Source: a virus | Lineage: Duplodnaviria > Caudoviricetes | IMG/VR virus record: IMGVR_UViG_3300042363_000275 | Span: 10,862-74,861 of that record | DNA: 64,000 nucleotides | Reading direction: 5' to 3' (one strand) | Shown: positions 1-64,000 of the stretch, piece by piece | How the letters are laid out: each line of letters starts with the position of its first letter | Numbering within the stretch: position 1 is the stretch's first letter | Translations under genes and position numbers: made by a program | Notes under the pieces: generated by a model | What the model was told of the DNA's origin: nothing | Databases searched by the model: none | Seen by the model: only the letters and a program-made list of their open reading frames with translations

Positions 1-9
1 TGACATAAA

Positions 10-150
10 TTACTCACCAAAATTCTGTTTCAATCCGCAATGCGGACAATATAATTCCTTCGGCTTCCAATCATCACTGCTTGCGATGCTCCACCAATTA
101 CGGCAAGAGTCGCAAACGAAATGCCAGATTGTCTCTTTAGAGATGCTCAC
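10..150 (-). CDS. small zinc-ribbon protein (46 aa, not in ORF track)
   Basis: Hand translation from GTG: MSISKETIWHFVCDSCRNWWSIASSDDWKPKELYCPHCGLKQNFGE*. It has two CxxC pairs and a GTGA overlap with the upstream stop. Confidence 0.7.
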   Translation of the reverse strand: MSISKETIWHFVCDSCRNWWSIASSDDWKPKELYCPHCGLKQNFGE

Positions 151-305
151 TTCCCAGTCCCACCGCAAGCATAGCAAACATACAGGCAACCAGTACCCTC
201 TTCGACACCGTGGTCACCAAACCCACCGCAACTTTCGCAGTAGTCAGGTGCCTCTTCAACAGAGAGCCACTGACTGTACTCGGCATACTCGGCATTGTAG
301 TTCAT
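147..305 (-). CDS. small DnaJ-type zinc-finger protein (52 aa, not in ORF track)
   Basis: Hand translation: MNYNAEYAEYSQWLSVEEAPDYCESCGGFGDHGVEEGTGCLYVCYACGGTGK*. It has two CxxCxGxG motifs and an ATGA overlap with the upstream stop. Confidence 0.75.
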   Translation of the reverse strand: MNYNAEYAEYSQWLSVEEAPDYCESCGGFGDHGVEEGTGCLYVCYACGGTGK

Positions 306-478
306 TTTCTATTATCTCGGTCAAGAATAAACTCTACAACCTTTATCTGATATGCAAACCGAATCGGTTCGTGTTTCGGATTAGCAATGTCATCTCCGAA
401 TATTGCTATTGCTTTATCTGTAACCAACCTCGCGAAATTGTTTTTTACAGACTCTGGGCTGTATATTTCTTCAGTCAC
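302..478 (-). CDS. hypothetical phage protein (58 aa, not in ORF track)
   Basis: Hand translation from GTG: MTEEIYSPESVKNNFARLVTDKAIAIFGDDIANPKHEPIRFAYQIKVVEFILDRDNRK*. It is coupled to neighbours at both ends. Confidence 0.65.
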   Translation of the reverse strand: MTEEIYSPESVKNNFARLVTDKAIAIFGDDIANPKHEPIRFAYQIKVVEFILDRDNRK

Positions 479-882
479 TTCTTACTCACCGCACCCACAT
501 GCTTACAGTCACGGCGAAACTCGAAACCCTTACACGAGCAATTGAATTTGCCATTGACTCGAGTCACAAGATATACCTTTTCCTTCGACTTCACCTTCCA
601 TGCTTTTGTCTCGGTAGAAACCTGACTTGCGCCACCGACGATATACTCAATCTTGATAACATGCTGTGACTTTGCATTGTACTCACTCACAGGATGGTCA
701 GGTGCGCCTGTCTCAACTGCGAAATAAAACGGATCGTTGAAGATGGACTTTACAACAAGACCTTCGCGTGTCATCGTGACATAATTGTCATACTCACCAC
801 GATAAGCATAAGTGTTCGGATACATTGTAGTTACACGAACACGCGAGCCAACATTAGGAACTGCAACTGGCATATTAAGCAC
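475..882 (-). CDS. SWIM zinc-finger protein
   Basis: C-terminal CSCKGFEFRRDCKH matches the SWIM CxCx(n)CxH pattern. Confidence 0.7.
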   Translation of the reverse strand: MLNMPVAVPNVGSRVRVTTMYPNTYAYRGEYDNYVTMTREGLVVKSIFNDPFYFAVETGAPDHPVSEYNAKSQHVIKIEYIVGGASQVSTETKAWKVKSKEKVYLVTRVNGKFNCSCKGFEFRRDCKHVGAVSKK

Positions 883-1228
883 CTGTCCATCGATGATTGT
901 TATAAGAACTCACCTCAAGCACATTACCACGCGCAAAGTTCTTCGCGGGAGCAGCCCAAGAAGCAGCCTTCAGAATGTCACCAAACTGAAACTTGCCATG
1001 CGGCTGAATGCAGATGAAACTGTGGACCGAACGCGAACCCCATGAAGACATCACAACCTTGATAAACTTGCGCCCACGCTCAAACCACACATCATACTTA
1101 CCATCGATGGCACCAAACTGTCCCGCAGTGGCGCTGCTCACAAGATCCTTGTTCCAACGATTGTAATCTTTGATCAAATGATCAGCGTACATCGTGAGCG
1201 CAATATCCAAATCATGTTCAGGCATCAT
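875..1228 (-). CDS. conserved phage hypothetical protein
   Basis: Start trimmed to MMPEHDL at 1228, next to the upstream stop. The GRKFIKVV...GDILKAASWAAPAK segment is typical of small phage early proteins. Confidence 0.65.
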   Translation of the reverse strand: MMPEHDLDIALTMYADHLIKDYNRWNKDLVSSATAGQFGAIDGKYDVWFERGRKFIKVVMSSWGSRSVHSFICIQPHGKFQFGDILKAASWAAPAKNFARGNVLEVSSYNNHRWTGA

Positions 1229-1229
1229 A

Positions 1230-1601
1230 TTAGTACCCCACATAAACAGAGCCAGAGAGATAACCATACCGCACACCGAGATGATACTCGAGATATTCGA
1301 CATCGCCATTGGTGTCATACTTGGCATGGAGATGCCGAATTGCATCCTCACGGCGGATACGGTACTTTGAGCACATGGTCGCGATTTCCTTCTCGAGCCG
1401 AGCCTCAGCATCAATCTGCCTGTGACGCTCTTCAAGGGCACTCATTCGCACCCACTCGAGTAGATTATCCCAGATAACTTGCTTGCCATCGTCGGTAGCA
1501 GTATCCCATTGATACCAAAAGGAATCTCCTGGGCGCATATTGTATGCATCCTTGTAGATGTCCGAGACGATATCTTGGTCGAATGTGTATTGCTTTTCCA
1601 T
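1230..1601 (-). CDS. conserved phage hypothetical protein, probably leaderless
   Basis: ORF track. The ATG lies 6 nt downstream of a -10 box. Confidence 0.7.
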   Translation of the reverse strand: MEKQYTFDQDIVSDIYKDAYNMRPGDSFWYQWDTATDDGKQVIWDNLLEWVRMSALEERHRQIDAEARLEKEIATMCSKYRIRREDAIRHLHAKYDTNGDVEYLEYHLGVRYGYLSGSVYVGY

Positions 1602-1710
1602 ACAACTATTATCGTATAAACCGATAAAAAGGTAAAGAGAAAAAACTCTAATGGAATCAATAACTTGCGTGTGCCCCTGAAACCTCCTGCAATCGGTTTG
1701 CAGCGGTCCT
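1602..1710 (-). promoter_or_regulatory. sigma70-type early promoter with IHF site and upstream dyad (copy 1)
   Basis: TTTACC (1636-1631), 17 bp, GATAAT (1613-1608). IHF consensus WATCAANNNNTTR at 1655-1667. Dyad CTGCAA-N5-TTGCAG at 1687-1703. Confidence 0.75.
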
Positions 1711-1765
1711 CTACAGGTGGATAGGTTGGGTTGGGGTCAGCCTGGAAACGGCTGCAATGAGTCCG

Positions 1766-1951
1766 TTATCGGGGGTCGTTGTCAAACTCATCGAACAGGT
1801 CTTCTTCGTCTTCCATTTCTGCATCATCTTGCACTTTGTTGGGGTTGAACCGCCAACGAGACTCATCCTTAAGACGACGCTGCTTTAGACCTTCAGTATC
1901 GCGATTGTAGTTCTTGTTCTCACGATACTCATACTTCTTCTTGCTAGACAT
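1766..1951 (-). CDS. small charged hypothetical protein
   Basis: ORF track. It abuts the upstream gene, and has a basic N-terminus and an acidic C-terminus. Confidence 0.6.
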   Translation of the reverse strand: MSSKKKYEYRENKNYNRDTEGLKQRRLKDESRWRFNPNKVQDDAEMEDEEDLFDEFDNDPR

Positions 1952-1952
1952 A

Positions 1953-2486
1953 TTACTTACTCAAACGCTCCTCTTTTAATTTCGCACAAAAGATTCTATA
2001 CAAACCCCACTCGCGCCCATAGGCTTCGATTTCCCATGGACAATCAAAATACTTTTCTTCGTCCATGTAATGTGAGGCATCAAAGAACAATCCCTTGAAT
2101 CGGACATCACCGCTCTTATAGTCAAACAACTCATTGTTGAGATATTGCTTGACGTGAGTCAGTTCATGTCCAAGATCAATGAGAATATTCTTCAATCTTG
2201 TTTGTGGCTTCTTGCCCAATTTATTAATGCGTTTGTAATTGAGAACAACAGTAAACTTCTTGTTGCCTTCTTCGTCTAGACCGTCGTGAGTAACCCACGC
2301 TTTGTATGTCTTTAAGTCAAGAAGATCCGCAGCAGTTTTCATCTCATCTTCGCCAAGAACTTTGATGTTGATTTTTGCTCTTTTTTGAACCGATGGGCGG
2401 ACCATACGATTTAGAACAAATCTAGAATACTTCCGAATCATGGCAGAATCGGACTTCTTGAGATAATTGCTAGTGACTGCAACCAT
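1953..2486 (-). CDS. putative zincin metallopeptidase
   Basis: HELTH (HExxH) motif plus downstream PWEIEAY. Confidence 0.65.
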   Translation of the reverse strand: MVAVTSNYLKKSDSAMIRKYSRFVLNRMVRPSVQKRAKINIKVLGEDEMKTAADLLDLKTYKAWVTHDGLDEEGNKKFTVVLNYKRINKLGKKPQTRLKNILIDLGHELTHVKQYLNNELFDYKSGDVRFKGLFFDASHYMDEEKYFDCPWEIEAYGREWGLYRIFCAKLKEERLSK

Positions 2487-2487
2487 T

Positions 2488-3588
2488 TTACTCCACTCGC
2501 AGTAGGATTGTATCCTTATTGATTCGACCGTTCAGTTCCACAGGCTTGGAATTAATCTCGCCCATCACCTTACGCAATACAACCTTACCACCATCCAAGA
2601 CTCGGGACAGAACATCCTTCGGCTTGCGGAGAGTTTTGCTCACCGACTCACCATATTTATAGTTCTGAATGGCTGAACCCTTTACATCCAGACCCGCTGC
2701 ATCGGCGGCTACATAGACGCCCAATCGCCGAGTCTTGGTATTATAAATCCACAACTTCTCGGCTCCGATAATCTTCACAGGATCGATCGAAACCAACTTG
2801 TTATCGATATCGTCCTTCTTGAACTTGAGATTTTTAATCTTCTTCTCAAAGGAGATTGGCTTCTTCTTGCGCGGCTTACGAGCAGCACTCTTGTTAGATG
2901 CCAACTTCTCAGCATCGGTCGCAATCAGACCAAAGAACTTCGCGCCCTCGATCATCTCTTTGCGAGGACGAGGATACGATTCTTTCACATACTCATCCTT
3001 GGACTCAATAATCTCAATCCAGTCAGCAGTACGCTTCTTGAAGTATTCTGCAATCTTCGAAGCATGCATTGGCTTGACTTCGTTCTCAATCATCCATGTG
3101 TAGGGAACAAATCCCACCCCAGATTGTCTGTGCCAGACTTCGTCGAACTTGGCTTCGAGTTCCATGACGAAGAAGTCGACTTTGGACTGGACTCGCTCTT
3201 GGATTGAGACGACGTTGCTGGTATTGACGACTGGGACTCCAAGATTCTTTTCAGTGACAATCTTGTCCAGGCGACCTCGAAATACATCCATGCGCTCCTT
3301 AAAATTGTTGAAAGTGGTATCAGGAACCCATGCGCCACGACTGAGGCATCGCGCCACCCATCCGTCGACGATGTTCCAGGAATCGTTGAGATAATCTGCT
3401 GCTTGCTTTTGCAGCGGAGTGATCTCATTGTTCTTGACAAGATACTCAATCAGATACTTGCGAGCATCTTTGTTGTTCTTGTTATCGGTGTACCACTGAA
3501 ATGCGCGAACCAATTCAAATTGGCTGCAAGGCTCAGTGCGCTTTTCCCAGGTGGGTTCGGGAACAACCTTTGGTATGTACTTTGCCAT
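2488..3588 (-). CDS. conserved T4-like phage hypothetical protein
   Basis: 366 aa ORF with a conserved-looking C-terminus (IIGAEKLWIYNTKTR...NGRINKDTILLRV). A strong promoter lies directly upstream. Confidence 0.7.
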   Translation of the reverse strand: MAKYIPKVVPEPTWEKRTEPCSQFELVRAFQWYTDNKNNKDARKYLIEYLVKNNEITPLQKQAADYLNDSWNIVDGWVARCLSRGAWVPDTTFNNFKERMDVFRGRLDKIVTEKNLGVPVVNTSNVVSIQERVQSKVDFFVMELEAKFDEVWHRQSGVGFVPYTWMIENEVKPMHASKIAEYFKKRTADWIEIIESKDEYVKESYPRPRKEMIEGAKFFGLIATDAEKLASNKSAARKPRKKKPISFEKKIKNLKFKKDDIDNKLVSIDPVKIIGAEKLWIYNTKTRRLGVYVAADAAGLDVKGSAIQNYKYGESVSKTLRKPKDVLSRVLDGGKVVLRKVMGEINSKPVELNGRINKDTILLRVE

Positions 3589-3624
3589 ATAAACTATTAT
3601 ACCTTTACAAATTTAATTTGTCAA
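3589..3624 (-). promoter_or_regulatory. consensus sigma70 promoter, leaderless transcript
   Basis: TTGACA (3624-3619), 17 bp, TATAAT (3601-3596). The ATG follows 7 nt later. Confidence 0.85.
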
Positions 3625-3659
3625 CAGCAATAATTAGGATTGCTTGCTCACGGCTTGAC

Positions 3660-3725
3660 CTACTTCGATGCCCACGCCATAAACCTGCGCCAGACCCAAG
3701 CCAACACCCGTTCAAGTACGCTCAC
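3660..3725 (-). CDS. mini-ORF or gene remnant (21 aa)
   Basis: Hand translation from GTG: MSVLERVLAWVWRRFMAWASK*. It has a strong SD (GGAGGTG) and a GTGA coupling. Confidence 0.45.
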   Translation of the reverse strand: MSVLERVLAWVWRRFMAWASK

Positions 3726-3737
3726 GGCTTCACCTCC
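3718..3737 (-). repeat. 20-bp gene-junction repeat GGAGGTGAAGCCGTGAGCGT
   Basis: Identical copy at 4348-4367. A 15/16 copy lies at 3646-3661. Confidence 0.9.
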
Positions 3738-3784
3738 TTAATCGCGTCGATGGCATATTCGGCATATTCGGCATTGTAGTTCAT
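3722..3784 (-). CDS. chimeric mini-ORF (20 aa)
   Basis: Hand translation: MNYNAEYAEYAIDAIKEVKP*. The N-terminus is shared with the 305..147 gene and the C-terminus with the 4699..4352 gene. Confidence 0.5.
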   Translation of the reverse strand: MNYNAEYAEYAIDAIKEVKP

Positions 3785-4008
3785 TGCTCAAACCTCATGT
3801 TCCACTCTTTCATTCTCTGCCAATGCGGAGAAGTCGATTTCCTTCCCTTCGGAGTTTCGCAAACATACCCAGCATCACTACCGCACTTGGGGCATTTCAC
3901 ATGGCGTGTGGCGTCGGTATAACGCCATCCTGTGAGTTGACCGCCAATCGTGTGGCGTGGCGTTGAATCGTATTGCGTCCAACCCATATGGGGATGGCGA
4001 TTCATCAC
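3781..4008 (-). CDS. small zinc-finger protein
   Basis: CPKC-x7-C-x10-H arrangement. Confidence 0.55.
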   Translation of the reverse strand: MMNRHPHMGWTQYDSTPRHTIGGQLTGWRYTDATRHVKCPKCGSDAGYVCETPKGRKSTSPHWQRMKEWNMRFEQ

Positions 4009-4355
4009 TTTATTAACCCATAACGATGCTTGATGTCTCTAATGACCTCAGCCAAGATTTCTTCTTTCGCTTCGCATCGGATATAGTATTCTTCTTCTTG
4101 GTAGTGTTGCGGTTTAGCGTAGTATCCGCGCTCATACTCCAAATCTGATAACACCTCCTCAAAACAATCTGGAAAATCGCAATCAGGCTCTCCGATTCTG
4201 CGACACTCCGAGCACGGCTCACCCTCATCAAGTGCACGCCTGACCGTATCCGAAACGGTCAGCGACTCGCTGTTTTTTTCGCGCTTCGCTGCTTGTGTGC
4301 GGCGACGAGACTGCAACGCCGCAAATGCTGCTGCTCCCATGTAGTGAACGCTCAC
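4005..4355 (-). CDS. hypothetical protein
   Basis: GTG start lies in the junction repeat, with SD GGAGG. Contains a Cys cluster. Confidence 0.6.
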   Translation of the reverse strand: MSVHYMGAAAFAALQSRRRTQAAKREKNSESLTVSDTVRRALDEGEPCSECRRIGEPDCDFPDCFEEVLSDLEYERGYYAKPQHYQEEEYYIRCEAKEEILAEVIRDIKHRYGLIK

Positions 4356-4699
4356 GGCTTCACCTCCGTCGCCTTCGACTTCTTCAAATTCTCATCGCGC
4401 TCTTTCTTGGCTCGGAGAGACTTGGAGATTCTGTGATTCTCAGGCAGCAAGTCAAGACGGTCAATCTCGACGAGTTCAAGACACTCCTCAGGATACCAAG
4501 AAGAATCATTCTTTCGTTCGATGATATGAAGAATATACTCTTTGTGGGCACCCACGGTCGCGCCGCCCTGGTCAGCATCTGAGCCAATAACAATCGCCAG
4601 ACCACTAGAAAAATGACTCATCCACGGAGGGAGATTTGAAATCATCACCAAGTCACCTTGGAAAAACTTTTGAACCTTCACATTCTTGCTCTTCATCAC
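4352..4699 (-). CDS. hypothetical protein (possible KOW/SH3-like fold)
   Basis: ORF track. SD GGAGA upstream. GDLVMI...AIVIG pattern. Confidence 0.6.
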   Translation of the reverse strand: MMKSKNVKVQKFFQGDLVMISNLPPWMSHFSSGLAIVIGSDADQGGATVGAHKEYILHIIERKNDSSWYPEECLELVEIDRLDLLPENHRISKSLRAKKERDENLKKSKATEVKP

Positions 4700-4714
4700 T
4701 CTTCTCCTCTAAAA

Positions 4715-5584
4715 TTAGGCAGCGTTGCGGAAGCAGGTCTGCTTCGCGAGTTTCTGCCAGTTCTTTTTGTCCATCTTATACAGACCAGAGATCTTGACAA
4801 CCATACGCAGCGACAACTCACGCAGCCGCTCCATGTTGTTCTCGATAAACTCAAGAATCATCGTCTGCTCAGCAGCGTTGAAGCCACGGTCACGCAGCAT
4901 GCCACCACGGACAACCTGTCGAATGCGAACGATATAATCCATCTTCGTCTTCATCGCAAGATCAAGATAGTGCGACCGAGAAACGAGAGCCTGGAAGTGC
5001 GGAGCCAACTTGTTGCCCGACTCAATCATCGCATCGAAATCGTAGTTGGTGATGAAGATGATGCTACCCTGGAATTCAAACTTCTCGGGGATGCTCTCGC
5101 CTTCCTCATCTTCTTCCTTCTCGATGGACTTTGACAGCCAGTGAAGAACGCGACGCTCGGTCGAGTCACATGCACCCTTCAGAAGATTCATGCTCACATC
5201 ATCGTAGAAAACCGAGTCCGAGTCGTCGAACACCAGAACAGAATTCGGATGGCGCGTTTCGTACAGCAACTTGTACAACGCAAGAGGACGCACATAACCC
5301 TTGATATAGGTCACGCTATGACCCTTCTGCTCAAGTTCAGTCAACTTGGCTTCGACCGTGAAGGACTTGCCGAGACCAGCAGGACCAGAAACGATGAGCG
5401 AGCGATTGATGCCCTTGCCTGTCGCCTCTGACATAATTGCGAGAGCCTCGAAACGGTCGGCGAGTTTGGATTCAATCTCGGCGACGGTCTCAACGCGAAC
5501 AGGCTTTACAACCTGAGTCGCGAAATTGACAGCCTGACGCTTGCGCGTCATACGGAAACCAGACTTGGGAACGCCACGAGGCAT
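4715..5584 (-). CDS. phage AAA-family ATPase
   Basis: Walker A GPAGLGKS and Walker B LVFDD. Confidence 0.85.
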   Translation of the reverse strand: MPRGVPKSGFRMTRKRQAVNFATQVVKPVRVETVAEIESKLADRFEALAIMSEATGKGINRSLIVSGPAGLGKSFTVEAKLTELEQKGHSVTYIKGYVRPLALYKLLYETRHPNSVLVFDDSDSVFYDDVSMNLLKGACDSTERRVLHWLSKSIEKEEDEEGESIPEKFEFQGSIIFITNYDFDAMIESGNKLAPHFQALVSRSHYLDLAMKTKMDYIVRIRQVVRGGMLRDRGFNAAEQTMILEFIENNMERLRELSLRMVVKISGLYKMDKKNWQKLAKQTCFRNAA

Positions 5585-5610
5585 CAGATATTCACCTTGT
5601 TATTCATCAT
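5584..5610 (-). CDS. leaderless 8-codon upstream ORF MMNNKVNI
   Basis: The ATG is 6 nt after the -10 box. Its stop overlaps the ATPase start (TGATG). Confidence 0.4.
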   Translation of the reverse strand: MMNNKVNI

Positions 5611-5718
5611 AAGACTATTATCGGTTATTCTTGCTAAAAAGTAAATAAGAATAATTCTAATAAAATCAATAACTTACGCAAGTCCTTCCAGACCTCCTGC
5701 AATCCTATTGCAGCGGTC
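5611..5718 (-). promoter_or_regulatory. sigma70-type early promoter with IHF site and upstream dyad (copy 2)
   Basis: TTTACT (5645-5640), 17 bp, GATAAT (5622-5617). IHF site 5664-5676. Dyad 5697-5713. Confidence 0.75.
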
Positions 5719-5719
5719 T

Positions 5720-5746
5720 AAAAAAAGGGGGACCCGAAGGTCCCCC
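5720..5746 (-). terminator. Rho-independent terminator with UUCG tetraloop
   Basis: GGGGGACC-TTCG-GGTCCCCC followed by T7 on the minus strand. Confidence 0.95.
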
Positions 5747-5752
5747 AGGCAA

Positions 5753-5956
5753 TTACTCCGTGATAATATCGGTCGTTTCGCCGCTACCGTCGTCGGTAAT
5801 CTCTTCGACCCAGCGTGTTAGTTCGCTCTCGCGGTATAACTTGAGTGCCTTTTCGCGGCTCTTGGTCGTGAGAATTTGCTTATTCCCTCTGACTCGCGCT
5901 CCTGTAATTGGGTGGTTGACTATGGCGTTTTCGTATACTTCGTAATAGATTTTCAT
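5753..5956 (-). CDS. small hypothetical protein
   Basis: ORF track, with the start trimmed to ATG at 5956. It has its own promoter and terminator. Confidence 0.65.
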   Translation of the reverse strand: MKIYYEVYENAIVNHPITGARVRGNKQILTTKSREKALKLYRESELTRWVEEITDDGSGETTDIITE

Positions 5957-6024
5957 ACTCAACCATTATAGTACAAAACCTATAATTTGTAAACACAAAA
6001 AACTCTAATAAAATCAATGACTTG
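5957..6024 (-). promoter_or_regulatory. sigma70-type early promoter with IHF site (copy 3)
   Basis: TTTACA (5993-5988), 17 bp, TATAAT (5970-5965). IHF site 6012-6024. Confidence 0.8.
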
Positions 6025-6030
6025 TGCAAA

Positions 6031-7065
6031 CTATTGATTTTTATAGATATATTCTACAAATTGGCTCGCCGACTTTTTCCAGTTCTTATCTTTTACGCTC
6101 AGATGAGTTGAGCCGCGATCAACTTCGAGGGCGAAACAAACAGCAGTAGACAAATCTACATCAACGAACCCATTCACACCATTTTGAATTTGATCAATTG
6201 GTCCTGTTACTGGGTAAGCAGCTACTGGTGTTCCGCATGCCATCGCTTCAAGAATCACGATTCCATAAGTGTCTACTCTACTTGGAAATACAAACACATC
6301 TGCGAGTTGATAACATCTTGCCAACTCTTCACCGAATTTATATCCAAGAAATCGAATGTGTGGATATTTCTTTTGCAATTTCTTTCTATATGGTCCATCA
6401 CCGACGATAACTTTAATAACTTCTACCGATGGCGCAACGCAACTAGAAACATCTAATTCACAAAATGCATCTAGATTCTTTTCTTTACTCACACGCCCAG
6501 CGTATAATAGAACAACTCTGTTGTCCTTGTATTTGTCATTGAATCGAAAATGGAAGTCATATCCCTTATCAAGAACAACTGAGTTCCAATTTGAATTTTC
6601 TTTCGCGTTAGATTCAGAGGAACACATCACATACTTTGCGTTCTTATGAAACCAGTTGAAGTACCATTTAGTCCACGAAACTGGAACACCGAACATCTCA
6701 TTAAAGAACTCTGGGAACTTCGTATGGTAAGAAGTCGTATACTGTATTCCAAGTTTCTCAAGAACTCGTTTGGCTTGTAGACCAAGAATGCCTTCCGTGG
6801 CAATGTGGTACTTTGTGTCATATCCTAGCATATGCCAATGCTCATCTCGCGTTTCAATTATTTTAAACATCTTCTTGTAACTGCAAAATGGAAGCGGCAC
6901 TTCTTTATAGAATGGCACTTTGATATTGCTGAATAATCCTGGATGAATAACATCAACTGTTATTTCAGGAGGCAAATTTGCAATAATGTTCTTATAGGTG
7001 GTTACAACACCATTTACTTGCGGTTCCCAAGCATCTGTAATGAGAACTATTTTCGTCCGAGCCAT
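6031..7065 (-). CDS. agt: GT4 glycosyltransferase, Agt-like diacylglycerol glycosyltransferase
   Basis: ITDAWEPQVNGVV, HIATEG.LG, TTSYHTKFPE, GRVSKEKNL and ADVFVFPSRVDTYG...LEAMACGTPVAAYPVTGP. These motifs resemble the Agt family as recalled. The gene overlaps the plcP-like gene. Confidence 0.75.
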   Translation of the reverse strand: MARTKIVLITDAWEPQVNGVVTTYKNIIANLPPEITVDVIHPGLFSNIKVPFYKEVPLPFCSYKKMFKIIETRDEHWHMLGYDTKYHIATEGILGLQAKRVLEKLGIQYTTSYHTKFPEFFNEMFGVPVSWTKWYFNWFHKNAKYVMCSSESNAKENSNWNSVVLDKGYDFHFRFNDKYKDNRVVLLYAGRVSKEKNLDAFCELDVSSCVAPSVEVIKVIVGDGPYRKKLQKKYPHIRFLGYKFGEELARCYQLADVFVFPSRVDTYGIVILEAMACGTPVAAYPVTGPIDQIQNGVNGFVDVDLSTAVCFALEVDRGSTHLSVKDKNWKKSASQFVEYIYKNQ

Positions 7066-7790
7066 TCTATAATCTCCCATGTTCCGTCATAATGTTCAAC
7101 TAATGCTGTGCAGGATTCTACCCAGTCTCCATCGTTCATGTATTCAATGCCGTTGATTGTTTTAATCTCTGCTCTATGAACATGACCGCAGATTACGCCA
7201 TCGGCTTTTTGCTTTTTGCAATAATCTGTAATTAGATCTTCGAAGTTGTTTACATACGAAACCGCTTCTTTCGTTTTGTTCTTAAGATACTGGCTTAAAC
7301 TCCAATGTGGCATGTTAAACCAGTTACGAACTTTACTTACAAGGACATTTAATTTTAACAAAACATTATACAGCATGTCGCCAAGATGGTATAGCCACTG
7401 AAGTTTGGTTCTTAATACACCATCGAATAGATCGCCATGAATCACCATATAGGTTTTGCCATTGACACCCTCATGGCGGCATTGATTCACAAGATCGATG
7501 TTGCCAAAATGAATGTCGAATGGCAATAGATCGCGAAATGCATCGTCGTGATTGCCAACAACATAGGTGACTTTGGTATTGTTCTTTGCGGCTTTGAGAA
7601 TTTTACGAATCACATCAGTGTGTGATTGCAGCCAATAGAATTTTCTTTTTAACCGCCAGCCGTCGATAATATCGCCGACGAGATATAGATTTTCGCTTGA
7701 GTTATTTTTCAAAAAATCGCATAGCAAATCGGCTTTACATCCCCGAGATCCTAGATGGACATCGGAAATAAAGATTGATTTGAATTGCAT
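7047..7790 (-). CDS. plcP: metallophosphoesterase, PlcP-like phospholipase C (often annotated as LpxH-like)
   Basis: ISDVHLG, LVGDIIDGW, GNHD, IHGD.FD, ICGHVH and NDGDWVESCTALVE. GNHD rather than the GNRD of LpxH. Confidence 0.8.
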   Translation of the reverse strand: MQFKSIFISDVHLGSRGCKADLLCDFLKNNSSENLYLVGDIIDGWRLKRKFYWLQSHTDVIRKILKAAKNNTKVTYVVGNHDDAFRDLLPFDIHFGNIDLVNQCRHEGVNGKTYMVIHGDLFDGVLRTKLQWLYHLGDMLYNVLLKLNVLVSKVRNWFNMPHWSLSQYLKNKTKEAVSYVNNFEDLITDYCKKQKADGVICGHVHRAEIKTINGIEYMNDGDWVESCTALVEHYDGTWEIIEWLGRK

Positions 7791-7849
7791 TGGAGACTCC
7801 CAGAACTGGAGTCAGTATATAGCGCAAAAATATTACGATTAGATTAAAA
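7791..7849 (-). promoter_or_regulatory. plcP promoter: -10 box, candidate Pho box, SD-sequestering hairpin
   Basis: TATACT at 7819-7814 with no canonical -35. 11-bp-phased TTTTAAT/TCGTAAT at 7849-7832. Hairpin GACTCC/GGAGTC (7813-7795) covers the SD. Confidence 0.55.
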
Positions 7850-7860
7850 TTCGGTTCATC

Positions 7861-7966
7861 TTCCCCCCACTGCGCAATGGGTGCTAGATTGTACTTTTCT
7901 AGCGGGATCCTATAAAACTCAGCGCCGTGCGCATGACCTCTACACCGAAAGGTTGAGGCGAGTGTT
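7861..7966 (-). ncRNA. candidate structured RNA
   Basis: Non-coding and GC-richer, with several hairpins and closing helices. It lies just downstream of a late-promoter motif. Confidence 0.4.
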
Positions 7967-7968
7967 GT

Positions 7969-7975
7969 TATTTAG
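7969..7975 (-). promoter_or_regulatory. T4-like late promoter core CTAAATA
   Basis: Matches the gp55-type (T/C)TAAATA motif and is intergenic. Confidence 0.55.
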
Positions 7976-7979
7976 TAAA

Positions 7980-8234
7980 TTATCCCATTGAAACTGACTT
8001 GACATTGTTAACTTTAAACGAGCGCCATCCATTTGCGTCTAGATCCCACACAGACACATTATCATTACTAGATTGACGAGCAACGACTGTTCCATTAGTC
8101 TTTGGTGCATTAGGAATATGCTCGCTCAACAATGTACACTTCATGATGCGCTCTTCACCGTTGACCTTTGTGAAGGTCACAGTAACAATATTATTTCTCA
8201 ACAACTCATTTAAATTTTCTTTGTCGAAAATCAT
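7980..8234 (-). CDS. DUF2693/WYL_2-like SH3-fold protein
   Basis: VTFTKVNGEERIMKCTL...VWDLDANGWRSF pattern, conserved in T4-like phages. Confidence 0.7.
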   Translation of the reverse strand: MIFDKENLNELLRNNIVTVTFTKVNGEERIMKCTLLSEHIPNAPKTNGTVVARQSSNDNVSVWDLDANGWRSFKVNNVKSVSMG

Positions 8235-8593
8235 ACTTGCTTCACCAATTGTTTAATTGTATTGTTAGGAAATTGCCAATTTACAAGGATTGCTTTAAAC
8301 ATACTTTTAATTGTCTTTTTAGGTACTGACTTATCCTTGACCATCATACCATTATACCCTGCTTTCGCTTGATTGTCAATAAAAAACTTCACATCACCAA
8401 TATATGCACACAAAATTTCAGCAGAGTTATGATCGTTTTCTTTATAAGTTAGGACATGATACTTGTAGCCCAATTCATCTGGCTCGGTGTATCTGTCTTT
8501 GTATGAGTATACCGTGGAGTCAACATTAGCAAAATTATTTTCTTGTGTGACATGCCATAATGCACCGTCACAAGAGTCGAATTCTACTGCCAT
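8231..8593 (-). CDS. hypothetical protein
   Basis: ORF track, coupled to neighbours. Confidence 0.6.
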   Translation of the reverse strand: MAVEFDSCDGALWHVTQENNFANVDSTVYSYKDRYTEPDELGYKYHVLTYKENDHNSAEILCAYIGDVKFFIDNQAKAGYNGMMVKDKSVPKKTIKSMFKAILVNWQFPNNTIKQLVKQV

Positions 8594-8603
8594 TTTAGTT
8601 GCC

Positions 8604-9164
8604 TCATATCTTTAGTTGTTGCGTTTGCTTATCAAGCATATATTTCGCAATATACCAAGCGTCAACAATGTCCGTAGTTGGGGATCCAAGTTTCGTCGTA
8701 GGAGATATTATACTATGTAAATCTACAAGAGTATCCTTTACAAATACATCATACATCTTTTCTTTTGTAGCGTTGCCCTTTCCAGTTGCATATTTCTTGA
8801 TAACAGTTGGTGGCACTGTAAAGAAACGGTATCCTTGTTTGTATAGCATGTATTTAAGGATGCCGCAATTTTCAGCAAGATTAAACACCCTACCTTTAGA
8901 GCCGAAAGAATAATCTTCAATGAGGATTACAACTTCTTCTCTATCAAAACCTGATAAAATGCCCAGAACCCAAGAAGCAATATTTTCGTATCGCTCTTGG
9001 TCTGTTAGATATTCTGGATGCTGGTCGCCAAGAATATTGTGAAATTTTCCTTGGACTGTTTTTCTATCGTTTAGAAAATAGAAAAAACTATTTGTAAATG
9101 TCTTATCGCGACTAATGCAAACGCAGGGAGAAGTTAGACTGTAATCAATTCCAACGACGATCAT
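8604..9164 (-). CDS. ruvC: RuvC-like Holliday junction resolvase
   Basis: VVGIDYSLT, LIEDY, PPTVIKKYATGKGNATK and DIVDAW carry the RuvC acidic residues. Confidence 0.8.
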   Translation of the reverse strand: MIVVGIDYSLTSPCVCISRDKTFTNSFFYFLNDRKTVQGKFHNILGDQHPEYLTDQERYENIASWVLGILSGFDREEVVILIEDYSFGSKGRVFNLAENCGILKYMLYKQGYRFFTVPPTVIKKYATGKGNATKEKMYDVFVKDTLVDLHSIISPTTKLGSPTTDIVDAWYIAKYMLDKQTQQLKI

Positions 9165-9375
9165 CTTCTTCGTCGTCTAAACGATTAATGATGTCATCTT
9201 GCTCGTCTAGATAATCCTCATCATTGTCATCATTAAAGTCTAATTCTTCGCTCTCGTTATCATAGAAATCGCCACAGAATGGGCAATGACTTGGTGAATA
9301 ACTCACTTCATCATCGTCATATGATAAAGCAAATGAAGATCCACAATTATCGCATGTTAGTTTTAGATCAGGCAT
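9145..9375 (-). CDS. zinc-ribbon protein with acidic tail
   Basis: CDNC...CPFC. Start trimmed to MPDL. Confidence 0.7.
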   Translation of the reverse strand: MPDLKLTCDNCGSSFALSYDDDEVSYSPSHCPFCGDFYDNESEELDFNDDNDEDYLDEQDDIINRLDDEEDDRRWN

Positions 9376-10015
9376 TGTTTTTAACCTCGTAATCGTATCT
9401 ATCGTCATCAGAGAGAACCCACTTGGCTGTATTCTCTACAGACCACATTTGCGTTCCAAGTTTTCGTTCAATAAGATTTTGTCCAGGCTTCGTAACAAAG
9501 GACGGCTCAAATGCGCGGCAGCGATTGTTTGGCTGAATTGCAAAATTACCATCATCAAGTTTAATCACATGACCACATTTATGTTGCCCTGGGACTTCGC
9601 TAAACCCAAGATCTGCAATGTTCTTGTCTTCATGCGCCCAGTCTAGCGTAAACATATAAGTCCCTTCATTCCATTTCTTGTTTCTATCAATATACTTCAT
9701 ACGCTTATTGATCAAGAAATCGAACTGCGTAACTCCAATGTATGAACTGAAAGAATCCCACAGAACTAGATTATATAGCGACGCTTGCGGCGCAGGAGTC
9801 TTATGACAGAAAGCGTGTATCGGCATGCGAAACCAAAGCCCTTCGTCTTCCATGATGAAATGAAAAAGTGGGGCACGATGCGGTATCGACGCCACACCGA
9901 ATATAAGGACTGGAAGATATGAGTCTTTCGCTTCATCGAACTCTGGTCTGTTCTGAAGAAAGTTAGTCCGCACATAACATTCTATGGGCGGTATGTTAGC
10001 GTTTATGTATGCCAT
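9368..10015 (-). CDS. conserved phage hypothetical protein
   Basis: Start trimmed to MAYINANIPP. The C-terminal HKCGH...GNFAIQPNNR is typical of a T4-like aquatic phage family. Confidence 0.7.
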   Translation of the reverse strand: MAYINANIPPIECYVRTNFLQNRPEFDEAKDSYLPVLIFGVASIPHRAPLFHFIMEDEGLWFRMPIHAFCHKTPAPQASLYNLVLWDSFSSYIGVTQFDFLINKRMKYIDRNKKWNEGTYMFTLDWAHEDKNIADLGFSEVPGQHKCGHVIKLDDGNFAIQPNNRCRAFEPSFVTKPGQNLIERKLGTQMWSVENTAKWVLSDDDRYDYEVKNNA

Positions 10016-10019
10016 AGGT

Positions 10020-10823
10020 TTATATAGCTCCGATGTTTTGTAACAACAAATTTGTATGTTGTTTAAACCTATTGTTGTTGGAGTACAATTTCCAGTTGTC
10101 ATTAATCAACAATTCACCGATTAGATCTATCATTTCTTTTGGTGTGGAAAATTCGCGTATTAAATTATTAAAATAGTTTTTATTGGATCGTTCGCTAATA
10201 ACACATTTGCTATTAGTTAATGCATAAAAAATTCTAGTTTGTTGTTGCCTAGATTCAGCGTCACTTGGGTTTAAATTTAATATAATCTTGCTTCTAGCAA
10301 TATATTTATCTAAATTATCACCCCAAGCGTTATGGGCATAAACAAATGACGACTTCAAAACTGTATCGAAATGAGACATATATGAATTATAAAATGCGTC
10401 GTAAATAAAATTCATTCTTCTTGGAAACATAGTGCCATAAAATAAAACATCTATATCTGGATTAGTTGAATTTTTAATTTTTTCTAATGATTTAGAATAT
10501 AAACACGGTTTATGTTTAGCATTAATACCATATTGCTTCAATATTTTAATATTATCTAGATCATAATCCCAAACTTCATCTGCTATTTTTAAATTGTCAA
10601 CAATGGTTTCAATAAAATGCATATTTGACTCTATCAGTGGCTCTAATTGGTAGATTATTATTCTTTTATTTCCCACTAGTGGTTTAAATTCATCAATAGA
10701 ATGTTTAAAATGTGAACCAACAATAATTGATGCATCATCAATATTTTTCGCGTAATTGTCATCTAGCATCTTGGCTATATCAGCCCAATGATCTCCATAA
10801 AAATTAGTCCATAGATATTTCAT
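10020..10823 (-). CDS. glycosyltransferase-like protein (CgeB/GT-B type)
   Basis: DIDVLFYG...RR and WG...D.YIARSKIILNL...RIFYAL.N.KCVISE. The DNA is conspicuously AT-rich. Confidence 0.6.
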   Translation of the reverse strand: MKYLWTNFYGDHWADIAKMLDDNYAKNIDDASIIVGSHFKHSIDEFKPLVGNKRIIIYQLEPLIESNMHFIETIVDNLKIADEVWDYDLDNIKILKQYGINAKHKPCLYSKSLEKIKNSTNPDIDVLFYGTMFPRRMNFIYDAFYNSYMSHFDTVLKSSFVYAHNAWGDNLDKYIARSKIILNLNPSDAESRQQQTRIFYALTNSKCVISERSNKNYFNNLIREFSTPKEMIDLIGELLINDNWKLYSNNNRFKQHTNLLLQNIGAI

Positions 10824-10834
10824 TTATACATCTC

Positions 10835-12553
10835 TTAATCAAAGAAGAAAAGATGGAACAATCTGGAATTTATTATCGATTGACCAAAATATTCATTAGC
10901 AGCATGTATACACTTTGCATCAAAAAGAACCAATCGATTAAATACATTTCCAGCCGTATCTACAAGTTCAAATTTAGATCTATCGTAGTATCCGCCATTA
11001 AATGCATATTCTGCTCCTACATCAGTTTCACATCTGGCACCAGTCGCTTTGTGCGCGAATAATGATGTTCCGCTTTGGTATGGTGCGCCAGGAGTTAAGT
11101 AAATCATTCCAGCCCAAGTTTGGTTGTCCCAGTGATACACTAACGCATCTTCTGGTGTGCAATACTGGAACACACCATTCATTCCATGCTCATCCCACAC
11201 AGTAATCTTTTTACCAATAATCTCTTCAAACCTCTGACGCATCTGTGGCGTTTTGTACGACTGAGTTCTTTTACCCTTGTAGTATCGCAGATCCTCAGTG
11301 TATTCTAATTGCAAGGCAAAGTTTCTAACCAGTTCTGGGTCATCATAAAAGTCATCAACAATAAACATTCGCTTCGTGTTTTCTTTCTTTACAGCAAATA
11401 CAGTTCCAAGATGAAGCGTTGTATACTGCGCAGTCAACTCACTTGCAATTTTATGCAAGTATTGCGGGTGTGTACCAGTGTCATGATAAAGGTTTTGATT
11501 AATGAGAAAGAAAAACTCTGGGAAAGGATTCTTCCGTTCTGGTTGCATCAGTTTTTCTGTGCATTGAACCATCCTTCGATAATCCATCAACTCCCAATAT
11601 GTTTCGGCGAGATTAACAAGGTGGTCGTTTCTTGGTGGGGCAAACTGTTCTGATTCTTTGTAGAATTCAATTGCCTTGTAATGCTCGTCTAGAAACCTAT
11701 ATGCATTACCAATACTGTTCATAGCAAAGTAAGCCATTTCGTCAATATTTTTTGCTTTCTTCGTATTGCTATAATCGTGCGTATAGTCTAAGATTTGTTG
11801 AAAATAAAATATGCAGCGGCGAGCATATTCCTTCTGGTGAATGTCTTTTAGTGGGAAAAAGTTACCACGATAGCAATCTTCATACGACTTACCAATATAC
11901 CAAAAATGATACAGGTCAGTCAACATTGTTCCTTCGCGAATTAATCGCTCTTCTAACTTTAACGCATCGCTAACATATTTCGTTGGAACGGTATAACTTT
12001 CTCCCTGCATCACACCGCCAATTAATCTAAACTTATATCCTAGATTTTTGCGTTCAAAGTTTTCACCAACACCTTCTATGTCTAGATAGATGGTCTCATG
12101 TGCTGGATCGTGATTGAAACGCCACGGTAACTTGGCGTTCCAGATCCATGCTCTGAAATAGATTAGAGGGTCAGCAATAGATGTTACATGAAATGCTTGA
12201 GTAGAATGATTGTCAAACGGCGACCAATCAAAGTCACTATCGACGATTAATGTCTCGTCGCAATCCATCTTCATAATCCAGTCACAGCCATGTTCTGTTT
12301 GGCGGCACTTCTGTAAGAGATGGTCACGATTCCAACCGAAGTTTACCCAGCCTTCTTCAACTTGGTAAACAAATCCTGGGATATTGTACTTTTCCTGCCA
12401 TGCCTTTACAACTTCTGGTGTTCCATCCGTAGAACCATTATCCTGTAGAATCCAGTAATCGATATACGGAGCAACAGATTCTAGCATCTTCCCGATGTTC
12501 TGCGCTTCATTCTTGAACATCGAGATCATTACAATTTTAGTTTTCTTGTTCAT
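10835..12553 (-). CDS. GT2 glycosyltransferase + TPR + DUF6445-like (2OG-Fe oxygenase-like) fusion
   Basis: N-terminal MFKNE...QDNGSTDGT...MDCDE. TPR-like helices in the middle. C-terminal IVDDFY...YHWD...NRLVLF...HAA. Confidence 0.75.
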   Translation of the reverse strand: MNKKTKIVMISMFKNEAQNIGKMLESVAPYIDYWILQDNGSTDGTPEVVKAWQEKYNIPGFVYQVEEGWVNFGWNRDHLLQKCRQTEHGCDWIMKMDCDETLIVDSDFDWSPFDNHSTQAFHVTSIADPLIYFRAWIWNAKLPWRFNHDPAHETIYLDIEGVGENFERKNLGYKFRLIGGVMQGESYTVPTKYVSDALKLEERLIREGTMLTDLYHFWYIGKSYEDCYRGNFFPLKDIHQKEYARRCIFYFQQILDYTHDYSNTKKAKNIDEMAYFAMNSIGNAYRFLDEHYKAIEFYKESEQFAPPRNDHLVNLAETYWELMDYRRMVQCTEKLMQPERKNPFPEFFFLINQNLYHDTGTHPQYLHKIASELTAQYTTLHLGTVFAVKKENTKRMFIVDDFYDDPELVRNFALQLEYTEDLRYYKGKRTQSYKTPQMRQRFEEIIGKKITVWDEHGMNGVFQYCTPEDALVYHWDNQTWAGMIYLTPGAPYQSGTSLFAHKATGARCETDVGAEYAFNGGYYDRSKFELVDTAGNVFNRLVLFDAKCIHAANEYFGQSIINSRLFHLFFFD

Positions 12554-13812
12554 ATTTTTACTGGGTGTGGTCTACGCTTATCAGACTTAATGGCAACTAG
12601 CCAAGCATCTGTGATTGCAATATTATCGCTTCGTGGTTCCCACCAAAAGGTATCAAGTTTAAATTCCTGAAACCGAATCTTGTCGTTACGAATAAACATT
12701 GCCTTATCTTTTCTGGTGTAATACCAGAAGCAGTTCTCGTTCCAGTAACTCACATGCGTTGGGTCTTGAAATGCGCCGCGACCATCTGTTGAAGGCACCT
12801 GTATGAATACCCAACCATCATCAGCAAGAACACGGTAGATCTCAGCCATAATCTTGTGTTTATCGTTAAGATGCTCTATAATATGCGAAGCGTTGATTAC
12901 ACCAACGCTGTTATCTGGAAGCGGAATGCCATTATTAAGGTCAGCGGTAACATTACCATCTTCTAAATCAATATTGATATTGCATCCAGCCCGAGGATTA
13001 ATTCCTCCGCCTAATTCTACAATATCCAACCCTCTGTCTTTCGCATCTTTACACGCAAGATCCCATGCATACTGCTTAAACAACTCTCTAGTTGTATCTT
13101 GAATTGCTTGATTTCTTTCTAACCAAGTATTGTTACCAGTAATCCTGTAAACATACAGGGGCTTATTGATATGATGCATCTTGGTGTTCAAGTATGTGCG
13201 AATAACCAATTCATGATCATCGCATATATCTAGATTTACATTATGACCACCAATGGACACATAAACACTTTTACGCCATGCTCGAACATGGTCAGGCGCA
13301 TACCAGATATACGCCATGCTGTGGCTTGTTGGTGCAAAAGAATTCATTGAGTAATGTTCTTTGCCACGCCACATGACTTTTTTATAAGTCCACCCATAAT
13401 GAGCATCGTATGGTGTAAATTCATTGTTTACATGATAGGTGATACTATCACTGTATACAAATCCAACAGTAGGATCTTGAAATGCTTTGTATAATTCTTC
13501 TAAGCAATCTGGTGTGAGCATATCATCATGATCGACCTCAACAAGAACATCACCTGTTCCTAGATGAAAGGCTTTGTTCTTATTGAAGCCGATTTTAGAA
13601 TTGATCTCATCACTCACAACAATTTTAATGCGCTCATCAGACTTAATGGCAACTAGCACTGGGTAATTTACTAGAGCATCCAAACCACCTTCCACACCAT
13701 TCAAATAAATCACCCACTCCCAGTTCTCATAAGTTTGAGCAACAAGACTCTCATACAAGTCACCCAGAAACGAGTTCTTCAGGTGAGTGGGTGTTATAAT
13801 GCTAAATTTCAC
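12550..13812 (-). CDS. GT2 glycosyltransferase fused to SAM methyltransferase
   Basis: GTG start overlaps the nrdJ stop. FSIITPTH and EVDHDD at the N-terminus. ELGGG and HIIEHL...EIYRVL...QVP...AFQDPTH at the C-terminus. Confidence 0.8.
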   Translation of the reverse strand: MKFSIITPTHLKNSFLGDLYESLVAQTYENWEWVIYLNGVEGGLDALVNYPVLVAIKSDERIKIVVSDEINSKIGFNKNKAFHLGTGDVLVEVDHDDMLTPDCLEELYKAFQDPTVGFVYSDSITYHVNNEFTPYDAHYGWTYKKVMWRGKEHYSMNSFAPTSHSMAYIWYAPDHVRAWRKSVYVSIGGHNVNLDICDDHELVIRTYLNTKMHHINKPLYVYRITGNNTWLERNQAIQDTTRELFKQYAWDLACKDAKDRGLDIVELGGGINPRAGCNINIDLEDGNVTADLNNGIPLPDNSVGVINASHIIEHLNDKHKIMAEIYRVLADDGWVFIQVPSTDGRGAFQDPTHVSYWNENCFWYYTRKDKAMFIRNDKIRFQEFKLDTFWWEPRSDNIAITDAWLVAIKSDKRRPHPVKI

Positions 13813-15695
13813 AGTTCGCAGACTCCTGCCGAGCAAGCCAATTCTTTTGCTGAAGTTGTTGTATCTGTTTCTTCCATAAACTCTACCCAATTGATATCCA
13901 CATTTTGGCGAGCAAGAAGTTCGTTATACAACGATTCATCAATTTCTTCGTAAGGTGCTTGACGATATGAACCGTTGTCGCGTGGGAGGAAAGAAACACC
14001 TGAAAGAATCGAGATGTTCTTGTAAACCCATGCACCAACTTCCATCCACTCATCATCACCAACATATACAGTGATAGATGGCTTGTGTTCACACCAGTGG
14101 TCTTGATAGATCTTCCAAAGTTCCAACTGTTCAATCGCAGTCATGTCGTTGCGTGTAACAGAGTTCTTTGGTGCCTTCATTGGGAATGAGAACACCCAAT
14201 TTGACTTGCTGTAGAAATCTTCCTCAGCAAAGTATCCCTTGTTAATCATAAACTGAGCAAGAGGATCCTTCATATCAGCCCTAACTCTACGAATATAATA
14301 TTGGGCATAGCGTGGGTGAATGCCTGAAGCGGAATCAACCAACTGTGATACAGTACCTGAAGGTTTGACGCAAGTAATTGCAGCCGACTGTGGAACACCA
14401 AGAGCATGTGCGAATTCCTTATTTGTTTCAACGCAATGAAGTCTGATAGCATCCAATGCATCAGCAAGTTTTTGTGATGGCTTATTAAGCAACTTGTTAT
14501 CACAAATACCAGTAAAGGAAACGCCAAGCAGTCTTTCTTCATCGCAATTATTCTTCCACTTCTTATTGATGTAGCGGAAGTCTGTTAGCGTTGACTGAAG
14601 TGTACCAATGATTGTAGCGAGACGTGCCTTACGCTTCAATGATTCAACATCATCGTTTGCGCGAACAACGATCTCAGAAAGATTACAGAACTCAAATGGG
14701 CGCAAGATAATTTCAGAACATGGGTTTGTGCCGAACTCATGCTTCGGATCACGACGACCGTTCTTTGCAGCAACAGCCTGTGAAGCAGCACGAGAAAAGA
14801 TACCACGCTCGCCAGACTTTGACATATAAAGAGCATGCCATTCATTCATGAATGTATCCATGTCTACTCGTTTGTCATACACTGCCGAAATATTTGCAAG
14901 TGCTCTTTGCCCATTGTGCGTCCACCAGTCACCTGACTTTGCATGACGCAACTGGTCATCGTTGAGGTCAGTTAGAGAAATGAGAGCAGAACGGCGAACA
15001 CCACCGCAAACAACAATATCAGCAATCTTGCATACAATGTCATGGCACTCCAAGGTAGACAGTTTCCTGCCTCTTGCCTTTGTAAAGATATTGAGAGTGA
15101 ATTTGAATAGATCGACCAATGGTTCTGGACCAGATGCGCGACCACCAAATACCTTTAGACGCTCACCTGCTGGGCGAACCTTTGATACATCCCACTTCGC
15201 GATCTTACCAGAATACAGAAGCGAAACGATTTCACGATAAGCAGAAGCCCAGCCAATCTTAGAATCAGCAACGACAACGGTTGTGTCTGTTTCGTGTAGT
15301 TCTTCTGGAACTTCTGGAAGTTTGTTAGTGTACTTTGATTCAACAGAGAAACCAACACCTGTTCCGCACATTAGAACATACATGATTTCATCAAATGCTT
15401 TTGTATTATCAATGGCAACATACGAGCAATTATAACCAGCGACTTGATCCTTTTCCAAAGCAGGTCCTGCGGTCATCAAGCAACGCATTGATGGCATGAC
15501 TTCTAGGTTTAAAATAGCAGTGCGCAATTCATCCCAAGGAACTTTCTTATTGTTGTCTGTTTTGCTCTTAAAATAACTGATGTATCTGTCAACAGTTTCA
15601 TCCCATGTTTCTCGACGACCTAGATCATCGTTGAATCGTGCATATCTGGAAATGTGAATGAAATCTTGATAGATGCTAGGAAGTCTCGTAGCCAT
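13809..15695 (-). CDS. nrdJ: class II (adenosylcobalamin-dependent) ribonucleotide reductase
   Basis: PSMR, YNC, GTGVGFS, GGVRRSA, TNPCSEI, CNLSE, VKPSGTVS, CEHKPS and C-terminal CSAGVC. No beta-subunit gene is adjacent. Confidence 0.9.
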   Translation of the reverse strand: MATRLPSIYQDFIHISRYARFNDDLGRRETWDETVDRYISYFKSKTDNNKKVPWDELRTAILNLEVMPSMRCLMTAGPALEKDQVAGYNCSYVAIDNTKAFDEIMYVLMCGTGVGFSVESKYTNKLPEVPEELHETDTTVVVADSKIGWASAYREIVSLLYSGKIAKWDVSKVRPAGERLKVFGGRASGPEPLVDLFKFTLNIFTKARGRKLSTLECHDIVCKIADIVVCGGVRRSALISLTDLNDDQLRHAKSGDWWTHNGQRALANISAVYDKRVDMDTFMNEWHALYMSKSGERGIFSRAASQAVAAKNGRRDPKHEFGTNPCSEIILRPFEFCNLSEIVVRANDDVESLKRKARLATIIGTLQSTLTDFRYINKKWKNNCDEERLLGVSFTGICDNKLLNKPSQKLADALDAIRLHCVETNKEFAHALGVPQSAAITCVKPSGTVSQLVDSASGIHPRYAQYYIRRVRADMKDPLAQFMINKGYFAEEDFYSKSNWVFSFPMKAPKNSVTRNDMTAIEQLELWKIYQDHWCEHKPSITVYVGDDEWMEVGAWVYKNISILSGVSFLPRDNGSYRQAPYEEIDESLYNELLARQNVDINWVEFMEETDTTTSAKELACSAGVCEL

Positions 15696-15707
15696 GATTG
15701 CTCCTTA

Positions 15708-16367
15708 TTATTCTTGTGCGATGAATTGTGTTGATAGAGGGAATATTTCAGCAATAACCTTGGCGCACTCTTTCGCGATATCCATATGTTCTTTTTGAGT
15801 GCCGTTACCGCTTCGGAGTTGTATATAGTGAATCCAAGATCTTAATGTACCGCTCATGTACATACGGGACATAGTTAATCCCTCTGGAAGAACAGCACGA
15901 GCCTGTTCTTTAGCAATATTGTTATCGATTGCCCATCTGTAGACTTGTTTTACATGGTCAAGTAATTCTTGTTGCTTTCTATTCCATTCATACTGTACAA
16001 ATAATTCTGCGCCAGAAATAGAATTTTGGCGGTTAGTTGGGTCTTGAAGTCTCGCTTCTCGGGTAACAAATTCCAGGTCCTTTGTTGGGTCTGCGTAACG
16101 CTGCGAGAACTCCTGAAAAGAAAACGAGCGATGGCGAAGAATCTGACGAGCAATGTCTCTAGTTGTTTCAATTTCTAGACACATTGTTGCCATTTCTAGC
16201 GGTGACCAGTGCTGATGCTTCACCAGATACTTGATCAATTTCTCAGCAGTTTCACTGTTTAATTGATTAGAGGGATTGGAGACTCTTGCGCAATAAGCAA
16301 CAAGGTCCGTTGGTGTCTCCAATCCCTCTAAAACTGGTTTACTATATGATACTAATTGTACTTTCAT
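15708..16367 (-). CDS. thyX: flavin-dependent thymidylate synthase
   Basis: RHRSFSFQEFSQRY signature. Confidence 0.95.
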   Translation of the reverse strand: MKVQLVSYSKPVLEGLETPTDLVAYCARVSNPSNQLNSETAEKLIKYLVKHQHWSPLEMATMCLEIETTRDIARQILRHRSFSFQEFSQRYADPTKDLEFVTREARLQDPTNRQNSISGAELFVQYEWNRKQQELLDHVKQVYRWAIDNNIAKEQARAVLPEGLTMSRMYMSGTLRSWIHYIQLRSGNGTQKEHMDIAKECAKVIAEIFPLSTQFIAQE

Positions 16368-16368
16368 A

Positions 16369-16629
16369 TTAAAAATCCTTCACATTAAAAATTTGTGTTT
16401 GTAGATGCTTAACTTCTTTCCAACCACCTTCAGCAGCCAAAGTTTGTGCACGAATAGAGGCATCGGCGTAATCCATAAACTTGCTATCATCAAACCACCA
16501 CCACTTATCTAAAAAGAATTTTGGTTTGCGGCGATATTCAACATACCAATGTCCAGCATGAAACTGCAGTCTTACTTGAGTGATCGGATTTTTTACAATT
16601 TCTAAACCGAGGTCTGATAGATTACTCAT
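16369..16629 (-). CDS. hypothetical protein
   Basis: ORF track, tightly packed with neighbours. Confidence 0.6.
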   Translation of the reverse strand: MSNLSDLGLEIVKNPITQVRLQFHAGHWYVEYRRKPKFFLDKWWWFDDSKFMDYADASIRAQTLAAEGGWKEVKHLQTQIFNVKDF

Positions 16630-16630
16630 G

Positions 16631-17707
16631 TTAACACCTTTTCCAACTTGTAAAGGTTAATTTTGCAGATAAACCTTTGTGCGTATTTCTATCTATAATA
16701 TCTTTTATCTCGTCTGAAGTCAAACCATTTTGTATCATTTCGTTAATATCTTTCCCAGGGACATCGTCTGGAAACAAACAAACAGAATGACCAGCGTCAA
16801 TTGATTTCTCAATCTGCTTTACAATATCTTTATTTCTTCTTTCGTTATCGTAGACCAGAACAGTATCTAGTTCTGGAAAAATTGCTGCCACGCCGCCCAA
16901 ATTGCTATCACCAGAGGCAACACAATTCGGCAAGAAATAAGAATCAAACTGTCCTTCAACGACATAGATTCTATCTTCTTTCCGTACACGGTGCAATCCA
17001 AACACCTTTTTCTCATCTGACACCTTTACAGTGACATACCGAATCTTGGATTCAGACAATGCCCTTCCTGCGACGTTTGTAATCTCACCCTTTTCGTTGG
17101 TGTAAAGGAGAACTATACGATCGTCGTTTGGGACCTCGTCTTTACCATGATTGGGAAACTCTTTGTCTAGGAAATCAAAAAATTTGGGGACAAATAGAAT
17201 CTCGCCCCAGAACTTCTCAGGAATCTTCCTATTTTTTATATAGTCACGAGCATAGTGCTCTTCAGGAAGATTTACTATACTATAATGTTCAAACGCTCGC
17301 CATGTTCTATCCAGGCTTTCAACTGGCTCTGGATCTGTTCTGGTGTTGTTGCCTGATGACTGGAATCGGGCATAGGCGTTTCCTTTGAGGTGTTCGAAGT
17401 CAGGCTTTTTGTAGTTGTGATTTCCTGTTTCGCCATTAGAATATCGTTCCAAGATGTACTGTTTGTAGGTTGTACCGTCGGTGTATTCCAAAAACTTTGC
17501 GAACGTCGTCGACTTGCCGCAGTTGTGGCAAATGAAGAAGTAGTCGTTGGACTTGCGATAAACATAGCCTCTCGCCTTTAGTTTGTTCTTCTTTGAATCG
17601 CCGCAGTAAGGGCAACGAAAGTTATAGAGATCAGTTTGCTTTTGCTTAAACTGTTCTAACTTTGATGATACAAAACCTAAAAATTTTCTGTCAATGTAAA
17701 CAGACAT
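16631..17707 (-). CDS. gp61: T4-like DNA primase
   Basis: Zn finger CPYCGDS...CHNCG and Toprim YVVEGQFDS...VYDNE...DINEM. Confidence 0.95.
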   Translation of the reverse strand: MSVYIDRKFLGFVSSKLEQFKQKQTDLYNFRCPYCGDSKKNKLKARGYVYRKSNDYFFICHNCGKSTTFAKFLEYTDGTTYKQYILERYSNGETGNHNYKKPDFEHLKGNAYARFQSSGNNTRTDPEPVESLDRTWRAFEHYSIVNLPEEHYARDYIKNRKIPEKFWGEILFVPKFFDFLDKEFPNHGKDEVPNDDRIVLLYTNEKGEITNVAGRALSESKIRYVTVKVSDEKKVFGLHRVRKEDRIYVVEGQFDSYFLPNCVASGDSNLGGVAAIFPELDTVLVYDNERRNKDIVKQIEKSIDAGHSVCLFPDDVPGKDINEMIQNGLTSDEIKDIIDRNTHKGLSAKLTFTSWKRC

Positions 17708-17740
17708 AAAACCATCACAAAATTCACCAACGGATTAAAC

Positions 17741-17769
17741 ATTATATACTATTTTATTTCGAAAGGCAA
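17741..17769 (-). promoter_or_regulatory. promoter upstream of primase
   Basis: TTGCCT, 17 bp, TATAAT. It shares 17 identical bp with the promoter at 53618-53646. Confidence 0.7.
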
Positions 17770-18093
17770 CCCTAACTTGGATAAAATCCATCCAATAACA
17801 ACCGCTCCACCCATCACCAACCAACGCCATTTGTTCAGATCTTCGATCTTTTGTTTTTCAACTTCGTGGTGCAGTTTCATTTCTTGCCGAAGTGCTTTGA
17901 TCTCATCCATAATAGATGACTCAATCTCTTCGATCTTGTTATGAACTTCACGGAGTTCGTCGTTATGCTGCTTCTCAAGTTTATCAAGAGTACGATCGAA
18001 CTTTTCGTAGATGACTGAGAAGAAAGAAATCTTCTCTCGCATTGCAGCGACCTCAGTCTCTATTTTACTGAGTTTGTTCTCAAAGTCAACCAT
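17749..18093 (-). CDS. coiled-coil protein with C-terminal transmembrane helix
   Basis: Heptad-rich sequence ending WRWLVMGGAVVIGWIL. Confidence 0.65.
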   Translation of the reverse strand: MVDFENKLSKIETEVAAMREKISFFSVIYEKFDRTLDKLEKQHNDELREVHNKIEEIESSIMDEIKALRQEMKLHHEVEKQKIEDLNKWRWLVMGGAVVIGWILSKLGLPFEIK

Positions 18094-18289
18094 TGTTTTC
18101 TATCCCGTACATGTGCTTGAGCAAGTATTGTCTGGTTTTGTTATTCTTGTTTTTACAGATCTCATCACTCACCTTTGTTTCCCATATAAACGGAAACAAA
18201 CCATGTACTAGCAAAATAAATGCCCACTTCCAAGATCGGAGTAGATGCTTTATGTAGGATATATTATTGTCCTGCAGGTGTGACATCAC
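18086..18289 (-). CDS. small membrane-associated protein (DUF6356-like)
   Basis: HL.....SY..H......AFILLVHGLFPF pattern. Confidence 0.55.
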   Translation of the reverse strand: MMSHLQDNNISYIKHLLRSWKWAFILLVHGLFPFIWETKVSDEICKNKNNKTRQYLLKHMYGIENNG

Positions 18290-18458
18290 GAAGTAATTCT
18301 GATTGCGCTGGTGCCGCTGGAATTATTGTCTTGAGTGGCTTTGGTGGCGCCATCAATTCTTTTGGTGGTTCAGGCATTTCTATCTTTGGCACCAAACGAG
18401 TCAATGGATTTGCGCAACCAGCAAGAAACAAAAGGGAAAGTGCTAGAATATACTTCAT
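18264..18458 (-). CDS. o-spanin (Rz1-like lipoprotein)
   Basis: Lipobox LAGC and a Pro-rich mature part. ATGA overlap with the i-spanin stop. Confidence 0.75.
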   Translation of the reverse strand: MKYILALSLLFLAGCANPLTRLVPKIEMPEPPKELMAPPKPLKTIIPAAPAQSELLRDVTPAGQ

Positions 18459-19009
18459 TTCGCTGCCTCCCCTTTCTTCCATGGCATTTCTGGTAGTTTA
18501 ATATCCAAGCCACGGTCTGCGTTTTGTTTATCTACGGATGCTTTTGTTTCAAGAATCCATGATTGCAAACTTACTAGTTGCTGAGCGTTTTGCAAACAGA
18601 CAGAATAGTTTGCCAATACCGTACCAAGTGCCTGATTGTCTTTTACAACTGAATCCGTATCATCAGTTGTCATTTCAGGATTGAGTTCCTCGCCCTTTAC
18701 GCTAGTGTCATGCAAGTAAACCCAACCGTTTGTTAGATTGAATTTGCCTGGAACTTGCTGTTCAGCAGCATCACGATAAATTGTTTCTCTTTGAGTGACA
18801 ACTTTAATCTTGTCAACATACTCAGTAACAACTCTTTCCTTGATGTTTCTTTGCTCTTTTTCAAGTTCAATCTTCAGTTGCTCTGCTTCGTTTGCAGCCT
18901 TCTGAACCATAACTTCGCCAGCGTCAGTGCCTTTCTTGTAGCCAGCAGCAAATGCACCGCCAACTATAAGAACAACTGCGAGGATTTTATATGGTAACGG
19001 TATAAGCAT
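18455..19009 (-). CDS. i-spanin (Rz-like)
   Basis: N-terminal TM followed by a coiled coil and C-terminal Cys. It directly precedes the lipoprotein. Confidence 0.7.
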   Translation of the reverse strand: MLIPLPYKILAVVLIVGGAFAAGYKKGTDAGEVMVQKAANEAEQLKIELEKEQRNIKERVVTEYVDKIKVVTQRETIYRDAAEQQVPGKFNLTNGWVYLHDTSVKGEELNPEMTTDDTDSVVKDNQALGTVLANYSVCLQNAQQLVSLQSWILETKASVDKQNADRGLDIKLPEMPWKKGEAAK

Positions 19010-19018
19010 ATGCCACCT

Positions 19019-19438
19019 TTATTCGCACCAACTTTGCTTCTTTTCACCAAAGTATGCTCGAGCATGACCATTCTTGATCAATAGTTCAGATAATTTTTGA
19101 CCATCGACAATTAGATCACCGAGCACACGCCCACCGAACTTGTCATGCTCTTTCAATTCAATCTGAATCTTTTTAGCATTGGCGACAAGGTTCTTGGTGA
19201 AAGCGCTGGCTTTTTCGGCTGCAGCAGCCTCTGCTGGGCAAGCTGCGCGACCACCCTTTTCTGGAGTATCAACACCAAGAACGCGCAAACTTAATTGCGG
19301 CTTGAGTGGTGCTGGTAAAAATGGTGCTTCGAACACCACCGTGTCTCCATCACTGACTTTCAATATCTTGAAGTCATAAGGATTTGCAGCTGCAACACTG
19401 GAGAACGCAAACAATGAAAGGGCAAGTAACCGCTTCAT
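19019..19438 (-). CDS. secreted thermonuclease (SNase family)
   Basis: Signal peptide, VSDGDT, RVLGVDTPE and DKFGGRVLG. Confidence 0.9.
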   Translation of the reverse strand: MKRLLALSLFAFSSVAAANPYDFKILKVSDGDTVVFEAPFLPAPLKPQLSLRVLGVDTPEKGGRAACPAEAAAAEKASAFTKNLVANAKKIQIELKEHDKFGGRVLGDLIVDGQKLSELLIKNGHARAYFGEKKQSWCE

Positions 19439-19668
19439 TACTTTGCCTTCTTTGCGCGTGGCTTCTTAACCTTCTCTGTAACCTTCTCTGTAACCTTTTC
19501 TGCGACCTTCACTGCTTCTGTTTTTGCTTCAACAGCAACTTCTTTTGCAGCAACGACGACGTCTTTGTGATCGACAACACCGTCATCATTCTTGTCTGGA
19601 TCCTTAACTAATTTCCAAACAACCCAAACAGCAAAAGCAAGTAATATTAATACAACTAATGTTTCCAT
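19438..19668 (-). CDS. small single-TM protein with Lys/Glu-rich tail
   Basis: N-terminal hydrophobic helix and a DxNxDG motif. Confidence 0.65.
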   Translation of the reverse strand: METLVVLILLAFAVWVVWKLVKDPDKNDDGVVDHKDVVVAAKEVAVEAKTEAVKVAEKVTEKVTEKVKKPRAKKAK

Positions 19669-19681
19669 CGTAAACTCCTAA

Positions 19682-19906
19682 TTATTTTTTAGCGAATTTC
19701 TCCGCGACAGTAGTACCAAGTCCAGCCACAACAATCATCATCATAGAATCATACATAAATTGTTCCACTGTAAAATCCCAGAACAAGTTAAGCACGAATG
19801 CCAATGCAACTAAAAAGGTTGCTATAAAAGTTATTACACGCTTTGAAGATACAGAGCCATTGACTCCATCTGCAAGCATGGATTTGATGTTTCCGAGAAT
19901 GTCCAT
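19682..19906 (-). CDS. small two-TM membrane protein (holin-like candidate)
   Basis: SSKR followed by two hydrophobic helices. Confidence 0.6.
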   Translation of the reverse strand: MDILGNIKSMLADGVNGSVSSKRVITFIATFLVALAFVLNLFWDFTVEQFMYDSMMMIVVAGLGTTVAEKFAKK

Positions 19907-19915
19907 TTGGATCTC

Positions 19916-21949
19916 CTATTTAGAAGTGGCACGATAAACTCCGTCCCAATTCACAGGCGGTTTGCCATCCATTCTCTCGTCCATCATCTCATAGTATTTA
20001 GCCATTTCACCATCCCATAACACTTTCATTGCAGGGACCAAATTCCTAGCAATTTTCCAGTTACCTGCACGATAATGTAACAGGAAGTTTTCGTGCATAT
20101 AGAGAGCTGATTTGTCGTCATCAGGCGCGATCGTGAAGATCTTTACAGGTTCAGTTTTACCCTTCACCGCAATTAGATCTAATTCGATAACTGGGAACTC
20201 ACCCTTCACATACTCTGCAGTTTTAGGACCAATGACAATTTTAACACCATAAGGTTTAGATTGACCTTCGAGGCGAGCTGCTAGGTTAACTCCATCTCCC
20301 AAACAAGTGTAGTCAAACCTTTGTGTAGAACCCATATTGCCAACAACCACAGTATCGGTATTAATACCCAATCCCATGCCGAATGCTGGAACACCTTCTT
20401 TAGCAATTTCTTCATTGAATTTCTCCAGATCCTTGAGCATTGCTAAACCAGTACGAACAGCATTCTTTGCGTGCTGTGCATCATCCAATGGTGCATTCCA
20501 AAATGCCATCTGAGCATCGCCGATATACTTGTCCAGCGTGCCTTGATTTTCAATAATCCTTGCAGTCATTGCCGTCATATAACGATTCATGATTGCAGTC
20601 AGACCTTGAACATTCTTGCCGTAGTGCTCAGAAATTGTTGTGAATCCACGCACATCAGTAAACATGATTGAAAGTTCACGTGACTCACCGCCGAGTGCAA
20701 GTAACTCTGGATTCTTTTGTAGTTTTTCAACCATAGCTGGTGAAAGATAAGTGCCAAACTGCTTCTTAATTTGTTGCTTCTGTAGGAACTCAGAAACAAA
20801 CTTCACACCATAAGCATGAAGTGCAACAAGAATTAATCCTAAAGTAACAGCTGTTGGATCAAATAAGAACAACGAAGTCTTAAACGCATACAAACTATAT
20901 GCTACACCAGAGCCAATTAGAATCACAGTTGATGCGAGTCCAACATAAACCCAACGCGATAGCCCTATTAGCAATAGACCAGCAAGTAAAAGTGCAAGAA
21001 TTTCAAGTGACTCTGCATAATCTGGACGCTGAATGTTCACGCCGTTAATCATCGTTGCCACAACAGCAGCTTGCATATCCTGCGGCATCACTGGACCAAT
21101 TGCTGTCGGCACTGGGTTTGCTAAACCTGCTGCAGAAACACCAACGATAACTAATGCACCGTCAAATTTTTCTGGTAGATCTACCATCGAAACCTTTTTA
21201 TTCTTTTGCGACCAGTCTACCCACACACGACCATAAGAGTCTGTTGATACTGGACCGAACTGTGGAATGCGCATTTTCTCAACACCAAACTCATTCAGTT
21301 TAACTTGAAAGTTTGGATCACCTGCCATCACACGGAGGATTTCTAAAGATAGATGTGGATAAAGAATGCCATTAACAGAAACAATTAATGGCACTCGACG
21401 ATTCACACCGTCAATTTCTGGAAGAGTGTGTGTTGCACCAACGCCTGCTGCAGCGTTTTCGAGTTCAGGAATATTCGCAATGATTCCTGGATACTGTAAA
21501 ATCGTATCTTCGAACTCAGAACCAATAATTGCTGCGCCTGGATTTTTCGGCGAGTTCTTTGTTGCTGTTGATGGAACATTTGGAAGAATAACTGGTGCTT
21601 GTTGCATCACATCGAGTAATGCTTGGTCACCACCTAGACGATCAGATTCTGGCATGAGCACATTGAAAACAACTAACCCTGCGCCCCGATTATAAAGTTC
21701 AGCAATTAAATTTGCATACACATCACGCTTAAATGGATATTGCCCATACTTTTCCAAAGCAGCTTCGTCGATGTTTACGGTATAAACATTGTTTTCTGTT
21801 ACTGGTTTGTTTGCAATAAGAGTATCAAAATATCGGAGTCGGACGGACTCTACGAATTGAGGGTCAGATACTCTGATAGATAATACTATAGCAAGAGTTA
21901 ATAACGCAGTCCAAGCACTGAGTGCAACTTTATTCAATAACTTTTTCAT
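19916..21949 (-). CDS. CHASE2-domain class III adenylate/guanylate cyclase
   Basis: N-terminal TM, CHASE2 sensor (VNIDE, DGVNRRVPL) and TM bundle. Catalytic motifs FTDVRGFT, DKYIGDA, GIN.D.VVVGNMGS..RFDYT.LGDGVNLAARLE. Confidence 0.92.
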   Translation of the reverse strand: MKKLLNKVALSAWTALLTLAIVLSIRVSDPQFVESVRLRYFDTLIANKPVTENNVYTVNIDEAALEKYGQYPFKRDVYANLIAELYNRGAGLVVFNVLMPESDRLGGDQALLDVMQQAPVILPNVPSTATKNSPKNPGAAIIGSEFEDTILQYPGIIANIPELENAAAGVGATHTLPEIDGVNRRVPLIVSVNGILYPHLSLEILRVMAGDPNFQVKLNEFGVEKMRIPQFGPVSTDSYGRVWVDWSQKNKKVSMVDLPEKFDGALVIVGVSAAGLANPVPTAIGPVMPQDMQAAVVATMINGVNIQRPDYAESLEILALLLAGLLLIGLSRWVYVGLASTVILIGSGVAYSLYAFKTSLFLFDPTAVTLGLILVALHAYGVKFVSEFLQKQQIKKQFGTYLSPAMVEKLQKNPELLALGGESRELSIMFTDVRGFTTISEHYGKNVQGLTAIMNRYMTAMTARIIENQGTLDKYIGDAQMAFWNAPLDDAQHAKNAVRTGLAMLKDLEKFNEEIAKEGVPAFGMGLGINTDTVVVGNMGSTQRFDYTCLGDGVNLAARLEGQSKPYGVKIVIGPKTAEYVKGEFPVIELDLIAVKGKTEPVKIFTIAPDDDKSALYMHENFLLHYRAGNWKIARNLVPAMKVLWDGEMAKYYEMMDERMDGKPPVNWDGVYRATSK

Positions 21950-23025
21950 TAGTCACCTTGTATAACGCTGATTCTAGATCCACCTGCTGGATCGTTGATT
22001 TCAATTAAAAAAGATTTACCATTACTGTCAATGAGTAGAGTTTTTCCTTCGTCTTTTTGAAAGCGAACATCCACAACACTATTTAACGTCCTTACAAGAC
22101 GGATCTGGTCACCAGAAAGAATTGAAGTAATCTGCGTGCTAGAATCTAAACCAAAAATAGTTCCGCAAAGTTTAGTTCCTTCGCGTGTTTGGCAGTCGCC
22201 ACCACTAAGAGAATCATCTAGAAAATCTTCGCCTAAGAAGTTTGCGTCTATAGCATTAATATCTAGGTCAGAATCTGCAAGCGCATCTTCTTTGAGATCA
22301 TCTTTTGCTAGATAATCAATATCTAATTCTGAAAGATCTAGGATATTCTTTTTAGAAGCCTCTATGTCCTCTTGAGCAATAATTTCTCCTGGCGGCGAAA
22401 CAATCAACATATTATCAATCATATCTAATGATAAACTTAATATGACTGGTTGAGTTGGTCGGCTGTCCATTGTCGCGACCATAGTTGCTTGGTATGCGCG
22501 ATTTAATATCACCGTTCCTGCTGCGTTTGATACTGTAATTTCTCCAACTGAGCCATCAGGCTCTGGTAGTAAAATGATTAAACTTTTGCCAAAATCATCA
22601 ACCGTGGTGGCGAAATCTGTGCCACGAACTGCGATGGTGGCTGTTGGAGTTTTGAGATTAATATTTGCCTTGTTAATCTTACCGCCCTGCCCCGTGGCAA
22701 ACCGAACAGTGCCACTGGCAAATTTTAGTGCCATTTTAGATGTGGCAGGGTTTCCGCTGTAAACGAAGTCGTCGATAATCAACTTCGAGTGCTCGGTAAT
22801 CTTCACATTTGAATCGTCAACAAATCTAATTTCCACGCGACCATTACCAGTCTGGACATTATCCATCTGCTCAATGGGGAGAGCAAGTTTACCGCCAAAC
22901 TTTGTAGCCTTGCGAATAACCTCGCTGTTCCCCTTGAGATCAGATATTTGCCCTATACTAGCATGGACCACCTGCATTACACTGGTTAATAGTAATAGTG
23001 TTACTATTGCCAGTATGCGTGACAT
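21949..23025 (-). CDS. FecR-domain periplasmic protein
   Basis: Signal peptide, QTGNGRVEIRF.DDSNVKI and TPTATIAVRGTDF. Confidence 0.85.
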   Translation of the reverse strand: MSRILAIVTLLLLTSVMQVVHASIGQISDLKGNSEVIRKATKFGGKLALPIEQMDNVQTGNGRVEIRFVDDSNVKITEHSKLIIDDFVYSGNPATSKMALKFASGTVRFATGQGGKINKANINLKTPTATIAVRGTDFATTVDDFGKSLIILLPEPDGSVGEITVSNAAGTVILNRAYQATMVATMDSRPTQPVILSLSLDMIDNMLIVSPPGEIIAQEDIEASKKNILDLSELDIDYLAKDDLKEDALADSDLDINAIDANFLGEDFLDDSLSGGDCQTREGTKLCGTIFGLDSSTQITSILSGDQIRLVRTLNSVVDVRFQKDEGKTLLIDSNGKSFLIEINDPAGGSRISVIQGD

Positions 23026-23659
23026 TAACTGCGTCCACATTGGTTGTGCTCTTTTGATTGATAGTCAATGTATTGCTATTTCCTGTGACGGTAACATCTG
23101 CATTTTTACCTGCTAATCCGTCTTGAGTCATAGTCATAGTGTTTGTATCACCAGCAATATCTACATCATTAACGACGTCGTCGGCATTGATGTTAGATGT
23201 GTAGGTGTTACCGTCGCCAGTAATATCAATCGTTTGAGTTGCACCTGTAGCAGAAGCTGTTGTACCCTGATTAAAATTCAATGTATTTGAATCACCAGTT
23301 ACAACTAGAGTCTTTTCAGAACCTGCAACATCGCCGCTATCGCCCACATCGTAGTTGATAGTATTGCCGTCGCCTGTTACTGTGACATCTTCTACAACAT
23401 TGTCAGCCTGTTCAATTTTACCAGTGATGTTGTTATTGTTGCCATTTTGATCAATGTCAACATCCATTGCATCACCTTGAATTGATACACGAGCTTGCTC
23501 AGAGCCAATGCGGTTGTTTTGACCTTTTTGGCGAATATTAATATTACTATTGCCACCAACTTGGTCGATGTAAATCGAATTCGTTGTTGACTGACTATAT
23601 GCTAAAGAACTTGCAACAAAACAAGACATAACAAATAATGCCTTGATTGCATTTTTCAT
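22958..23659 (-). CDS. curlin-like (CsgA/CsgB-type) repeat protein
   Basis: Sec signal followed by repeated G-x-x-N...Q beta-solenoid units (QVGGNS, QKGQNN, QNGNNN, TGDSNT...NQ, TGNSNT...NQ). It follows csgG. Confidence 0.7.
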   Translation of the reverse strand: MKNAIKALFVMSCFVASSLAYSQSTTNSIYIDQVGGNSNINIRQKGQNNRIGSEQARVSIQGDAMDVDIDQNGNNNNITGKIEQADNVVEDVTVTGDGNTINYDVGDSGDVAGSEKTLVVTGDSNTLNFNQGTTASATGATQTIDITGDGNTYTSNINADDVVNDVDIAGDTNTMTMTQDGLAGKNADVTVTGNSNTLTINQKSTTNVDAVNVTHTGNSNTITINQCNAGGPC

Positions 23660-24447
23660 TTATCTGTCTCCTGATACTTCCAGTATCCCTTTTTTATACC
23701 CTGTTCTATTAGTTCTAAAACAGCTGCTTCGATGGCAGTTTTAACAGCCATTGTATTGGCTTCGTTTTCTGTCATCCCACCTTCTGCTTCGACTAACCTT
23801 GTGCCCACATCAACAAATCGAAATACTGAAATATCTCGACCGACCGAAAGGACAGTCTTTGATATGTTCACCGTCATCAGTATCTCGCCAGTGTTTGTCG
23901 ACACTGCTCTTAGAGCCACGACAACTTGATCCTTTCGGTACACAGTTGTTGCTCCTATACCCAAGTATCGCGCACCTGCGCCACCAGTTAAAATATTGGT
24001 GTCGTAGCCAATAATGCCACCTTGCAGCATAATTCCCGCAAATAACATAGGTTCGAGTTTATTCGCTTCTTTACCAAGATATTCTTCACGCGTCTGTCTT
24101 ACAATTTGACGCTCTTTAGCCAAGTCATCTACACGATTTCTCTCTACCACTTTAAACCAAGCCCCACCTCCTGCATTTTTTAGTGCATCAATCAACAACG
24201 CAGTTCCACCTTGTGTGACTGCACTTGATAAACTTGCAACACCACCAGCATCTTTACGCTGTCCTGTTAAATCAGGAAAGTCGTAAACGGCTACCACTGC
24301 CTGTTTTTCTGGTGGTGCAACTTTTTCTAATCCTGTTAATGACTGGGCTTTAACTACTTCTGGTTTGTCCTGCATTTCCAGGATACCATTTCCTATAGAC
24401 ATACATCCAGTCAAAAACAATAAACTTAAAAACAATAAACTTCTCAT
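23656..24447 (-). CDS. csgG: curli secretion channel lipoprotein CsgG
   Basis: Lipobox LTGC, VAVYDFPDLTGQRK, SAVTQG, F.VVER and GGIIGYDTNI.TGG.GARYLGIG. Confidence 0.92.
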   Translation of the reverse strand: MRSLLFLSLLFLTGCMSIGNGILEMQDKPEVVKAQSLTGLEKVAPPEKQAVVAVYDFPDLTGQRKDAGGVASLSSAVTQGGTALLIDALKNAGGGAWFKVVERNRVDDLAKERQIVRQTREEYLGKEANKLEPMLFAGIMLQGGIIGYDTNILTGGAGARYLGIGATTVYRKDQVVVALRAVSTNTGEILMTVNISKTVLSVGRDISVFRFVDVGTRLVEAEGGMTENEANTMAVKTAIEAAVLELIEQGIKKGYWKYQETDK

Positions 24448-24890
24448 TAGAACTTAAACCCGCTGAGTGGAATGATAATTTCTGTTGTATTACCTAGTGA
24501 ATCAGTAATTGTAAGTTTAATCTCAGTATCCGTTTTCTCATACTTGATAGTGTTACCGTCAAGCGAAAAGGTTCCATTGGCAGCACCTTGCTGACCAAAT
24601 AGATTATTTGTCAATTGCTGCGCTAACTGAGAATAGATTCTTGATTGTAGATTGTTCAAAAAACGATTTAGAATACTATTCTTTTCCTCCAATGCCGCAG
24701 ACTTTAATTCTGCCTCCAATTTATCTCGAATGGCTTTCTTACGAGTAAACTCTTGATTCTCAATTGTCAACCATTGAGCACCAGCACCCTGTCCACTAAA
24801 GGAAGGGTTCTTAAATTGATGAACAAGCTCTGTACTTTGCGCGCTACTTGCTAGGAGCAACGGCAGGATCAGGAGAATCTTTTTTCTCAT
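24447..24890 (-). CDS. csgF: curli assembly factor CsgF
   Basis: Start trimmed to MRKKILL (SD GAGG). Mature N-terminus ELVHQFKNPSFSG. Adjacent to csgG. Confidence 0.8.
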   Translation of the reverse strand: MRKKILLILPLLLASSAQSTELVHQFKNPSFSGQGAGAQWLTIENQEFTRKKAIRDKLEAELKSAALEEKNSILNRFLNNLQSRIYSQLAQQLTNNLFGQQGAANGTFSLDGNTIKYEKTDTEIKLTITDSLGNTTEIIIPLSGFKF

Positions 24891-24978
24891 CGACTTTTTC
24901 CTCTTTATCTTTACCCGCAGAAAGTTCGAACTCAAGGGTTAGAATTTTTGCTATTTCGAATTTTATTTTGCATTTCAT
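24844..24978 (-). CDS. possible overlapping mini-ORF (44 aa)
   Basis: Hand translation: MKCKIKFEIAKILTLEFELSAGKDKEEKVDEKKDSPDPAVAPSK*. GAGGA lies upstream. Confidence 0.35.
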   Translation of the reverse strand: MKCKIKFEIAKILTLEFELSAGKDKEEKVDEKKDSPDPAVAPSK

Positions 24979-25225
24979 TTTGTCTGTGATCCTCATGCAG
25001 CTGTAAAACCACACTCACTTTCTGTTGTAAACGAATCATGTCGTTATCAAGCATGCGAATACGATCGATTAGAGCCACTAAAATCATATTAGTTTCCCCA
25101 ATCAATGGCATCAATTTAGTTGTAACGAATTGATAGATGAAGTAAACAAAATAACCCATGCCGACTGAAGATACAATCGGAAAGCCATATTGTTTGATCA
25201 AATCAGTAATTGCTTGCGGATCCAT
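24932..25225 (-). CDS. membrane protein (xGFPI + coiled coil), paralog B
   Basis: YGFPI TM helix followed by RIRMLDNDMIRL. Confidence 0.7.
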   Translation of the reverse strand: MDPQAITDLIKQYGFPIVSSVGMGYFVYFIYQFVTTKLMPLIGETNMILVALIDRIRMLDNDMIRLQQKVSVVLQLHEDHRQNEMQNKIRNSKNSNP

Positions 25226-25437
25226 TATTCGTCTCTCACAAGAGTTATTTTACCGAAGTCGTCAATATGAACCGTGAACTTGTCGCCTCTTTTAACGTCT
25301 AATTGCATAGGCATTAATTTATCATCAAATTCTATGTTTTTGCCATTTACAGTGAACTCATAGTCCATAAATGTAATTTTATGAAATGGTTTCCAAGATG
25401 TAAATGGAACGAATTCGTTAGTCTTTTCTTGCATCAT
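25225..25437 (-). CDS. small hypothetical protein
   Basis: Start trimmed to MMQEK. Confidence 0.5.
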   Translation of the reverse strand: MMQEKTNEFVPFTSWKPFHKITFMDYEFTVNGKNIEFDDKLMPMQLDVKRGDKFTVHIDDFGKITLVRDE

Positions 25438-25705
25438 TTTTACCATCCGCTCTAGCGATACGATCCAAGTCAGGGCGCAGCCCCAACGCCGCACTCACCA
25501 CAGAGTCAACGCGAATGATGTCATGATTCATTGTTTTTACGCGATTGTCAAGACCTTGAATAATAACTTGCATGCCCTTGATCGCTTTAACCACCGATTC
25601 AAGGATGTAGTTTATTACAAAGTAGACAAAAATGCCAGCCACGAGAGCTGCAGCAATAGGAAAGCCGACGTCGGCTATAATACCAAAGATAACATCGTAG
25701 TTCAT
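25418..25705 (-). CDS. membrane protein (xGFPI + coiled coil), paralog A
   Basis: VGFPI TM helix followed by RVKTMNHDIIRV. Confidence 0.7.
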   Translation of the reverse strand: MNYDVIFGIIADVGFPIAAALVAGIFVYFVINYILESVVKAIKGMQVIIQGLDNRVKTMNHDIIRVDSVVSAALGLRPDLDRIARADGKNDARKD

Positions 25706-25766
25706 TATGACCCCATTTAGCCTTTTCAGGTGTGAGTGATTACCACAACCACATAACGGTCATAAT
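25703..25766 (-). promoter_or_regulatory. structured 5' leader sequestering the start codon
   Basis: 9-bp stem ATTATGACC/GGTCATAAT encloses two hairpins, one with a GAAA tetraloop. Confidence 0.55.
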
Positions 25767-25810
25767 AAGTCAATCAGCAAGGGGAATGATTTAGAGAATA
25801 ATATGCTCTA

Positions 25811-25817
25811 TATTTAG
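25811..25817 (-). promoter_or_regulatory. T4-like late promoter core CTAAATA
   Basis: It overlaps the upstream stop and heads the curli/cyclase/lysis gene run. Confidence 0.6.
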
Positions 25818-27091
25818 TAAACTTCGCGCCAAGTTACAGTGCACCAAACATCTACTGGGCTTGTAATTGCTTGTACTACAACTACGAATATTTCGCTATT
25901 TGAGGAATCGTAATTTTGAGCGATAAAATTCTTTTTTGCTGAAGTTGGCTGCGTTGTACTGGACAAACCGATTCCCTTCGAGCTGCCTCCAGGAGAACTC
26001 GTACCCACAAACCCACCAGAAATGGCTTCACCGCCAACTATTGCAGTCCCAGTAATGTTATACTCTACTGCCGAATTAGCATGAACTGAATTCCAAGTAG
26101 AATTTGCTAATGTAAGATCTGCAACACTATCCAGTTTTCTCAATTCCCAAACACCAGGATTTTGTTCTGCGTAAAGATTAATATCACCAATACGAACAGT
26201 TGCGCGATTTTGATACCCACGGAATGAGTTCTTCAATCGAATAGCCATAATCGGTCGAGTATTACCCACTCCAGTTATTGTAATCTTCGTATTGCCTGTT
26301 GCAACGTGCCAGTCTTGACCTGCTTCGACATATCCACCCTCGGAAATTACAGTCGAGCAAATTTGATCAAAAAACCCACCAGTCGTTGCGCCTGTATTGA
26401 ATATTTCGCATCGAACAGGTAAGTTTGGATTGCTCATATAAACAGTAGGTAAAACATTGCTATTGTGAAATTCATGAGCAACAACTAACTGTCCATCATG
26501 CACAAATCCACAACGCACGCGACCAACACCCAACCATTGAAAATCTGTAAAGAAAATTTGAGTTTTGGTGATATCTAAATTAAACGAACCATTTCCGCTA
26601 GGACCAGAAATACTCGTATTGCAAGTATTCTTGTTCCATTGACTCTGATATACTCGACGATCATCGCTAGGTGTGCCGCTGGTATCTGTTCGAATGGTAA
26701 AACTTAATGCACCATTTGCAGATTGTTCTAGATAAATGCCATTGTTTGAATCAAAGTATCCAGTTCGTTTTACCACATTAATCGCATTCGCATAGAAATT
26801 AAATGTTGATTTAATCAGCTGGCTTTTTCCAGGCTGATACTGGTGATACATCTTAGTTTGATGGATTACACTACTAGCTGGATTATTTGATGTTGTTAAT
26901 CTAGCAGCGGCTTGTTGATTTTGAAAGGTAACAGTGCCACCATTAGTAATGGTATCGCGAAAGTTTGGATCCAAACCATAAACATGTTTGTAATCATTGA
27001 GCGTAAATGCATCAGAAATACGAAGTCTTCCAAACGCATCAAGGTTTCCACTGTCATCATATCTAATTGCGTCATCTAATAGGTAAGTCAT
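25814..27091 (-). CDS. putative virion structural protein
   Basis: Start trimmed to MTYLLDD. Beta-rich. DAFGRLRIS and QWLGVGRVRCGF motifs recur in phage structural proteins. Confidence 0.6.
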   Translation of the reverse strand: MTYLLDDAIRYDDSGNLDAFGRLRISDAFTLNDYKHVYGLDPNFRDTITNGGTVTFQNQQAAARLTTSNNPASSVIHQTKMYHQYQPGKSQLIKSTFNFYANAINVVKRTGYFDSNNGIYLEQSANGALSFTIRTDTSGTPSDDRRVYQSQWNKNTCNTSISGPSGNGSFNLDITKTQIFFTDFQWLGVGRVRCGFVHDGQLVVAHEFHNSNVLPTVYMSNPNLPVRCEIFNTGATTGGFFDQICSTVISEGGYVEAGQDWHVATGNTKITITGVGNTRPIMAIRLKNSFRGYQNRATVRIGDINLYAEQNPGVWELRKLDSVADLTLANSTWNSVHANSAVEYNITGTAIVGGEAISGGFVGTSSPGGSSKGIGLSSTTQPTSAKKNFIAQNYDSSNSEIFVVVVQAITSPVDVWCTVTWREVY

Positions 27092-27816
27092 TATACGATT
27101 CTCCAACCGTTACGGTAGATTAATTGAACACCACCGTTGTTAATTCTTATTTCTGCGCCACCTGGATCGTTATCAACATTGCCGTCAATTTTAATTGGAT
27201 ATAACTGAGCGTTTCCAGATTCATCTTTAATTATAACCATTCTGCCAGAAACTGGTGTTGATGGTAAAGTGATAGTTGTATATGATGCATTATTAACGCC
27301 GATATAATAATCACTGTTTGCAACAACATAAGTATTTGAGTTTACTATAGTTGTATTATGAACAATCTCAGAGGGATTGATGTCGTCTAGGACGAACCAT
27401 CCATTTGAAAACTTCATAAACTTGCCTTCGCCAACAGTATTGCGGTCGAAGTCATCAGCGTCAAATACACGAACTATACCAGTGCCGCCACCACCCCATG
27501 AAAGCGTAGAAATTTTTTGCATCATCTCAGCGATGGTGCGACGCATACCTTCTATTTCTTTATCTTTAAAATAATTAGTATTTGCGTTTGCAGTTGCCAG
27601 CACATTTGAAACTTGCTGCACTAAATCGTTTGTATTTGGAACGAGATCTGTTTTTGCTGCAACGACAGGTGCGATTTCTTTCAGGGTTATCTGCTCATTG
27701 AGATAACCAGACTCCCCGTTCCTTTTTTTCTTTATTGTTTCTAAAACAAACTTATCATCAACATTAGACTTTTTCTTCGAGAGAAGTTTTTTTAGGATTT
27801 CGTCTTTTTCGTTCAT
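27091..27816 (-). CDS. hypothetical protein with tail-fibre-like C-terminal domain
   Basis: C-terminal DYYIGVN...TITLP..P.SGR.VIIKDESG. Confidence 0.6.
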   Translation of the reverse strand: MNEKDEILKKLLSKKKSNVDDKFVLETIKKKRNGESGYLNEQITLKEIAPVVAAKTDLVPNTNDLVQQVSNVLATANANTNYFKDKEIEGMRRTIAEMMQKISTLSWGGGGTGIVRVFDADDFDRNTVGEGKFMKFSNGWFVLDDINPSEIVHNTTIVNSNTYVVANSDYYIGVNNASYTTITLPSTPVSGRMVIIKDESGNAQLYPIKIDGNVDNDPGGAEIRINNGGVQLIYRNGWRIV

Positions 27817-27820
27817 GACT

Positions 27821-27827
27821 TATTTAT
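27821..27827 (-). promoter_or_regulatory. late promoter core ATAAATA
   Basis: It lies 4 nt upstream of an ATG that has no SD. Confidence 0.5.
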
Positions 27828-27830
27828 CGC

Positions 27831-30800
27831 TTAAAACAGCAAGAACATATTACTGAAATTTTCACCAACAACAGCGATTGGATAATACACGATAATTATA
27901 CCACCAGATTGTCCAGCAGTTCCTGGATTTGCGAAATCGCTATCAGTAGCACCAGAACCACCAGCACCACCACCAATATTCAATTCATCTCTGACGCCTG
28001 GACCAACTGCACCGCCACCACCGCCGCCACCAGCACCACCGATGCTACCTAAAATATCATAACTAGCTCTGCCTCGTTCTCTGCCACCAGATATTCCACC
28101 GAATGTTGTTCCCAAACCACCTATTCCGCCAGCGCGAGTTCCAGCAAAATTATTTCCACCTGTGCCTGGAGTCACTGTAGATGCGTTTGTGCCGTTGGTT
28201 CCTCCACTTGAACCACCGCCGCCAGCACCAGCGCATGTGCTTGGAGCGCCACCAATAGTACCTGTGCCGCCATTTGCGCCAGCACCATTTGGTCCGCCTG
28301 ATCCACCGCCACCACCACCAGAGGAATTGTTAGTTGCAGATGCAGCACCTCCACCCAAGCCACCAATGCCTCCATTGGCTGTAGCACCTGTGCCGCCTGT
28401 TCCTGCTGTAGTGGTTGAAGCTGTTATTGATGACCCACCACCACCATTAGCAGTGTAAATGCTTGCAAAGGTTGTATTGCCACCAGCACCTCCACTGCTG
28501 CTAAGATTATTAGCTGAACCCGCTGCTCCACCTGAACCTATACTATAGGACAGTGAACTTCCAGGAGTTGATGTTAAGTTTAGAACTTGTGTGTATCCAC
28601 CACCACCGCCGCCAGCAGAACCTAATCTATTTCCAGAAGAATTAGGAACATAAGAACCAGAAGAACCACCACCAGCACCGTAAATGTGTATAGCATTATT
28701 TGAATTATTCCAATCAGCGGGAACTGTGAATGAAGTTCCACTGGTAATGTAATATACAACAGGAGCACTGTTACTATATTCTTGGAACACAGCACCCAAT
28801 GTATCGCCATTGTTTATAGAATTAGCCAGATATAATCGCCATGGCGTAGTTCCATCACCTGAGAATGTATTGGCAGTATTGGTGATGAAAACAATGCTGT
28901 TGGTTTGAACATAACTTGCAGTTTGAATGCTAGAATTAGATATAATAACATTTGCTCTAAATGGTGCAGCAGTTGCAGTTGTTGGACCTAAATCTAATAC
29001 TTTGTTACTTGCGCTACCACCAACTATACCCGCAAAAGTAACAGTATTGCCAGTTGGAAGAATTATGCTGGCATTAGCCGTTGTATTTGCATAACTCGAT
29101 TTGATGCGGTTGAAGGTGTTAAGTCCAGTGATTGTTAAAGCACCAGCACCACCTTGATCAATATCACAATTATAGATCGCGTTGTTACCAACGAATGTTT
29201 TGGCTGTCGCAGCGGTCAATGATATGGTACCTGTACCTGTTCCTGCTGTCGTTGTAAATCCAGCAGGAACGGCATTATTGAATGTTGTTGCTGATGCTGT
29301 AGGACAAACAAGTGTTCCGCCATTAAATGTTAAGTTCTTAGTTCCAGCAGCAGTCGTATAAGATGTACCAACTGTCAGCGTGTAACCATTAAGGTCGATT
29401 GTTCCATTAGTGTGTGTAAATGCTCGTGTTGAGCCTATGGTGAAATTGCTGAGTAATTGGAAGGTTCCGTCAGCACCGTCAACAATCACTGGGAAATCTA
29501 GTGTTCTGCCACCAGTAGATAATGTTTTTGAACCAGAGCCAACAAAACTTGTAACGCTGGTACCTGCTGACAATGAACCGCCAGTGGATGGTATTGTAAA
29601 ATTACCGTAGATAAATCTGGTGCTATTACCAAATGTTCCAAGAAACCCAGTTAAATCAAAATTATTATACGAGCCAATTAATGCATGTGCATCTGTTGCT
29701 ATTGCTAACGCTATGCCCGCAGGAATGACAGTAGATACATCAGTACCAGTTCCACCAACTCCAGAAACAATAGCGCTGTTAAAAGCACCACCAGCACCGC
29801 CAGTAGAAGTAAGTGTTGTGCCATCAAATGTTACTGTTGTGTTTCCACCTGCTGAGCCATTATTAGCTCCCGAACCACCAGCGCCACCCGTTCCAATACT
29901 ATAAGTGATAGTTCCAGTGTTGGCGCTAGACATTAATGAAATGCCGCCAGCCCCACCACCACCACCTGCAGTAGCATCTGTTGTTGCACCAGCACCACCA
30001 CCACCTGCACCAATAGCCCAAATTTTAATAAAGGTGGTGTTTGCAGGGATGCTATAACTTGTGCCAGATGTTAAGACATTATATGTTGGCGTTCCACTTA
30101 CAGTCATTTGCAATACGATTGCACCATCACCACCAGTTCCACCTGTTCTTGCAGTACCATTAAATCCTGCTGCGCCACCACCACCACCACCTAAGAAGCC
30201 ATTACCGCCATTACCGCCATAGTAACCAGCACCACCACCACCTGCACCAAAGCCAGTGGCGTTACCACCATTGATTGCATTAGCAGGACTAGTGGCTGTT
30301 CCACCAGCAGTGCCTGCACCACTACCGATTGTATATCCAGCGGCAGTTACTGCCGTAAACAACGAATTACCGCTAGCAGTATTCGCAGCACCGCCTGTGT
30401 ATCCACCATTCACATCAACAGTTGTACCAACACCGCCGCCAATACCACCACCACCGCCACCACCATCATCGCTAGATTCAGCGTTACCATTGCCACCAGT
30501 AGTGGTAATTATTTCGAGTGTTGTGACGCTAAAAATATTATTTGAATTCGCTCCCGCAGTTCCACCAATGTTAAATGTTCTTGTGCCAGTAGCACCATTG
30601 TATGCGCTAACAATTCTAGGTGTACCAGTGTAACTAAAATTTGTCATAGTAGTAAGATCTACTATTGTAGCATTGTTTCCTACTAAAGTAATTCGACCAG
30701 TAGTGCCAAATGCAACAGATCTTACACCAGTGCCACTACTACTGAATGTTGCAGCAGATAGCGTAAGATTGTTTAGGTTCAGAGCACCCGCTGTAAGTGT

Positions 30801-33785
30801 GAATGTTCTAGTAGAACCTAGCGTCAAATTATTTAAAAAGTTAAGTGTGCCACCAACACTGTTGCAGGTAATTGGAAAATCTATGGTACGCTGAATGTTT
30901 ATGTCAACTGATATACCAGCTGTAATGCTTGTGACTAAAGCGCCAGCAGTAAAAGTTCCGCCAGATGCAGGTATGGTTAAATTTCCATAAAGTGATCTTG
31001 TAGAATTATCTATTGTGCTAGTATTGTTTGTAAAATCAGCATTATAATATACACCAGATAATGTAACAGTATCCGTAGCAGGGGTAATTACAAGTCCAGT
31101 GCCGCTGCTACCAAAACTTAAATCAAACACATTTGTAGATGTCGCGCCAGCTGTACCGCCAATATCAAATGTTCTTGTACCAGTTGCACCGTTATATGTA
31201 CAGTAAATTCTAGGCGTACCAGTATAAGTAAAATTGGTTATATTAGTCATACTTACAGTAGATGCACTGTTACCAACCAGTGTAATTTGACCTGTGGTGC
31301 CAAATGCTATTACTCTAGTAGTGGTAGCACTAGAATCTAAAAATCCAGCAGTAAGCGTAAAATTATTTAAATTAAGTGTACCATTTTCTAATGTTACTGT
31401 TCTTGCTGAACCTAGTGTTAGTGCACCTGCTAGCACAAATGTTCCACCAACACCATCAAATGTCATCGGGAAATCAAGTGTTCTGCCGTTAGTTGTAATC
31501 GTTGCAGTGCCAGTATCACTAAATGTTGTAACACTAGTGCCTGCTGAGTATGTTCCACCAGAAGCAGGTATAGTTAAATCGCCAAAAATAGATCTTCTTG
31601 TACTACTTAATGTTCCTGTAAATCCAGTGAAGTCTATGCTATTGAAGCCACCTGTAAGTGCTATTGTATCAGTTGCAGGCGTGATCACAAGTCCAGTGCC
31701 GCTGCTACCGAAACTCACATCAAATATATTTGTGGATGTAGCGCCAGCTGTACTGCCGAAAGTAAATGTTCTAGTGCCAGTAGCGCCGTTATATGTACTG
31801 TAAATTCTAGGAGTGCCAGTATATGTGAAACTGGTCATACTCGTCATGAGTACAATATTTGTACCGTTACCAACCAGTGTAATTTGACCTGTGGTGCCAA
31901 ATGCTATTACTCTAGCAACGCTACCAGAAGAACTTAAAGTTGCAGCAGTAAGTGTAAAATCATTTAAATTAAGTGTACCATTGTCTAATGTTGCTGTTCT
32001 TGTTGAACCTAGTGTTAATGCACCTGCTAGCACAAATGTGCCGCCTACACCAGCAAAAGTAATAGGAAAATCAAGTGTTCTGCCATTCGTAGTAATAGTT
32101 TCAGTGCCAGTACCAGCAAAAGTGGTAATATTTGTACCTGCCGTAAACGTGCCGCCACTGGCAGGCACAGTTAAATCACCAAAAATAGTTCTTGTTGTAT
32201 TACTTAATGTTCCTGTAAATCCAGTCAAATTAACTGTATTAAAACTACCAGTTAATGCAACAATATCAGTTGCACTTGGACTCAATACAATGCCAGTAGT
32301 TCCACTAGTAGCAACATTATATCCTGCCGCTTGCGCTTCTGTAAAGCCTGTTACAATGGTGCGTGTGCCAACACTACCAGTATATGTAGAATTAATATAA
32401 ACAGTACCAGATGTTGTAAAATTGGTTGCTGTAGTAACATTAAAGATTGTTACACCATTGCCAGTCAACGCCAGCTGACCAGTGCCAAAGTTTAATGTTC
32501 TGGAACTAGAACCACTGCTACCGAATAATGTAGTGGTTAATGTGAATGTACTTAATGCTAAAGTGCCTGCTGTAAATGTATAACCACTTGCTGAACTTGT
32601 AGTAATATTAAATGGTAATGTAAACGATCCACTAGTATGTGTAAATGGTAATGTTGTTGTAAAACTACCTGTACCTGTGTTTAATAGTGTTGGTGTGCCT
32701 GTTGATATTGTAATACCAGCAGCAGAAATAGTTTTGCTGTTTATATCAAACGAACCATTGCTTAATGTCAGTTGCCTAGTTGCACCTAGTGTTAGGTTGT
32801 TTGCTAATGTCCAGGTAGCAGTGCTAGTTGCGCTGCCAAATGTCCATGGAAAATCATAAGTGAAGCCAGCAATATTATTAATCGTAAAACTGCCACTTGT
32901 AGCAGCAAATGTCCATGCATTTGCACCAGCTGTAAATGTAGTAGTTCCGTTTGTGGTTAAGTGAGTAAATGCTCCATAAATTATCAAGTTAATATTACTT
33001 ACTGTTTGCACACCATTTACGATTAAATTTCTTACAACATTACTTGCTGAAAATGCATAGGTTGTACCTGTCACAGTATTCAATAAACTAAAACTTATTG
33101 AGTTTGCTTCTGACGGTGCGCCTGTATTAATAGTTTTGGTAACTCCTGTGCCAGTGGTTACACATTCTACTAGTGGAGTTCCGCTTATTGTAAGGTTAGT
33201 TGTTGTTCCAGTAGTCCAAATTGTGCTTGTTGTTGCACTAGTTAATACAATTTTACCTGTACCAAAATTCAATACTCTTGTATTGCTATTGCTTGAGTTG
33301 AATAATCCTGTCGTTAATGTATGACTACCTAATGCCAGTGTACCTGATGTAACTGTAAAAGTGCTTGTGCTACTTAATGTTAGATTATCTTGTAATGTTT
33401 TTGTTCCACCTGCTCCACTTACTGTCATACTGCAATTAAAAGTTGTGCCGCCGCTTGTAATTGTTTTTGATGTAGTCGCTGATAATGTTATGGTGCCAGT
33501 ACTATTCCATGTAGTTGTACCTGCTGTAATTGCTACATTACCTGCTACTGTTAATGTTGGGGTAGTACCAGTAGCAAATGTTACTGTACCTGTGCTAACT
33601 GTTATATCTAAACAGGCTAATGCGCCTGTCATGGTTACAGTATATGTGCCTGCCTGGTCAAAGAAAACACTATCTGCTACTGTCGGCACGCTGGCACCAC
33701 TGGGACCGCCGCTGCTGGCGCTCCAGTTAGTTGTGCTTGTTGTATTCCATGTGCCTGTGCCACCAACCCAATATCTATCTGCCAT
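27831..33785 (-). CDS. giant Thr/Gly-rich fibre or adhesin-like virion protein
   Basis: 1984 aa, with about 198-aa tandem beta-rich repeats and two glycine-rich domains. Confidence 0.75.
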   Translation of the reverse strand: MADRYWVGGTGTWNTTSTTNWSASSGGPSGASVPTVADSVFFDQAGTYTVTMTGALACLDITVSTGTVTFATGTTPTLTVAGNVAITAGTTTWNSTGTITLSATTSKTITSGGTTFNCSMTVSGAGGTKTLQDNLTLSSTSTFTVTSGTLALGSHTLTTGLFNSSNSNTRVLNFGTGKIVLTSATTSTIWTTGTTTNLTISGTPLVECVTTGTGVTKTINTGAPSEANSISFSLLNTVTGTTYAFSASNVVRNLIVNGVQTVSNINLIIYGAFTHLTTNGTTTFTAGANAWTFAATSGSFTINNIAGFTYDFPWTFGSATSTATWTLANNLTLGATRQLTLSNGSFDINSKTISAAGITISTGTPTLLNTGTGSFTTTLPFTHTSGSFTLPFNITTSSASGYTFTAGTLALSTFTLTTTLFGSSGSSSRTLNFGTGQLALTGNGVTIFNVTTATNFTTSGTVYINSTYTGSVGTRTIVTGFTEAQAAGYNVATSGTTGIVLSPSATDIVALTGSFNTVNLTGFTGTLSNTTRTIFGDLTVPASGGTFTAGTNITTFAGTGTETITTNGRTLDFPITFAGVGGTFVLAGALTLGSTRTATLDNGTLNLNDFTLTAATLSSSGSVARVIAFGTTGQITLVGNGTNIVLMTSMTSFTYTGTPRIYSTYNGATGTRTFTFGSTAGATSTNIFDVSFGSSGTGLVITPATDTIALTGGFNSIDFTGFTGTLSSTRRSIFGDLTIPASGGTYSAGTSVTTFSDTGTATITTNGRTLDFPMTFDGVGGTFVLAGALTLGSARTVTLENGTLNLNNFTLTAGFLDSSATTTRVIAFGTTGQITLVGNSASTVSMTNITNFTYTGTPRIYCTYNGATGTRTFDIGGTAGATSTNVFDLSFGSSGTGLVITPATDTVTLSGVYYNADFTNNTSTIDNSTRSLYGNLTIPASGGTFTAGALVTSITAGISVDINIQRTIDFPITCNSVGGTLNFLNNLTLGSTRTFTLTAGALNLNNLTLSAATFSSSGTGVRSVAFGTTGRITLVGNNATIVDLTTMTNFSYTGTPRIVSAYNGATGTRTFNIGGTAGANSNNIFSVTTLEIITTTGGNGNAESSDDGGGGGGGIGGGVGTTVDVNGGYTGGAANTASGNSLFTAVTAAGYTIGSGAGTAGGTATSPANAINGGNATGFGAGGGGAGYYGGNGGNGFLGGGGGGAAGFNGTARTGGTGGDGAIVLQMTVSGTPTYNVLTSGTSYSIPANTTFIKIWAIGAGGGGAGATTDATAGGGGGAGGISLMSSANTGTITYSIGTGGAGGSGANNGSAGGNTTVTFDGTTLTSTGGAGGAFNSAIVSGVGGTGTDVSTVIPAGIALAIATDAHALIGSYNNFDLTGFLGTFGNSTRFIYGNFTIPSTGGSLSAGTSVTSFVGSGSKTLSTGGRTLDFPVIVDGADGTFQLLSNFTIGSTRAFTHTNGTIDLNGYTLTVGTSYTTAAGTKNLTFNGGTLVCPTASATTFNNAVPAGFTTTAGTGTGTISLTAATAKTFVGNNAIYNCDIDQGGAGALTITGLNTFNRIKSSYANTTANASIILPTGNTVTFAGIVGGSASNKVLDLGPTTATAAPFRANVIISNSSIQTASYVQTNSIVFITNTANTFSGDGTTPWRLYLANSINNGDTLGAVFQEYSNSAPVVYYITSGTSFTVPADWNNSNNAIHIYGAGGGSSGSYVPNSSGNRLGSAGGGGGGYTQVLNLTSTPGSSLSYSIGSGGAAGSANNLSSSGGAGGNTTFASIYTANGGGGSSITASTTTAGTGGTGATANGGIGGLGGGAASATNNSSGGGGGGSGGPNGAGANGGTGTIGGAPSTCAGAGGGGSSGGTNGTNASTVTPGTGGNNFAGTRAGGIGGLGTTFGGISGGRERGRASYDILGSIGGAGGGGGGGAVGPGVRDELNIGGGAGGSGATDSDFANPGTAGQSGGIIIVYYPIAVVGENFSNMFLLF
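29400..32500 (-). repeat. about 590-bp tandem intragenic repeats
   Basis: A 50-bp exact duplicate at 31269-31318 and 31866-31915 gives a period of 597 bp. Diverged copies lie near 30675 and 32460. Boundaries are approximate. Confidence 0.85.
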
Positions 33786-33788
33786 AAT

Positions 33789-33995
33789 TTATTGACCTTC
33801 TAGTGGGGCTTCAGTAGGCGATTCATCGATTGGTGTTGTTTCTAGTTGAGCGTTGTCGATGTACGACACCCAAGCATCTCTACGAGCTTCTTTCATAGCC
33901 TCAATTTCAACATCAGTGTATAATTGGTCGTCTGGTAAATCTAATGAGTCGCTGAATTTACCATACTTTGTGTCATATTCAAAATTAATCTTCAT
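33789..33995 (-). CDS. small acidic hypothetical protein
   Basis: ORF track, between two fibre genes. Confidence 0.6.
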   Translation of the reverse strand: MKINFEYDTKYGKFSDSLDLPDDQLYTDVEIEAMKEARRDAWVSYIDNAQLETTPIDESPTEAPLEGQ

Positions 33996-34011
33996 ATGAT
34001 ACTTCCTTCAA

Positions 34012-36192
34012 TTATACTTGTGTTGTTACTGCAATTACATCCCAACGAGTGTCAGCAGAATTATATATGCAACCAATATATGACATTTTATTTGCTGTTG
34101 TTGATGTAGGCAATACTGTACCAATAACAGTATATGTTGAATTCCAAGTCAATGCGCGGTTTGTTCCATTGTCGAGCAATCTAATTGTGAGTTTATTTCC
34201 ATCGACTGGAACACCCACTGGCGCATTAATTGTTAACGCTTGTGCCAATGCTGTAATATTGTACTGGTCACCAACTGCGACATTAGGTGTTATTGAAGCT
34301 GCATCTGCAACAGAGATAACACGAGGATTGACGCGAGTAGAATCAACAACAACAAACTTTCCATTTCCAGCAACATCTAGTGTCGCTGTTGGGGTTGATG
34401 TTCCAATACCAATGCTAGTATTGGTATCAAAGATTAAACTATTCCCTAATGTTGTTGCACCAATATATTTTGCTATATTGTTAGTTGTACCACTAGAAAC
34501 ACCAGCACCACTTGCGCCTTGAACGCCTTGTGCTCCAACTTCACCTTGAACACCCTGCGCGCCTATTGCTCCTTGAACGCCACTTGCTCCTTGAACACCA
34601 GCAGCACCCTGCGCACCGACTGCTCCCTGAACACCTTGCGCGCCGACTACTCCCTGCGCGCCTATCTCGCCTTGAACACCTTGAGCACCAGTTGCGCCTT
34701 GTGCTCCGACTGCTCCCTGAGCACCAACAAAACCTTGTGCTCCAGTAGCACCTTGTGCACCAACATCACCCTGAGCACCAGTTACGCCTTGTGCTCCAGC
34801 AACACCTTGTGCGCCAACAGCACCCTGAATACCTTGTGGTCCTTGTGTTCCAGTATCACCCTTGTCACCAGTACGAACAAATGTCATAATAACATTAGTG
34901 CTGTTTGGGAAATTTGATTCAGTTAATGTTGTATTCAATCCAGCAACAGGAACAACGAACCAGTCAGCAACATGAAGATGAGTACCGTTAATATTGAAGA
35001 ATGTGTATTCTAGAACATTTGCAGAATTTGCAATCTTGAATGTGCCTTTGATTGTCGACGTCGAGTCATCGATTGTATTCAAGTAATTGAAAACATTTCC
35101 ACTTAAACGATCGATGTTATCAATATACATCTCAGTCGCAGATAGCAATGTTGTATTGTTAAACTTAACAAAGCCAGCCGTTGGATCTGTGTTTGCTGTA
35201 TTGGTGTTGAAAACATATTCGAATGTTGCGCCACCAAATTCGCCAGTGGCACCTTGTACACCCTGTGCACCTTGAATGCCCTGCGCTCCAGTTCCTGTCG
35301 CGCCTTGAACACCTTGAGCACCTTGGACGCCTTGAGCACCAGCAGCACCCTGTGCTCCAGTTCCTGTCGCACCTTGAACACCTTGAGCACCTTGGACACC
35401 TTGAGATCCTGTCGCGCCTTGAACACCAGCTGCTCCCTGTGCGCCGACTGCTCCTTGAACACCCTGAGCACCAGCTGCTCCCTGTGCGCCTACAGCACCC
35501 TGTGCGCCAACAGCACCTTGTGCACCTTGGATGCCCTGCGCTCCAGCTGCTCCTTGGGCACCTACATCACCTTGCGCTCCAGTTCCTGCTGCACCCTGAA
35601 CACCCTGGAATCCTTGCGATCCAGCGGCACCTTGAGCGCCTTGAGCACCAGTTCCTGCTGCACCCTGAACACCTTGTGCTCCAGCAATACCTTGATGCCC
35701 CTGAGAACCTTCACCACCATCATTACCTTGCGCGCCTTGAACACCTTGAGCACCTTGAGCACCTTGAGCACCTTGAGCACCAGCTGCGCCTTGGAATCCT
35801 TGTACGCCAGTTGCACCTTGCACGCCCTGAGCACCTTGAACACCAGCTGCGCCTTGTGCGCCTACATCACCTTGAGCACCGATAACACCTTGAGCGCCCT
35901 GAAATCCTTGAACGCCAGTAGCACCTTGAGCGCCTTGTCGACCTTGCGCGCCTTGAAAACCTTGGTGTCCCTGATAGCCTTGGTATCCTTGATAACCTTG
36001 CGAACCGAAGGCACCATTACCAGAGATTAACGATGTCCAGTTAAGAAACCCTTGTCCATCTGTGGTTAATACTTGACCATTAGTGCCATCTACACTCGGC
36101 AGAATAAATGTGGCGCCACCAGCATTTTCGGAAACAGTTAATGTTACCTGACCAGTATTTGCACCTTCTAGAATAAGACTTGCGCTAGACAT
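34012..36192 (-). CDS. collagen-like triple-helix fibre protein
   Basis: Two long (G-X-Q)n blocks (GAQ/GVQ/GFQ) flank a globular insert, with a C-terminal globular domain. Confidence 0.9.
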
Positions 36193-36204
36193 TGAGTATT
36201 CCTA

Positions 36205-37137
36205 TTATGCCAAAATTTTCCACTTCGAAGTTTTAGGTATTTTAAACACCACCGACCTATTTAGTTTTATGGGACCAGTGCTTGTGGCGTTTTTATTTGT
36301 TGATACTGTATAACTTTGTTTGACCGCATTTTCGTTCTCGTCAATAGGTGCTGCAGCTGTTCTAAATGATTCAGTAGAGATAGTTACTGGTGGAGTATTT
36401 GATTCTTCAGATGTTTGCCCAATAATTAACCCACCACCAGAAGTATCAGCACTAATCGTTGTTCCACCAAGAGTAATTGTATTACCACTCAAGAATAGAT
36501 CTTTAAATCTTCTATCAGGAGAACCAAGGCTAAACACTTCATCTAGATCAGGAATGATATCGCGTTTCGCAATAAGATCATCCAGGTCACTCATTCTAAC
36601 AGCACCGCCACCGCCTCCTGTGGCTATACTATTATTAAACCTTTTTTGTAGCATGTCAAGTTTTTTCTGTAAATTCTCAAACTCTTTTTGTAGAAGTACA
36701 GATTTATCTTCTTCTTCAGCTACAGCCTCAACTATTTTTGGAACATCAACAATTGGTTCGCTTTTGCTCTTAGACAACTCACGAATCATGTAGATTAATG
36801 ATTCTTCTTCTAACTCATAAAGTTCCATAATATCGATGTCTGTGGTCATCTCCTCGATAACATCGATAAGATCTTCCTTGGATAGACTTTCCAGTGCCTT
36901 CGTTAGCCTTGGATTAGAATCCGTTTTAAGAATCTTGACTGGAGATTCAATGACAGGTTGAACAATAGGTTCAACTGCCATCTGCACTTCAATCTTTGGC
37001 TGCTGGATCTGTTCTTTGAAGAATGCCTTACTTAATTCTTCTTCTCTTTTGATAGATTCAAGAAGTGCTAGGTCAACAGGCTGACCAAAAAGGCGCATCA
37101 TCTTGACTAGGAGTTTCTTCTCCTCCAGCGTTTTCAT
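36205..37137 (-). CDS. hypothetical protein, probable fibre-associated
   Basis: ORF track. C-terminal DIIPD...FSLGSP.RRFKDLFLSGNTI motif common in phage tail proteins. Confidence 0.6.
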   Translation of the reverse strand: MKTLEEKKLLVKMMRLFGQPVDLALLESIKREEELSKAFFKEQIQQPKIEVQMAVEPIVQPVIESPVKILKTDSNPRLTKALESLSKEDLIDVIEEMTTDIDIMELYELEEESLIYMIRELSKSKSEPIVDVPKIVEAVAEEEDKSVLLQKEFENLQKKLDMLQKRFNNSIATGGGGGAVRMSDLDDLIAKRDIIPDLDEVFSLGSPDRRFKDLFLSGNTITLGGTTISADTSGGGLIIGQTSEESNTPPVTISTESFRTAAAPIDENENAVKQSYTVSTNKNATSTGPIKLNRSVVFKIPKTSKWKILA

Positions 37138-37141
37138 ATTC

Positions 37142-38290
37142 TTAAGAAACTAATCCAGGCTTGTATACAGTTTTTCCGTTTACAGTTACTGCTGTGAGTA
37201 ATTGCTTGCGATTTGTACCCTTAGAAGTATACGATGCATGTACCCATCCAGAATTAGGACCTTCTTTCGGGTCATAAAATTCTAGAATAACCTGATCGAA
37301 ATCGCAGTTTTGACTTACCCATTTAGCAAGTTCTGGGTTGGCTAATCCGTCGATTTCAAAGTCGACAGCCTCGCCGTTGCAATGCTGAGACTTACTAGAC
37401 CCACCAACAGCAGAATTAAGGGCAGGACCACGATACCCAGAATTAATGCGGACAGGCTTGCCAAAATGTTTACGAACAGGCTCAAGGATTTTTTCACAGA
37501 CAATTTTAAGGTTTTGCGCATGTTCAGGTCCAGGTGTGTTATCAATGCGTTTGCGAATAGCAGTTTCTGACTTGGTAAACTCTTTAAGATTGAAGTGCTC
37601 AGACAACTGCATATCTGCTGTAACTGCAGCAGGAGCTGCTTTTGGTGCAGTCACTACTGCTGGTGCAGGAGTTGCACTAGTTGCCCAGCCAATATACTTC
37701 TTTGTCTTTTCAGAGCGATCGGCTAGACCATGTGTTCCACCGTTAATCTTTTTGGTGATGGATAAAATAGCAGCATCAGTCACGCCTTGATCACAGATTG
37801 CCCAGAGTTTATTGCGCTCAAAGAAAAACATTGCTGATTCGAATGCTAGTTCTGTAGCAACAAGATCTGGGTTAGACATTACATCTGGACGCTTGCAGTA
37901 ATCAGCAAAGGCTTTGTAGTTATCCTTACCTGTTAATTGTAATGCTCCGCGACCGCGATATCTCCAACCATCACCCGAGGATTCTGGTCCATTGCCCATA
38001 CGAGACGCATACACGCGGTTAGCAATCTTTTCTGGCTTGCGCTCATACTGTGAAGCAATAGCATCTGATGGGAAATACTTCCCAAAGATTCCTCGAAGAC
38101 CCTTTGTAGAGTAATTCAAGTTTTCTGAGAATGCCTTAAACCCACCTGTTTCGTGTGCTGTTTGAGCAAAAAAGTGAGCAGCACGAACAGGTGTTAGTTT
38201 GTAGTAAGCCATTGCTGCTTTAAAGGTTCCTGCTCCCCAGGAACCATCAGCAGAAATACCAATCTTAGTCTGTAGATTCTTAAGACTCAT
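37142..38290 (-). CDS. dual-domain endolysin: GH19 glycoside hydrolase + peptidase M15A
   Basis: HFFAQTAHETGGF...ENLNYS...YRGRGALQLTGKDNY, then an Ala/Pro linker, then SEHFNL.EF...INSGYR...SQHCNGEAVD...WVH. Confidence 0.88.
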   Translation of the reverse strand: MSLKNLQTKIGISADGSWGAGTFKAAMAYYKLTPVRAAHFFAQTAHETGGFKAFSENLNYSTKGLRGIFGKYFPSDAIASQYERKPEKIANRVYASRMGNGPESSGDGWRYRGRGALQLTGKDNYKAFADYCKRPDVMSNPDLVATELAFESAMFFFERNKLWAICDQGVTDAAILSITKKINGGTHGLADRSEKTKKYIGWATSATPAPAVVTAPKAAPAAVTADMQLSEHFNLKEFTKSETAIRKRIDNTPGPEHAQNLKIVCEKILEPVRKHFGKPVRINSGYRGPALNSAVGGSSKSQHCNGEAVDFEIDGLANPELAKWVSQNCDFDQVILEFYDPKEGPNSGWVHASYTSKGTNRKQLLTAVTVNGKTVYKPGLVS

Positions 38291-38298
38291 GTTTCACC

Positions 38299-38631
38299 TC
38301 AGGCGATATGATCGTCGATTTCTTCAACTGCGTCTTGAACAGTTTCTTGTAATGGTGACTCTGGTGTTGGATCGGCTGGCTTGTCTTTCTTATCTTCGCC
38401 AAGTTTAGCAATCTGCATTCCACCGAGTAGACCAACGAACGCACCGATTACGGTGTTAAATGCTGGTCCGATGATTGCAAAGATATCCTTGTTATCTACC
38501 TGCTCATTAGGTAAGAAAATGCCAACCATGAGAATAAGAACAACAATAAGCACAATACTTGCTAGTGTACCGACTGTTACCTTTAAAATCCAATTCTTTA
38601 AACCTTGTTCAGCTGTTTGTAGTAAATCCAT
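38299..38631 (-). CDS. two-TM membrane protein, holin candidate
   Basis: Two hydrophobic helices and a charged tail, immediately upstream of the endolysin. Confidence 0.5.
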   Translation of the reverse strand: MDLLQTAEQGLKNWILKVTVGTLASIVLIVVLILMVGIFLPNEQVDNKDIFAIIGPAFNTVIGAFVGLLGGMQIAKLGEDKKDKPADPTPESPLQETVQDAVEEIDDHIA

Positions 38632-38636
38632 TGTAA

Positions 38637-38987
38637 TTACCTCTTACCGTATTTTAAATATACCATGGCGCCAGTCAATTCATCCTCGAGGATGATCGGC
38701 GCATCCCTATTTTCTTTCGCGTATTGACGAATGGCTTCGCCAATCTCATCACGACCAACATAACTAGAGTAATGTTCAAATTTCTTTTTGCCTAGTTTTG
38801 CTTTATTAAATGCGTCTGAAGAAACAACGAATACTTCTTTACCAGCAAATTTTTTGCGGCGAAGCATGCTTCCTTTAGTCGTAACACCCTTTGGTACTGG
38901 TGGCGTGTCTGGTTCTAATCCAGCAATCTGCCCACTGCCAACAGTGTTAACAATTGTTTCTTCTTTGATTTGCTTTAATCTTTTCAT
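38637..38987 (-). CDS. conserved T4-like hypothetical protein
   Basis: ORF track. Confidence 0.6.
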   Translation of the reverse strand: MKRLKQIKEETIVNTVGSGQIAGLEPDTPPVPKGVTTKGSMLRRKKFAGKEVFVVSSDAFNKAKLGKKKFEHYSSYVGRDEIGEAIRQYAKENRDAPIILEDELTGAMVYLKYGKR

Positions 38988-39376
38988 TAGATGTTTCTTA
39001 ATATGCTGACCAGTCTGCCGTCTAATTGAATATCGCTCGATCGAATATCTTTACCATCGATGCCCTTAATTATATTTGGCATAGCTGAAGTGAACACTAG
39101 AAAAGTCTTTAATGCGCTATAATCGCTTTCGCTAATACGCAAAAATAATATTCTTGTGCTCGCCTCTACACCAAATACATTCTGGCACAATATAAGATGG
39201 TTTAACAGTAACCTTTCTTTTATCTCTCCAGTCAAACGATAACGGTGAAGTAATCGTTTAATATATCTAAATGTTTTGTAATCGTCATCGAATTCACTTT
39301 GTATGCAGTTAGGCTTATCATAGCACTTGGCTGCATATAACAAAACATTGGACTCATTCAATTCATCAAAAAGCAT
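38987..39376 (-). CDS. conserved T4-like hypothetical protein
   Basis: LYAAKCYDKPNC...EFDDD.K.F.YIKRLL pattern. Confidence 0.65.
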   Translation of the reverse strand: MLFDELNESNVLLYAAKCYDKPNCIQSEFDDDYKTFRYIKRLLHRYRLTGEIKERLLLNHLILCQNVFGVEASTRILFLRISESDYSALKTFLVFTSAMPNIIKGIDGKDIRSSDIQLDGRLVSILRNI

Positions 39377-39379
39377 AGA

Positions 39380-39850
39380 TTAATATTCGTTCGTGTTACC
39401 TGCATCATCATCGCGCTTACGATACCAGTCTGAATGTCTTACTGGCATCTCTTCGCGATCCCCGAGAACTTCCTCGGAGTCCATATTTAATAGATCTTCC
39501 AGCTCGTCGTTTGATACGACTTGAGCATAACCGTCAACGAATCCATCTTCTCCAGTGTCATAAACGACATAGAGATGATAGTCTGATTCGCCTAGCATAT
39601 AAACTAGTTCGGCACCAAGATCTAAAAAGTTATTGGTTGCAGACTGCGGTAGCGGGAAACCAAATTTTTCTGTAACACCACGCAATTGGTTTAAAAAGAT
39701 AGGTGCATTTTGATATGGTTTTTCAGTCAACGCATCAAGTTCACTGTTGATCTGATCTAAATTTTCTTCTAGATAACGCGCATCGATCTGAATAACATCA
39801 TCAAATGCTTCGTTTAAAAAGTCATTGAATGTTTGCATCTTTCTCACCAT
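39380..39850 (-). CDS. acidic hypothetical protein
   Basis: ORF track. Confidence 0.6.
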   Translation of the reverse strand: MVRKMQTFNDFLNEAFDDVIQIDARYLEENLDQINSELDALTEKPYQNAPIFLNQLRGVTEKFGFPLPQSATNNFLDLGAELVYMLGESDYHLYVVYDTGEDGFVDGYAQVVSNDELEDLLNMDSEEVLGDREEMPVRHSDWYRKRDDDAGNTNEY

Positions 39851-40268
39851 TTAATTGTGGCTTCATGTCTATCTTATTTTTCTTGCCTTTAGCAAATTTA
39901 ATTGCTTTGAGTGCAACATCGGCTTCTTTTTGTTTCTTTCGTTCGTAATCGGCAGCTGCACTTCCTGCTTGTTTTGTATTTTTTCGATTTGCTCTGGCTT
40001 CCAGATCAAATTTTTGCTGAGCAGCTTTTACATATGGCTTCATTTCTTCGTTCATCTCGCCTTCCATATAATTAGCTGCTGTAAGGATATAATCCTCAGC
40101 AAGTGTAATCTTGCTTTGAACCCACTCAGGTAAATTTGAGTCAGGCTTCAACATGTCATGAAGACGCTTTGCGTTGGCTAGAATGCTGCGAAGCTGAGAC
40201 TTCGCCATGTCGCCTTCGTAATCGTATTCACCTTTATCTTCAGCGGATCGTTCAATTGCGTCTGTCAT
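39822..40268 (-). CDS. conserved hypothetical protein, possible internal head protein
   Basis: EGDMAKSQL...LPEWVQSKITLAEDYI motif. Confidence 0.6.
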   Translation of the reverse strand: MTDAIERSAEDKGEYDYEGDMAKSQLRSILANAKRLHDMLKPDSNLPEWVQSKITLAEDYILTAANYMEGEMNEEMKPYVKAAQQKFDLEARANRKNTKQAGSAAADYERKKQKEADVALKAIKFAKGKKNKIDMKPQLNGEKDANIQ

Positions 40269-40269
40269 T

Positions 40270-42651
40270 TTATTTACCCATCTTTTTTGCAGCGGCTGAC
40301 TTTAAGCGAGCCTTGAGCACATCACCGAAAGTAATTTTGGTCTTATCGCCGTGATGCGCAGCGAGCGACTTTTCCTTTGGAGTTACAGCAACTTTACCTT
40401 CGGCTTCTTCTTTCGCAAGACTCTTTAGGTTGCCCTTAACATCTTGTTTTGAATAGTCGCCACCAGATAGTTTTGATATGCGGCGAGCATACTTATTCGT
40501 CACAGCAGCGTCACGGCGTGTAGTTCCTACAGATGCTTTAACATCTTTAGCGCGAGGTGTGAGTGCTTGCTGAGTAGCAACAAAACTATTGCGAGCATTT
40601 ACTTCATCCACCTGTTCGACTTCTTCTTTCATTGCCTTCATTTTATCAAGTTTGAGTCCAGCCAAATAGCGTCCACCGCCATCGTTTGGCGACATTTTAC
40701 TGATTTTTCTTTCTAGTTCTTTTATTTCTTTATCGCGATTGATTGAATCCAAATAGCGTCCACCATAATCGTCTGTTTTTGTTTTATTTCGATTAACTTC
40801 ATCCACCTGCTCGGTTTCTTCGTTTGTTCCACGCTTTTTCGCGTAGTAAGCACCTAGAGCCTGTTGAATACGCTCTTTCTTGCTCTTCCCAGCAAACTTT
40901 GGATTGTCTGACTTGACGAAATCGCTAATCCACTTTGATGCTGGATCAGCAGCTGTTAGTTTTTCTTCGATGTACTTCATAGTGGATTCCTCGGTTTCTT
41001 CTTTCTTTAGTTTTGTCATAACTTCTGATGGGGACATTTTACCAGATGCAAGTTTATTTTGCATTCTTTCGGTGTCTTTTTGCTTCAATAAATCTAGCCC
41101 ACGCTGACGGCTCAATGCACTTCTTTGTTGTTCTTGATCAAATGCACGACCCAACTTTTCTGCTGCACTCATACGGCGACGAGCCTCATCCATCTGCTCG
41201 ACTTCTTCTTGAACTTTGACAAGTTTAATGTCTTTGTACTTACGGCTCTTTGTCATTTTATAATGCGTGCTTAGAGCATCAGCCTTTTTAGGATGCACTT
41301 TTGATCTAAAGGTTTCTTTATCTTTTGTGGTTCCGACAACCTGATAGCCAGCCTCATCAATCGTAGGACCATCAAGTTCAACGCTATCACCAACATATCT
41401 ACGTCCTGGTTCATATACAGGAAATGGTTTTGCTGGTTGAGATGCATTGAACTTTTTAGTCAATTGTTTTTGAGCAAATTTTCGTGCTGCATTAGTGTTT
41501 TGAAGTTTTCTAAGTGGATTTGGGTCACCAGCTTTGTCCGCAGCTAGAGCAGAATCGACGGATTTCATCGTAAGTGGTCTTTTTTCTCTACTCACTTTGA
41601 GATACTTTTTGTAATCAATTTCATCAATTTGCTCGACTTCTTCTGCAACTGTTGGTTTTACAAATGGCTTTACATGAACAACTTCATAGTGTTTGGCCAT
41701 GCTGCTACCAAATATTTTGGCAAACTTGCCGTGAGCACCTTTTTTGCTATCTGAGTTAACTGGAACTTCAAAGTGATCTTTTACATCCGATGGAGCACTT
41801 TTTTTTGGTCTTAGATAGGCAACATGCGAGTTCATTAATCTGCCTCTGCCTTGCTCGACTTCTTCTTTCATTCTATTGATATATGATTTGAATTTGTCGG
41901 CAACAGTATCCCCTTTATGTCTGCTTATGTTGACAGGCTTGCCATGCAAACTACCACGGACTGTGTCGTCTTCCTTGTCATGTTCTAGCCAGCCAACTTC
42001 TTTATTCTTAACAGAGATACTAAAGTGTCGCATCTTTGGGTTTGCTTCTGAATTTTTGAATACAGGAGATTCTTTAGGTTCAATTTTATACCTACGAGCT
42101 TCATCCATCTGCTCGACTTCTTCTTTCTTCAATCCTGCCTTCATTGCCCTGCGAGCAAGAGCGCGAACATAGCGATACCCTTCTGGTTGCTTTCCTGCTG
42201 GCATCTTTGGCTTTGTTTTTACTGGACCACCAAGAGCTGCTTCAGCTTCTTTCTTGGTGACTTCGTCGATTTGCTCGGCTTCTTCGTTAGTGTAACGAAC
42301 TAGAGCAACCTTTGGATTATATCCTGCTTTGATGCCCTTGATGATTTCCTTTGCGCTGCTTTGACCGACACCAGCCATTGAACTGCTGCCACCAGATCCA
42401 CCAGCGCCAATTGGTTGGCGACCACCTTTTTCGTAGTACGCTTTTTGGCGCGCAGCATTCATTGCACGAATAGATTGTGGCGCAGCTGTCATCTGCTTTC
42501 TAGGTGCAGGAGCGACAACTCGTTTCGCAGCAGCTGCAGATCTACCGCCTTCGACTTCTGAAGGCATCGTCATGTTATTCTTTTTATACCATGCCTTTTG
42601 AGCAGCCTTTGACATCTTATGCAATAATGCTGGAACTTTTACGTCTGCCAT
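40270..42651 (-). CDS. basic modular protein with repeated EEVEQxDE linkers (putative internal head polyprotein)
   Basis: Seven EE(V/A/T)EQ linkers, six of them ending xDE, separate Lys/Arg-rich modules. Confidence 0.7.
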   Translation of the reverse strand: MADVKVPALLHKMSKAAQKAWYKKNNMTMPSEVEGGRSAAAAKRVVAPAPRKQMTAAPQSIRAMNAARQKAYYEKGGRQPIGAGGSGGSSSMAGVGQSSAKEIIKGIKAGYNPKVALVRYTNEEAEQIDEVTKKEAEAALGGPVKTKPKMPAGKQPEGYRYVRALARRAMKAGLKKEEVEQMDEARRYKIEPKESPVFKNSEANPKMRHFSISVKNKEVGWLEHDKEDDTVRGSLHGKPVNISRHKGDTVADKFKSYINRMKEEVEQGRGRLMNSHVAYLRPKKSAPSDVKDHFEVPVNSDSKKGAHGKFAKIFGSSMAKHYEVVHVKPFVKPTVAEEVEQIDEIDYKKYLKVSREKRPLTMKSVDSALAADKAGDPNPLRKLQNTNAARKFAQKQLTKKFNASQPAKPFPVYEPGRRYVGDSVELDGPTIDEAGYQVVGTTKDKETFRSKVHPKKADALSTHYKMTKSRKYKDIKLVKVQEEVEQMDEARRRMSAAEKLGRAFDQEQQRSALSRQRGLDLLKQKDTERMQNKLASGKMSPSEVMTKLKKEETEESTMKYIEEKLTAADPASKWISDFVKSDNPKFAGKSKKERIQQALGAYYAKKRGTNEETEQVDEVNRNKTKTDDYGGRYLDSINRDKEIKELERKISKMSPNDGGGRYLAGLKLDKMKAMKEEVEQVDEVNARNSFVATQQALTPRAKDVKASVGTTRRDAAVTNKYARRISKLSGGDYSKQDVKGNLKSLAKEEAEGKVAVTPKEKSLAAHHGDKTKITFGDVLKARLKSAAAKKMGK

Positions 42652-42924
42652 TTATGATTCCTCGATCTTTACTGTAAGATCATTTGTCCCACGTTTTATT
42701 CTATGAAAAGTTTTTGCGGGAATAAAAAACTTATCGCCTTTAATTAATGGTATTGGAAGTTTATTTTCTAATTGAACTTCCCAACCAGAACCTTCTATAA
42801 CCTCAATATATCTACCCTTTTCGTCACGATGCCAGACCAATTCTTCTGTTAAAACATCGTGTTTGAATGTACGCACAAAACTCGATTTATTTAGTTGTTC
42901 GTCAATATATGGCTTTACCACCAT
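42652..42924 (-). CDS. small cupin-like protein
   Basis: WHRD...IEV...GW..QL...P..L..GDKFFIPA.TFHRI. Confidence 0.6.
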   Translation of the reverse strand: MVVKPYIDEQLNKSSFVRTFKHDVLTEELVWHRDEKGRYIEVIEGSGWEVQLENKLPIPLIKGDKFFIPAKTFHRIKRGTNDLTVKIEES

Positions 42925-45263
42925 ATCTTGCCTGAATTGCTAAAGAATCTTGGATAACGACATGCCCAATAAGACGCGCTGGTCTTATCCTTATTGGTTA
43001 AGCAACGATGGCGAGCAACGAATGACTTTGTTGCTCCTGGATCATTGAACTTCTTTGCCATTCCAGACTGACTGAAGCGGACTTTCTTGACGCCACCATC
43101 ACCAGTGCGAACATAAACCGCACCACCGCCACCTTCGCGCCATGGCTTACCAATGCCCTTGCCATCAGTTTTATCTTCTTCATTTACAGGAACGCAGTTG
43201 GGAACCATTCGGTTGCCCTTCTTCTTTAATCCTTTTTGTGTATACCCAGACCAACAGGCTTCTTCTAAACCTTCTTCTACTGGATAATCTAGGACAACTT
43301 GTTGCCCTTCAAACTCGGCAATTTCGCCAATGTTTGAATTAAGCATATCCCTTTCCCACTCGTCTTTTGGAGCATAATTGCCTTCAGAATAAAGGCGTCT
43401 GGCTTCAGAGATCATTTCAAAAAACATCTCTGACCCTGGACGGAAAGCATTTTCAGTAAACGAGATTTTATTTTCTAGATGGTATTGGACAGCTTCTTCC
43501 AAAGTAATATCTTCGCGCACATACGAACCGCTCGTAACGACTGGTAGACCATCCAAAGCAGCATCTCTTGCATTAGGTGGAACTGTTTGCGACTTTTTCT
43601 TTTTGGATGATTTTGCCAATGTTGGTGTTAGATCTACGGCTTCTTCGTAGTTTTCTGGACAGCAATCCATCTCTTGTTCAAACATCTGATCAATATCTTC
43701 TCTTAGATCTTTATCAGCACCATGATAAGTGCCTTTACCTTTAGAGATATATGAGTTCACGCGAGCATGACCCCACTGTGATGGCGTGGTTCCTGGGCGG
43801 TGACCAGAGTTCCAAGCAGCAACGCCACGACGATACACCTTTCTTAAAGTAGAAACTGAGATTCCTGACTTGGCTGCTTTTGCTGATAAAGACTTATCTG
43901 CCGCACCTTCGTCGACTGTTTCCTCAGAAACACGACCCGTTTCTTTTCTCTTGTTCATAACAGCAGTGATGTTTCCACTGCGAGCTATGCGACGAATCTT
44001 TTTCTCATTGGCTTCGTCCATCATCTTACGGACTTTTAGTGTATACTTGCTTGGCTTTGTTTTGGCAGTTGCATCGCCAGGAGCTGGTTCGTATGCACGA
44101 GGATCGCTGTCAGAAAGTTTTGCCTTTTCTCTCCAATGTGATGCTCTAGCCTTCGCCGTTGATGCACTCAATCCAGCAACATACTTCTTTGGCAATCCAG
44201 ACGCTTTATCTTTTGCAACTGATGGCAACTTTTTTTCAGATAATGCCAGCCCTCTTTCTACTAGACGCTCCAGTAGTTTTTCGATCTGGCTTGCGAACAT
44301 AATCTGTTCCATTTGACTAGATTCGTTTAGATTAATTGAATTATTAAACACGAAGCAATCTAGTTCTTCTGATAGTTTTTCAGAACGATACCACTTTTCT
44401 AAACGCTTGTTTTCTGGTAGTGGATCTGCTCGTTCATCATTACGAGCGCGAGAAACTTTGTTAGTTACAGAAACATATACAGTATCAAACTCATAGCCTT
44501 CGAGCATAGTCTTAACGAGTTCAATCTTATCCGCGTCAGCAGCACCATTGACGACAATGTTTGCATTTGATTCCAATAGTTCAGAGGCTTTACCCGAAAG
44601 CACTTGGTCTAGTTGAACCTCAACAAGATCAAATCGAGAAAAGATATTCTTCAGGACATAGTCCTTTCCGCTACCTGGACCGCCAAGTAGGAAAATGCCG
44701 ATTGGTGAATTTGTTTCTTCGCTCATTGCTTTTTTTACCTTATCATGTATTGATGCACCGAGTTCTTTGTTACTGTAATGGCTAACAAACTCGTCGCGTT
44801 TACCTGCCTTAACTAAACCACGAAGTTTAGAAGCAGACATACCTTCTGCACCCTCTGCGTCTGGATCTCGTTGACCAGCAGACTTAACTTCGACTTTTTT
44901 AATTCCTGGAAATTCTTTCTTTCTATATTTATTGAGTAAAGTGTGGAACTCTTTTACTCGATCAGAACCCACAACCATTGTTACATGCGTGTGACCTTTA
45001 GATTCTAGATGCTTCATTGCATCAATTGCAGTTTTAACTTTGCTATTAGATACAACATTGGCATTCGGGAATAAATTTCTTAACGCGCCTGCCTTTTCGC
45101 CGTGTGACAATGGATTTTTTCTAGAATCTTGTGTGTGCGATGGGAAAATGTAATGCTTGCCACCACTTTCCTCAGCATGTGATTGAACAGCAGATACAAG
45201 TTTACCATGACCTGCTTCGGTTGGTGGGTTAAATCTGCCAAAAGTAAATGTTGCTTTACTCAT
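42915..45263 (-). CDS. cytidyltransferase-family nucleotidyltransferase + P-loop kinase + several small domains
   Basis: TFGRFNPPT.AGH (HxGH-like) and MSASKLR, then LGGPGSGKD, followed by basic modules. Confidence 0.75.
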   Translation of the reverse strand: MSKATFTFGRFNPPTEAGHGKLVSAVQSHAEESGGKHYIFPSHTQDSRKNPLSHGEKAGALRNLFPNANVVSNSKVKTAIDAMKHLESKGHTHVTMVVGSDRVKEFHTLLNKYRKKEFPGIKKVEVKSAGQRDPDAEGAEGMSASKLRGLVKAGKRDEFVSHYSNKELGASIHDKVKKAMSEETNSPIGIFLLGGPGSGKDYVLKNIFSRFDLVEVQLDQVLSGKASELLESNANIVVNGAADADKIELVKTMLEGYEFDTVYVSVTNKVSRARNDERADPLPENKRLEKWYRSEKLSEELDCFVFNNSINLNESSQMEQIMFASQIEKLLERLVERGLALSEKKLPSVAKDKASGLPKKYVAGLSASTAKARASHWREKAKLSDSDPRAYEPAPGDATAKTKPSKYTLKVRKMMDEANEKKIRRIARSGNITAVMNKRKETGRVSEETVDEGAADKSLSAKAAKSGISVSTLRKVYRRGVAAWNSGHRPGTTPSQWGHARVNSYISKGKGTYHGADKDLREDIDQMFEQEMDCCPENYEEAVDLTPTLAKSSKKKKSQTVPPNARDAALDGLPVVTSGSYVREDITLEEAVQYHLENKISFTENAFRPGSEMFFEMISEARRLYSEGNYAPKDEWERDMLNSNIGEIAEFEGQQVVLDYPVEEGLEEACWSGYTQKGLKKKGNRMVPNCVPVNEEDKTDGKGIGKPWREGGGGAVYVRTGDGGVKKVRFSQSGMAKKFNDPGATKSFVARHRCLTNKDKTSASYWACRYPRFFSNSGKIWW

Positions 45264-46396
45264 ATGATACTCTTTTGTCCTCGTAGCACTGCAGATCTTG
45301 CTCTGTTAAGTTTACTAAACTCCTCACGATCTACAACTTTTAATCCTTTCGCAAAGTAACCTTCTGGTCCAGATTCTTTACCGCTAATAGAATGCGAATA
45401 TTCGCCACTTGCAGTTTTATTTAAACCGCGAGCAAGCAGATTAGTTGCTTTTTGCGTGTTATGATGAATATCGAATGTAGTTTTAAACGCAGCAGAATTG
45501 TTCTTTACATGCTCCAGTGCAGAGTCACGAGCAGCGGCTTTAGCGTTCTTGGCTTTCTCAGTTTTAACTTTGTCGATTTCTTTTGCCCATCTGTTTGTAA
45601 GATGGCGAGTGTATCCCTGAACAGTTGGCTTTTCGCCAGAGTCGACTGTTGAGTTTACATAGGTTCTGAGTGTTGCTTCGTGACCAGCAAGATGCTCATA
45701 GGAATGACCTTTCATCAGTTTTTGAGCAGCCGCTAATCTTTCCACAACGGCTTTACGATCTTTTGGGCTTAACCTTTGTTCTTCTTTACCGATAGCATGT
45801 TTAACTAGATGAACATCTGGATGTTCTCCAAACTCCGACTGATCCGTGATAGGTGTTGCCTTTTTGTTTCTACCTTTTAACTCAGTGTGGACTGTGATGC
45901 TGAGTTTAGACTTGGCTAGTTTTTTACCTTCTGGAGAATTTTTATCGACGGCATACTTAATAGTGTTTGGAGTGTGTGAGATCTTACCATCGGTTTCTTC
46001 ACGAGTTTCTGGAGTGGACATAAATCCACCTTGCCACTCGCCAGCTCTTTTAGGAAGAACCTTGTAGCCGTGTGCTAGAATGGCTTTAAGCGGCTCAGCA
46101 AGGTATGGTTTTTTGCCATGCTGAGTGTCGACGTCGGATGCAGTGTAGTTATACTTGGCGCCTGGACCCTTGTATTTTACGCCAACGCGACCGTCTTTTT
46201 CGCGGACGATCTGGAATGACATTTTGTCATCGATTTTGCGTGTAATTGGAGTCCTTCCGAGAGCAACGCCTCGGAGAGCAGTGAGTGCTTGAGATGCTGG
46301 TTTTGAACCGTCAAATGTGCGATCAGAGGGATGCTCTAGATGCTGGATTCCTACGGCTTTAGACGCCTCTGTTAAAAAGGCAGAGAACTGTAACAT
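45260..46396 (-). CDS. conserved T4-like protein (DUF6267-like)
   Basis: HLEHP.D motif. Its position upstream of the cytidyltransferase is typical of aquatic T4-like phages. Confidence 0.5.
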   Translation of the reverse strand: MLQFSAFLTEASKAVGIQHLEHPSDRTFDGSKPASQALTALRGVALGRTPITRKIDDKMSFQIVREKDGRVGVKYKGPGAKYNYTASDVDTQHGKKPYLAEPLKAILAHGYKVLPKRAGEWQGGFMSTPETREETDGKISHTPNTIKYAVDKNSPEGKKLAKSKLSITVHTELKGRNKKATPITDQSEFGEHPDVHLVKHAIGKEEQRLSPKDRKAVVERLAAAQKLMKGHSYEHLAGHEATLRTYVNSTVDSGEKPTVQGYTRHLTNRWAKEIDKVKTEKAKNAKAAARDSALEHVKNNSAAFKTTFDIHHNTQKATNLLARGLNKTASGEYSHSISGKESGPEGYFAKGLKVVDREEFSKLNRARSAVLRGQKSII

Positions 46397-46424
46397 ACTC
46401 TCTCCACACTGTGGGATTACCTTT

Positions 46425-46440
46425 TATTTAGTATATTTAG
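46425..46440 (-). promoter_or_regulatory. tandem late promoter cores CTAAATA
   Basis: Copies at 46425-46431 and 46434-46440. Confidence 0.6.
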
Positions 46441-47210
46441 AGTTTCATACTTGCAATAGCGTTCTTGAGTGCATCTCGAATATCCGACATACCCTCATAA
46501 GCAGGAATGGTGCAGGTTGACCGCCCAGCTGCTGTTGCTGCCTTAAATTCTTCTGGAGTGTACCATTGCGGGTCAATCTTCATAAGATCCGCAAGTTCAT
46601 GCATGTTTACAGAACCCTTATTTACCAGGTTATAGTACCCATTAGGCTCGTGTTCTTCCATAAGATTACAGGCGACGCTTACAGCCTCATCAAGATCTGT
46701 TAATGAGTTTTCGCCAGCATCAATTAACTTACCGTGTTTGGCGTAGTTATAGACCTTTGTAAGATAATTTTTAGACTCGTTGACACCAGTAAATGGCATA
46801 CGAATACGATAAACCTGCGCTTTATCGCCAAGATAGACATCTGAAACACCCTTGGATACTGAATAGATGCTACCAAAATAGTTTGGTGGAGCGTCCACAT
46901 CATCAATATCACCCATGTAGATACACCCGCTGGAGAAATGCGCCAAACGAGTTCTCCATCCACATGCATTAGCCAATAATGCTGGGAAAATTGCATTGGC
47001 GTCAATAGTACCCTGCTTGTCCAACTCACAGGCATCAACATTTGGGGTTCCCGTTTTACCAGCACAGTTTACAACCCAATCAAATGTGGTTCTTTCTATA
47101 GTATCGATTGCATCTTCATGGGAGCAAAATGTTACCACATGCCCACGCTGAAGCAATTCCTTGAATACCTTTTTACCCGTCCATCCTCGACCAACTACTA
47201 GAAAATGCAT
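46437..47210 (-). CDS. NDP-4-keto-6-deoxyglucose 3,5-epimerase/4-reductase (NRS/ER, UER1-like)
   Basis: GRGWTG Rossmann motif, AGKTGTPNVDACE, SSGCIY, YS.SK, RIRMP and NY.TK..Y...NSLT.LDE. Confidence 0.75.
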   Translation of the reverse strand: MHFLVVGRGWTGKKVFKELLQRGHVVTFCSHEDAIDTIERTTFDWVVNCAGKTGTPNVDACELDKQGTIDANAIFPALLANACGWRTRLAHFSSGCIYMGDIDDVDAPPNYFGSIYSVSKGVSDVYLGDKAQVYRIRMPFTGVNESKNYLTKVYNYAKHGKLIDAGENSLTDLDEAVSVACNLMEEHEPNGYYNLVNKGSVNMHELADLMKIDPQWYTPEEFKAATAAGRSTCTIPAYEGMSDIRDALKNAIASMKL

Positions 47211-47212
47211 AA

Positions 47213-48088
47213 TTAAATCCTCGTGTGAATAATTTTGTACAAATACTTACCATAATCCGACTTGGCATACTTATTAGCCTGTTCTTCAACTTGTTTCTGC
47301 GTAATCCATGCATGCTTGTAAGCAATCTCTTCGGGGCATGCAATCATCGTTCCAGTTCTTTTTTGTACTGATCCAACAAAAACAGATGCCTCTGACAAAG
47401 ACTCGAATGTCCCAGTATCAATCCATGCAACACCACGATTCAAAAACTCAACTTTACAATCATGATTCTTCATGTACAATTTATTGATGTCAGTAATTTC
47501 CAGTTCACCGCGATGCGACGGTGTAATCTGCCAAGCATAGTCTACCACTTTATTATCATAAAAGTATAAACCTGTTACTGCATAATTGCTAGGTGGGTTG
47601 GCTGGCTTTTCGTGAACATCAATGGGATCATTGTTATCGTTAAACTCAACAACGCCGAATCGCTCAGGGTCACTGACATGATATGCAAATAGAGTACATC
47701 CTGTTCTGTTCCAGTTAGCATGAGCGAAACGATTAATCAAATCATTTCCATAGAAAATGTTATCGCCAAGAATAAGCGCAACATCATCCTTTCCGATCCA
47801 TTCTTCGCAGATACGGAAACACTCAGCAATACCCTTTGGCTCTGGCTGGATTGAGTATGAGATATTGATGCCCCATTGAGATCCATCACCACAGAGTCGC
47901 TTGAATGCTTCTGCGTCGTTTGGTGAATTGACAATCATGATATCGCGAATACCAGCCATCATCAATGTCGATAGCGGATAATACACCAGCGGTTTATCAT
48001 AAACTGGCAGTAATTGTTTCGAAGTCACTTCGGTGCATGGGTACAAACGAGTGCCCATTCCACCTGATAAAATTATACCCTTTCTCAT
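47213..48088 (-). CDS. rmlA: glucose-1-phosphate thymidylyltransferase
   Basis: GIILSGGMGTRLYP, SKQLLPVYDKP, LGDNIFYG and RGELEIT. Confidence 0.95.
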   Translation of the reverse strand: MRKGIILSGGMGTRLYPCTEVTSKQLLPVYDKPLVYYPLSTLMMAGIRDIMIVNSPNDAEAFKRLCGDGSQWGINISYSIQPEPKGIAECFRICEEWIGKDDVALILGDNIFYGNDLINRFAHANWNRTGCTLFAYHVSDPERFGVVEFNDNNDPIDVHEKPANPPSNYAVTGLYFYDNKVVDYAWQITPSHRGELEITDINKLYMKNHDCKVEFLNRGVAWIDTGTFESLSEASVFVGSVQKRTGTMIACPEEIAYKHAWITQKQVEEQANKYAKSDYGKYLYKIIHTRI

Positions 48089-49032
48089 AGATACCACTCC
48101 ACAGTTTTTCTCAAACCATCAAATATATTTGTTTTTGCTTCCCATCCAAGTTCATTTTTAAGTTTACTTGAATCCATCGAATAACGCAAATCATGACCCT
48201 TTCGATCATCCACAAAATTAATCCAGTTTTTATGTGTTTCTGGTGGCTTGCCCATGATATCCAAAATCATAGATACCATGCTTAGATTGTCACACTCAAA
48301 TCCACCACCAATGTTGTACCGTTCACCACGCTTAAAGTTTTCGCCAATAGTTAAAAGTGCATCGCAATGGTCTTCAACAAATAACCAGTCACGAATATTA
48401 GAACCATTACCGTAAACAGGAATAGGTGTGTTGTTTTTGATATGTTGAATGATTGTTGGAATAAACTTTTCTTTGTGCTGACGAGGACCATAGTTATTCG
48501 AACAGTTAGTTACAACTGCTTCTAGGTTATGCGTGTTTACATACGAGCGAACTAGGTGGTCGCTGGCTGCTTTAGTTGCAGAGTATGGGTTGCGTGGGTC
48601 GTATGGCGTTGTTTCGCTGAACGAAGGATCATCTGGACCAAGACTTCCATAAACTTCATCAGTAGAAACATGGACTAACTTGCCGCCATATTTCTTGATG
48701 CACTTTAGAATGTTATGGGTGCCGTTAATATTGGTGCTAAGAAAGTCATCGTCACCACGGATAGAATTATCAACATGAGACTCAGCCGCAAAATGGAAAA
48801 TAATATCTGGTTCATAGCTGGAATACATGTGCTCCAAAAATTGAAGATTGCGAATGTCAACTCTCTTGACTTGCAATCGCCAGTCATCATAAAATTTATC
48901 TAGATTACTGCTGTTTGCAGAATAAGAGTAATTGTCGAGGACGACAATCTCATCCGAAGGATATTTTTTAAGGTGGGAGATTACAAAATTAGAACCAATA
49001 AACCCCAATCCACCAGTCACAAATGTAGTCAT
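48085..49032 (-). CDS. rmlB: dTDP-glucose 4,6-dehydratase
   Basis: GGLGFIGS, HFAAESHVD, VSTDEVYG, PYSATKA and NCSNNYGP. Confidence 0.95.
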   Translation of the reverse strand: MTTFVTGGLGFIGSNFVISHLKKYPSDEIVVLDNYSYSANSSNLDKFYDDWRLQVKRVDIRNLQFLEHMYSSYEPDIIFHFAAESHVDNSIRGDDDFLSTNINGTHNILKCIKKYGGKLVHVSTDEVYGSLGPDDPSFSETTPYDPRNPYSATKAASDHLVRSYVNTHNLEAVVTNCSNNYGPRQHKEKFIPTIIQHIKNNTPIPVYGNGSNIRDWLFVEDHCDALLTIGENFKRGERYNIGGGFECDNLSMVSMILDIMGKPPETHKNWINFVDDRKGHDLRYSMDSSKLKNELGWEAKTNIFDGLRKTVEWYL

Positions 49033-49042
49033 AAAACCTCAA

Positions 49043-50254
49043 TTATTTTGCAATAACATATTTCGCTGAGTAATCACTTCCAGATGCTGCAGCAACTATA
49101 AATGATTTTATTAATTTAGTTGATTTTCCACTGCGCGCATTACTCACAAGATAATCTTTTATCTCTTTATTTGGTCCAGAATCAGTAAAATACTTTTTAC
49201 TCAAATCATTTCTAATTTCTCTGTATCGAATACCTTCTGGAGAATCTTTTGGTTCTTTCTTAAGATCTTTTAATTTTTTTGTTGCTTCTTCTGCAAAACC
49301 TCGTTTAGCTGTTTGCATAGATAATTCTAATTTATTACCAAATTGAGAATCAACTGATTTTGCCACGTCAATTATTTTATTTCCTGAGAGTGAACCACCT
49401 CGCGCCCCACCCTTTGACCGTATTTCCATTTTATATGTTCCACCAGAAAATGTGCCTGTCGCAGCATCATGACGAATCACAATATCTGTGGATTTATCGG
49501 TCTTACTTATCTCCACAACTAATGATCTTGCATCTTCTGCTTTACCACCAATGCCTGCAAATATATATGGCAGTTCACCACCACCCTCAAAGTTAACTTT
49601 AACAACTTCAACCTCTCCTGTTTGCTTCTTTAAAGAAAGTGGAAGAAGATCTGCAGAATCAATCATACCTGAGATCATTCCATTAAGTTCTTCAAATGTT
49701 ATTTTTGGCTGTTTTGAAACTGCCACAGCCAACTTTTTTTTTGCTACTGGGGTTGCAAAGTAAATATCTGCTGGACTCCACTTATTAATATTACCAAATG
49801 CTTTTGATGGACCTTCGACTTCTTTTAAGATTTTATTTGCTCGTGAAAATAGAGTTTGGATATTACCCATAACTTCATCATCACCACGAACATAAATGAT
49901 ATTACTCCAGTTGACATTTTTAATTCTATTGAATTTTTGATTGATATTACCAACTTCTACTAAAACCTGTTTTGCAATATGCATAGAGGAATGAAACCAA
50001 GTTTTATCAGAAATTAAAAACTTTTCAATGTCTGCTAAAGAAACTCCAGGCGTATTCACATTAGTTTTATATGCTTCTTTTATAACTTGCGTTATATTTT
50101 TTTGTCCAGGAGGATTATATTTGGCAGTGAAATCTTCATAAGTCTTATAAACTTTTTTATCAAAAACTTTTGTTGATTCTCTATGTCCCAAATAATCTGC
50201 TAATGCACAGAATAACGCTTGGGCTGCTTCTTGGAGTGCCGTTTTATCTGCCAT
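49043..50254 (-). CDS. hypothetical protein (KWSPADI motif)
   Basis: 403 aa, AT-rich. The family is not assigned. Confidence 0.6.
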   Translation of the reverse strand: MADKTALQEAAQALFCALADYLGHRESTKVFDKKVYKTYEDFTAKYNPPGQKNITQVIKEAYKTNVNTPGVSLADIEKFLISDKTWFHSSMHIAKQVLVEVGNINQKFNRIKNVNWSNIIYVRGDDEVMGNIQTLFSRANKILKEVEGPSKAFGNINKWSPADIYFATPVAKKKLAVAVSKQPKITFEELNGMISGMIDSADLLPLSLKKQTGEVEVVKVNFEGGGELPYIFAGIGGKAEDARSLVVEISKTDKSTDIVIRHDAATGTFSGGTYKMEIRSKGGARGGSLSGNKIIDVAKSVDSQFGNKLELSMQTAKRGFAEEATKKLKDLKKEPKDSPEGIRYREIRNDLSKKYFTDSGPNKEIKDYLVSNARSGKSTKLIKSFIVAAASGSDYSAKYVIAK

Positions 50255-50870
50255 TTTTATAAACCTTCTTTAAAAACTTTTTCCAAACTTTAGGATCTTG
50301 ATCCCGAAAGTTTTTGCGATACATAAAGATGGCTTCAGAATTTCTCCAGCCAATCGTATGCGCTTTTCGTAATTTATTTAGCGCAACATTATCGAACTTT
50401 GTTTCGAATGCATAAGCATCTATTTCATCAGTCGAACCCAGATACATCATCTGATAATCGCGTTCTACATCTTCTACTTTATATGGTGCAGGTGTAATTT
50501 TATACTTTCTCTTGATGTTTTGCTGTCGATGACGCAGCTCATGAAAAAGCACTTTGGTGACATTGACTGACAAATTTTTAGCACCCTTTGGTGTCATGGT
50601 CACTGACAGTTTATCAGATGGAAGGCTAAGATAGATGTAAATGCAGTCGGGGATACCCATAAAACGAGACTGGTATAAACCAGAAACAAGTATTGGATAA
50701 TCTGCATAATACTTTTCATCGTATCGACTGGAAGCAAATACAACTTTATCCTTCTCAAAAAGTTTGTTGAGTTTACGAATCAGAGGTGCAATTCTTTTTT
50801 CGCCAACCCAATTATCAATTAAGTCAGCAATCTGCTTTTGGCGTTTATGCACATCCTTCATAATTCTCAT
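50244..50870 (-). CDS. putative zincin metallopeptidase
   Basis: HELRH plus DEIDAYA. Confidence 0.6.
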   Translation of the reverse strand: MRIMKDVHKRQKQIADLIDNWVGEKRIAPLIRKLNKLFEKDKVVFASSRYDEKYYADYPILVSGLYQSRFMGIPDCIYIYLSLPSDKLSVTMTPKGAKNLSVNVTKVLFHELRHRQQNIKRKYKITPAPYKVEDVERDYQMMYLGSTDEIDAYAFETKFDNVALNKLRKAHTIGWRNSEAIFMYRKNFRDQDPKVWKKFLKKVYKNGR

Positions 50871-52243
50871 ACTTTTAGATTCTTAAACTTATCTGTGCTT
50901 CGACCACGATCAAAGGCTGGCTTTGAGTTGTTTTCCTGCATCACTGAATCTTGGGCTTTCTGTTCAAGATCGTACAACTTCATCTTGGCTCTGTCAACTC
51001 CAATCGTAAATCGTTTATGGAGGTTGGGATCGTTATAACGATTTTTAAGTTGCTTGACGAGTAACTGATTAAGTTGCTGCAACTCTTCAGTGCTAACAAG
51101 AGCAAACATAAAGTCAGCAGTCGCAGGTAGACCGAACGATTCAGAAGTATCTTCGAGTCCAGGATCCGAGTTACTGAACCCTGAACGAGTTGTTTGAGTT
51201 GCAGAAACAATCGGGACATTATTCTCCACCGCAAGACCGCGCAGTTCTTCGGCGATAGCCTTGATGTAAGTATAACTGTTTACATTCGCACCCGCCTTAA
51301 TTCTAGACGATGCGCAAATATTTAGGTAGTCAATGAAGATTATATCTGGGCGGAAGTTCTTCTTCAGTGCAAGATCGTTAATCAATGCGCGGAAGTGAGC
51401 AGGATTCGCAGACGCAGTTGGATATTCTTTAATAATTAACTTGCCTTTGACAGAACCCCTGAGTTTACCCATTCGCTTCTCATACATGTCTTTCGGCATG
51501 TTCATGAGATCGTCAAGAGAAACATTGAGGAGATTAGCGTCGATTCTTTCAGCAATCTTCTCCTCAGCCATTTCTAGAGTAATGTATAGAACATTGTAGT
51601 TCTGCGTCAGGCAACCAGCAGCCACATGACACATAAACAGAGACTTGCCGACACCAGTACCTGCAAGAGCAATGTTAAGGGTCTTTTGTGGTAATCCACC
51701 TTTAGTGATTTTGTTGAAATATTCAAGATCGAAGGGGATTCTTTTTTCGACGCGATGATAAAAATCGTAGCGATCAGCGTAACTATCCAAAAAATCATGA
51801 CCAATGTGAGGATCGAAACTAACCCCCAGAGCATCAGACAAAAGAGTAGGAATGCTTCCTTTGCCCCTTGCTTGATCTTTGCCATCCAGGATCTGAATGG
51901 AATCCATGATGGCATTGTAAATCGCTTTTTCTTGGCAGAACTTTTCTGTAGTGTCAAGAAGCCACTCGAGTTTTTGCTCTGACTTGTCATTCGAGATTTC
52001 CTTTAGGAGTTCGAGTGACTTATTTAACTCACCCTCTGTGAGTTTCGTAGATTCTTTAAGGCTGATCTCCAGCGCTGCTTTCGGAGGCAGACTGTTGTAC
52101 TTTAGAATGAACTCTTTTATTTCTTCGAATACCTTTCTTTCGTGGCTTTCTGTCAGATACTCTTTCTTCAGAAAGGGCAGAGTCTTCCTCATGAAAGACT
52201 CGTTCCGCATCAGATTCGACAAAATTAGTGTTTCTGTTTTCAT
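50867..52243 (-). CDS. gp41: T4-like replicative helicase
   Basis: LAGTGVGKS, ITLEMAEE, IKEYPT, IDYLNI, TQTTRSG and SESFGLPATAD. Confidence 0.96.
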   Translation of the reverse strand: MKTETLILSNLMRNESFMRKTLPFLKKEYLTESHERKVFEEIKEFILKYNSLPPKAALEISLKESTKLTEGELNKSLELLKEISNDKSEQKLEWLLDTTEKFCQEKAIYNAIMDSIQILDGKDQARGKGSIPTLLSDALGVSFDPHIGHDFLDSYADRYDFYHRVEKRIPFDLEYFNKITKGGLPQKTLNIALAGTGVGKSLFMCHVAAGCLTQNYNVLYITLEMAEEKIAERIDANLLNVSLDDLMNMPKDMYEKRMGKLRGSVKGKLIIKEYPTASANPAHFRALINDLALKKNFRPDIIFIDYLNICASSRIKAGANVNSYTYIKAIAEELRGLAVENNVPIVSATQTTRSGFSNSDPGLEDTSESFGLPATADFMFALVSTEELQQLNQLLVKQLKNRYNDPNLHKRFTIGVDRAKMKLYDLEQKAQDSVMQENNSKPAFDRGRSTDKFKNLKV

Positions 52244-52559
52244 CTATTACCCTTGTGGCGTGTTCTACCGAATCAGTAATTATATTACGAAGTATGGCAG
52301 AAGTAAAGTTCTTAAACTTATTAGATTCTACATTACAAAGATTAGGATTAGAGATAATTGAAATATTGTATGACATTTCATTATCACTGGACATATGGAT
52401 ATCAGTAATCTCAAATATGACACCAGGATATTTCTTGATTATCTTAATAGCAATAGCATCTTTGTTTGAAAGATCTAGAAAAAGATCGTAGTCTCTACCA
52501 AACTTTAAGAACTTTCTTGCTTTCCAAAATTGGAATTTCGCAATTAAATCTTCAAACAT
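52056..52559 (-). CDS. hypothetical protein at the gp40 position
   Basis: It fills the uvsX-gp41 gap. The ORF runs 188 bp into gp41 in another frame. Confidence 0.5.
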   Translation of the reverse strand: MFEDLIAKFQFWKARKFLKFGRDYDLFLDLSNKDAIAIKIIKKYPGVIFEITDIHMSSDNEMSYNISIISNPNLCNVESNKFKNFTSAILRNIITDSVEHATRVIDENRNTNFVESDAERVFHEEDSALSEERVSDRKPRKKGIRRNKRVHSKVQQSASESSAGDQP

Positions 52560-53589
52560 CTTCTTCCTCAACAGTCACAGCAGAACCAAAGGAATAGTTT
52601 TCACGTACCCAATCCTTAAACGAATCATTTTCAAGTATCGTGTCCCAGAAGTCAGAGGATTCCGTGTCAGCAAATCGCCACTTCTTATTCTCAACTTCAC
52701 CAGTGGTGGTGTTTACGCGAGCATACCAACCATTTGATGGCTTGATGACATGACCAGATTCAAGTGCCATATCCATGAGCCCAGAAAACCTGCTAACACC
52801 ACCATCAAAACGGACAGAAACAGGGATTTTTGCCTTTTCGCGAACATAACGAGACTTTTCTACATTGATGATATAAGAATACCCTACAAGGTCAGCGCCT
52901 TCCTTTTCCTGCTGACGACCTAGGATATAGATATTGTCGGCAGAGTAATAAGAACCTGTACCACCGCCGACGATTGCCTTCGGGAACATACCAATTTCCA
53001 TATAGGTGTGATTGACCACAACCATCGGGATATCCTTTAGCGTAAGGTGCGGTGTGACCATACGGAACAAAGACTTAATCTGCTTGGCGCGAGTCATGTC
53101 ACCAACAGACTTTTGCTCAAGAGCATCTTCAACTTCTTTCTTCGAAGCAAGATTACCAATCGAGTCAATTAGAATCATCACACGATCGCCACGCTCAATG
53201 TTAGTCAGCTGATTCATGATGTCAAACTTCAACTGCTCGACATCAGTGATTGGCGTATGGATAACACGCTCCTTATCAATACCGAAGTTCTGGAAATATG
53301 ATTGCGGAGTACCGAACTCAGAATCGTAGAAAAGAACAATAGCATCAGGGTACTTGTCCTGGTAGGCTTTCGCCATAATCAAACTGAACGCAGTCTTGAA
53401 GTGCTTGCTCGGACCAGCCCACATTGTGAGACCAGGAGTAAAGCCACCATCAAGAGAACCAGAAAGCGCAATATTTACTGCGGGGATGCTTGTCTGCACC
53501 ATATCCTTTTCTTCAAAAAAGATTGAACGAGAAAGGATAGAAGTATCTTTAATTGTTGAATTTTTCTTGAGTTTATCTAACAGGCTCAT
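52552..53589 (-). CDS. uvsX: UvsX/RecA-like recombinase
   Basis: WAGPSKHFKT, YDSEFG, DSIGNLASKKE and VVNHTY. Confidence 0.96.
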   Translation of the reverse strand: MSLLDKLKKNSTIKDTSILSRSIFFEEKDMVQTSIPAVNIALSGSLDGGFTPGLTMWAGPSKHFKTAFSLIMAKAYQDKYPDAIVLFYDSEFGTPQSYFQNFGIDKERVIHTPITDVEQLKFDIMNQLTNIERGDRVMILIDSIGNLASKKEVEDALEQKSVGDMTRAKQIKSLFRMVTPHLTLKDIPMVVVNHTYMEIGMFPKAIVGGGTGSYYSADNIYILGRQQEKEGADLVGYSYIINVEKSRYVREKAKIPVSVRFDGGVSRFSGLMDMALESGHVIKPSNGWYARVNTTTGEVENKKWRFADTESSDFWDTILENDSFKDWVRENYSFGSAVTVEEEDV

Positions 53590-53617
53590 GTGTAGTCTCC
53601 TTGTAAACGATATATGT

Positions 53618-53646
53618 ATTATATACTATTTTATGCGAAAAAGCAA
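53618..53646 (-). promoter_or_regulatory. promoter upstream of uvsX-gp41
   Basis: TTGCTT, 17 bp, TATAAT. Shares ATAAAATAGTATATAAT with the primase promoter. Confidence 0.7.
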
Positions 53647-56171
53647 TCTAGCGATTCAACCTTTTCAGATTTCCAATTAATGGAAGAAAGAATAATATCT
53701 AGCGGTTCAAGAAATGATTTCTCGAACTGCAGATCGTAATCAATATATTGCTCAGCATCCAACTGCTTGGGAATACCAGACAAGAATGCAAGAGTATTGT
53801 TATTGTAAATATTTGGTTGTTTTAGATAGACAAACTTGATCTTTTCGCCTTCCTTGATTTCCTGATATCGTTTGGTGAGTTCCAATTCTCTCAACAAATG
53901 ATTGTACACCAATGCACCCTTGACATGGATCGGTGTTCCTTTCTTGAAGATATGCGCAGCATCAGCATACTCTTTTAGACCATTAACGGATCTTGGGAAT
54001 GCAATATCTTCAACAGATAGTTTCTTAAACTCACTGCGAAACTTTTCGATAAATTTATGCAAATCATCTTCAGTTTGTGTTATGACAATATTGATTGCTT
54101 CTTTAATCTTTGCACGACAAGCAGATGGAGTAGACGAACGAATCGCTGAGATGCCCATCATCTTGAGTTTCGGTTTGGCATACGCCACACCTTCGCTATT
54201 GTAGACATTGAGAATATAGTTTTTCTTAGCGACCCAGATTGCCTTGTCAGCCAATGACTCACGCTTCATTTCCATGCGCTGTTGAAACGCATTGACATAT
54301 TCTTTCAATTCTTCATACGACGCATCAATGAACGGCTGGATCTTATCATCGCAAACCTTATCCATAAACTTAATAACTTTCTTGGTATCAGAAGTATCTG
54401 GGTAAAGTTTCTTGACCAGCGGACCCATGTTCAAATAAATCGAGTCAGTATCAGAAGCGATGACATAATCTACATCATCAGTTTTGAGCAGATTATTCAT
54501 GTATTGATTAATCTTCTTTTCAATCCAACGAATAGACAACTGACCTGCCGTTGTAATGCCTTCGGCGATACGAGTATCAAAGAAGCGGAAGTATTGATTA
54601 CCAAGTGCACCGTAAGCAGAGTTTAGAGTAACCTTCTTTGCCAACTGCAGGTTATTGTATCGAGCAACTTGTTTCTCAAGATAAGCCACTTGATTCTTAT
54701 CTTCAAGAACAGTTTCGATCTTCTTCTTGGCTTCGATTGCCAACTTCTTATAGCGTGTACGATCTTTGTACATGCTATCCATAATCTCAGGCAGAACACC
54801 CTGCTCTTGAGTACGGAACAGCTGACCATTCGGCGTTACGGTAACACCAAGATCTTTTAGGATGCTTGTATCAACTTCTTGATTTAGCAAAGAGTTAACG
54901 CTGACATTACAGTTGCTGATAAACCCACGCATATTGTCATTGTATAATTTTGGCTCGACGAGTGTTTCCATCGAGATGTTATACTGCATAATCAAGTGCG
55001 GATACAGACTGTTCAAGTCAAACGACGCAACCCATTCATGCATACCACAAATGGGATCTTTTACATATGCGCCTTCGTATTGCGAACTCTTTGTGCTATG
55101 AGAAAGTTGAGGAATCACAATTTTCTTTCGTAGAAGATAGTTGTAGATAATCGCGTCCCACATACGAACCTGTGTGAACACATCATCGTAGTTGACCTTG
55201 TTATCATAAGCAAGAGTCAACGCAAGTTCAATCAACTTCATCTTGTCTTCGAGTTTCTCAACAAGTTCGACGTCCTTGATGTTATACTCAATGAACTTCT
55301 GATAGTCGTGCTTGTATAATTGATGTAGAGTTTCGAACTCAGAATAATCTAATTTCTTTTCACCCAATTCAACATGAGCAATGTTATCAAGACGATAAGA
55401 CTCTTGCTGCGAATATGTAAACTTGCGATAGAGTTGGATGTAATCTAGAATAGCAACTCCAGAAATATCATAGAACTCTACTGGACGATTCATCATCGTC
55501 GTTTCGCGTTTACTGATACGATTCCACGGCGAGAGTTTCTTGGCTTCATCCTCACCAAGAACTTTGATGATGCGATTAGCAAGATATGGAATATCGAATT
55601 GCTCGACATTCCAACCAGTGACTACATCTGGATGCCATCGGCTCCATAGGTCGAGGAAGCGTCGTATGAGATCTGACTCATCGCGGCATTTTGCATAGTG
55701 CACGTCGTCACGATGCTTGACATAATCGCCACAACCAAACACAAAATAATTATCTTTGACTTTGATACTGATTGCTGTGATTGCTTCGTTTGCATCTCTT
55801 GGTTCAGGAAATCCGTTCTCGGATCCAACTTCGATATCAAGATAGGCAATAAGTATTTTACTGACATCCCAAAGAATATCGTCAGGATACTCATCAGCAA
55901 TATAAGCATACTCATAGCGATTATTCCCAAAAACAGGAAAATTGTCGACACCCTTGTACCTCTCTAAGAATTCACGACACTCTGGAATTGTTCCAGGCTG
56001 TATTGGTTTGACATAATCACCATCAAGAGTTTTGTACTCAGACTTCTCTTGACTGGAAAGAAAAAAGGTCGGACGGAATTCAACCTTCCGTCTGACCCTC
56101 TTATCATTTTCAACGCCTCTCAGAAGAATAAATCGACCAGAGACGCTGACATTAGTATAAAAATTAGACAC
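53631..56171 (-). CDS. gp43: family B DNA polymerase (T4 gp43-like)
   Basis: LDIEV and GWN.E.FD exonuclease motifs. DLNSLYP, K...NSAYG and SDTDS polymerase motifs. Confidence 0.97.
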   Translation of the reverse strand: MSNFYTNVSVSGRFILLRGVENDKRVRRKVEFRPTFFLSSQEKSEYKTLDGDYVKPIQPGTIPECREFLERYKGVDNFPVFGNNRYEYAYIADEYPDDILWDVSKILIAYLDIEVGSENGFPEPRDANEAITAISIKVKDNYFVFGCGDYVKHRDDVHYAKCRDESDLIRRFLDLWSRWHPDVVTGWNVEQFDIPYLANRIIKVLGEDEAKKLSPWNRISKRETTMMNRPVEFYDISGVAILDYIQLYRKFTYSQQESYRLDNIAHVELGEKKLDYSEFETLHQLYKHDYQKFIEYNIKDVELVEKLEDKMKLIELALTLAYDNKVNYDDVFTQVRMWDAIIYNYLLRKKIVIPQLSHSTKSSQYEGAYVKDPICGMHEWVASFDLNSLYPHLIMQYNISMETLVEPKLYNDNMRGFISNCNVSVNSLLNQEVDTSILKDLGVTVTPNGQLFRTQEQGVLPEIMDSMYKDRTRYKKLAIEAKKKIETVLEDKNQVAYLEKQVARYNNLQLAKKVTLNSAYGALGNQYFRFFDTRIAEGITTAGQLSIRWIEKKINQYMNNLLKTDDVDYVIASDTDSIYLNMGPLVKKLYPDTSDTKKVIKFMDKVCDDKIQPFIDASYEELKEYVNAFQQRMEMKRESLADKAIWVAKKNYILNVYNSEGVAYAKPKLKMMGISAIRSSTPSACRAKIKEAINIVITQTEDDLHKFIEKFRSEFKKLSVEDIAFPRSVNGLKEYADAAHIFKKGTPIHVKGALVYNHLLRELELTKRYQEIKEGEKIKFVYLKQPNIYNNNTLAFLSGIPKQLDAEQYIDYDLQFEKSFLEPLDIILSSINWKSEKVESLDCFFA

Positions 56172-56174
56172 GCT

Positions 56175-56471
56175 TTAACCTGTAATTAACTGCCTTGGGG
56201 GAACAACGATTCCTGCCCCGAAGATTTGATTATACCCGTTTTTCACTTCATCCGCAACCTCTGAGATAACAAGAATATGATTCTTGTTGATTGTAAACGG
56301 AGGATTGCTTGCTTGCATCCATGGCATAAAGCCAAGAACTGGGGCACCATCTTTACCGCGCTGGAGAACGCAAGCAACTGGGTCAGTGAAAGTGATGTGA
56401 GTGTCACTCTCCTCTTCGATTGCCGCAATTAATTCCTCGCCATTTACGAGCTTGAGTGCTTTGATTGTCAT
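56175..56471 (-). CDS. small Sm-like hypothetical protein
   Basis: LKLVNGEELIA...GFMPW pattern, typically found upstream of gp43. Confidence 0.6.
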   Translation of the reverse strand: MTIKALKLVNGEELIAAIEEESDTHITFTDPVACVLQRGKDGAPVLGFMPWMQASNPPFTINKNHILVISEVADEVKNGYNQIFGAGIVVPPRQLITG

Positions 56472-56661
56472 TTGTATTCACCTTCTTGTATTTGTCAAAT
56501 AAACCTTTTTGCTTATGGTTTTGTTTTTCACCATTTAAATAAAGAACATCGTGTATCATAACCCACGTGTCATCACCGACTCTAAGTTGCCAACCATTAT
56601 AATCTAGTATCTGTATCTGTTTAGATACTAGCAAGTCACGGAGTTCTGATAAAGAATGCAT
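56404..56661 (-). CDS. hypothetical protein
   Basis: ORF track, coupled to the upstream stop. Confidence 0.45.
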   Translation of the reverse strand: MHSLSELRDLLVSKQIQILDYNGWQLRVGDDTWVMIHDVLYLNGEKQNHKQKGLFDKYKKVNTNDNQSTQARKWRGINCGNRRGE

Positions 56662-56864
56662 TATTCTTCACTGCTGTTAGCATTATCCATAGACTGACGC
56701 TTGATCTTGAAAGCAACATGGTTTGCATGAGCAGCAATCATCGATCGTTTAAAATCACCACGCTCATGTGAGTCTTTAACCCAACCATATGCTTCAGCCA
56801 TTGCAAGCATTCTCTTGTATTGTCGTGGAAGTTTAGCGTTATAAAAGTCACTACGATTAGCCAT
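56661..56864 (-). CDS. small hypothetical protein
   Basis: ORF track. Confidence 0.6.
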   Translation of the reverse strand: MANRSDFYNAKLPRQYKRMLAMAEAYGWVKDSHERGDFKRSMIAAHANHVAFKIKRQSMDNANSSEE

Positions 56865-57567
56865 TTAATAATTCCTCACATTTCTTCCAAAATTGTTCTT
56901 GCTGACCTTCTACTCTGATTTGGAAGTTATGCCAGAATAGATCGTTTTCTTTACCGTATGTTGTACCAAGACCATAGTTTGGATTGCCATTTTCTAGAGT
57001 CCAATAAGGTCTACGGTCAGTTTCCCAATCATATCGATATACATTCCTATCATACCTTAATGGCATGACAAAGTCAACTGCAATATTATTAGCCTCAGCA
57101 GCATAGGTATACTCTTCGGCAACATCACCGCGACTAGTTTCCATTGCTGATGGTCGACCCATCTTATCAAAATTTGCTGCGCTTAATGCTAACGCTGAAG
57201 GTGCAGCAAACAAATGATTGTTGTTTTCAATATGCCCTGAACGCTGCGCATTACCAATTAACGCACCATTTGATGCCGCCGAAATATATGTTTCTATTGC
57301 ATTTGGGTGGACTGGCAAACAATCAATGTCTAGAAACAACACGACATCAAAGTCTAATTGTTTTGAAACATTTTCATCTTTAAAGGTAGAAACTGATTGA
57401 CCATTTAATGTCCAAATATAATCCATAAACAAACCATGCGGGATTTCTCCCTTAATGGCTATATGCTGAAGGTTTAAAGGATTAAACTTCTTAACAACTG
57501 CTCTTTGTAATTCCACAGTTTTAGGATTAATGTTCGGCATAAAATATGATGCGATACAGGCTTTCAT
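56857..57567 (-). CDS. glycosyltransferase-like protein (GT-A, DxD)
   Basis: VLFLDIDCLP motif, within the glycan cluster. Confidence 0.55.
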   Translation of the reverse strand: MKACIASYFMPNINPKTVELQRAVVKKFNPLNLQHIAIKGEIPHGLFMDYIWTLNGQSVSTFKDENVSKQLDFDVVLFLDIDCLPVHPNAIETYISAASNGALIGNAQRSGHIENNNHLFAAPSALALSAANFDKMGRPSAMETSRGDVAEEYTYAAEANNIAVDFVMPLRYDRNVYRYDWETDRRPYWTLENGNPNYGLGTTYGKENDLFWHNFQIRVEGQQEQFWKKCEELLNG

Positions 57568-57582
57568 AACATATCCTTTGAT

Positions 57583-58758
57583 TTATTGCATTGACGAAAC
57601 GATTATATCGTTGTTATTTGGTCTAAGTTTTTTGATCTTAGAATGAATCTCATCAAAGAAATTCCACGCATAAACAATAATCATTAAATCGCCAGGTTCG
57701 TTGATTAATGTTTCTGGTGCAACGATAGGAATATTAACACCGCCGATAATCTTACCGATCTTCATCGGATTTTCGTCGACGATATATTTTAGTTTGCGTT
57801 GAACATAATTGCTCATCACCACACCCTTTGCGGCTGCTCCATAGCCAACAACAGGCAATGATGATTCATCAATTAATTGGGTTAATCGAGTTTTATTGTT
57901 CAACACTTTATCATTAAATTCTTCATATGTTTCTGCGTCAACCAAAGCAGACTCATCTTGCAATAATTGATTAATTCGTTCCTCTGAATTATCCGTTGCA
58001 TTGTGCTTAATCTTAAACAGATAACTTGTTCCGTGCACTGGACGATATTCAACATCCACCAGGGAAAGCCTTGCGCGTTTACACAATTCATTCATAGAGT
58101 TGATTGTAAAGAACGAATGGTGTTCGTGATAAATTGTATCGAACTCACCGTTTACAATCATATTTTTCTGTGAGGTCTGTATGTACAGAGTGCCATCTGG
58201 TTGCAACAGCCTCTTACAATCTGTTAGGAATGCTAAAGGATTTTGGATATGTGCCACCACATTAAAGCAAGTGATAACATCATATGCACCTTTAACCTTT
58301 ACTGATGGAAAAAAATCACAAGTAAGATTTAGGTCTGGTTCGTTAATCTTGGAAACAATGTTTTCAGCTGGGTCTATGCCATGCAGTTGCCACTTATATG
58401 GTCTGAATGACTTTAAGAAAGTGCCATCATTGCAAGCAATATCAAGAATTCGTTTATTGTCTCCAGGATTTTCTGAATGAATTTGAGAGGCAACCTGATC
58501 AAATTCTTTAACTAAAGTGTTCGATGTTCCGCTGACATAAAGATAATGCTTGTACAACGCTTCTCTATCAACAGATACTGTCAACTGAGAGTGATAGCAT
58601 TCCATACAAACATTTACTTCTAGTGGATACAATTCATCATCTTGCTCGGGTGTATCCTTAAGATTATTAGCCAAAGGCTGAGAACCCAGAGAACAAAATT
58701 TATGTAATGCGCTAGAGCCGCATGCATAACACTCTTCGATTATCTCATAATTACTCAT
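57583..58758 (-). CDS. NDP-hexose C-methyltransferase
   Basis: Zn site CYACG...C..C.HSQL...Y.Y.S, LDIACNDG, IYHEH and C-terminal GYGAAAKG...YIVD.NP.K.G. Confidence 0.85.
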   Translation of the reverse strand: MSNYEIIEECYACGSSALHKFCSLGSQPLANNLKDTPEQDDELYPLEVNVCMECYHSQLTVSVDREALYKHYLYVSGTSNTLVKEFDQVASQIHSENPGDNKRILDIACNDGTFLKSFRPYKWQLHGIDPAENIVSKINEPDLNLTCDFFPSVKVKGAYDVITCFNVVAHIQNPLAFLTDCKRLLQPDGTLYIQTSQKNMIVNGEFDTIYHEHHSFFTINSMNELCKRARLSLVDVEYRPVHGTSYLFKIKHNATDNSEERINQLLQDESALVDAETYEEFNDKVLNNKTRLTQLIDESSLPVVGYGAAAKGVVMSNYVQRKLKYIVDENPMKIGKIIGGVNIPIVAPETLINEPGDLMIIVYAWNFFDEIHSKIKKLRPNNNDIIVSSMQ

Positions 58759-59671
58759 ATCGCACACTCTTATCTCTGTTTGTAAATGTCACATTGCCAT
58801 ATTGTGTTTTGATTTCTTGTACAATCGACTGCACGGTAGACTTAAATTTAAAGTCAAAGGTATCGCTGAATTTTTTATTCGATATCATGAAGTCATAAGG
58901 ATTACCAACCTTACCCTCATCAATTATTTCTACATCAGTTATAGCAGCAACTTCTTTTGCTAGATTAGATACAGTGCTATTAAAGGAATTGATATTATAG
59001 ACGCCAGAATTTTTGCTGTTGCCTTTCTGTAGAATAGCGTCAATTGATTCTAGCAAGTCTGATAATCCAAGAATAGCACGATGAATATGTGAGTTAGACA
59101 TGCGTATCACATCATTCTCTATTGCTGACATCGACATAGAATTAAGCATCAGTTCACTGCGGAAATTGCGTGAAAATCCATTAACAGTGCCGAATCTAAG
59201 CCCATACCATGGCTCAATCGGATTATTATTAAGCATGTATTGATCTATTGCATATTTCGTAAGGTCATAGTTATTTACGCAAATAAATTCTTTTTGTTCC
59301 TCGGTGGCTATTCGATCGCCAGTGTTTCCATAGATAGACGAGGAACTAGCATAGATTAGTTTAATTGGCTTCGGTATCAATTCAATTTTATGCACTAGAT
59401 TGACAAAATTTCTGATGTTATTGTTAAACGATGACATGTAATCATCGACGCACATCTTAACCGAAGAATGTGCTGCTAACAATATGACAGCATCATATTT
59501 CGTTAGTTCTTCTATGCTTAGATTATTGAAGTCTTTGCGAACAAATGGCATCATCGTTGAATTGCCAAACCAACAAAGGTCGTAGCAAGTTACATCGTAG
59601 TCGCGCCAAACAAGATATGGGTGTAATCGAGAACCGATATAACCCTTTCCACCTAACAGTAAAATTTTCAT
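58751..59671 (-). CDS. NAD-dependent epimerase/dehydratase/reductase
   Basis: GGKGYIG, YASSSSIYG, Y..TK and LRFGTVNG.S. Confidence 0.85.
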   Translation of the reverse strand: MKILLLGGKGYIGSRLHPYLVWRDYDVTCYDLCWFGNSTMMPFVRKDFNNLSIEELTKYDAVILLAAHSSVKMCVDDYMSSFNNNIRNFVNLVHKIELIPKPIKLIYASSSSIYGNTGDRIATEEQKEFICVNNYDLTKYAIDQYMLNNNPIEPWYGLRFGTVNGFSRNFRSELMLNSMSMSAIENDVIRMSNSHIHRAILGLSDLLESIDAILQKGNSKNSGVYNINSFNSTVSNLAKEVAAITDVEIIDEGKVGNPYDFMISNKKFSDTFDFKFKSTVQSIVQEIKTQYGNVTFTNRDKSVRYE

Positions 59672-60513
59672 AATCTATTCTCTAGCATTATAATTTGATC
59701 ACGCAAATCAATACCGAACTGGCGATGCCATTCGTAACGAGCAATCGCTGTATCTCTATTTAGCAGGTGCTGTCCACCGTTACCAACTGCCTTATCAGCC
59801 TCAGGAATTTGAGTTTGAATTGCAAGTTTACGCTGAAGAAGATCTTCTGTAAATGGTGAATACCCATACCACAAAATACGGAAGTCTTCGGCTGGTGTTC
59901 CCCAGTAATGTCTACCTGCTCGCCAGACTGAAGTGTCGAAATAGTTTAGTGCAAAGTTATGCATGCTTCGCATCTTACGATTGTCATACATAACATTATC
60001 TTCAATTGCTTGAAAATCTCTAGCACCAGCATATGCATTATAAACAGTATCTTCGCTATAATCGCAAGGCATACCAAATGTTCTTTGTGTTACAAGAGAT
60101 ACACTAGGATCTGGTTCGGTAAACTTTTGCTGTTCTGTGTCAATCATCACATCGCATGGAATAAGTTTTTGCATGCGAACAGGTTTCTGTGACTTGAAGG
60201 CATGCAATAATCTGCGAGTATTACCAATAAGAAACTCGGTGACATTTAGAGTAATCATCCAAGCATACGGATACTGTTGTTGAATGCTGCGTTCGATATT
60301 CATGATCTCATTATCGCAGGTGATTGCGTTGAAATCTTTGTTTACCGATTTTATGATTTGCCACTTGGGTGTAATCTTTCTAACAAGATCCATAGAACCA
60401 TCAGTAGAATGATAGTCTACGATAACCCCGTGGTCAAACTTATCTTTATGGTGCTGAAGCCACCAATTTAAAAGATATTCCTCATTACGAACATGACAAA
60501 TTACAAAACGCAT
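59668..60513 (-). CDS. GT2-like glycosyltransferase
   Basis: HVRNEEYLL.WWL.HH...DHGVIVDYHSTDGS. Confidence 0.7.
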   Translation of the reverse strand: MRFVICHVRNEEYLLNWWLQHHKDKFDHGVIVDYHSTDGSMDLVRKITPKWQIIKSVNKDFNAITCDNEIMNIERSIQQQYPYAWMITLNVTEFLIGNTRRLLHAFKSQKPVRMQKLIPCDVMIDTEQQKFTEPDPSVSLVTQRTFGMPCDYSEDTVYNAYAGARDFQAIEDNVMYDNRKMRSMHNFALNYFDTSVWRAGRHYWGTPAEDFRILWYGYSPFTEDLLQRKLAIQTQIPEADKAVGNGGQHLLNRDTAIARYEWHRQFGIDLRDQIIMLENRL

Positions 60514-61256
60514 TATTGTTTCCAGGGAAGTTTTCCAGCATAACGCTTGAGCATCTCAGCGTTACCGTTGATAAAGAAGTCAGCCTGCACAGATATTCCT
60601 GTGCTTCCTACTCTATATTTTACCGTATAATCGTTGTTGGAGTCAAACTTTAACTTATTCTGTTCATGCATCAGAACAGCAGTCAATGCACGGTCAACTT
60701 CCATCATGCCATTGGGTGGTCGCGCCTGACGGTGCCAGATCGGAGCAATGTTCACCGCAAGTTCACGACGAACAAAGAAACAACTCACATCGACAAAGTG
60801 GTCGTTAAGAACGGACTTGTATTTACCCAAGTTTTCGCAATCGTCGTTGCAGATAAACTCGCCCTTGCTATCAACAATCTGGCGCAGCGAATATGCCCAG
60901 TCTAGTTGTTTTTCTTGTGTAATCTTAACAAGGCTTTCGATATGATTTGGCGTAAACTCATTATCATCATCTAGCCATGCAATATAGTCACCGTTGGTCA
61001 GGAAACTAAAGCCACCATAGATACGGTGACCATTGAATCGATTTAGTCCAGTTGCGTGCGGCAGAACAATGACGAACTCATTATTGCCGTTAGGAAATTC
61101 CATCGCATTGAGAATTTCAGAGGTTTGTTCCCATCTATCAGAACCATCAACAATAACATAATGTTCAATGTTTTTATAGGTTTGATTGCGTACAGAATCA
61201 ATGCAATCAGCAAGTCTGACGCCGCCAGTTGTTGCGGTAATAACAGATACTTTCAT
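60513..61256 (-). CDS. GT2 glycosyltransferase
   Basis: VSVITAT...SV.NQTY.N.EH and WLDDDN. Confidence 0.85.
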   Translation of the reverse strand: MKVSVITATTGGVRLADCIDSVRNQTYKNIEHYVIVDGSDRWEQTSEILNAMEFPNGNNEFVIVLPHATGLNRFNGHRIYGGFSFLTNGDYIAWLDDDNEFTPNHIESLVKITQEKQLDWAYSLRQIVDSKGEFICNDDCENLGKYKSVLNDHFVDVSCFFVRRELAVNIAPIWHRQARPPNGMMEVDRALTAVLMHEQNKLKFDSNNDYTVKYRVGSTGISVQADFFINGNAEMLKRYAGKLPWKQ

Positions 61257-62002
61257 AAACTTCTCTCTTTACAAAATTGTAGAACACTTGGATCGTTTTT
61301 TTGATCTCCATAGGGAGCATATAATGCACGCTTTCTTGATTCCGCTTTACTATTTATGGGATTCAAATAGTATGTAGCCAGACTTCTTCGCGCTATGTTT
61401 TCTGGGCATGTTAATTCTTCGGGTAAACCATGCCAAGAGTTTTGCGTGGTGTCGAATAACACAGCGCGATTAAACTTATTCTCAATTTTAGTGATGCATT
61501 CTTTAGGTTGCTGCGTTTCTTCATCATGACTCCAAAATTCTAGACCACCACCCCACTCAGGATTCCAGTCTGGTGTCATGTACATGATAAGATTATAGTT
61601 TCGCATCAATGGCATTTTAGGATGTAGCGAATAATCTTTATGGATGTTTAGTTTGCCATCTCGGCTATGAGAATGCATTCCACCGCCATGAAGACCGTAG
61701 TCTGGGATGATGTTTGAGTTTTGTGTAATGTGACTTAGAACACCAGCAAACTTATGACTACAAAGAAAGAACAATGATGAGTAAATCGGCGCAGGAAATT
61801 TATCCCAGTGCGAACAGGCTTTCTTCTTTTCTACAGCATTGTCATAAGAAACAGTCCACACAGAATCATTGTGTGCTGGAAAACTGCTCGCTATCTCAGC
61901 GGCAGTCTTATCATCGAAAAAATTGTCAATAACTACATGATGGAATGGTTCGGATCTTTTAAACTGTTCTTGTAAAGAACAGTAGTCCAGATTGTTTATC
62001 AT
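61253..62002 (-). CDS. 2OG-Fe(II) oxygenase
   Basis: HKD...WGGGLEFW...FNRAVLF...SWHG...RRS. Confidence 0.85.
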   Translation of the reverse strand: MINNLDYCSLQEQFKRSEPFHHVVIDNFFDDKTAAEIASSFPAHNDSVWTVSYDNAVEKKKACSHWDKFPAPIYSSLFFLCSHKFAGVLSHITQNSNIIPDYGLHGGGMHSHSRDGKLNIHKDYSLHPKMPLMRNYNLIMYMTPDWNPEWGGGLEFWSHDEETQQPKECITKIENKFNRAVLFDTTQNSWHGLPEELTCPENIARRSLATYYLNPINSKAESRKRALYAPYGDQKNDPSVLQFCKERSL

Positions 62003-62004
62003 TT

Positions 62005-62472
62005 TTAATCCCAAAGATTCTCATAATATTTTCCAAAAAGGCGGAATGCGTTCTTCTTCCTTCCGAGGTATTTATCCCTCTTCTCTTTGTCTAGGTTGCC
62101 ACCCTTTACCATGCCGTCTTTGTTCCACTTGGGTTTCTCAATCCAGAAATTGGGTTCTTTGTCTTTGACTTCTTCGCCAAATGCCCAAATCATCTCGCTG
62201 AGCACCCAGTCCCAACGCTTGAAGTGGTTGCTGTCAACATCCCAATCATTCTTCTTTGGCTTGGCTGCAGAAGTGCGAAGATGCTCAGGAACATCCTCAT
62301 CATCAACATACGGTGCGCCATGAGTTGTTTTCTTCAACTGCTTGAGCATGGGATGGATGATGAGCGCAAGAGTTGCGTCCATGTTCCATGTGTCCCATGG
62401 ATCAATGCGAACAGAGACTTTCTGTTTACCGTCTTTCTTAGGGTATTTTCCGATTGAAACTTTCAATGTCAA
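62005..62472 (-). CDS. conserved phage hypothetical protein
   Basis: DTWNMD.TLA...RWDWVL.EMIWAF...FRLFGKYY. Confidence 0.65.
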   Translation of the reverse strand: MTLKVSIGKYPKKDGKQKVSVRIDPWDTWNMDATLALIIHPMLKQLKKTTHGAPYVDDEDVPEHLRTSAAKPKKNDWDVDSNHFKRWDWVLSEMIWAFGEEVKDKEPNFWIEKPKWNKDGMVKGGNLDKEKRDKYLGRKKNAFRLFGKYYENLWD

Positions 62473-62789
62473 CCTCTCCTCATACGGGAAATGTCTTTCA
62501 TCTGCTCCTCGTCAATCACTGGAACAGCGTTGCTCTTATGCATTGTAGCAATACCCTTCACCAAAGTGCCAGTGTACATCAGACTTTCTTTCTTCTCAGT
62601 GAAGATCTTATCAGACTTCAGCGACTGAATGTTGCGAGCATCACCAGCACCAACTCGCGGACCATAAGAGAGACTCGGCAGTTTCTCATAACCAAGAATG
62701 GCTGTCGACTTGCGATACTTGGTCGCAACTACACCCTTTGACTTACGCTTCTTCTTCGGTTTGAATCGAGCAGCGCAATAAATCATCAT
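62469..62789 (-). CDS. conserved basic hypothetical protein
   Basis: YTGTLVKGIATMHKSNAVPV. Confidence 0.65.
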   Translation of the reverse strand: MMIYCAARFKPKKKRKSKGVVATKYRKSTAILGYEKLPSLSYGPRVGAGDARNIQSLKSDKIFTEKKESLMYTGTLVKGIATMHKSNAVPVIDEEQMKDISRMRRG

Positions 62790-62980
62790 ACAGGATACTT
62801 CTCTACATGAGCATTATAAAATCCCTCAACCCTTGCCGCAAGACGCTTCACTTCCTCAATGGTAAAGTGTGTGCCATGCTTGGGATAACATTCAACGATA
62901 TCCTTGGCTAGTTGTCGCAAAAACTGCAGTTCTGTAGTTGTGCCACGAGGCAGCACTTCGAAGTTGCCATTAGACATCAC
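62786..62980 (-). CDS. small hypothetical protein
   Basis: GTG start with SD GGAGG. Confidence 0.6.
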   Translation of the reverse strand: MMSNGNFEVLPRGTTTELQFLRQLAKDIVECYPKHGTHFTIEEVKRLAARVEGFYNAHVEKYPV

Positions 62981-63138
62981 GGACCTCCACTACGCAGAGA
63001 ACGGACTGCATCTTCGCAAATCTTCATAGCATCTTGGAGATTTTTCCGAATCTGCATAAGGTGATAAGACACGACAAGCACTGATACTGAAGTCAACGAA
63101 AGAAGAATGACTGTCAACGAAAGCAATACAACATCCAT
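62977..63138 (-). CDS. small single-TM protein (53 aa, not in ORF track)
   Basis: Hand translation: MDVVLLSLTVILLSLTSVSVLVVSYHLMQIRKNLQDAMKICEDAVRSLRSGGP*. Coupled at both ends (TAATG, GTGA). Confidence 0.6.
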   Translation of the reverse strand: MDVVLLSLTVILLSLTSVSVLVVSYHLMQIRKNLQDAMKICEDAVRSLRSGGP

Positions 63139-63359
63139 TAGACTTTCTCCACAAGTTTAGACAAAGTGTAATCAGCAATTTTGCAACGAATCATTGTCGG
63201 AATATCTGTAAACGGATCTTCCAAGAAATAAGAACATCCATCCTTCCAAGTATTATACTTGACAAACCTCGCAAAATCAACCATATGTTTGCGATTGCGA
63301 GGGTCAAATTGCACTCGCTCTTTTGGAGCAAGAACAGAATGACGATATACATTAGTCAT
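63138..63359 (-). CDS. conserved small hypothetical protein
   Basis: Start trimmed to MTNVYRH (SD AAAGGG). Confidence 0.6.
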   Translation of the reverse strand: MTNVYRHSVLAPKERVQFDPRNRKHMVDFARFVKYNTWKDGCSYFLEDPFTDIPTMIRCKIADYTLSKLVEKV

Positions 63360-63455
63360 GATAATATTTACCCTTTCGTTTGGCGGGAACACAAATTATT
63401 ATACCTGAAATTAATCCACAAAGATAGAAAAAAACATGGAACCAGTGCGGATCAA

Positions 63456-63662
63456 TCACTTGATGCCCCAGTTCCAATCTTCTTCAATCTCGTTCTCGGG
63501 ACCAGCGATATCATCAATCACTTCCCATCCCAATTCAATCAAACGAGATGCAACATGATGAGGGTTTGCGCCGCGCAACTCTTCTGGGGTGAAGACAACA
63601 ACGGAGCAACCCATCTCCTCAAGAGCGCGTGCATGTTCAACAATCTTAGACATGTCAATCAT
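63456..63662 (-). CDS. small acidic hypothetical protein
   Basis: Start trimmed to MIDMSK. Confidence 0.55.
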   Translation of the reverse strand: MIDMSKIVEHARALEEMGCSVVVFTPEELRGANPHHVASRLIELGWEVIDDIAGPENEIEEDWNWGIK

Positions 63663-63663
63663 A

Positions 63664-63894
63664 TCATTGCTCCGAGTTGTATTTACCTTCAATGGGATCA
63701 TGCATAAGGTCATCGTAAGAAACAACCTCATCAGCGTCTGTCACCAACCTCTCGTTTGTTTGCTCATAGAATCCGATTGCCTCATGAACCTGTAGCAATG
63801 AGATACCAAGAGACGTTGCGATCTCAGCCTCCTTCATGCCATCATAGAAATACATCTCGATGATGTCATGAAACAGATCTTTAACACGAGCCAT
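63664..63894 (-). CDS. small hypothetical protein, possible HTH
   Basis: MKEAEIATSLGISLLQVHEAI. Confidence 0.55.
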   Translation of the reverse strand: MARVKDLFHDIIEMYFYDGMKEAEIATSLGISLLQVHEAIGFYEQTNERLVTDADEVVSYDDLMHDPIEGKYNSEQ

Positions 63895-64000
63895 TAGAAC
63901 GGTACTCCTTCGGTAGACATAGGAACTTGATTCAACTCAGCCTGATACTTGCGATCGCCGACAACCAAAAGAAGGTTGCGAGCGCGTTCAAGTTTCTCAG
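63894..64000 (-). CDS. partial CDS (3' end) running off the window
   Basis: Open frame ...EKLERARNLLLVVGDRKYQAELNQVPMSTEGVPF*, whose TAA overlaps the next ATG. Confidence 0.55.
   Translation of the reverse strand, partial: EKLERARNLLLVVGDRKYQAELNQVPMSTEGVPF

Follow-up and report, generated by a model that had tools for sequence, protein, structure and literature searches.

The window analysed here, a 64-kb stretch of DNA, is taken from a 74.9-kb IMG/VR record with a CheckV completeness of 45%. On its minus strand lie two overlapping open reading frames, as the first-pass annotation had claimed. The first, plcP (7047..7790), encodes a 247-aa PlcP-family metallophosphoesterase, predicted to be an intracellular phospholipase C yielding diacylglycerol, and matches Pfam Metallophos (E 4.7e-11). 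The second, agt (6031..7080), encodes a GT4 glycosyltransferase assigned to the Agt/GTcp clade, with matches to Glycos_transf_1 (E 2.6e-25) and Glyco_transf_4 (E 4e-7). The motifs by which the two genes were originally recognized could all be confirmed: the first protein has GNHD (79-82), and the second has DAWEPQVNGVV (16-26), HIATEG (92-97) and SYHTKFPE (117-124). Going by the longest reading frames, with agt beginning at the ATG at 7080 (349 aa), the genes overlap by 34 nt; if agt begins at the second ATG, at 7065 (344 aa), the overlap is 19 nt. The start at 7065 is more likely, since a Shine-Dalgarno sequence, GGGAG (7075..7079, minus strand), is embedded in the 3' end of plcP 8 nt before this ATG, and homologues start there. 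plcP and agt are a translationally coupled pair.

The contig belongs to a genuine T4-like phage, uncultured, aquatic and of the lytic type. It carries genes for a T4-type DNA polymerase, ribonucleotide reductase, primase, RuvC, a tail fibre, an endolysin and virion proteins, and phage genes on the same strand are found on both sides of plcP-agt. Curli-type export genes and a CHASE2 cyclase are also encoded by this phage. Neither pstS nor phoH was found on the 45%-complete contig.

A pattern scan yielded 112 related IMG/VR contigs, 80 of which were fetched. In 46 of the 80, agt is directly downstream of plcP. The syntenic slot consists of RuvC, two small genes, plcP and one further gene, and in sister phages (11 loci) it is pstS that replaces agt at this last position. 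Further contigs carry pstS-plcP-agt, while 15 viral loci with enough flanking DNA have plcP with neither agt nor pstS. Both genes are under strong purifying selection, with dN/dS values of 0.02-0.06 for plcP and 0.07-0.18 for agt. The pair can be counted among the phage auxiliary metabolic genes, being phage-resident, conserved in relatives and subject to purifying selection. That the pair instead represents contaminating or misassembled host DNA on a phage contig is exceedingly improbable: the genes are of bacterial origin, and some IMG/VR contigs with distant homologues fall in the tree beside bacterial MAGs (L111 with L007 and L008), but the same slot with the same phage neighbours recurs in many contigs that were assembled independently and come from different samples, GC content and strand agree with those of the neighbouring genes, and the phage PlcP sits in an all-viral clade (22-27 representatives, 96-98% support) with its nearest bacterial genome match at 59% identity, so that host contamination, which the first-pass annotation had named as a condition that would overturn it, can be set aside.

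The first gene was compared with characterized PlcP enzymes. The references were from the same species as the published enzymes, although from strains other than those used in the published experiments and with records filed as plasmids; against them, the phage protein shows 46% identity (E 3e-90) with the product of the S. meliloti gene next to sinR/sinI, the position of SMc00171, and 47% identity (E 7e-65) with P. aeruginosa PA3219, recognized by its location directly upstream of a glycosyltransferase gene and cyaB. PA3219 itself has been reported to be 47% identical to the PlcP of MED193 and 46% identical to that of S. meliloti (PMC8528852), and the phage protein is therefore about as near to the characterized PlcPs as these are to each other. 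A published survey of PlcP used a BLASTP E-value below 1e-40 against MED193 PlcP as its criterion (PMC4796936); the phage values lie well below this threshold, with S. meliloti and PA3219 rather than MED193 as references. The metal site of PlcP, a calcineurin-like metallophosphoesterase, is defined by DxH, GD, GNH[D/E], H and GHxH, and the metal-binding residues D10/H12, D40, N80-H81-D82, H118 and H203/H205 are invariant in an alignment of 26 sequences. In addition, PlcP genes characteristically neighbour a gene for making a lipid free of phosphorus (agt, btaAB or pgt); here agt overlaps the 3' end of the gene, an arrangement shared with bacterial plcP homologues.

Automatic annotation usually gives a different answer, in which the first gene is lpxH, the second encodes a glycosyltransferase of lipopolysaccharide (LPS), and the pair forms an LPS auxiliary module. 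This is the reading behind the JGI, GenBank and KEGG-based virome labels, and it has structural appeal, since LpxH is likewise a metallophosphoesterase with an inserted helical lid and is the closest solved fold: the 25 best PDB matches of the AlphaFold model are LpxH without exception (E about 1e-10). The lid of the model (residues 120-180) is predicted with low confidence. A search of the PDB by sequence found no PlcP or Agt structure, the sole match for PlcP being the N-terminus of LpxH at E 0.0095. However, the phage protein is only 18% identical to E. coli LpxH (E 0.002), and it reaches the cut-off of neither the LpxH equivalog NF003743 (41 bits against 134) nor TIGR01854 (33.8 bits against 190). 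The phylogeny that had been proposed as a check, with S. meliloti PlcP and LpxH included, places it with both characterized PlcPs, parted from the LpxH rows by a branch whose SH-aLRT support is 99%; the path length in this tree is 3.6 to the characterized PlcPs and 22-26 to the LpxH rows. Its genomic partners are agt and pstS, not lpx genes. Furthermore, Porticoccaceae has a true LpxH (253 bits) alongside a PlcP-like paralogue, and the alphaproteobacterial genomes with homologues gave no further LpxH match. The GNHD of the third phosphoesterase motif, put forward in the first-pass annotation as the mark that separates PlcP from LpxH, does set the phage protein apart from E. coli LpxH, which has GNRD, but it is not diagnostic for PlcP, since a Bacteroidota LpxH-like protein also has GNHD. 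Phylogeny, model scores and synteny thus agree with the original call of PlcP over LpxH. They support a PlcP-family metallophosphoesterase with predicted phospholipase activity, and leave the LpxH reading very unlikely.

The difference in name is of consequence, because virus surveys have been labelling phage plcP as the lipid A gene "lpxH". In two KEGG-based virome papers viral "lpxH" appears among the LPS biosynthesis genes, JGI names the homologues of the phage plcP "LpxH", and in GenBank those of Mosig and S-SRM01 are annotated as UDP-2,3-diacylglucosamine hydrolase. On the earlier remark that the pair was not known as a characterized phage system, our literature search found no paper describing a phage plcP, but the gene had already been counted, as an LPS gene.

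For the second gene, the characterized reference is Agt1 (PA3218) of P. aeruginosa, which shows 38% identity to the phage protein in a full-length alignment (E 6e-76), and expression of Agt1 in E. coli gave rise to MGDG (PMC8528852). The phage protein is also 34-40% identical to the GT4 proteins encoded directly after plcP in Kordiimonas, Croceicoccus, Parvibaculales and Roseomonas. Members of the Agt/GTcp clade share more than 25% identity, with other GT4s falling below 25% (PMC8231724), and all of these values exceed that threshold. The size of 344-349 aa and the Glyco_transf_4/Glycos_transf_1 composition fit the organization of the clade, GT4s of about 330-350 aa, while other NCBIfam GT4 models match the C-terminal domain only, with scores far under their cut-offs. 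The catalytic dyad of the clade is His104-Asp256, in which Asp replaces the usual GT4 Glu (PMC8231724). Its equivalents here are H119, which is invariant, and D270, which is found in the phage Agt and in 71 of 76 homologues and lies opposite the canonical Glu in an alignment with a solved GT4 structure. The UDP-sugar motifs described for the clade are GRVAxEKN and FPSxTDTFG, plus a Gly-rich motif (PMC8231724); the phage protein has GRVSKEKN (195-202) and FPSRVDTYG (265-273), with the conservative changes A to S, T to V and F to Y, and E278, G24, G97 and G100 are invariant.

The diacylglycerol site is conserved less completely. His104, Arg163 and Trp320 are described as strictly conserved in the clade (PMC8231724). 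The equivalents of the first and last, H119 and the C-terminal W334, are invariant, but the equivalent of Arg163 is Lys172 in the phage Agt, preceded by Asp and not Thr; this position is Lys in 35 of 51 viral sequences and Arg in 25 of 25 bacterial ones. The subclade of the phage Agt also has two insertions of about 8 residues each. These features, together with the poorly defined lid of the PlcP model, could mean that the families are right and the substrates differ, such that PlcP would act on another phosphodiester, lipid or nucleotide-linked, and the GT4 would have an acceptor other than diacylglycerol. The characterized Agt1 of P. aeruginosa likewise aligns Lys at the Arg163-equivalent position. 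A change of substrate is improbable given that the identity to the characterized enzymes equals that among those enzymes, that the C-terminal Trp and the residues for catalysis and UDP-sugar binding are conserved across the 76 sequences (in 71 of them for D270), and that the operon layout is the same as that of bacterial plcP-agt. The identity to Agt1, the catalytic dyad, the UDP-sugar motifs and the C-terminal Trp bear out the earlier identification and support an Agt/GTcp-clade GT4, predicted to be a diacylglycerol glycosyltransferase.

The DNA upstream of plcP contains several candidate control elements, all on the minus strand. Two tandem heptamers, TTTTAAT (7849-7843) and TCGTAAT (7838-7832), are found at the -35 position with an 11-bp period (7832..7849), and a -10-like box, TATATACT (7814..7821), lies 10 nt past the second heptamer. 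At this -10 position, TATA(T/A)A(T/A) is kept across the phage lineage. The heptamers each have 3/7 mismatches to the CTGTCAT consensus, while viral plcP genes that are further removed (L069, L081 and L084) have canonical TGTCAT-type Pho boxes upstream. A relaxed dimer, KTMAY-N6-KTMAY, picked after inspection of the data, was found in 23 of 90 unique 100-nt plcP upstream regions, many of them from related loci, where the same-locus background predicts about 0.6%; the matches mostly begin 51-58 nt before the plcP ATG. Because the motif was chosen post hoc and the loci are related, this enrichment is only suggestive, and the tandem heptamers can be regarded as a candidate Pho box, the element through which phosphate limitation induces bacterial plcP.

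Between the -10-like box and plcP, folding with ViennaRNA predicts a hairpin, GACTCC-N7-GGAGTC (7795..7813), that pairs the plcP Shine-Dalgarno sequence and would thus cover the ribosome-binding site (-9 kcal/mol, z about -2.3). Diverged relatives retain this hairpin with changes to both arms (GTGCTC/GAGCAC, ATGCTCC/GGAGCAT and CTGACTCC/GGAGTCAG), and it is found in plcP-agt and plcP-pstS cassettes alike. When the upstream regions were aligned with MAFFT, the hairpins fell out of register and RNAalifold therefore gave no consensus structure; the folds above are of single sequences. The fold of the whole intergenic region (7788-7979) is unremarkable (z = -1.2), and no Rfam family reached its gathering score anywhere in the window.

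We consider the pair to be a phage-borne version of the 'type 2' (plcP-agt) operon for lipid renovation in bacteria, retained as an auxiliary metabolic module, with a probability of about 0.75. The type 2 arrangement is known from SAR11 HTCC7211 and Erythrobacter NAP1 (PMC4796936). As in the P. aeruginosa operon PA3219-PA3218, agt comes directly after plcP with overlapping coding regions, and all catalytic motifs of the two enzymes are present in the phage pair, at the identities given above. PA3219 also has a reported upstream Pho box (PMC8528852, PMC4796936), and the phage plcP has a candidate Pho-box-type site upstream. The phage version differs from the bacterial operon in residing in a lytic-type T4-like phage, in forming its own all-viral clade, in the hairpin over the ribosome-binding site, in the Lys and the two short insertions of Agt, and in the substitution of pstS for agt in sister phages.

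The purpose of such a module would probably be to take phosphorus from the membrane of a starved host. Phage production is often limited by phosphorus, since phage particles are rich in DNA. PlcP, a Mn-type enzyme whose fold resembles that of LpxH and includes a helical lid for lipid, would strip the phosphorylated head group off host glycerophospholipids such as PE, PG or PC to leave diacylglycerol. Agt would glycosylate that diacylglycerol from a UDP-sugar, adding a hexose or a hexuronic acid such as Glc, Gal or GlcA, so that the bilayer would be preserved as glycolipid until lysis. Bacterial PlcP frees phosphorylated head groups and not free phosphate, and further host steps are needed to obtain Pi; the earlier suggestion that the phage liberates phosphate from host membranes would thus apply to the head groups and not to Pi itself. 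The released phospho-head groups would pass through host enzymes into the phosphate pool for phage DNA synthesis. The cassette would probably answer host PhoB through the tandem heptamers, which would replace the -35 element, with the hairpin on the ribosome-binding site as a possible further layer of regulation.

The same enzymes could also serve the phage in another way, the benefit being envelope remodelling over phosphorus gain. This could take the form of superinfection exclusion, a change of receptors or porins, or stabilization of the membrane until lysis. Reports on lipid remodelling in hosts describe altered membrane proteomes and effects on phage attachment and grazing (PMC9804370, PMC9938194, PMC9457565), and surface alteration has been proposed for the glycosyltransferases of pelagimyophages (PMC7029224). 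The curli-type export genes and CHASE2 cyclase of this phage would also be in keeping with a surface function. However, plcP is repeatedly joined to pstS, or has agt swapped for pstS in the same slot, and the upstream Pho-box-like sites point to phosphate economy. The 15 viral loci with plcP alone also count against a surface benefit and fit head-group release as the core function. We therefore regard envelope remodelling as unlikely to be the main benefit, while allowing it an appreciable chance.

The exchange of partners in one slot suggests a more specific picture for phosphorus capture by the module, to which we would give somewhat less than an even chance. The plcP-agt, plcP-pstS and pstS-plcP-agt arrangements would be interchangeable cassettes at a single site, wired to PhoB and gated by the hairpin, that turn phospholipid into phosphorus for phage DNA only in a starved host, with glycolipid as the refill. 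If this is true, most of the viral 'lpxH' counts in virome surveys would be plcP, and viruses would add to the glycolipid-to-phospholipid signal of phosphorus-poor waters. Correction of the systematic mislabel, under which phage plcP has been filed with lipopolysaccharide synthesis, would uncover a predicted phosphorus-cycle function that is apparently common in aquatic phages.

The known phage answers to phosphorus limitation, pstS, phoA and phoH, use external phosphate. Those of cyanomyophages and pelagimyophages resemble plcP-agt in being host-derived Pho-regulon genes in the variable region of T4-like aquatic phages, and cyanophage pstS is under host PhoB control. plcP is also directly linked to pstS in many contigs. 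The phage pair differs in that it would tap host membrane phospholipids, recycling an internal pool and rebuilding the membrane, with the cell intact until lysis. Among isolated phages, the closest homologue of the phage plcP is gene Mosig_00120 of Pelagibacter phage Mosig (EXVC030M), a T4-like pelagimyophage, with 52.5% identity. It adjoins pstS, has a Pho-like dimer upstream and, unlike plcP in the window, has no adjacent agt.

Both members of the overlapping two-gene unit proposed in the first-pass annotation are present as minus-strand ORFs, plcP (7047-7790, 247 aa) and agt (6031-7080, 349 aa by longest ORF), and all of the motifs quoted for the two proteins were found in them. The overlap is 34 nt when measured on the longest ORFs. 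A second ATG of agt, at 7065, lies 8 nt past a GGGAG Shine-Dalgarno sequence, and since several homologues also start there, the true overlap is probably 19 nt. Whichever agt start holds, the two genes are predicted to be translationally coupled. Directly 3' of agt lies a near-consensus sigma-70-type promoter, TTTACA-17-TATAAT (5993-5965, minus), followed by a 69-aa ORF without known family (5753-5962, minus) and a strong terminator (5746-5727, minus); this set (5727-5993) is the 3' boundary of the plcP-agt unit.

Searched against Pfam, the first protein returns only the generic metallophosphoesterase family, and the choice is between PlcP, the phospholipase C of lipid remodelling, and LpxH, the lipid A enzyme with a similar fold. 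The top 25 PDB matches of its AlphaFold model (pLDDT 77.7 on average, the lid at 120-180 being poorly defined) are all of LpxH, at a TM-score of ~0.55 and 16-19% identity, and all metal ligands are invariant in the alignment of homologues; the model fits a lipid-directed phosphoesterase that would be a distant LpxH paralogue. An LpxH identity was rejected: the protein's scores with the NCBIfam LpxH equivalog models, 41 and 34 bits, fall below the respective cut-offs of 134 and 190, E. coli LpxH shares 18% identity (E 0.002), and a maximum-likelihood tree cuts off the three LpxH rows by a branch with 99% support. In that tree, a check that had been proposed from the outset, the window protein lies with both characterised PlcPs on the opposite side. 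Both reference genes came from plasmid-filed records, one from a 3.7-Mb replicon of S. meliloti and the other from segments of the P. aeruginosa chromosome, and were matched to the two characterised PlcPs by genomic position. The S. meliloti homologue (46% identity to the window protein, E 3e-90) adjoins genes for a LuxR-type regulator and an AHL synthase, which we take to be sinR and sinI, making it SMc00171. Its replicon, CP090106.1, is labelled 'plasmid pSymB' but, because of this neighbouring pair, appears to be the chromosome. The P. aeruginosa homologue (47% identity) is PA3219 by its place directly upstream of a glycosyltransferase gene and cyaB. PA3219 itself shares 47% and 46% identity with the MED193 and S. 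meliloti PlcPs (Jones et al., PMC8528852); the phage protein is therefore as close to the characterised PlcPs as they are to each other. These comparisons argue that the first protein is PlcP and not LpxH. The GNHD motif, offered earlier as a marker, does differ from the GNRD of E. coli LpxH, but it also occurs in one Bacteroidota LpxH-like protein and so is not diagnostic alone. A Porticoccaceae genome carries a true LpxH (253 bits) and a separate PlcP-type paralogue, while a search of Croceicoccus, Kordiimonas and Roseomonas with the LpxH model gave no match besides the plcP homologue.

The second protein, predicted to be a diacylglycerol glycosyltransferase of family GT4, shares 38% full-length identity (E 6e-76) with P. 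aeruginosa PA3218 (Agt1), which yields MGDG upon expression in E. coli (PMC8528852). GT4 genes directly after plcP in Kordiimonas, Croceicoccus, Parvibaculales and Roseomonas encode proteins 34-40% identical to it, and the Kordiimonas and Erythrobacteraceae enzymes fall in one clade with SAR11 GTcp and Agrobacterium Agt (Wei et al., PMC8231724). That clade is marked by a His104-Asp256 dyad, with Asp instead of the usual GT4 Glu, by the UDP-sugar motifs GRVAxEKN and FPSxTDTFG, and by the DAG-site residues His104, Arg163 and Trp320 (PMC8231724). By alignment, the second protein has H119, D270, GRVSKEKN, FPSRVDTYG, E278 and W334, with D270 opposite the canonical Glu of a solved GT4 structure. The sole departure is Lys172 in place of Arg163; among viral sequences 35 of 51 have Lys at this position, all 25 bacterial ones have Arg, and the characterised Agt1 also aligns a Lys, so the departure need not count against the assignment. 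The other features support an Agt-type glycolipid synthase.

The window belongs to a 74.9-kb IMG/VR contig with a CheckV completeness of 45%, and its minus strand carries nearly all of the long ORFs. The pair resides in a phage genome, as first supposed, with phage genes on either side: a T4-type DNA polymerase (52% identity to cyanomyovirus gp43), a class II ribonucleotide reductase, primase, RuvC, tail fibre, endolysin and virion proteins. A CHASE2 adenylate cyclase (19916-21949, minus) has counterparts only in Pelagibacter phage HTVC008M and OM43 phage Melnitz (39% identity), which places the window phage near the pelagimyophage-like T4 group. The ribonucleotide reductase (13809-15695, minus) shares ~60% identity with its counterparts in roseophages and SAR116 phage HMO-2011, with much lower similarity to the same-class reductase of other T4-like phages; this affinity may hint at host range or gene exchange. 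Among the virion genes is an ORF of 1984 aa (27831-33785, minus).

Relatives of the first gene were located on 112 IMG/VR contigs by a pattern scan, and 80 of these contigs were retrieved for analysis. In 46 of the 80, agt is directly downstream of plcP, mostly overlapping as in the window, and in one it follows after an insertion; pstS takes the place of agt in 11, neither gene follows in 15 with sufficient room, and 6 are too short for judging. The window PlcP falls in a starred all-viral clade (96-98% support, 22-27 representatives), whose closest bacterial neighbours are alphaproteobacterial plcP-agt genes, in a bacterial sample biased by the pattern scan; the best match in a bacterial genome is 59% identical. 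Values of dN/dS against relatives (0.02-0.06 for plcP, 0.07-0.18 for agt) indicate purifying selection: the pair is conserved among phages and maintained by selection. On other viral contigs, at loci L003, L004, L075, L079 and L088, the order is pstS, plcP, agt and, one gene on, a fatty-acid desaturase, which may represent a larger membrane-lipid island; on one of these contigs, of 357 kb, the plcP homologue is 73% identical and the surrounding genes have no Pfam match.

The clearest clue to a phosphate link is synteny. One slot runs from the ribonucleotide reductase to RuvC, two small genes, plcP, a variable gene and a conserved AAA-type gene; the variable gene is agt in the window group and pstS in sister phages (L066, L067, L071-L074, L076-L078, L093 and L099), with the same flanking genes. 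The slot looks like a single genomic position holding a swappable phosphate-stress cassette. In the closest isolate, Pelagibacter phage Mosig (52.5% identity), the gene is likewise back to back with pstS. Upstream of the window plcP, the heptamers TTTTAAT and TCGTAAT recur with an 11-bp period and end 10 nt before a TATATA -10 box, a layout also seen in diverged relatives, and canonical TGTCAT-type Pho boxes precede more distant viral plcP genes (L069, L081, L084). Of 90 unique upstream regions, 23 contain a relaxed dimer, where the remainder of these loci would predict ~0.6%, and most matches begin 51-58 nt before the plcP ATG; because the motif was chosen after the data were seen and many loci are related, this putative Pho-box signal is a lead, not proof. 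A hairpin directly after the -10 box pairs the plcP Shine-Dalgarno sequence and is retained in both cassette types, with changes on both arms. In the spacer upstream of the promoter, a GC-rich hairpin without a T-run, CCCATTGCGCAGTGGG (7858-7879, minus), is conserved in close relatives, and its L044 version, CTCATTGCGCAATGAG, is changed on both arms.

In bacteria, PlcP converts phospholipids to diacylglycerol and a phosphorylated head group, and Agt joins diacylglycerol to sugars from UDP-sugars to give MGDG or GADG (PMC4796936, PMC8528852, PMC8231724). During infection the phage enzymes would act likewise, with the cassette presumably turned on by PhoB. The proposal that phosphate is liberated from host membranes needs amending in one respect: what is released is a phosphorylated head group rather than free phosphate, and host enzymes would have to carry out one or more further steps to make it usable. 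The phage would gain a higher yield where the water is poor in phosphorus. The chief rival reading has the same enzymes and places the benefit in a changed envelope; those loci in which plcP stands alone or next to pstS favour phosphate economy as the core function, and the two readings are compatible.

Compared with the bacterial plcP-agt operon the window pair is a plain homologue; among the phosphate-stress genes already known from phages it is a new entry. Full-text searches of plcP with phage, virus or auxiliary-gene terms, in literature outside the subscription journals, returned no description of a phage-encoded PlcP, and the matches dealt with effects of host remodelling on phages or grazers. 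Viral 'lpxH' (K03269) is filed under LPS biosynthesis in two virome papers, on surface/subsurface Mediterranean water and on Lake Baikal, and the homologues in the Mosig and S-SRM01 genomes bear the same lpxH-type label. The finding gives a new reading of a widespread viral gene and is easily tested. PlcP-like genes also occur well outside aquatic systems, in MT836169.1 ('Bacteriophage sp.', human faeces) and the Parabacteroides plasmid NZ_OY725790.1, at 41-43% identity.

Follow-up and report, generated by a model that had tools for sequence, protein, structure and literature searches.

A candidate phosphate-responsive promoter within an SD-sequestering hairpin ahead of plcP in a freshwater T4-like phage

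The region preceding the plcP-like gene of a freshwater T4-like phage carries a putative promoter embedded in a hairpin that hides the SD sequence. In the model that we favour, and to which we assign a probability of about 0.5, this promoter is of the PhoB type and makes translation of plcP conditional on phosphate starvation. The leader would thus gate plcP-agt, the genes for remodelling phospholipids into glycolipids, through two inputs. Long transcripts coming from 8379-8351 and from 7975 would hold both arms of the hairpin, leaving the SD buried and translation poor. Between the promoters of these long transcripts and plcP would sit a sigma-70 -10 element devoid of a -35, in place of which stand two half-sites in 11-bp phase, the binding pattern expected for a PhoB-type response regulator of the proteobacterial host. 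We infer that, in a phosphate-starved host, PhoB~P would bind this box and recruit sigma-70 RNA polymerase; that transcription would start at approximately 7810-7807, inside or just past the 5' arm; and that, with the long RNA silent, the short RNA, unable to form the hairpin, would be translated into PlcP, Agt being made in turn through translational coupling. Gates of the kind found in T4 e and soc and host PhoB control are both already known separately; their combination, as predicted here, appears to be new. A literature search found no report of the regulation of phage plcP or of SAR11 Pho-box sequences.

The window, by which we mean the whole 64,000-nt stretch of DNA analysed, is part of a 74.9-kb IMG/VR virus record that is about 45% complete. 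The record contains T4-type replication genes (DNA polymerase, UvsX, primase and helicase), and the phage is a freshwater T4-like phage. In the plcP part of the window, the minus strand carries every gene:

8234-7980, minus strand: WYL_2 (Sm-like beta-barrel) gene, Pfam PF10902, the conserved upstream neighbour of plcP by synteny.
7790-7047, minus strand: plcP-like metallophosphoesterase gene, 247 aa, calcineurin-like, Pfam PF00149.
7064-6031, minus strand: agt-like GT4 glycosyltransferase gene, PF00534/PF13439, with its likely start at ATG 7064 behind a GGGAG of its own.

Domain searches identified the metallophosphoesterase fold in the plcP product and an agt-type glycosyltransferase encoded next to it; PlcP activity itself is predicted. 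The start of agt overlaps the 3' end of plcP, an arrangement that would allow translational coupling. In phosphate-starved bacteria, plcP and agt form a lipid-remodelling pair (PMC4796936). The PlcP protein of the window is 49-55% identical to alpha- and betaproteobacterial homologues. Because of this affiliation, and because the module content is plcP-agt together with a curli-type module, a cyanophage reading was dropped and we take the host to be a proteobacterium, not a cyanobacterium. The PlcP homologues do not name the host, the best of them (49-55%) being scattered over Rhodospirillales, Caulobacterales, Pelagibacterales and Burkholderiales.

The plcP leader is composed of the following elements:

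7849-7832, minus strand: two 7-bp direct repeats that resemble a Pho box, TTTTAAT-ctaa-TCGTAAT (7-4-7, 11-bp phase), at the place of a -35.
7821-7814, minus strand: -10 region TATATACT, in the register TATATA or TATACT, the latter at 7819-7814.
7813-7808, minus strand: 5' arm GACTCC (anti-SD), filling the space from the -10 to the predicted start.
7807-7801, minus strand: loop AGTTCTG; geometry places the predicted +1 at 7807 (A) or, with TATATA as the hexamer, at 7810-7808.
7800-7795, minus strand: 3' arm GGAGTC, which holds the SD GGGAG (7801-7797).

The two half-sites, TTTTAAT (7849-7843) and TCGTAAT (7838-7832), are 11 bp apart from start to start, and a 10-nt spacer, atttttgcgc, separates the box from the -10 region. 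At the other end, the sequence TCCA lies between the 3' arm and the ATG at 7790, and the SD is 6 nt 5' of this ATG. A first-pass annotation of this DNA had described a hairpin GACTCC-N7-GGAGTC pairing the SD, which we recovered base for base on the minus strand; TATACT directly 5' of the hairpin and the 11-bp-phased half-sites at 7849-7832 likewise lie where it had placed them. It was also right in listing no -35 hexamer: the six bases 17 bp 5' of TATACT are CTAATC, matching the -35 at 2 of 6 positions. A mini-ORF running across the box (MNRILI*) was considered and discarded; it is not conserved, ATA replacing its ATG in L038.

Viewed in a single sequence, the hairpin and the TATA motif do not go beyond chance. 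The hairpin of the window has a folding energy of -9.8 kcal/mol (z = -1.25), equalled by 23 of 200 shuffled sequences, and TATATAMK, found 7 times in the window against 8.5 expected, is not enriched. The pairing probability of the SD is 0.98 at plcP, which ranks second among 42 crude gene starts (median 0.54). Since the single-sequence statistics are all non-significant, the case rests on relatives and on an independent Pho-box matrix. The same statistics would suit the view that A/T-rich motifs and a short hairpin have come together by chance and carry no regulatory meaning. Against this view stand the indel-free conservation, the covariation, the first rank in the matrix search and the duplication of the cassette; with these comparative data already at hand, chance juxtaposition appears very unlikely.

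A scan of viral contigs for PlcP relatives yielded 112 confirmed cases; 80 loci, with 54-100% identity, were kept, and these comprise 60 distinct upstream regions. Locus L298, which belongs to the unpublished genome G089, was left out of the analysis. Group A consists of 18 distinct leaders, 16 of which were used for an SD-anchored pair table and for counting covariation. The 18 leaders align free of indels over the stretch that starts with the first half-site and ends with the 5' arm. In all of them, the half-sites keep their 11-bp phase and the box stays 10 bp from TATATA (18/18), and invariant bases include the AA cores of both half-sites and T-A-x-A-T-A (T41 A42 A44 T45 A46). The 4-nt and 10-nt spacers diverge. 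Every group A leader folds into a hairpin that holds the SD, with energies between -6.4 and -13.5 kcal/mol, and that begins 0-3 nt after TATATA. The loops, eight different ones of 4-7 nt, are unlike in sequence and length. Between lineages, the arm pairs read GACTCC/GGAGTC, ATGCTCC/GGAGCAT, AGTGCTC/GAGCACT and GGCTTCC/GGGAGTC, with AGTGTTCC/GGAGCACT and CTGACTCC/GGAGTCAG in further lineages.

Covariance-model and MAFFT alignments were tried for a formal covariation analysis and rejected: loop lengths and stem register differ among the leaders, and both alignments misplace 3' arms. For this reason, pairs were scored in the SD-anchored table. At the first pair outside GGAG, the 16 leaders have A-T (9), G-C (6) or G.T (1); at the second pair, they have G-C (8), T-A (6) or A.C (2). 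Watson-Crick pairs account for 91% of the total at these two positions, versus 49% when the 3' letters are shuffled (0 of 5000 shuffles), in a contrast that mostly splits two clades and comprises few independent events. In the covariance-model alignment, the paired fraction is 75.8% versus 71.1% after shuffling, a level reached in 7 of 500 shuffles; because six of the 3' arms are misplaced in this alignment, 75.8% is a lower bound. Folded in silico, transcripts arriving at plcP from upstream have the SD paired in a 6-bp helix, as in a gate of the T4 type.

To compare the position of the hairpin among leaders, bases were indexed from the first T of TATATA. In 14 of 16 leaders, the last G in GGAG has its partner at index 11. 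The 5' arm ends at index 13-15, and longer stems reach upstream into the hexamer, never downstream. Taking TATACT (index 3-8) as the -10, the +1 would lie 7 nt later at index 15, which is the first loop base (7807 in the window) and is A or G in 13 of 18 leaders. Taking TATATA (index 1-6) instead, the +1 would fall at index 12-14, corresponding to 7810-7808. In either register, the RNA is predicted to retain at most 2-3 bases of the anti-SD strand. This placement of the +1, in or just after the 5' arm, is predicted from sequence geometry and is constant across relatives. The start at 7807 proposed in the first-pass annotation is thus what the geometry gives with TATACT; as the register is ambiguous, the prediction is better stated as the range 7810-7807. 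What a gate would lead one to expect of the sequence is indeed found: the hairpin is kept with compensatory changes, and in every case the 6 nt separating the -10 hexamer from the predicted +1 are taken up by its 5' arm.

The hairpin could alternatively be a constitutive attenuator. In such a case, transcription would start upstream, all plcP mRNAs would contain the hairpin, whose role would be to lower or stabilise the level of a potentially harmful phospholipase, and the position of the inner promoter would be irrelevant. SD-sequestering hairpins are common, and that of plcP only comes second of 42 in the window; furthermore, the late-type promoter at 7975 and the early one at 8351 could be the only real ones. 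However, an attenuator leaves unexplained why the 5' arm is always found 0-3 nt from TATATA and why longer stems extend upstream into the hexamer and not downstream. Nor does it account for the phased box staying at a fixed 10 bp or for the movement of the whole cassette, as a unit, to a second gene. We regard the attenuator as unlikely, ranking it first among the alternatives to the gate model.

Under the gate model, the identity of the inner promoter becomes central. The sequence TATATAAT recurs on the gene strand, at 53625 and at 17748, ahead of uvsX and primase; there, TTGCTT or TTGCCT is found 17 bp upstream as a -35. Because of the -35 at this distance before the uvsX and primase copies, TATATAAT in this phage is evidently to be read as TA followed by the sigma-70 hexamer TATAAT. 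The late-type motif of the phage is CTAAATA, which occurs at 46440, 46431, 36264 and 19923 and precedes other genes at 46440, 36264 and 19923. Since the plcP promoter lacks a -35, the simplest reading is that it is an activator-dependent sigma-70 promoter. Its -10 is imperfect: position -7 is not a T in TATATA and, in the TATAxx register, is G or A in one clade.

Could the gate be real and its promoter temporal? As with T4 e and soc, TATATA might be a T4-type late (gp55) promoter in variant form, or else another promoter specific to the phage; the phased repeats, rich in A/T, might then have a different role. TATATA is one base away from the late-type TAAATA, and L021, in group A, has TAAATA at this very place; in many distant relatives, TAAATA sits 10-11 nt after the box. 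Three distant leaders (L030, L066 and L078) place TAAATA in the loop of an SD-adjacent hairpin. The lack of a good T at -7 in both -10 registers would fit as well. Yet T4-type late promoters need no upstream element, while the box keeps its phase and its distance and matches the Pho boxes of pstS. The window has TATATACT and not the gp55-type sequence TATAAATA, and L021 is alone in group A in having TAAATA. Late promoters of this phage read CTAAATA, whereas TATATAAT serves the sigma-70-type promoters of uvsX and primase. Altogether, we find a temporal promoter improbable and rank it behind the attenuator.

Retaining the activator-dependent sigma-70 promoter as the preferred reading, the plcP leader can be compared to genes e, soc, 49 and I-TevI of T4, in which a promoter within a hairpin brings about translational control (PMC3014915). 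In all of these, the SD or the AUG is held in a helix of long early transcripts, and a promoter in or at the DNA of the 5' strand produces transcripts that lack this strand and are translated; for plcP, the latter is a prediction. The inner promoter of the T4 genes is of the gp55 late type (TATAAATA), and their gate is a temporal one. The candidate plcP gate differs in combining a -10 of the sigma-70 type, without a -35, with a Pho-box-like site, and would be nutritional.

The resemblance of the box to Pho boxes was measured with an 18-mer weight matrix derived solely from 13 non-redundant Pelagibacteraceae pstS promoters. This family was picked after similar repeats (TTTAAC-N5-TGTAAC) had been noticed upstream of plcP in Fonsibacter-type genomes. 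The Pelagibacteraceae pstS promoters contain three phased repeats, 7-4-7-4-7, of YT[G/T]TAAY, as in TTGTAAT-aaat-CTTTAAT-aaaa-CTGTAAC. A -10-like hexamer lies 10 nt after the second repeat in L164 and L165, the two pstS promoters of Fonsibacter type that were examined. Scored with the pstS matrix, the site at 7849-7832 on the minus strand is first of about 128,000 positions in the window, with 12.58 bits. The Pho box had been called degenerate, a description at odds with its being, of all sites in the window, the one that best matches this independently derived matrix. Under a Markov-1 null, about 1.3 sites of the 12.6-bit level are expected per 64 kb; hence the score alone is unremarkable and it is the location of the box that is notable. 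Sites of at least 6 bits are present in 52% of the 60 phage plcP leaders versus 4% of random 120-nt control segments from the same loci, and the best site in these leaders is almost always 55-63 nt 5' of the ATG.

Relatives provide stronger examples. At the plcP-leader position, L081 has TTGTAATCAAACTGTAAC (20.5 bits); the box of L055, a group A leader in which the hairpin is present, is ATTTAATAAAACTGTAAT (19.4 bits). L031 (TGTCATgataTTGTCAT), L046 (TTGTCACacggTTGTCAT) and L043 (TTGTCATagtaTTGTAAC) likewise have near-perfect or canonical boxes at this place, and canonical TGTCAT boxes are among those that relatives carry there. In the cultured Pelagibacter phage Mosig, where plcP is divergent from pstS, the best site in the 3.7-kb locus (17.6 bits) falls in the shared plcP/pstS intergenic region, in the plcP orientation. 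Burkholderiales pstS promoters mix GTCAT and GTAAT half-sites, and the exact TCGTAAT is among them. The half-site type is thus proteobacterial and does not name the host, GTAAT half-sites being found in pstS promoters of both Pelagibacteraceae and Burkholderiales. In sum, the box shows 7-bp repeats in 11-bp phase, similarity to pstS half-sites, and a position replacing the -35 and ending 10 bp before TATATA. The Pho-box reading therefore stands with regard to the phased half-sites, which match those of pstS, and needs correction as to the relevant type, which is proteobacterial (YTKTAAY / GTAAT) and not cyanobacterial. A cyanobacterial Pho box was considered, as the first repeat fits PyTTAAPyPy(T/A), and discarded, as the phage is not a cyanophage.

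Another possibility is that both the gate and the activator-dependent promoter are real and that the activator is not PhoB. A different winged-helix regulator of the OmpR/PhoB family, or a phage protein, would then act on some non-phosphate signal. All sites of the OmpR family are direct repeats, rich in A/T, with a 10-11 bp phase. The match of the window box to the E. coli consensus CTGTCAT is poor (8 of 14 positions), and in one phage clade the half-sites, with GGAAAT or AGAAAT as the second, score low with the pstS matrix. In addition, the second cassette would govern an outer-membrane receptor. These points are countered by the closest matches to the box being pstS promoters, and by the occurrence of textbook TGTCAT-N4-TTGTCAT boxes in relatives. 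Moreover, bacterial plcP is a Pho-regulon gene, with Pho boxes predicted upstream of bacterial plcP clusters (PMC4796936), and Mosig pairs plcP with pstS. We consider a different activator improbable, third in rank among the alternatives, and retain PhoB as the favoured candidate.

Control of phage genes by host PhoBR has precedents in pstS/phoA and other genes of the cyanophages P-SSM2 and S-PM2d (cited or shown in PMC10976474), which are induced in phosphate-starved hosts. For one cyanophage, in-silico Pho boxes disagreed with EMSA data (PMC10976474). The plcP of the window is similar to these genes in being a phosphate-stress auxiliary gene with a host Pho box, a candidate one in this instance. 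In the cyanophages, the boxes, PyTTAAPyPy(T/A), and the hosts are both cyanobacterial, and an SD-hairpin gate is not described for them; in contrast, the window has a box of proteobacterial type, the plcP-agt genes and a putative promoter embedded in an inhibitory hairpin. With bacterial plcP-agt operons (PMC4796936), the window shares the gene pair, the type 2 arrangement and a predicted Pho box upstream. Unlike these operons, the phage-borne pair lies inside a constitutively transcribed phage gene array and has an additional anti-SD hairpin as well as an upstream module made of a late promoter and a structured RNA. If the model is true, a lytic phage would tie an auxiliary metabolic gene to the nutrient state of its host despite the constitutive transcription of the array, by joining a host activator site to an RNA trick known from T4. 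In lakes and oceans poor in phosphate, the phage-driven remodelling of phospholipids into glycolipids would gain a concrete regulatory model that experiments can address.

Further copies of the cassette were sought with a covariance model built on the 74-nt leader. A second match was found in L012, L016 and G126, just after agt. It consists of TTTTAAT-caaa-TCGAAAT, 10 nt, TATATAAG, GACTCC-N9-GGAGTC and an ATG, and precedes the gene for an 838-aa phage TonB-dependent receptor that has a Plug domain and a beta-barrel domain. A single copy is present in the record to which the window belongs, and likewise in a complete 197-kb relative. Because the second copy precedes a TonB-dependent receptor gene, the cassette evidently moves as a unit and is not plcP-specific. 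We tentatively consider a more general proposal, possible rather than probable, in which the box, TA(T/A)ATA and the anti-SD would form a portable phage AND gate. Translation would take place only with active host PhoB, whatever the temporal programme of the phage. T4-like phages of fresh water and of the sea would use such a gate for at least two functions of the envelope (lipid remodelling by plcP-agt and the phage-encoded TonB-dependent receptor), TA(T/A)ATA doubling as a gp55 late promoter in some lineages. The signature box + 10 nt + TATATA + anti-SD could be used to find other phosphate-gated phage genes.

The long transcripts postulated by the gate model would originate from a region with several recognisable elements:

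8379-8351, minus strand: predicted consensus sigma-70 promoter TTGACA-17-TATAAT, the likely source of early transcripts into plcP.
7975-7969, minus strand: CTAAATA, late-promoter-like, directly after the stop of the WYL_2 gene; TATAAATA in L038.
7963-7917, minus strand: COG2908 RNA (Rfam RF02939), candidate cis-regulatory RNA, 5-7 nt after CTAAATA.
7906-7866, minus strand: pair of conserved hairpins separating the COG2908 RNA from the box, one being the palindrome CCCATTGCGCAGTGGG at 7881-7866.

Both promoters are on the same strand as plcP and are predicted to read into it, and a terminator scan called no terminator between the promoter at 8379-8351 and the plcP ATG at 7790. Given these upstream promoters and the result of the scan, plcP should receive long transcripts in the early as well as the late phase. 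The upstream RNA had been viewed as read-through; it would not be mere read-through, having a late-type promoter and the COG2908 RNA 130-185 nt upstream, both of which the long transcripts would include. Neither the late-type CTAAATA nor the COG2908 RNA featured in the first-pass annotation.

The RF02939 motif reportedly stems from the set of Weinberg et al. 2017. The match in the window is full length (model positions 1-45), with all stems kept and a score of 56.9 bits (E = 1e-15), that is, 1.8 bits under the gathering threshold of 58.7 bits; we treat 7963-7917 as a member of the family despite the sub-threshold score. Its stems show compensatory changes in relatives. COG2908 is the PlcP family. 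As in RF02939, the match lies on a metagenomic contig upstream of a gene of this family, 127 nt before the plcP ATG in the window. The RNA is approximately 130 nt upstream of the gate and outside it, and begins at the late-type promoter. In L040 and L033, another gene is inserted between the COG2908 module and plcP, which keeps its box, TATATA and hairpin, and in L197 the COG2908 motif is downstream of plcP. These arrangements indicate that the COG2908 module and the gate are separable. Because copies of the COG2908 RNA are found away from plcP too, it may serve as the leader of a late transcript rather than as a plcP-specific riboswitch, and it may regulate the long transcripts in further ways. 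When viral contigs were scanned for the exact core of the COG2908 motif, most of the hits were chance 15-mers. In the window, this orphan Rfam RNA gets a defined setting, in phage DNA, just after a late-type promoter motif and beside plcP. On its 3' side, ahead of the two hairpins, a UAGGAUC sequence is conserved, and the palindrome of the hairpin region is replaced in L006, L008 and L012 by the variant CTCATTGCGCAATGAG, in which the changes are compensatory.

The cassette that precedes plcP recurs in the genome of a relative (G126; the same stretch is comparison locus L325), upstream of a phage-borne TonB-dependent receptor gene situated just 3' of the glycosyltransferase gene agt. This copy is built like that of plcP, with the Pho-box-like repeats (box), TATATAAG and the GACTCC/GGAGTC hairpin, and is also present in locus L012. 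The window lacks this receptor gene.

L325:131-2719 (G126:C1:20530-23118), + strand: TonB-dependent receptor gene, 838 aa, Plug plus beta-barrel
L012:4737-4811: cassette copy of the receptor gene

Upstream of plcP in more distant phages (loci L081, L031, L066, L078 and L030), a T4-late-like TAAATA replaces TATATA 10-11 nt past the box. In L030, L066 and L078, a hairpin holds this promoter in its loop and adjoins the SD with its 3' arm; a compensatory change distinguishes the L066 hairpin from that of L078. Such an arrangement may constitute a single element usable by both sigma-70 plus PhoB and gp55.

In the cultured Pelagibacter phage Mosig (MT647606), pstS adjoins plcP in divergent orientation. 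Matrix scoring of the region shared by the two genes identified a SAR11-type Pho box (17.6 bits) oriented toward plcP; the region also contains TATAAT, immediately followed by an A/U hairpin adjoining the plcP ATG.

L326:2517-2666: plcP/pstS shared region, 150 bp

A bacterial plcP, from a betaproteobacterial MAG (L105), is preceded by four 11-bp-phased half-sites, CGTCAC-N5-CTTCAC-N5-CGACAT-N5-CGTCAT, whose layout looks like a double Pho box.

Several elements lie upstream of the box in the window.

7917-7975, - strand: COG2908 RNA (Rfam RF02939, 56.9 bits, E = 1e-15) with late-type CTAAATA
7866-7906, - strand: two conserved hairpins, between COG2908 RNA and box
7881-7866, - strand: palindrome CCCATTGCGCAGTGGG, one of these hairpins

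Since the COG2908 RNA starts 5-7 nt past a CTAAATA that directly follows the stop of the WYL_2 (Sm-like fold) gene, a late transcript probably begins with this RNA. It also has copies apart from plcP (L197, L201, L224, L247, L259, L266). Through compensatory changes, CCCATTGCGCAGTGGG is replaced in L006, L008 and L012 by a perfect palindrome, CTCATTGCGCAATGAG; the element could form a hairpin in the RNA or serve as a site for protein binding.

Other promoters were recognized in the window.

8351-8379, - strand: perfect consensus promoter, TTGACA-17-TATAAT
53618-53640 and 17741-17763, - strand: uvsX and primase promoters, sharing the 15-nt block AAAATAGTATATAAT

Because the first falls within the listed 120-aa ORF 8593-8231, this ORF is probably either not as long as listed or split. 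With TTGCTT or TTGCCT 17 bp 5' of TATAAT, the promoters of uvsX and primase may form a distinct, possibly middle-like, class.
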